Assembly: GCA_004524535.1 (NCBI GenBank)
Contig: SDNY01000095.1
Span: 1-14,419 of the forward strand
Source of the DNA: Promethearchaeota archaeon
Lineage (GTDB): Archaea > Asgardarchaeota > Lokiarchaeia > Sigyniarchaeales > SOKP01
Direction of reading: 5' to 3'
Length of the DNA: 14,419 nucleotides
A program made the position numbers and the translations under genes. The notes below the pieces were generated by a model, which made no database searches, was not told the origin of the DNA, and worked only from the letters and a program-made list of their open reading frames with translations. Shown one piece after another: positions 1 through 14,419 of the stretch (position 1 is its first letter; every line of letters starts with the position of its first letter).

Positions 1-1514
1 AACCTTAAAGATTCTACTTCCTTCTCGAGTTCCTTTATTCTTTCCTTTAATTTTGCAATTTCATCCATATAATCATCAGAAGTTTTAGGTTTCATCATTT
101 CTTGATACATATTTTTACCTGTTTCCAGCTCTTCTTCAGATTTATTTCCCAAAATTTTATTTCTTCGTTTTTGTAGCTCTCCTACAGTTTGTTCAGACAA
201 GAAATCTAATGGATTGAATCCTGCACCTCCATGTTTGGTTGTTCTCTTTCTCACCTTAATGAAAAGTGGTATACCTATTACAGCTTCTCCACAAATAATC
301 CCTTCCCCTTTATCTAATCCAGAGATATCACCTTCATTCTCTTTACTTAAATCTTCCGCACTTTGTATTGTTATACCAATATCGCGCACATCTGAGAGAT
401 TATGGACAACCCAGGTACCACTTTGAGCTCGAATTGTTACATCAAGGAGTTGTGGTCTCTGTGTTCCTATAACTAGATTTGCACCGAATTTTCTACCCTC
501 TTGGGCAAATAATTTGACAACTTCAGATGTTTCTGTTTTCTTTTTCCCAGCAAATAAGTGTGCTTCGTCTAGAAATAAATAAAATGGAGGGATTTCTCTA
601 CCTGTGCTTGCTTTATATAATTTATTAAGGAGTTTACCTGCTATAACTTCTTGAACCTCAAGATCTAACCCTCTCATATTAATAATCGAACATAATCGTG
701 GAGCAACGATGTCTGTGGCTTCTAAAGAAAATAAATATTCAATATCAACGTCTCCGCTTGGATTCATCTTCAAATCCGTGAATTCAATAATATTATCTGC
801 GAACTCGCTTGCTTTCTCATCTTTAATCTTAGGAGCTTCTTCTATTATTTCCGTTTCTAACTTTTTGCCACAATGATTACATTCGTTTGCATCTTTAGGA
901 ACTTCCTCTCCACACCATGGGCAGAAATCTGATTTGACTTCAAAGGAAGCTGGCTTTTCTTTTTCTAATTCTTCACTAGCGACTTTCAGGGCTCCATATT
1001 CACCATGCCTATCAAGAATAACAACAGGAATTCCTTTTTTCATGAATTCTTCGCAAAGTACACCCATAGTATAAGACTTACCGCTTCCAGATTTTCCAGT
1101 AATAAAAATACGACCAAAATTTTTTACTAAAAGATTCACTTCAAACCCATAGCCTAGCAATTTACCTAAAGAAATTGATCTCTCTGGAGGATTGAATATA
1201 CCGAGTACTTTACTAATTTGTTCCATAGTAGCTAAATATACTTCACTTCCAGGTTCGAAAGGCTTTTTTGGATGTTCACCTAAAACTGTAAGCTCTGCTT
1301 GTGAGCCCTTTTTATCTTTCCACATCTCCAGAATACTCAATATATAATAATTCCTTGTCCCGTCTTTTTTTTCTTCTCCATAAACCGTAAAATAATTATT
1401 TCGTGAAACATTAGGACTTGTAATGATCATACTTACTTTAGAGATTGTCGTTTTCCCTATTAATCGTCCAATAGGTTCTCCAGCCCCTTCAATCAAATCT
1501 TCTTCTTCCGACAT
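1..1514 (-). CDS. HerA/DUF87-family P-loop ATPase with internal Zn ribbon and C-terminal coiled coil (3' end beyond the window)
   Basis: Hand translation from ATG 1514 (MSEEEDLIEGAGEPIGRLIG...) stays open to base 1, at least 504 codons. It shows a HAS-barrel-like N-terminus (PFEPGSEVYLAT), Walker A GKSGSGKS (1074-1097), ILDRHGEY, Walker B FYLFLDEAH and EGRKFG..IGTQRP. A GTGA RBS-like motif lies 7 nt upstream. Not listed in the ORF track. Confidence 0.9.
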   Translation of the reverse strand, partial: MSEEEDLIEGAGEPIGRLIGKTTISKVSMIITSPNVSRNNYFTVYGEEKKDGTRNYYILSILEMWKDKKGSQAELTVLGEHPKKPFEPGSEVYLATMEQISKVLGIFNPPERSISLGKLLGYGFEVNLLVKNFGRIFITGKSGSGKSYTMGVLCEEFMKKGIPVVILDRHGEYGALKVASEELEKEKPASFEVKSDFCPWCGEEVPKDANECNHCGKKLETEIIEEAPKIKDEKASEFADNIIEFTDLKMNPSGDVDIEYLFSLEATDIVAPRLCSIINMRGLDLEVQEVIAGKLLNKLYKASTGREIPPFYLFLDEAHLFAGKKKTETSEVVKLFAQEGRKFGANLVIGTQRPQLLDVTIRAQSGTWVVHNLSDVRDIGITIQSAEDLSKENEGDISGLDKGEGIICGEAVIGIPLFIKVRKRTTKHGGAGFNPLDFLSEQTVGELQKRRNKILGNKSEEELETGKNMYQEMMKPKTSDDYMDEIAKLKERIKELEKEVESLR

Positions 1515-1521
1515 AAAAAAA

Positions 1522-1528
1522 TCACTTT
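1522..1528 (-). promoter_or_regulatory. Putative ribosome-binding site AAAGTGA of the HerA-like gene
   Basis: GTGAT matches the archaeal SD consensus GGAGGTGAT. The same AAAGTGA occurs 7 nt before gap (2746-2752) and 5 nt before the hdrA TTG (12399-12405). Confidence 0.55.
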
Positions 1529-1680
1529 TATAATCTCTTTTAATTTTTTTATTTTAATACCATTAGATATTAACTATAATTGACAACTTAAAAAGGGTAT
1601 TTAAATCTTTAATAGTCTAAATTTTCATTTTTAATTTTCAAATTAATTTTACTCTAAATTACTTATCGACTTAACCAATT

Positions 1681-1699
1681 AAGAAAAAAAGAAAAAAAA
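1681..1699 (-). terminator. Putative oligo-U terminator downstream of gap
   Basis: T8-C-T7-CTT tract on the minus strand about 30 nt after the gap stop; typical of archaeal intrinsic terminators. Confidence 0.4.
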
Positions 1700-1730
1700 T
1701 ATTATTTTATAAATAAATTTAATTTAGATA

Positions 1731-2738
1731 CTATAATTTTTGGACGATTAAATCTGCCATTCTATTTGAATATCCCCATTCGTTATCGTACCATGAAACT
1801 ACGCTAATTAAATTACCAATAGCTTTTGTCCAGAGACTTGAGAAAATTGAACTTGCGGGATTTCCAACAATATCGGTACTCACAATTGGATCATCAGTGT
1901 ATTCTAAAATTCCCTTCAAAGGACCATCGGCAGCTTCTTTCATTTTAGCATTAACTTCATTTGCAGAGGCTGCTTGAGCGACGTTAACTTTTAGATCTAC
2001 GACACTACCATTAGGAGTCGGTATACGCATCGCAATCCCATCTAATTTTCCTTGTAATTCTGGAAAAACTAAACCAATTGCTTTTGCCGCCCCTGTAGAT
2101 GTTGGTATTATATTTGCGGCAGCCGCTCTTCCTCTGATCATTTTATCTGGTTCCCCTGACCTTGCTGTATCAACGGTTCTCTGATCTCCAGTATATGAAT
2201 GGACAGTTGTCATTATTCCATTTTGTATATTAAAACTATCATTCAAAACTTTAACAACTGGAGCTAAACAATTTGTTGTACAGCTCGCATTAGAGATAAT
2301 TTTATGATCAGCAGTTATTTTATCATCGTTGCATCCAATTACTACTGTTATGTCTGGATCTGTAGCGGGAGCACTAATTAATACACGTTTAGCACCAGCT
2401 TGTAGATGTTTTGATGCACCATCTCTATTTACAAAAAAACCAGTAGATTCTACAGCAACGTCAATGTTATTACTTCCATGTGGTAAATTTGCTGGGTCTC
2501 TTTCAGCTGTTATCGGAATTGTTTTTCCATTTACAATTAATGAATTTGATCCCGCCTCCACAGTTCCCTTGAATCTTCCGAAAACTGAATCATACTTTAA
2601 AACATACGCCAAATACTTAGGTTCAAATAAATCATTAATAGATACTACTTCAATCTCATTGGGATATTTCTCAGAAAGAGCTCTAAAGAAGTTCCTTCCG
2701 ATTCGTCCGAAGCCATTTATTGCAACTCTTTTTACCAT
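1731..2738 (-). CDS. gap: Glyceraldehyde-3-phosphate dehydrogenase, class I (bacterial/eukaryotic type)
   Basis: INGFGRIGR, catalytic ASCTTNCLAP, TTVHSYT, IIPTSTGAAKA and SWYDNEWGYSNR; 335 aa. Confidence 0.97.
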   Translation of the reverse strand: MVKRVAINGFGRIGRNFFRALSEKYPNEIEVVSINDLFEPKYLAYVLKYDSVFGRFKGTVEAGSNSLIVNGKTIPITAERDPANLPHGSNNIDVAVESTGFFVNRDGASKHLQAGAKRVLISAPATDPDITVVIGCNDDKITADHKIISNASCTTNCLAPVVKVLNDSFNIQNGIMTTVHSYTGDQRTVDTARSGEPDKMIRGRAAAANIIPTSTGAAKAIGLVFPELQGKLDGIAMRIPTPNGSVVDLKVNVAQAASANEVNAKMKEAADGPLKGILEYTDDPIVSTDIVGNPASSIFSSLWTKAIGNLISVVSWYDNEWGYSNRMADLIVQKL

Positions 2739-2778
2739 TTTATTATCACTTTATTTTTTTAAATGGTACTTTATGTGA

Positions 2779-2811
2779 AAATTAGTGATTTTATATTATG
2801 TTCACTAATTT
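2779..2811. promoter_or_regulatory. 10-bp inverted repeat around a TATA-like element upstream of gap
   Basis: AAATTAGTGA(2779-2788)-N13-TCACTAATTT(2802-2811). The spacer reads ACATAATATAAAA on the minus strand. Confidence 0.35.
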
Positions 2812-2962
2812 ATTAATTTTTTAGATTTCTAAGAAATGTAAAAAATAAGTCTAAAAAATGAATACTTCTTAAATTAAATAAAAAGAATAACCAAGTTCTT
2901 AAATTAATTTATTGAATTTTAAGATTATTAGAAAAAATTGATTAACATTATTTTAAAATAAT

Positions 2963-3745
2963 TTAAATTTCTTCCTCTTCTTCTCCAATTTCTTTCCCCA
3001 TTAATCGAAGAACGGAATCAGCTAATTTGTTTTGACTATAACTCTTGATACCTTTGATTTTTCCTTCCTTTCCAAGAACCCGTAACATAATTCCATTCCA
3101 AACTGAGGACGCTTCTCCCTTCACTTTTTTAAATCGGTCTCTAAAAATTTTAACACTAATATTGTCGTAATTTTTTGATGCTTCAGAACATTTATAACAT
3201 AAAATACATTTGTCCTCATCAATTGCCAGATTATTTCCTTCCCGAGACAATGCACCTGTAGAACATTCCTCTGCAAATTTTTCTATTAAATTTGTATCTT
3301 TTTCATTACAAGTAATTTTAATACTTCCTTCAACTACTTTACGGACTTTCTGACCACTCTCCAAAGTCCGTACTTCTTCCTCAAATTCGGGAAGTGAACC
3401 ATTATCAACTAAGTTTAATTTCTTTTCGTCATTAATAAACAACTCTAATGTATATCCGGGGCAAATCCAGGTGCAACATCCACACCATATACATTTATCA
3501 GTGTCAACTACAATTTTTAAGTCCGACTCAACTCTCATCTCCTCTGGTGTTCCAATTGCGGTTCTTTTCAGAGGTATCTCTTTTCCTTCAACTTCCATGG
3601 TTGTAACGGGACACACTCTATGACAAAATCCACATTCAATACATTTTTCCTCGTCGTATCTTAGAACCATATCATGATTGAGCATCTTATATTCATAATT
3701 AGTGATATTTCCTTCCTTGATTGCTTTTTTTGATGGTAATGCCAT
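2963..3745 (-). CDS. 4Fe-4S polyferredoxin (FwdF-like), probably three clusters
   Basis: CIECGFCHRVCP and CIWCGCCTWICP, then a degenerate repeat with EECSTGAL and CILCYKC; 260 aa. The FwdF resemblance is by eye only. Confidence 0.75.
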   Translation of the reverse strand: MALPSKKAIKEGNITNYEYKMLNHDMVLRYDEEKCIECGFCHRVCPVTTMEVEGKEIPLKRTAIGTPEEMRVESDLKIVVDTDKCIWCGCCTWICPGYTLELFINDEKKLNLVDNGSLPEFEEEVRTLESGQKVRKVVEGSIKITCNEKDTNLIEKFAEECSTGALSREGNNLAIDEDKCILCYKCSEASKNYDNISVKIFRDRFKKVKGEASSVWNGIMLRVLGKEGKIKGIKSYSQNKLADSVLRLMGKEIGEEEEEI

Positions 3746-3863
3746 TTTATCTCAGTTCGAATTTTTCTTATTATAATTAAATATTAATTGAAAATAATAA
3801 AAAAATTTTGATTATAAGATTATAAATTTCAAAAGACAAATTTTTTTATAGAATTGATTTCTT

Positions 3864-4373
3864 TTATTCTAAAAATTTCAAACCTTCTTTTGCTTGCTCA
3901 TTATTCGGGTTAATCTCAAGAACCTTCTTGTAACATTCAATCGCTTTCGGAGAATTTTGTAATTCTTTATAAGAATCTCCCATAATTCTAAATACAGCCT
4001 CGTAGTTAGGTCGAACATTAGGCATTTTAAGATCGACTTTAAGTGATTTCTCTAAACTTTTTATGGCTTCCTTATAATTCTTTAGGTGATAAGAAGAGAA
4101 TCCTAATCCAAACCATGCAAGAACAAAGCTGGAGTCGACTTTAACCAATTTTTTATATGTTTCATATGCTTTTTGATAATTTTCTAAACTTAAATAAGCA
4201 GACCCTGTGTTATATAACGCCATACGATGCTGCTGTTTATCTTTTAAACCGAGTTTAATCGCATTTTCATAACTTTCAATCACCTTTGGATAATCTTTTG
4301 CTCTAAAATGAGCCCCTCCATCTCCATACCAATATTCAGCATCTTTACCATTTATTTCTTTAGGCATTTTCAA
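3864..4373 (-). CDS. Tetratricopeptide repeat protein
   Basis: About four TPR units (ALYNTGSAYLSLENYQKAYETYKK, AWFGLGFSSYHLKNYKEAIKSLEKSL, KAIECYKKVLEINPNN). Start could be the TTG at 4373 or the ATG two codons later. Confidence 0.88.
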   Translation of the reverse strand: MKMPKEINGKDAEYWYGDGGAHFRAKDYPKVIESYENAIKLGLKDKQQHRMALYNTGSAYLSLENYQKAYETYKKLVKVDSSFVLAWFGLGFSSYHLKNYKEAIKSLEKSLKVDLKMPNVRPNYEAVFRIMGDSYKELQNSPKAIECYKKVLEINPNNEQAKEGLKFLE

Positions 4374-4452
4374 TATAACCTTTTAAATTTAAATTTCTTC
4401 TATATTTTTATGTTATTAAAATATTGAAAAATCATGGATTAGATCAATAAGG

Positions 4453-4914
4453 TCATGAAAATTGTAACCACTCGTCAAGAAGAATCCAATTTTTCAACGT
4501 CGCAGGTTTTACTTTTACTATATTACCACTAACTTTAATATATCCATGGGGGCTTGGTTCGCCTTTTTCTACTTTTCTTAAGTAATAAAAAATTAATATA
4601 ATACCAGCCACACCTATGCAAAAGGTTATCAAAGCTGGAAGGGCACCAATAGATGCTGCGGAAAATAGTGCAAAAATTACAATAACAGGAGAAAAAGCTA
4701 AGATGCAGCATATTATATCCTCTTTTGAAGAATTATAAAGTCTTTTCTCTTCATAATCCTTAAACTGTTTATGACATCCTGTACATACAGGTAATGTAAT
4801 ATATCTAGTTTGAGAAAGGTTAGTATGACGAAACCATCGAAATTTAATTTGTACATCCATATGATTATACATTTCTGTAGCATAATTAAGTCCACATTTG
4901 ATACATTTAACCAT
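4453..4914 (-). CDS. Hypothetical membrane protein with CxxC..CxxC Zn-finger-like N-terminus and two TM helices
   Basis: CIKC and CTGC pairs plus a long hydrophobic hairpin (IICCILAFSPVIVIFALFSAASIGALPALITFCIGVAGIILIFYYL). Ends in TGA used as an ordinary stop. Confidence 0.7.
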   Translation of the reverse strand: MVKCIKCGLNYATEMYNHMDVQIKFRWFRHTNLSQTRYITLPVCTGCHKQFKDYEEKRLYNSSKEDIICCILAFSPVIVIFALFSAASIGALPALITFCIGVAGIILIFYYLRKVEKGEPSPHGYIKVSGNIVKVKPATLKNWILLDEWLQFS

Positions 4915-5094
4915 AATTATTCAATTCAGCATCTTTTTTATTAATGAAATTATAAATATATCTTTTATAAGTCTTTTCAAAATTGTAAAAAAATTAAAGA
5001 CCAGATAGATCTTAAATAGATCTCAGAAAGTAAAGAAAAATTAGCTAGTTATTTTTATGATAATTTATTTATCATCTCATAAAAATTATTAAAA

Positions 5095-5307
5095 TTAATC
5101 GAGTGAATTTGTTTTTTTTTTTGGCTCGAGACCTATTGCATCAAAAACCCCTAATTTTTCTTCAACTGCTAGGATTTGAGACTCTTCTAACTCATCACAA
5201 TCTTTTTTCTCGAACTCAAGCTTGCAAGATGGACAATCAAACGATTCTGTATAATCCACGATATCTTTATTGCCACATCGAGGGCAATGGTATTTTTTTT
5301 CAACCAT
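5095..5307 (-). CDS. Small Zn-ribbon (CPxCG-type) protein
   Basis: CPRCG..CPSC motif in a 70-aa ORF with an ATG start, on the same strand as its neighbours. Confidence 0.75.
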   Translation of the reverse strand: MVEKKYHCPRCGNKDIVDYTESFDCPSCKLEFEKKDCDELEESQILAVEEKLGVFDAIGLEPKKKTNSLD

Positions 5308-5325
5308 CTTTTAAAGAATAAATGA

Positions 5326-5550
5326 ATAAAGCCCGAATATAAAGGAAGGGGCATTTTCTCGGCTTTAAATAATATTGGTCAGTTATATGCAAATTTGAAT
5401 GGAATAAAATATTATGAAGGAACCGGGATTTGGCTAATAAATCAAGATGCTATTGATGCTGTAATGCCTCATTGTCAAACAAACAGAAAATTCGTTGTAT
5501 TTCAAAAAAGAATAAAAAAAACAAAACCTAATTTTAAAATAGTAGGGTGA
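5326..5550 (+). pseudogene. C-terminal remnant of a GNAT-family acetyltransferase
   Basis: 74-codon open frame with no upstream start, IKPEYKGRGIFSALNNIGQLYANLNGIKYYEGTGIWLINQDAIDAV...*. It carries the GNAT acetyl-CoA motif A (PEYKGRGI) and a motif-B-like W..N..A. An in-frame TGA precedes it (5323-5325). Confidence 0.65.
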
Positions 5551-5582
5551 TTGTTAAAAGTAAGTTAAATATCAAATATCTT

Positions 5583-7079
5583 TTAAAAGCGTCTATCCGT
5601 TTTAAAAGGAACCACATCACATGTTTCCATATACCAAGTAAGCATCCGTTCTTTGAGATTTAGAAGTATGTCTTTATAGTTTGGGTCATCTATGACATTA
5701 TTTAATTCTCCAGGATCTTTCTTCAAATCATACAACTCATCTTTTTCATAAATACGTTTGATATATTTGAAATCTTTCGTTCTACACATGGAAGCCTTGC
5801 CATGATATGGTTCCTCATCGGTTAATTGTAATCTTAAACGCGGCCAATAAAGATCCTTGGATTTTGGCCTACTTTCTTTTTCCATAGCATGTTCTTCACC
5901 ATAAAGTCGGCCACCTTCGCTGAATACAGCATCTCTATGCTCATTTTCCTTACCTTCAAGTAAAGATATCAAACTTTTACCAAAATGGGTATAATTAGGT
6001 TTGAGACCAATGAGATCATATACAGTTGCACTAAAATCTACTAATTCAACCAAAGCATTAGAAATCCGCGGTTTTATAGAAATATTTTGTGGTGGTTTTA
6101 TGATAAAAGGAACTCTTGTAAGGCAATCTTCAAGTGTGTTCTGAGTCTTTTCGACTAATCCATAATCCCCTGTGAAATCTCCATGATCAGAAAAAAAGAA
6201 TATCGCGCTATTATTGTATAAATTAGCTTTTTTTAGCTCTTCAATTATCATCCCAAATTGATGGTCTAAGCGAGCACACATTCCATAATATGTTGCCCGC
6301 AATTCATCCCATCGATCTTCTGTCCATCCTTGGAGGTTTTGCCCTTCATATATTCCTTTCAAGATCGCAGGCTTTTTTGACCAATCATCTGGTGCCTTTA
6401 TTCTAGAAGGTAGTTTTTTGCGATTTATTTTACTAAACCAAGGTTCTTCAATCCCATAAGGCGGATGAGGATTCATTAAGGCAAAATACATGCAGAGGGG
6501 TTTCTCCTGTTTATACTCTCTGATAAAATCTGATGCGCCTAATATCATTGCCCAGTCGAAATCAAAATAAATGTCATCCCCTTTTTTATCTAATTTACCC
6601 GCGTGAAAACTATAATAATTATCATCATCTGGTTCTCCACGCCATTTTTGAGAGAGATGAGGACTTGGTTTCCATTTATGGCCCCAGCGAGCAAGATCTT
6701 CCTTTGATGGCCAATATTTCACGTCACATATATCCAAGGGATCTTGCTCTGCAGTTATGAGATCATTTCTAAATCCCCACCATACAAAGTATCCATTATC
6801 TTTAAGAATTTTCAATAAATTTGGTTCGTTTCGATCGAGATGAAGCATATGATACATCGTTCGATGACCGCGAACATGAGGATACCAACCTGTCATAAAA
6901 CTGCAACGGCTTGGAGTACACACAGGATTCTGACAGAATGCATTGCTGAATGAAACTCCATCTTCTTCAACAATTTTATCAAAATTTGGAGTTTCGGCAG
7001 CGGGATTGTCCATGTGCCCCAGAACATCACCCCGCCATTGATCTACATTAAATATAATAATATTTGGCTTTTGATTCAT
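5583..7079 (-). CDS. Cys-type (formylglycine-dependent) sulfatase
   Basis: PNIIIFNVDQWR, signature CTPSRCSFMTG, PHPPY, FSDHGD and ELYDLKKDPGELNN; no signal peptide evident. Confidence 0.93.
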   Translation of the reverse strand: MNQKPNIIIFNVDQWRGDVLGHMDNPAAETPNFDKIVEEDGVSFSNAFCQNPVCTPSRCSFMTGWYPHVRGHRTMYHMLHLDRNEPNLLKILKDNGYFVWWGFRNDLITAEQDPLDICDVKYWPSKEDLARWGHKWKPSPHLSQKWRGEPDDDNYYSFHAGKLDKKGDDIYFDFDWAMILGASDFIREYKQEKPLCMYFALMNPHPPYGIEEPWFSKINRKKLPSRIKAPDDWSKKPAILKGIYEGQNLQGWTEDRWDELRATYYGMCARLDHQFGMIIEELKKANLYNNSAIFFFSDHGDFTGDYGLVEKTQNTLEDCLTRVPFIIKPPQNISIKPRISNALVELVDFSATVYDLIGLKPNYTHFGKSLISLLEGKENEHRDAVFSEGGRLYGEEHAMEKESRPKSKDLYWPRLRLQLTDEEPYHGKASMCRTKDFKYIKRIYEKDELYDLKKDPGELNNVIDDPNYKDILLNLKERMLTWYMETCDVVPFKTDRRF

Positions 7080-7217
7080 GAAACATCATTCGTATTAATT
7101 AGCATTTTTTATAATTATTGACTCATAATTTTTCACACATAAAAGCTATTATATCAGATTGAATCTTTTAACTATTTAATATCTTTTCTCTTTTTCTTAT
7201 CATCGGATAAGTAATAA

Positions 7218-8321
7218 TTATAGCTTTCCTTGTTTTATTTTTCCCTTCAATTTTAATTCATTAAAAATCTCTTCATCAACTTCTATTCCTAACCCCGGTT
7301 TAGTCGGAAGCTTTATACGACCATTTTCAATTTTAGGTAAACCAATAAATAAATCTTCTAAAAAGGGTTTTCCTCCAGCATATTCTAATGGGAGAGTACA
7401 ATTCATTGTAGAAGCACAAATGTGGAGATTTGCCAAATTGCCGATTGTAGGTTGAGTTTGATGAGGTAAAATAGTTTTATTAAAAATTATCCCTAAATCA
7501 TTTATCCGTCTCATCTCAGTTATACCCGCACACTTTACTACATCGGGCTGTATGATATCAACTTGAGCTTTTTGTATCAAATCCAAAAATTGCCATTTTG
7601 TATATTCATGTTCTCCAGCAGAGATGGGAACATCTAAAGCCTTCACCACTTTCTTTAATCCTTCATAATCATATTGCGCTACAGGTTCCTCAAAATGAAA
7701 TATATCTAATTCCTCAAATTTTCTCCCTTGTTTTATTGCACCCTGAACAGAATACCCATTATTTGCATCAAAACTTAACGGAATTCCTTTATCTAGAATA
7801 GAACGAACTGCTTTAAACATTTCAAAATCTTTCATAAGATTTTTATCTCTTCTCATAGAACCCCAATCCATTCGAATTTTAAATGCTCGGAAACCCTCCT
7901 CAAGTTTTTGCTCGACTCTTTTAACCATTTTTCTTATAGATTGATAAGCTCCGAAACCAATACTTGCATATTGCTGATATTTCTTTTGATATGCACCACC
8001 CAATAGAGTATAGATGGGTAAATTACATTTTTTTCCTTTAATATCCCATAATGCAATATCAATTCCGGCAATAGCTTCGGGTTGGATTCCTTGCACACCT
8101 TGTTTATACGTATTGAAAAACATCTCATTCCATAGCTTTTCAATTTCTAAAGAATTTTTTCCAATCAACATCGGTTTTAATGTTGTTTCTATAAAATTTG
8201 CTATAACTTGGCAATTCATAGGAGAGCACTCCCCAACCCCACTTAATCCTTCATCCGTAAAAACCCTAACAAAAATGGATGTTCCTAATACGATATAAGT
8301 CTTAACATCGATAATTTTCAT
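7218..8321 (-). CDS. Mandelate racemase/muconate lactonizing enzyme family protein (likely acid-sugar dehydratase)
   Basis: AGIDIALWDIKGK..LPIYTLLGG, KxR motif (FKIRM), metal ligands DAN / EEP / GE, IIQPD and PTKPGLGIE. Confidence 0.92.
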   Translation of the reverse strand: MKIIDVKTYIVLGTSIFVRVFTDEGLSGVGECSPMNCQVIANFIETTLKPMLIGKNSLEIEKLWNEMFFNTYKQGVQGIQPEAIAGIDIALWDIKGKKCNLPIYTLLGGAYQKKYQQYASIGFGAYQSIRKMVKRVEQKLEEGFRAFKIRMDWGSMRRDKNLMKDFEMFKAVRSILDKGIPLSFDANNGYSVQGAIKQGRKFEELDIFHFEEPVAQYDYEGLKKVVKALDVPISAGEHEYTKWQFLDLIQKAQVDIIQPDVVKCAGITEMRRINDLGIIFNKTILPHQTQPTIGNLANLHICASTMNCTLPLEYAGGKPFLEDLFIGLPKIENGRIKLPTKPGLGIEVDEEIFNELKLKGKIKQGKL

Positions 8322-8491
8322 TTTAAATTACTTAAAAATTCTTATTATTTCCTTATGCTGGGTATAAAAAATTTTTATTTAATATCTCTATGTCACAATT
8401 TATTAATATTTAATTATAATTCTAAGAAATTTTTTAATATCTGCATTTCACGGGAATCTTTTTTGATGAATTCAGTTTAAGAGAAATATTA

Positions 8492-8518
8492 CTTCTTTTT
8501 TGTTAGACAAAAAAGAAG
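8492..8518. repeat. Perfect 12-bp inverted repeat (hairpin or operator)
   Basis: CTTCTTTTTTGT-TAG-ACAAAAAAGAAG in the spacer between the fdhB-like gene and the dehydratase gene. Confidence 0.6.
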
Positions 8519-8646
8519 GAGTTTGAAATGCCAAATAAAAAAATAAAAATAGAGAATCAGATATACTCAGAATCTTAATGAGATATAATAGATATAATTA
8601 CTTCTACTTTCAAATCCGTAAAAAATGAAAAGAAAATAATAAAATA

Positions 8647-9786
8647 TTAAACTTTTTCTAACTCCATTTCTTGAATTGCTTTACCCGACCTAAATGGTGT
8701 GTCATCAATAGACTCTCCAGGGCAATAACCAAATTTTTCGTTAAAGGCTTCGTTTAGTGACATAAAATACAGAGATAAGGGTAAATTCTGCGGACAGTTA
8801 TTATAACAATTACCACATTCTACACAGCGGTCCGCAACGTGCGCTATTCTAGTTAATTGATAAGTTTCTTTATTTATGGTTTTTTCTTTTCTCTTTTTCG
8901 AGAGAATGCAATCTACGCAGTAGCATACTGGACATCCTCTAATACACATGCCACACATGGTACATTGCAAAAGCCTTTCTATTTTCTCCTTTTGGGGCAC
9001 ATTAGCCCATTCTTCAAGATCCTTGGCCCTTTTTGCTTTTGCTTTCTCAAGAATTTCGTTCATTTTTTCTGAATTTGCATTTTTAACATCATCTGAAAGC
9101 GGTTTCTTTTGGATTTTAGATTTTTCTAAAAGATCGTTTCCTTTATCAGAATATACTTTCAAGATTATCTCATCAGAATCAATAGGAATTCCAATATCGC
9201 TTATAGATAAATCTGCGATAACTGGAGTTTTTCTACTACATCTAAGACAATTTTCAGAAGGTTGAATCCCTGTCTCTTTAGTACTGCCGTCGTCAAACTT
9301 AAAGATAAGACCGTTATCATTGATTTTTTCCTTAATAATTTTAGTAGGATCTATATCTTTTAAATTTTTTAACTCACGACCAACATTGACAGCCATTCCT
9401 CTATCTTCAATCCCAATAATAAACAAATTATCCAAGTTAACTTGTTTGATTTTAGCGAGTTCAATTAACGCTCTTGTATCGCAAGGACGAGCTATAAGAC
9501 CAATTTTTTCAGTTAAAGCGCCACCAACTGATTTATGTAAATATTTAGCAGCGGAATCGGTTCTAGCATAGCCATATGCAATAAAGTTAGTTAGAGGAAA
9601 ATTTTTCGCTTCTTCAGGGTTATCAATCAAGTTTGGAGAAATCGTAAATCGATCAACACTGCCTGACTTTTTATCTACTCTTTCTTGAGCACTAATTATT
9701 TTATCAACTATTTTTTCTTGCAATAATGTACTCAATAACTTTGGGAAATCTTCAATTTTTATAAGATATTCTGCTATTATATCCAA
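8647..9786 (-). CDS. FdhB/FrhB-family coenzyme F420-dependent oxidoreductase beta subunit with C-terminal 2[4Fe-4S] domain
   Basis: IARPCDTRALIELAK..QVNLDNLFIIG, ENCLRC, ADLSI, CTMCGMCIRGCPVCYCVDC and DRCVECGNCYNNCP; TTG start. Confidence 0.85.
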   Translation of the reverse strand: MDIIAEYLIKIEDFPKLLSTLLQEKIVDKIISAQERVDKKSGSVDRFTISPNLIDNPEEAKNFPLTNFIAYGYARTDSAAKYLHKSVGGALTEKIGLIARPCDTRALIELAKIKQVNLDNLFIIGIEDRGMAVNVGRELKNLKDIDPTKIIKEKINDNGLIFKFDDGSTKETGIQPSENCLRCSRKTPVIADLSISDIGIPIDSDEIILKVYSDKGNDLLEKSKIQKKPLSDDVKNANSEKMNEILEKAKAKRAKDLEEWANVPQKEKIERLLQCTMCGMCIRGCPVCYCVDCILSKKRKEKTINKETYQLTRIAHVADRCVECGNCYNNCPQNLPLSLYFMSLNEAFNEKFGYCPGESIDDTPFRSGKAIQEMELEKV

Positions 9787-9885
9787 TTATTTCCAACTCT
9801 TTTTTTATTAGATTATATGATTTATCTTATCAAAATTCTTTTCCAATGACTTTTTAATTTTTTAAAAATTTTAATTTAAATTTTC

Positions 9886-9959
9886 TATGCGTTAATGGAG
9901 CAACCATTTCTTCAGCTGAGTTCTCATTTTTTTAACTCAGCATCATTAGCTAACACATA
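9886..9959 (-). promoter_or_regulatory. Eukaryote-like (Loki-type) SECIS element in the 3' UTR of mvhD
   Basis: The minus strand reads UAUGUGUUA-GCUA-AUGAU-GCUGAGUU-AAAAAAAUGAG-AACUCAGC-UGAA-GAAAUGGUUGCUCCAU-UAACGCAUA. This gives a 9-bp lower helix, an AUGA/UGA tandem G.A core, a perfect 8-bp upper helix and an A-rich apical loop, directly after a gene with in-frame TGAs. Confidence 0.88.
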
Positions 9960-10418
9960 TTATGTTTTTGCTTTTCCTTTGGCTTTTTTCTTTTCAGTTG
10001 TGCCGCCTTTAGGTCTTAAAGGGCTTGGTCCTAGATCTCTTATTTTTTTATCGAACTCAATTGCGATTTCCCTAAATTTTGAACCTTCCGCTGAACTACA
10101 GAATTCCATTCTAATTCTTTCGGGCTCTAATCCAACCGCTTTAAGAACTTCAGTTATATATTCGGTGAGTCGATAAGCAAAATAATTACCCGTCTCAAAA
10201 TCACATTCATTTGGGTATCATCCAACAATTAACACACCATCAGCGCCTCTTCCGAAGGATCTCATTACTAGATCAGAACCAACTCTTCCCGTACAAGGAA
10301 CTAAAACAGTTCTTAATGATGGGGGATACTGTGCACGAATAGTTCCCGCCATATCAGCTCCGCCATATCCTCATTTCAAACATAAAAACGATAAAATTTT
10401 AATATCATTTTCTTTCAT
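9960..10418 (-). CDS. mvhD: MvhD/VhuD [2Fe-2S] subunit, selenoprotein with two Sec (U16, U67), 152 aa
   Basis: Hand translation: MKENDIKILSFLCLKUGYGGADMAGTIRAQYPPSLRTVLVPCTGRVGSDLVMRSFGRGADGVLIVGUYPNECDFETGN...GLEPERIRMEFCSSAEGSKF...LGPSPLRPKGGTTEKKKAKGKAKT*. Both TGAs align with conserved MvhD Cys (CxxC and GC). Missing from the ORF track. Confidence 0.95.
10218..10220 (-). other. In-frame UGA = selenocysteine U67 of MvhD
   Basis: DGVLIVG-TGA-YPNEC matches the family motif DGV.v.GC....C. Confidence 0.9.
10371..10373 (-). other. In-frame UGA = selenocysteine U16 of MvhD
   Basis: FLCLK-TGA-GYGGAD matches the family motif F.C.WC.Y..AD. Confidence 0.9.
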
Positions 10419-10431
10419 TTATATCCCCTCT
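10419..10431 (-). promoter_or_regulatory. 13-nt hdrA-mvhD spacer with RBS (AGAGGGGAT)
   Basis: Purine-rich SD-like sequence between the hdrA TAA and the mvhD ATG. It is too short for a promoter or a SECIS, which implies co-transcription. Confidence 0.65.
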
Positions 10432-12393
10432 TTAATCCTCCAATACCAATAATTCATCGATATAAGCGTTATATTGAATATCTCTGTAATAAGCCAATTC
10501 TATTGCTTTGGAAGGACAAATAGCAGCACAACTTCCACATCCTCTACAACTTATGAGATCTACTATTATATTTCCTTTTTCATTTACCGAAATAGCTGTA
10601 TAGGGACATGCCTCTATACATTTATAGCATTTAGCACATCTTTCATCAGAAGGTTCAGCTCGAATTAATTCTATAGAATAATCTCCTCTTCCCATTGGTA
10701 TACTAGCTGATGATGCGGCAGCTTTTGCTTGGCTTACAGAAAGCTCAATTGATTTTTGACCTTGACACGATCCTGCTAAAAATATTCCTGGAACTTTAGT
10801 ATTAATAGGATCAAGGCGAGCGTGTCTTTCTTTTAAATAACCATCTGGAGTTTTTTCAATATTCATAACTTGAGCGATCTCATTAGTACCTTGCGAAGGC
10901 AGCGAAGCCGATGATAAGATGACCATATGGAATTCGCTGGTAATTATTGTATCAGTTCCGACAGGTTCAAATTGAACGAGTAGATTTTTCGTTAAGGGAT
11001 CTTCTTCGATTTTTCCAATCATCCCTTTAATAAATGTTATACCAGCCTCTCTAGCTCTTCTATAATATTCTTCATAAGCTTTTCCAGCACATCTCATATC
11101 AATGTAATTTACAACTATATCGGAATCTGGATATTCTGATTTTATGAGTTTTGAATTTTTAACTGATAAATTACAACATACCACACTACAATATGGATTT
11201 GTGTTTACATCTCTCGATCCTACGCAATTAATAAACAATATTTTACTAGGTCGTTTCCTATCAGAAGGTCGTTTTAAATGTCCAAAAGTTGGGCCATTTG
11301 GAGCTAAAATTCTTTCAAGCTGAATTTGAGTTATAACATTCTCATAAATTCCATACCCATAATCATCACCTTGATAAAGATCCCAACCCGTTGCAACTAT
11401 TATCGTTCCAACCTCTAATTCAACGATTTCGTCCTGCATACTGAAATCTATTGCTCCTGTATCGCAAGCATCTTTACATGCAAAACATTCTACGCAAGAA
11501 TTTCTAACTATATCAGAAACCGCAGGAACCGCCTGAGCAAAAGCTATATCAATTACTTTCCTTGCAGATAAATTTTCATCAAAATAGTTAGGTACATAAA
11601 TTGGACAAACTTCTGTGCAGGCTCCACACCCCGTACACAACTCCTCATTGACGAATCGACTTTTACGTCTTACTTTAACGTTAAAATTTCCAATATATCC
11701 ATCCACTTCTATAACTTCACTATAAGATAAAATATCAATATTAGGATGGCGTTCTGCCTCTAACATTTTTGGTCCCAATATTCATATTGAACAATCATCT
11801 GTTGGGAATGTCCTATCAAGTTGAGACATTCTTCCTCCGGTTGTAGTATTTTTTTCAATTAAATATACTTTATACCCTGCATCACCTAGATCAATAGCTG
11901 CGGATAAACCAGCAATACCCCCGCCAATTATTAATGCAACTGGCTTTACAGGTACAACTTTTATTGGAATGTCTTCTAATAATCGAGCCCTTGAAACGCT
12001 TGCCTTAATCAACTCAATTGCTTTATTATCTGCTTTATCTCTTATTTCTGGATCTTGATGTACATAACTGCAATGTTCTCTAATATTAACAAATTCTAGA
12101 TATCTCTGTGGTAGTCCTGCTTCCTTCAAAATTGCATGAAAGACAGGTTGGTGCGTTAATGGAGTGCATGCAACGACTACTATTCGATTAAATCCTTTTT
12201 CCTTGATCTGTTCTTTAATATATTCAGAACCTCCGGAGGTACACAGGTTAAGATAATCCCACGCCCAAACATTTTCTAACTTATCGATTTCTCGTACTAA
12301 TTTTGGAACGTCTAGAATACCAGCAATGTTAATTCCTCAGCGGCACACGAAAACACCAATTTTCAAATCGTCTATGGTCTGATTTTCAGACAA
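10432..12393 (-). CDS. hdrA: Heterodisulfide reductase subunit A, selenoprotein with two Sec (U19, U204), 653 aa
   Basis: One frame from TTG 12393 (MSENQTIDDLKIGVFVCRUGINIAG...) joins track ORFs 11782-12129 and 10432-11778 through two TGAs. Motifs: VVVACTP, NIREHCSYVH, FAD-binding GGGIAG, TFPTDDCSIUILGPKM, CVGSRD..YCSVVCC and four CxxCxxCxxxC. An in-frame GTG at 12402 is an alternative start. Confidence 0.95.
11782..11784 (-). other. In-frame UGA = selenocysteine U204 of HdrA
   Basis: TFPTDDCSI-TGA-ILGPKM matches the TFPT.DC..CIL.PKM motif, the known Sec site of methanococcal HdrA. Confidence 0.92.
12337..12339 (-). other. In-frame UGA = selenocysteine U19 of HdrA
   Basis: KIGVFVCR-TGA-GINIAG matches the conserved N-terminal motif IGV(Y/F)VCxCG.NI. 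Confidence 0.88.
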
Positions 12394-12540
12394 TTTTTTC
12401 ACTTTTTTTAGTTATAACCTTATATTATTATTCTAAAATTATATTGATGATTATGTAAATAGTTCTATCATTATAAAAATAATTATTATAAATAATTGCT
12501 ATTTAATTAAATTCTAATCTTAGAAGACGAGATACTTAAA

Positions 12541-12562
12541 ATAAAAAAAATAAAATAAAAAA
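12541..12562 (-). terminator. Putative oligo-U terminator after the aor-FeS gene pair
   Basis: T-rich tract (T6-A-T4-A-T8) a few nt after the TAA at 12569. Confidence 0.4.
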
Positions 12563-12568
12563 GATTAA

Positions 12569-13111
12569 TTATTTGCTTTCATAATCCTCAATTATTTCGC
12601 CAAATAATCGCTTTACTGCATCAATACGGGTCTCTTCACCAATTTGCTCTACGTCTTTGAGCGAAATGGCTTCCTTTGGGCAAACAGCAATACATTGAGG
12701 TTCTCTTTTTCCAACTTCTGGGTCGATAAATTCCTCTTTCATTCCCTCACATAGATCGCAGATTAATGCTTTCTGGGTCTCCATATGAAACGAGATCACT
12801 CCAAAATCGCAGCCACGGATGCAAAATCCACATCCATTGCATTTATCATCATCAACTAGTATGGAACCTGTGTTAGGATCTTTTTCAAGAGCATGTTCGG
12901 GGCAAGCTCTAATACATGGAGCATCATCGCATTTTTGACATGCGAGAGCAATATTAAAGATTGGTTCTATTCGAACTCTATGAATTCGGGCGTTAATTGG
13001 TTGAAATTCTCCGTCATGAACAAATGAACATACAGACTCACATGTCTCACACCCAGTACAGAGGTTCGGATCAACAATAATAAAGCTATGTACCTTTTTC
13101 TTAGTCGCCAT
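12569..13111 (-). CDS. 4x[4Fe-4S] electron-transfer subunit (DmsB/HydN-like) of the aldehyde oxidoreductase
   Basis: CTGCETCESVC, CQKCDDAPCIRACP, CNGCGFCIRGC and CDLC..PQCIAVCP. Its ATG directly abuts the aor TAA (TAAATG), suggesting translational coupling. Confidence 0.9.
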   Translation of the reverse strand: MATKKKVHSFIIVDPNLCTGCETCESVCSFVHDGEFQPINARIHRVRIEPIFNIALACQKCDDAPCIRACPEHALEKDPNTGSILVDDDKCNGCGFCIRGCDFGVISFHMETQKALICDLCEGMKEEFIDPEVGKREPQCIAVCPKEAISLKDVEQIGEETRIDAVKRLFGEIIEDYESK

Positions 13112-14419
13112 TTATTTCTTTCCTCCGCTCTTCTCTAATTTCCCAATAACAAAATCTAATCCTAATTTTTTTAAAGTTTCATCTGTAGGAATACCTGTAT
13201 TTTCGTCCCATCCTCTTGCTTTATAATATCCTGATAGCAATGTTTGATATCCTTTTTCTTCTAAAGTAACTCCCTTGGTTGGACCTCTAGTGTGAGCTTG
13301 CTTGAAAAACCTTTCTGGTGGATGATCATCATCTCTTGTCCAGCCTGCTCTTACATTGAAACATTTTGAAAGAGTTACTATTGCATCTCCCCTCACGAGC
13401 ATAGTTTCATCAGTATGAGGAATACCCGTAACAAGTTCGAATACTTTAACCATCTCAGCGTCATTCTCATAAATACCTCTTGTGAATTTGCAAATAATAT
13501 AGGAGTCTATTAAAGCATATACATCTTCAAGTCCTTTTATAGCTTTTCCTCTCTCAACGGGTTTTTCATAACCAAATCTATCAAATGTTCCTTTCGCATC
13601 TAAACCATATGCACCATTCCTTAAATGACATGCACCTCGTATTGAAACACTTTCTCCAACAGCAAACGAAGTCATTCCATGGAGGTCAAATGCTGGCATT
13701 TCTAATCCTTTTATTTGCATTGCATAAAAACTTGCGTTTTTTCTCCCCTTTTCTTCGAGTCTTTTTCCAGCTTCTCTACTACCATCACCAAAGATCTCAC
13801 CAGCAAAACCTTTCCCTAGAATCATTTCTTCATTAAATCGAACTAGATTTTTAGTTGAGCCAAATGGTAATTCATATCCTAAATCGTCTTTTGTTATTAT
13901 CCCCTCTTCATAAAGATCACATGCCATCGCACATGTAACTCCTCCCGAAATAGCATCAATTCCTAAATCATCGCATTGAGTAATACATTTAAAAATAGTT
14001 GGCCAATCATCATTACCACACGCGGTGCCATATCCATATACTAACTCAACATCAACACTTGCTACAAGATTTGGATAATCAGGATGGCTTTTAGGGATTC
14101 TTGCTAAATGATCACATGCAATGGAACATTGAGAACATGCGACTTTTTTAACAATCCACTCTTCATTTAAAACTTCTCCATTTACTATACTTTCGCACTT
14201 ATCCCAGGTTCCTTCACGCATATTATTTATAGGAAACATACCAAGTTTATTATAACTGAGAATTCCCGCAGGCGTACCTTGATCACGGTATTTTGCTGTC
14301 GCAGGACCATTAGCGACTTTAATTAGTTTCTTAGCAATTTTGTAAAATTCTACTGGATGTGCAACTTTGGTTCCTTTTGTACCTCTAAAAGCTATAGCTT
14401 TAAGGTTTTTAGAACCCAT
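13112..14419 (-). CDS. aor: Tungsten-dependent aldehyde:ferredoxin oxidoreductase family protein (5' end beyond the window)
   Basis: MGSKNLKAI (an internal motif, so this M is not the true start), ACSQCSIAC, CDDLGIDAISGG, KGLEMPA, RGACH, ICKF and YYKARGWDENTGIP. Confidence 0.93.
   Translation of the reverse strand: MGSKNLKAIAFRGTKGTKVAHPVEFYKIAKKLIKVANGPATAKYRDQGTPAGILSYNKLGMFPINNMREGTWDKCESIVNGEVLNEEWIVKKVACSQCSIACDHLARIPKSHPDYPNLVASVDVELVYGYGTACGNDDWPTIFKCITQCDDLGIDAISGGVTCAMACDLYEEGIITKDDLGYELPFGSTKNLVRFNEEMILGKGFAGEIFGDGSREAGKRLEEKGRKNASFYAMQIKGLEMPAFDLHGMTSFAVGESVSIRGACHLRNGAYGLDAKGTFDRFGYEKPVERGKAIKGLEDVYALIDSYIICKFTRGIYENDAEMVKVFELVTGIPHTDETMLVRGDAIVTLSKCFNVRAGWTRDDDHPPERFFKQAHTRGPTKGVTLEEKGYQTLLSGYYKARGWDENTGIPTDETLKKLGLDFVIGKLEKSGGKK

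Follow-up and report, generated by a model that had tools for sequence, protein, structure and literature searches.

The hdrA-mvhD locus and its in-frame UGA codons

The window, by which is meant the whole stretch of DNA that was analysed, is a complete contig of 14,419 bases belonging to a genome of 3.66 Mb (198 contigs, 30.4% G+C). Every long gene of the window is carried by the minus strand, on which all features described below are also found. The gene hdrA (10432..12402) codes for a heterodisulfide reductase subunit A-like protein. When TGA is read as U its open reading frame (ORF) runs over 656 codons from a GTG start to a TAA stop, and the product features 4Fe-4S and FAD/pyridine-nucleotide oxidoreductase Pfam domains. 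Its two in-frame UGA codons lie at 12339-12337 (residue 22) and at 11784-11782 (residue 207), the second being at the canonical CSIU position. The hdrA stop is separated by a gap of 13 nt from the ATG start of mvhD, also named vhuD (9960..10418; 152 codons), which belongs to the FlpD family (Pfam PF02662, E 1.7e-41) and ends with a TAA stop at 9962-9960, so that TAA closes both genes. The mvhD in-frame UGA codons are at 10373-10371 (residue 16) and 10220-10218 (residue 67). Both frames are fully open once UGA is read as selenocysteine (Sec).

Four in-frame stops across two adjacent genes could alternatively be the mark of decaying pseudogenes with premature stops, the hairpin found downstream of mvhD being then a relic. 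The probability of this explanation is negligible in view of the conservation of the two genes among relatives. The best MvhD orthologues have two UGA codons each, and the same holds for 69 of the 69 mvhD ORFs that could be delimited by script (no ORF was found in 5 of 74 loci), with the UGA codons placed at conserved Cys-aligned positions (CWKUGYG/CLKUGYG, xxGUYPx). The frames are otherwise open at identities of 59-99% for MvhD and 74-95% for HdrA, and neither frameshifts nor scattered stops were seen.

The four UGA codons are positioned 271, 424, 1835 and 2390 nt upstream of the element described in the next section and are spread over 2.1 kb. The 60 nt that follow each of them fold no better than shuffled sequences (z scores of -0.09, -1.13, -0.54 and +0.18). 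The hairpin located just 3' of each UGA within the coding sequence, which defines the bacterial type of SECIS, is thus missing at all four codons (z between -1.13 and +0.18), in agreement with the earlier sequence-only reading of this DNA, which set the element apart from that type. The explanation by which every UGA has its own local bacterial-type hairpin, leaving the 3' element as incidental, was considered because the four codons have a single distal element in common; it is therefore barely tenable, and the covariance model R2 (see below), run with filters off, likewise finds no second element in the window. Since there is no local hairpin at any of the four codons, a distal signal is needed for their recoding.

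Contigs from RNA libraries of relatives (88-99% alike; two runs of one study) span the mvhD stop and extend into the element (9899-10081), while others span the hdrA-mvhD junction. Their support is weak because DNA may be present in the libraries and the contigs carry information neither on strand nor on transcript ends; stretches that they leave uncovered carry no weight. A run of five U (9864..9868) is found 18 nt past the element. Archaeal transcription termination occurs at oligo-T runs, and from its sequence this U5 run is possibly an archaeal oligo-U termination signal.

Anatomy and class of the element downstream of mvhD

The complete element (9886..9959) is located in the 3' untranslated region (UTR) and its minimum free energy (MFE) fold has three helices, with a predicted energy of -19.1 kcal/mol (z = -2.98; 2 of 200 shuffles equally good). 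The covariance models R1 and R2 both match positions 9893-9950. In the MFE fold the basal helix P1 is formed by the 5' strand UAUGUGUUA (9951..9959), which starts at the first base past the mvhD stop, and by the 3' strand UAACGCAUA (9886..9894). It has 9 bp including one U.G wobble (9955/9890). The basal helix of 9 bp following the TAA that was recognized in the sequence-only reading is thus present in the window, but just 7 of its 9 pairs are kept in most orthologues. P1 is followed by the loop GCUA (9950-9947) that leads to the 5' half of the core, AUGA (9943..9946, within AAUGAU 9947-9942), which begins 13 nt past the mvhD stop.

The upper helix P2 pairs U9942 and GCUGAGUU (9941-9934), together covering 9934..9942, with AACUCAGC (9922-9915) and U9914, covering 9914..9922. 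Its nine stem positions are made of 8 perfect Watson-Crick bp and of the U9942.U9914 opposition. P2 is closed by the apical loop AAAAAAAUGAG (9923..9933; 11 nt), which has an A-run at its 5' side and AG at its 3' end. The 3' half of the core, GA (9912..9913, within UGAA 9914-9911), is separated by the 4-nt linker AGAA (9911-9908) from the side hairpin P3 (AUGG-UUGCU-CCAU; 9895..9907). This third arm occupies the 3' side of what would otherwise be an internal loop and abuts the P1 3' strand. The AUGAU/UGAA core, the perfectly paired upper helix and the apical loop led by A were all correctly identified in the sequence-only reading. The side hairpin at 9907-9895 had been overlooked.

This anatomy reproduces the one published for Lokiarchaeota, in which standard SECIS tools fail and where elements named lokiSECIS were described (Mariotti 2016, PMC4989117). 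In that description AUGA is followed by a 9-bp stem, an 11-nt apical loop and a GA after the stem; the first five letters of the loop are mostly A and its final G, usually preceded by A, is ultraconserved. The lokiSECIS is placed near the stop codon, and hdrA-vhuD tandems use one element found 3' of vhuD (PMC4989117). Every one of these listed features is present in the window's element. In the minimal-distance model of the same work, stop codons near the element are read as stops and hdrA never ends in UGA (PMC4989117); the hdrA TAA stop of the window agrees with this prediction. The difference is that the text describing lokiSECIS (PMC4989117) has no mention of the basal helix or of the 3' side hairpin found here. 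Another difference is that the window's copy may belong to a different family within the order of the published elements.

The element also complies with the Asgard type I eSECIS-like model (Huang 2024, PMC11227280), which is defined by the core GA_[G/A]A, by an upper stem that is 7-15 bp long and tolerates up to 2 mismatches, and by an 8-20 nt apical loop without ministem. The same work describes one element in common for hdrA and frhD/mvhD (PMC11227280). The model is limited to core, upper stem and apical loop (PMC11227280), to which the window adds a covarying hairpin on the 3' side. The earlier proposal that the layout is eukaryote-like, of kink-turn type, and reported for Lokiarchaeota is borne out by the descriptions in PMC4989117 and PMC11227280. 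Both works, as far as the Asgard SECIS are concerned, are computational.

Recognition by covariance models is consistent with this class. R2 was built from 37 other elements, leaving out that of the window together with the two orthologues nearest to it; R1, which served to choose and align the R2 input sequences, was seeded with eight elements of this genome, one of them being that of the window. R2 scores the site with 40.1 bits (E 4e-8, filters off), so that the check by a Loki-type model suggested in the sequence-only reading had a positive outcome. The next R2 match in the 14.4-kb window reaches only 11.4 bits (E 0.29, filters off). With no further element detected by R2, a single one would serve all four UGA codons of the window.

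The companion check with eukaryotic models had the opposite outcome. The Rfam SECIS families have no match at E <= 10 in the whole window or in its 221 bases 9780-10000, where only chance-level matches of other families were found. The assignment to a eukaryote-like SECIS layout is upheld with two reservations: the element falls outside the eukaryotic SECIS family as modelled in Rfam, and it bears an extra third arm. Features in common with eukaryotic type I SECIS are the quartet-type AUGA...GA core, the A-rich apical loop, the position in the 3' UTR, the distant action on several UGA codons and a basal helix below the internal loop. The core is found in the window together with unpaired A residues in the apical loop, its pairing geometry being predicted from the motif. 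The differences are the shorter upper helix (9 positions), as the sequence-only reading had remarked, and the hairpin that interrupts the internal loop on its 3' strand, a third arm that descriptions of eukaryotic SECIS do not include. The Methanococcales/Methanopyrus VhuD SECIS has an AUGA ... GAC/AAC motif flanking its main stem (PMC4989117) and thus shares with the window both the gene, vhuD, and a comparable flanking motif. The features of methanogen SECIS are nevertheless absent from the window's element by inspection of sequence and fold, namely the GAA_A bulge, the GC-rich lower stem of 10 bp and the 3-bp GC upper stem, in line with the earlier exclusion of a methanogen type.

The element is thus very probably a Loki-type SECIS located in the 3' UTR of a bicistronic hdrA-mvhD mRNA and recoding its four UGA codons as selenocysteine. 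This identification is supported by the structure and its covariation, by the association with UGA-bearing genes, by the presence of a single copy per hdrA-mvhD pair and by the Sec machinery encoded in the genome (see below). The class, its placement 3' of hdrA-vhuD and its action on both genes are known since 2016 and 2024 (PMC4989117, PMC11227280), the window's copy being a further member. Since these properties were already published, the element adds little by itself; it is one more well-supported copy of an RNA signal by which selenocysteine decoding in archaea is linked to that in eukaryotes.

Distribution and covariation of the element

A loose text pattern (AUGA, a stem, an A-rich loop ending in G, then GA/AA) has 34 matches in the genome and 23 in the reversed genome. 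It is a poor discriminator when used alone, and covariance models were used instead. At least 9 elements were found in the genome by R1 at E < 1e-3 when 150 of 4553 first-look candidates were scored. Eight of the nine lie directly 3' of ORFs with in-frame UGA codons, which are three mvhD genes, selD, a vhuU-like ORF coding a C-terminal hydrogenase fragment, and three others to which no Pfam family was assigned above the cut-off. The remaining element (C103:7598-7655) lies 3' of a DUF5714 gene that has no in-frame UGA. The genome codes 15 MvhD-domain paralogues, of which 3 have UGA at both conserved Cys positions and 12 are of Cys-type, their apparent extra UGA codons being ordinary stops at ORF edges. 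An element is found 3' of all three Sec-type paralogues and behind none (0/12) of the Cys-type ones in this genome. Given this sharp 3/3 versus 0/12 split, the covariance model can serve as a practical tool to find selenoproteins in the family of the source genome. UGA also terminates other frames, those of four MvhD-domain paralogues among them, so that this codon is not globally reassigned.

The machinery for Sec insertion is encoded in the same genome. It comprises aSelB (TIGR00475, 245.6 bits, with an aSelB_III domain), SepSecS (484.8 bits) and a selD that itself contains Sec and has its own element. A weak tRNA-Sec candidate beside the SepSecS gene combines a long variable arm with UCA in its anticodon loop; its score of 24 bits is below the cut-off of 47. 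ARAGORN calls no tRNA-Sec in the whole genome or beside SepSecS. Three whole-genome matches to RF01852 were rejected as tRNA-Sec, being an ordinary tRNA-Arg, tRNA-Ser and tRNA-Gly. The search for an SBP2-like protein in the genome yielded none, and just two ORFs with an L7Ae domain (125 and 131 aa) were found; the absence of SBP2 is likewise reported in PMC4989117 and PMC11227280.

These data bear on the possibility that the hairpin is a structure for 3'-end stability or transcription termination, the UGA codons being decoded otherwise, by genome-wide reassignment or by near-cognate read-through. The position of the element directly after the last gene, the U5 run 18 nt further and the lack of above-threshold detection of a tRNA-Sec would suit such a role. 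A terminator does not account, however, for a fold in which AUGA, GA and the loop letters are invariant, which follows UGA genes in 8 of the 9 cases of this genome and which was found behind none of the 12 Cys-type MvhD paralogues; UGA ends other frames, so reassignment is not global, and aSelB and SepSecS are encoded. This explanation is considered highly improbable.

The distribution of the element among relatives follows taxonomic lines. The 80 hdrA loci closest to that of the window in public genomes come from 59 Promethearchaeota/Promethearchaeia metagenome-assembled genomes (MAGs), 10 that carry other Asgard candidate-phylum names and 11 labelled "uncultured archaeon". The Asgard origin deduced from the sequence-only reading is thus upheld by these relatives. 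An R1 match is present 3' of mvhD in 73 of the 80 loci. Of the 7 loci without match, 3 are interrupted by a contig end and 3 hold variant elements that can be recognized by eye, UUGA replacing AUGA in one of them; the remaining locus has a fused hdrA of Cys-type and lacks mvhD. The AUGA starts 11-21 nt past the mvhD stop across the delimited orthologue loci.

Within the same family, R1 matches occur in all of 35 genomes (3-12 per genome) and R2 matches in all of 25; the R1 match adjoins mvhD in all 28 same-family loci. In the sister family neither model matches (0/14 genomes), and the mvhD elements present there have other loop sequences. In other families sampled across the phylum a match to R2 was obtained in 1 of 125 genomes with 36 candidates scored per genome; as only part of the candidates was scored, "no match" means here not found with the model rather than absent. 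Other families do carry variant elements, recognized both by eye and by a descriptor that parsed 11 of 19 other-family loci and left 8 of 19 unparsed.

Covariation was analysed in two sets. In the diverse set of 39 distinct elements, 98.0% of the alignment cells of P2 and P3 are paired, against 54.1% in shuffled sequences and 40.9-51.0% in slid controls. All 12 pairs of the two helices change on both sides, P2 contributing 8 of 8 such pairs, and none of 500 shuffles was as high. In the orthologue set (73 distinct rows) 99.5% of P2 cells are paired and 7 of 8 pairs are compensatory, so the comparison of orthologous loci proposed with the sequence-only reading bears out the upper helix. That reading had named two outcomes that would speak against it, a lack of structural conservation behind Sec-mvhD orthologues and an equal conservation behind Cys-only ones. 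The structure is conserved behind the former and was found behind none of the Cys-type paralogues of this genome.

The evidence for the other two helices differs between sets. In the 73 orthologues the P1 core AUGUGUU/AACACAU is 86-99% paired per pair and conserved in sequence, as is P3 (AUGG/CCAU). This sequence conservation renders the orthologue set neutral on the pairing of P1 and P3. At the P1 site of paralogous and other-family elements, other sequences pair (CCGAA/UUCGG, CUCCAUA/UAUGGAG, CCACCAC/GUGGUGG), and a helix of at least 6 bp at this position is found in 22 of 34 dissimilar representatives versus 21.8% of swapped pairs. A test in which the flanks were shuffled, which is weak in A/U-rich flanks, gave 9 of 40 elements for which no more than 10 of 200 shuffles were equally good. 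Across paralogues, P1 is moderately supported.

The letters of core and loop are strongly constrained. AUGA is found in all 39 distinct diverse elements and in all 73 orthologue rows. At the GA of the core, all 39 diverse elements have A as their second letter, and the first letter varies (33 G, 5 A, 1 U). The apical loop has A at three positions and a final G in 39/39, with an A preceding the final G in 36/39.

The consensus of C/D-box small RNAs consists of a C box RUGAUGA and a D box CUGA, plus a guide region. With AUGAUGc on its 5' side and CUGA on its 3' side, the window's copy resembles C and D boxes, and Rfam gives a weak snoRNA match to ceN65 (15 bits, E 0.88 on 221 bases). The element could consequently be regarded as a C/D-box-like small RNA or as a generic L7Ae-binding kink-turn without a role in Sec decoding, acting for instance in translational repression. 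In the 39 diverse elements, however, the base that follows AUGA varies (A in 18, U in 16, C in 3) and so does the base before GA; inspection of the 74 nt revealed no second box pair or guide region; the ceN65 score is to be compared with a gathering score of 48; and the link to UGA genes is left without explanation. Such a role is thus very unlikely, and the Loki-type SECIS is retained as the preferred reading.

The third arm and a proposed mechanism of Sec recoding

The pairing of P3, on which the orthologues are neutral, is supported in the diverse set, where all 4 of its pairs vary on either side and paired cells amount to 95.6%. The central G of its loop (G9901) is found in 38 of the 39 distinct elements and in 73 of the 73 orthologue rows, and C9900 is nearly invariant. 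Among 19 loci from other families, 11 likewise have an arm of P3 type. The third arm is absent from the main texts, figures and the Mariotti supplement aside, of PMC4989117, PMC11227280 and a 2026 review. A literature search combining SECIS, Asgard and three-way junction found no paper pairing "SECIS" with "three-way junction" among the matches listed.

The kink-turn geometry, the identity of a binding partner and the insertion of Sec itself are inferred. By analogy to the kink-turn of eukaryotic SECIS, the tandem sheared pairs G9944.A9912 and A9943.G9913 would create a kink between P1 and P2, with P1 playing the role of the C helix, P2 that of the NC helix and the 5' strand being bulged. The A-rich loop of 11 nt would then be set one stem of 9 positions above the core. 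P3 would be inserted in the non-bulged strand and probably stacks on P1 like the third helix of a k-junction. A protein or the ribosome may recognize this fold and bring aSelB and Sec-tRNA(Sec) to the distant UGA codons, while stop codons near the element would still act as stops according to the minimal-distance idea (PMC4989117).

K-junctions are known in TPP riboswitches (Wang 2014, PMC4005666). The window's element has the topology defined for them (PMC4005666) as far as secondary structure goes: P3, which covaries, is located between the GA and the P1 3' strand. Because P3 abuts P1, coaxial stacking is possible, as for the third helix of a k-junction. The two systems differ in that the known cases described in PMC4005666 are riboswitches, not recoding signals, and in that a 4-nt linker parts the GA from the third helix in the window, the three-dimensional fold of which is only predicted.

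It is tentatively proposed that the Loki-type SECIS is a three-way k-junction and not a two-helix hairpin, an idea that is plausible without being favoured. The third arm would be kept with covariation in the elements of all selenoprotein genes of the family, and it also occurs in mvhD elements from further families of Lokiarchaeia. It might then be a specific determinant for the archaeal SECIS reader that was lost or replaced toward the eukaryotic SECIS/SBP2 system. The anatomy composed of P1, the kink-turn core, the P2 with 9 positions and the covarying P3 corresponds to a compact RNA of ~74 nt, which offers, SBP2 being absent, a defined target for binding and structural work on the archaeal SECIS-reading factor. 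In the k-junction reading the candidate SECIS readers are L7Ae/L30e, aSelB or the ribosome. Note also that the G of the P3 loop usually sits in GC or GU.

Gene context of the mvhD element

In the window, the next gene beyond the SECIS element that follows mvhD is FrhB/FdhB-like, with Fe-S motifs (8647-9786, minus strand). The gene order hdrA-mvhD-SECIS-frhB-like is conserved, since ORFs similar to this frhB-like gene come after mvhD in three of the fetched loci (L128, L147, L157). The other genes of the contig (3-8321 and 12569-14419, minus strand) code for the C-terminal part of an aldehyde:ferredoxin oxidoreductase, a 4Fe-4S protein, an enolase-superfamily enzyme, a sulfatase, a TPR protein, a second Fe-S protein, GAPDH and a HerA-like ATPase with a zinc ribbon. 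Contigs 88-99% alike map to positions 9700-12450; two of the runs that contain them (X2, X7) are sediment metagenomes and two (X23, X24) are metatranscriptome libraries. All sequence words sampled from the stretch occur in one additional run, which may be its source. Weak Rfam matches of C/D-box snoRNA type inside the frhB-like coding sequence (9040-9101, minus strand; SNORD72 with 24.4 bits and E 8.5, snoR53Y with 21.2 bits) lie far under the gathering scores and are probably due to chance.

Variants of the element in relatives

Three-arm elements are also found downstream of Sec-type mvhD in sister families of Lokiarchaeia (loci L076-L085, L088, L089). Their loops are different, featuring for example an apical GUAAAC... 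and a third arm with NGCAA or GCA, and neither of the family-specific covariance models, R1 and R2, matches them. One orthologue (L128:4560-4640) carries UUGA in place of the AUGA core, the remaining element being intact. The hdrA relative of L120 (CP070831.1) lacks UGA and runs on into a frame of 466 codons, downstream of which neither mvhD nor the element is present.

Further elements and candidate selenoproteins of the same genome

The element at C51:13106-13162 (plus strand; L016:1501-1557) comes after a vhuU-like ORF with the motif YDCULSCAAH and overlaps the 3' end of this gene, whose stop codon appears to be the in-frame UGA within the AUGA core. The same arrangement, with the core UGA as stop, is described for VhuU.1 of Lokiarchaeum (Mariotti 2016, PMC4989117).

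Contig C103 (locus L007) has two elements on the minus strand, at 8880-8937 and 7598-7655, spaced by ~1.28 kb and with nearly identical upper helices. The former is preceded by a 164-codon ORF that features two adjacent UGAs (SGCUUEQV) and has no Pfam family, the latter by a DUF5714 gene without in-frame UGA. The pair may result from a recent duplication, or its second member may be an additional signal serving the upstream gene. The elements at C36:5665-5721 (minus strand; L002) and C37:8560-8617 (plus strand; L003) each follow a small ORF with a single UGA, the context being SDSUTMAFCG in one and GGGGUGC in the other, which is a predicted membrane protein. No Pfam family is found above cut-off for either ORF, and their products are candidate selenoproteins outside any named family.

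Candidate tRNA-Sec

A candidate tRNA-Sec of the same genome is found at C188:21811-21899 (minus strand; L184:2908-2996). It scores only 24 bits against an Rfam cut-off of 47, ARAGORN makes no tRNA call at this position, and its 3' part folds oddly. The candidate has the anticodon loop CUUCAAA (UCA) and a variable arm of 6 bp; it adjoins the SepSecS gene, and aSelB is located ~3 kb away.
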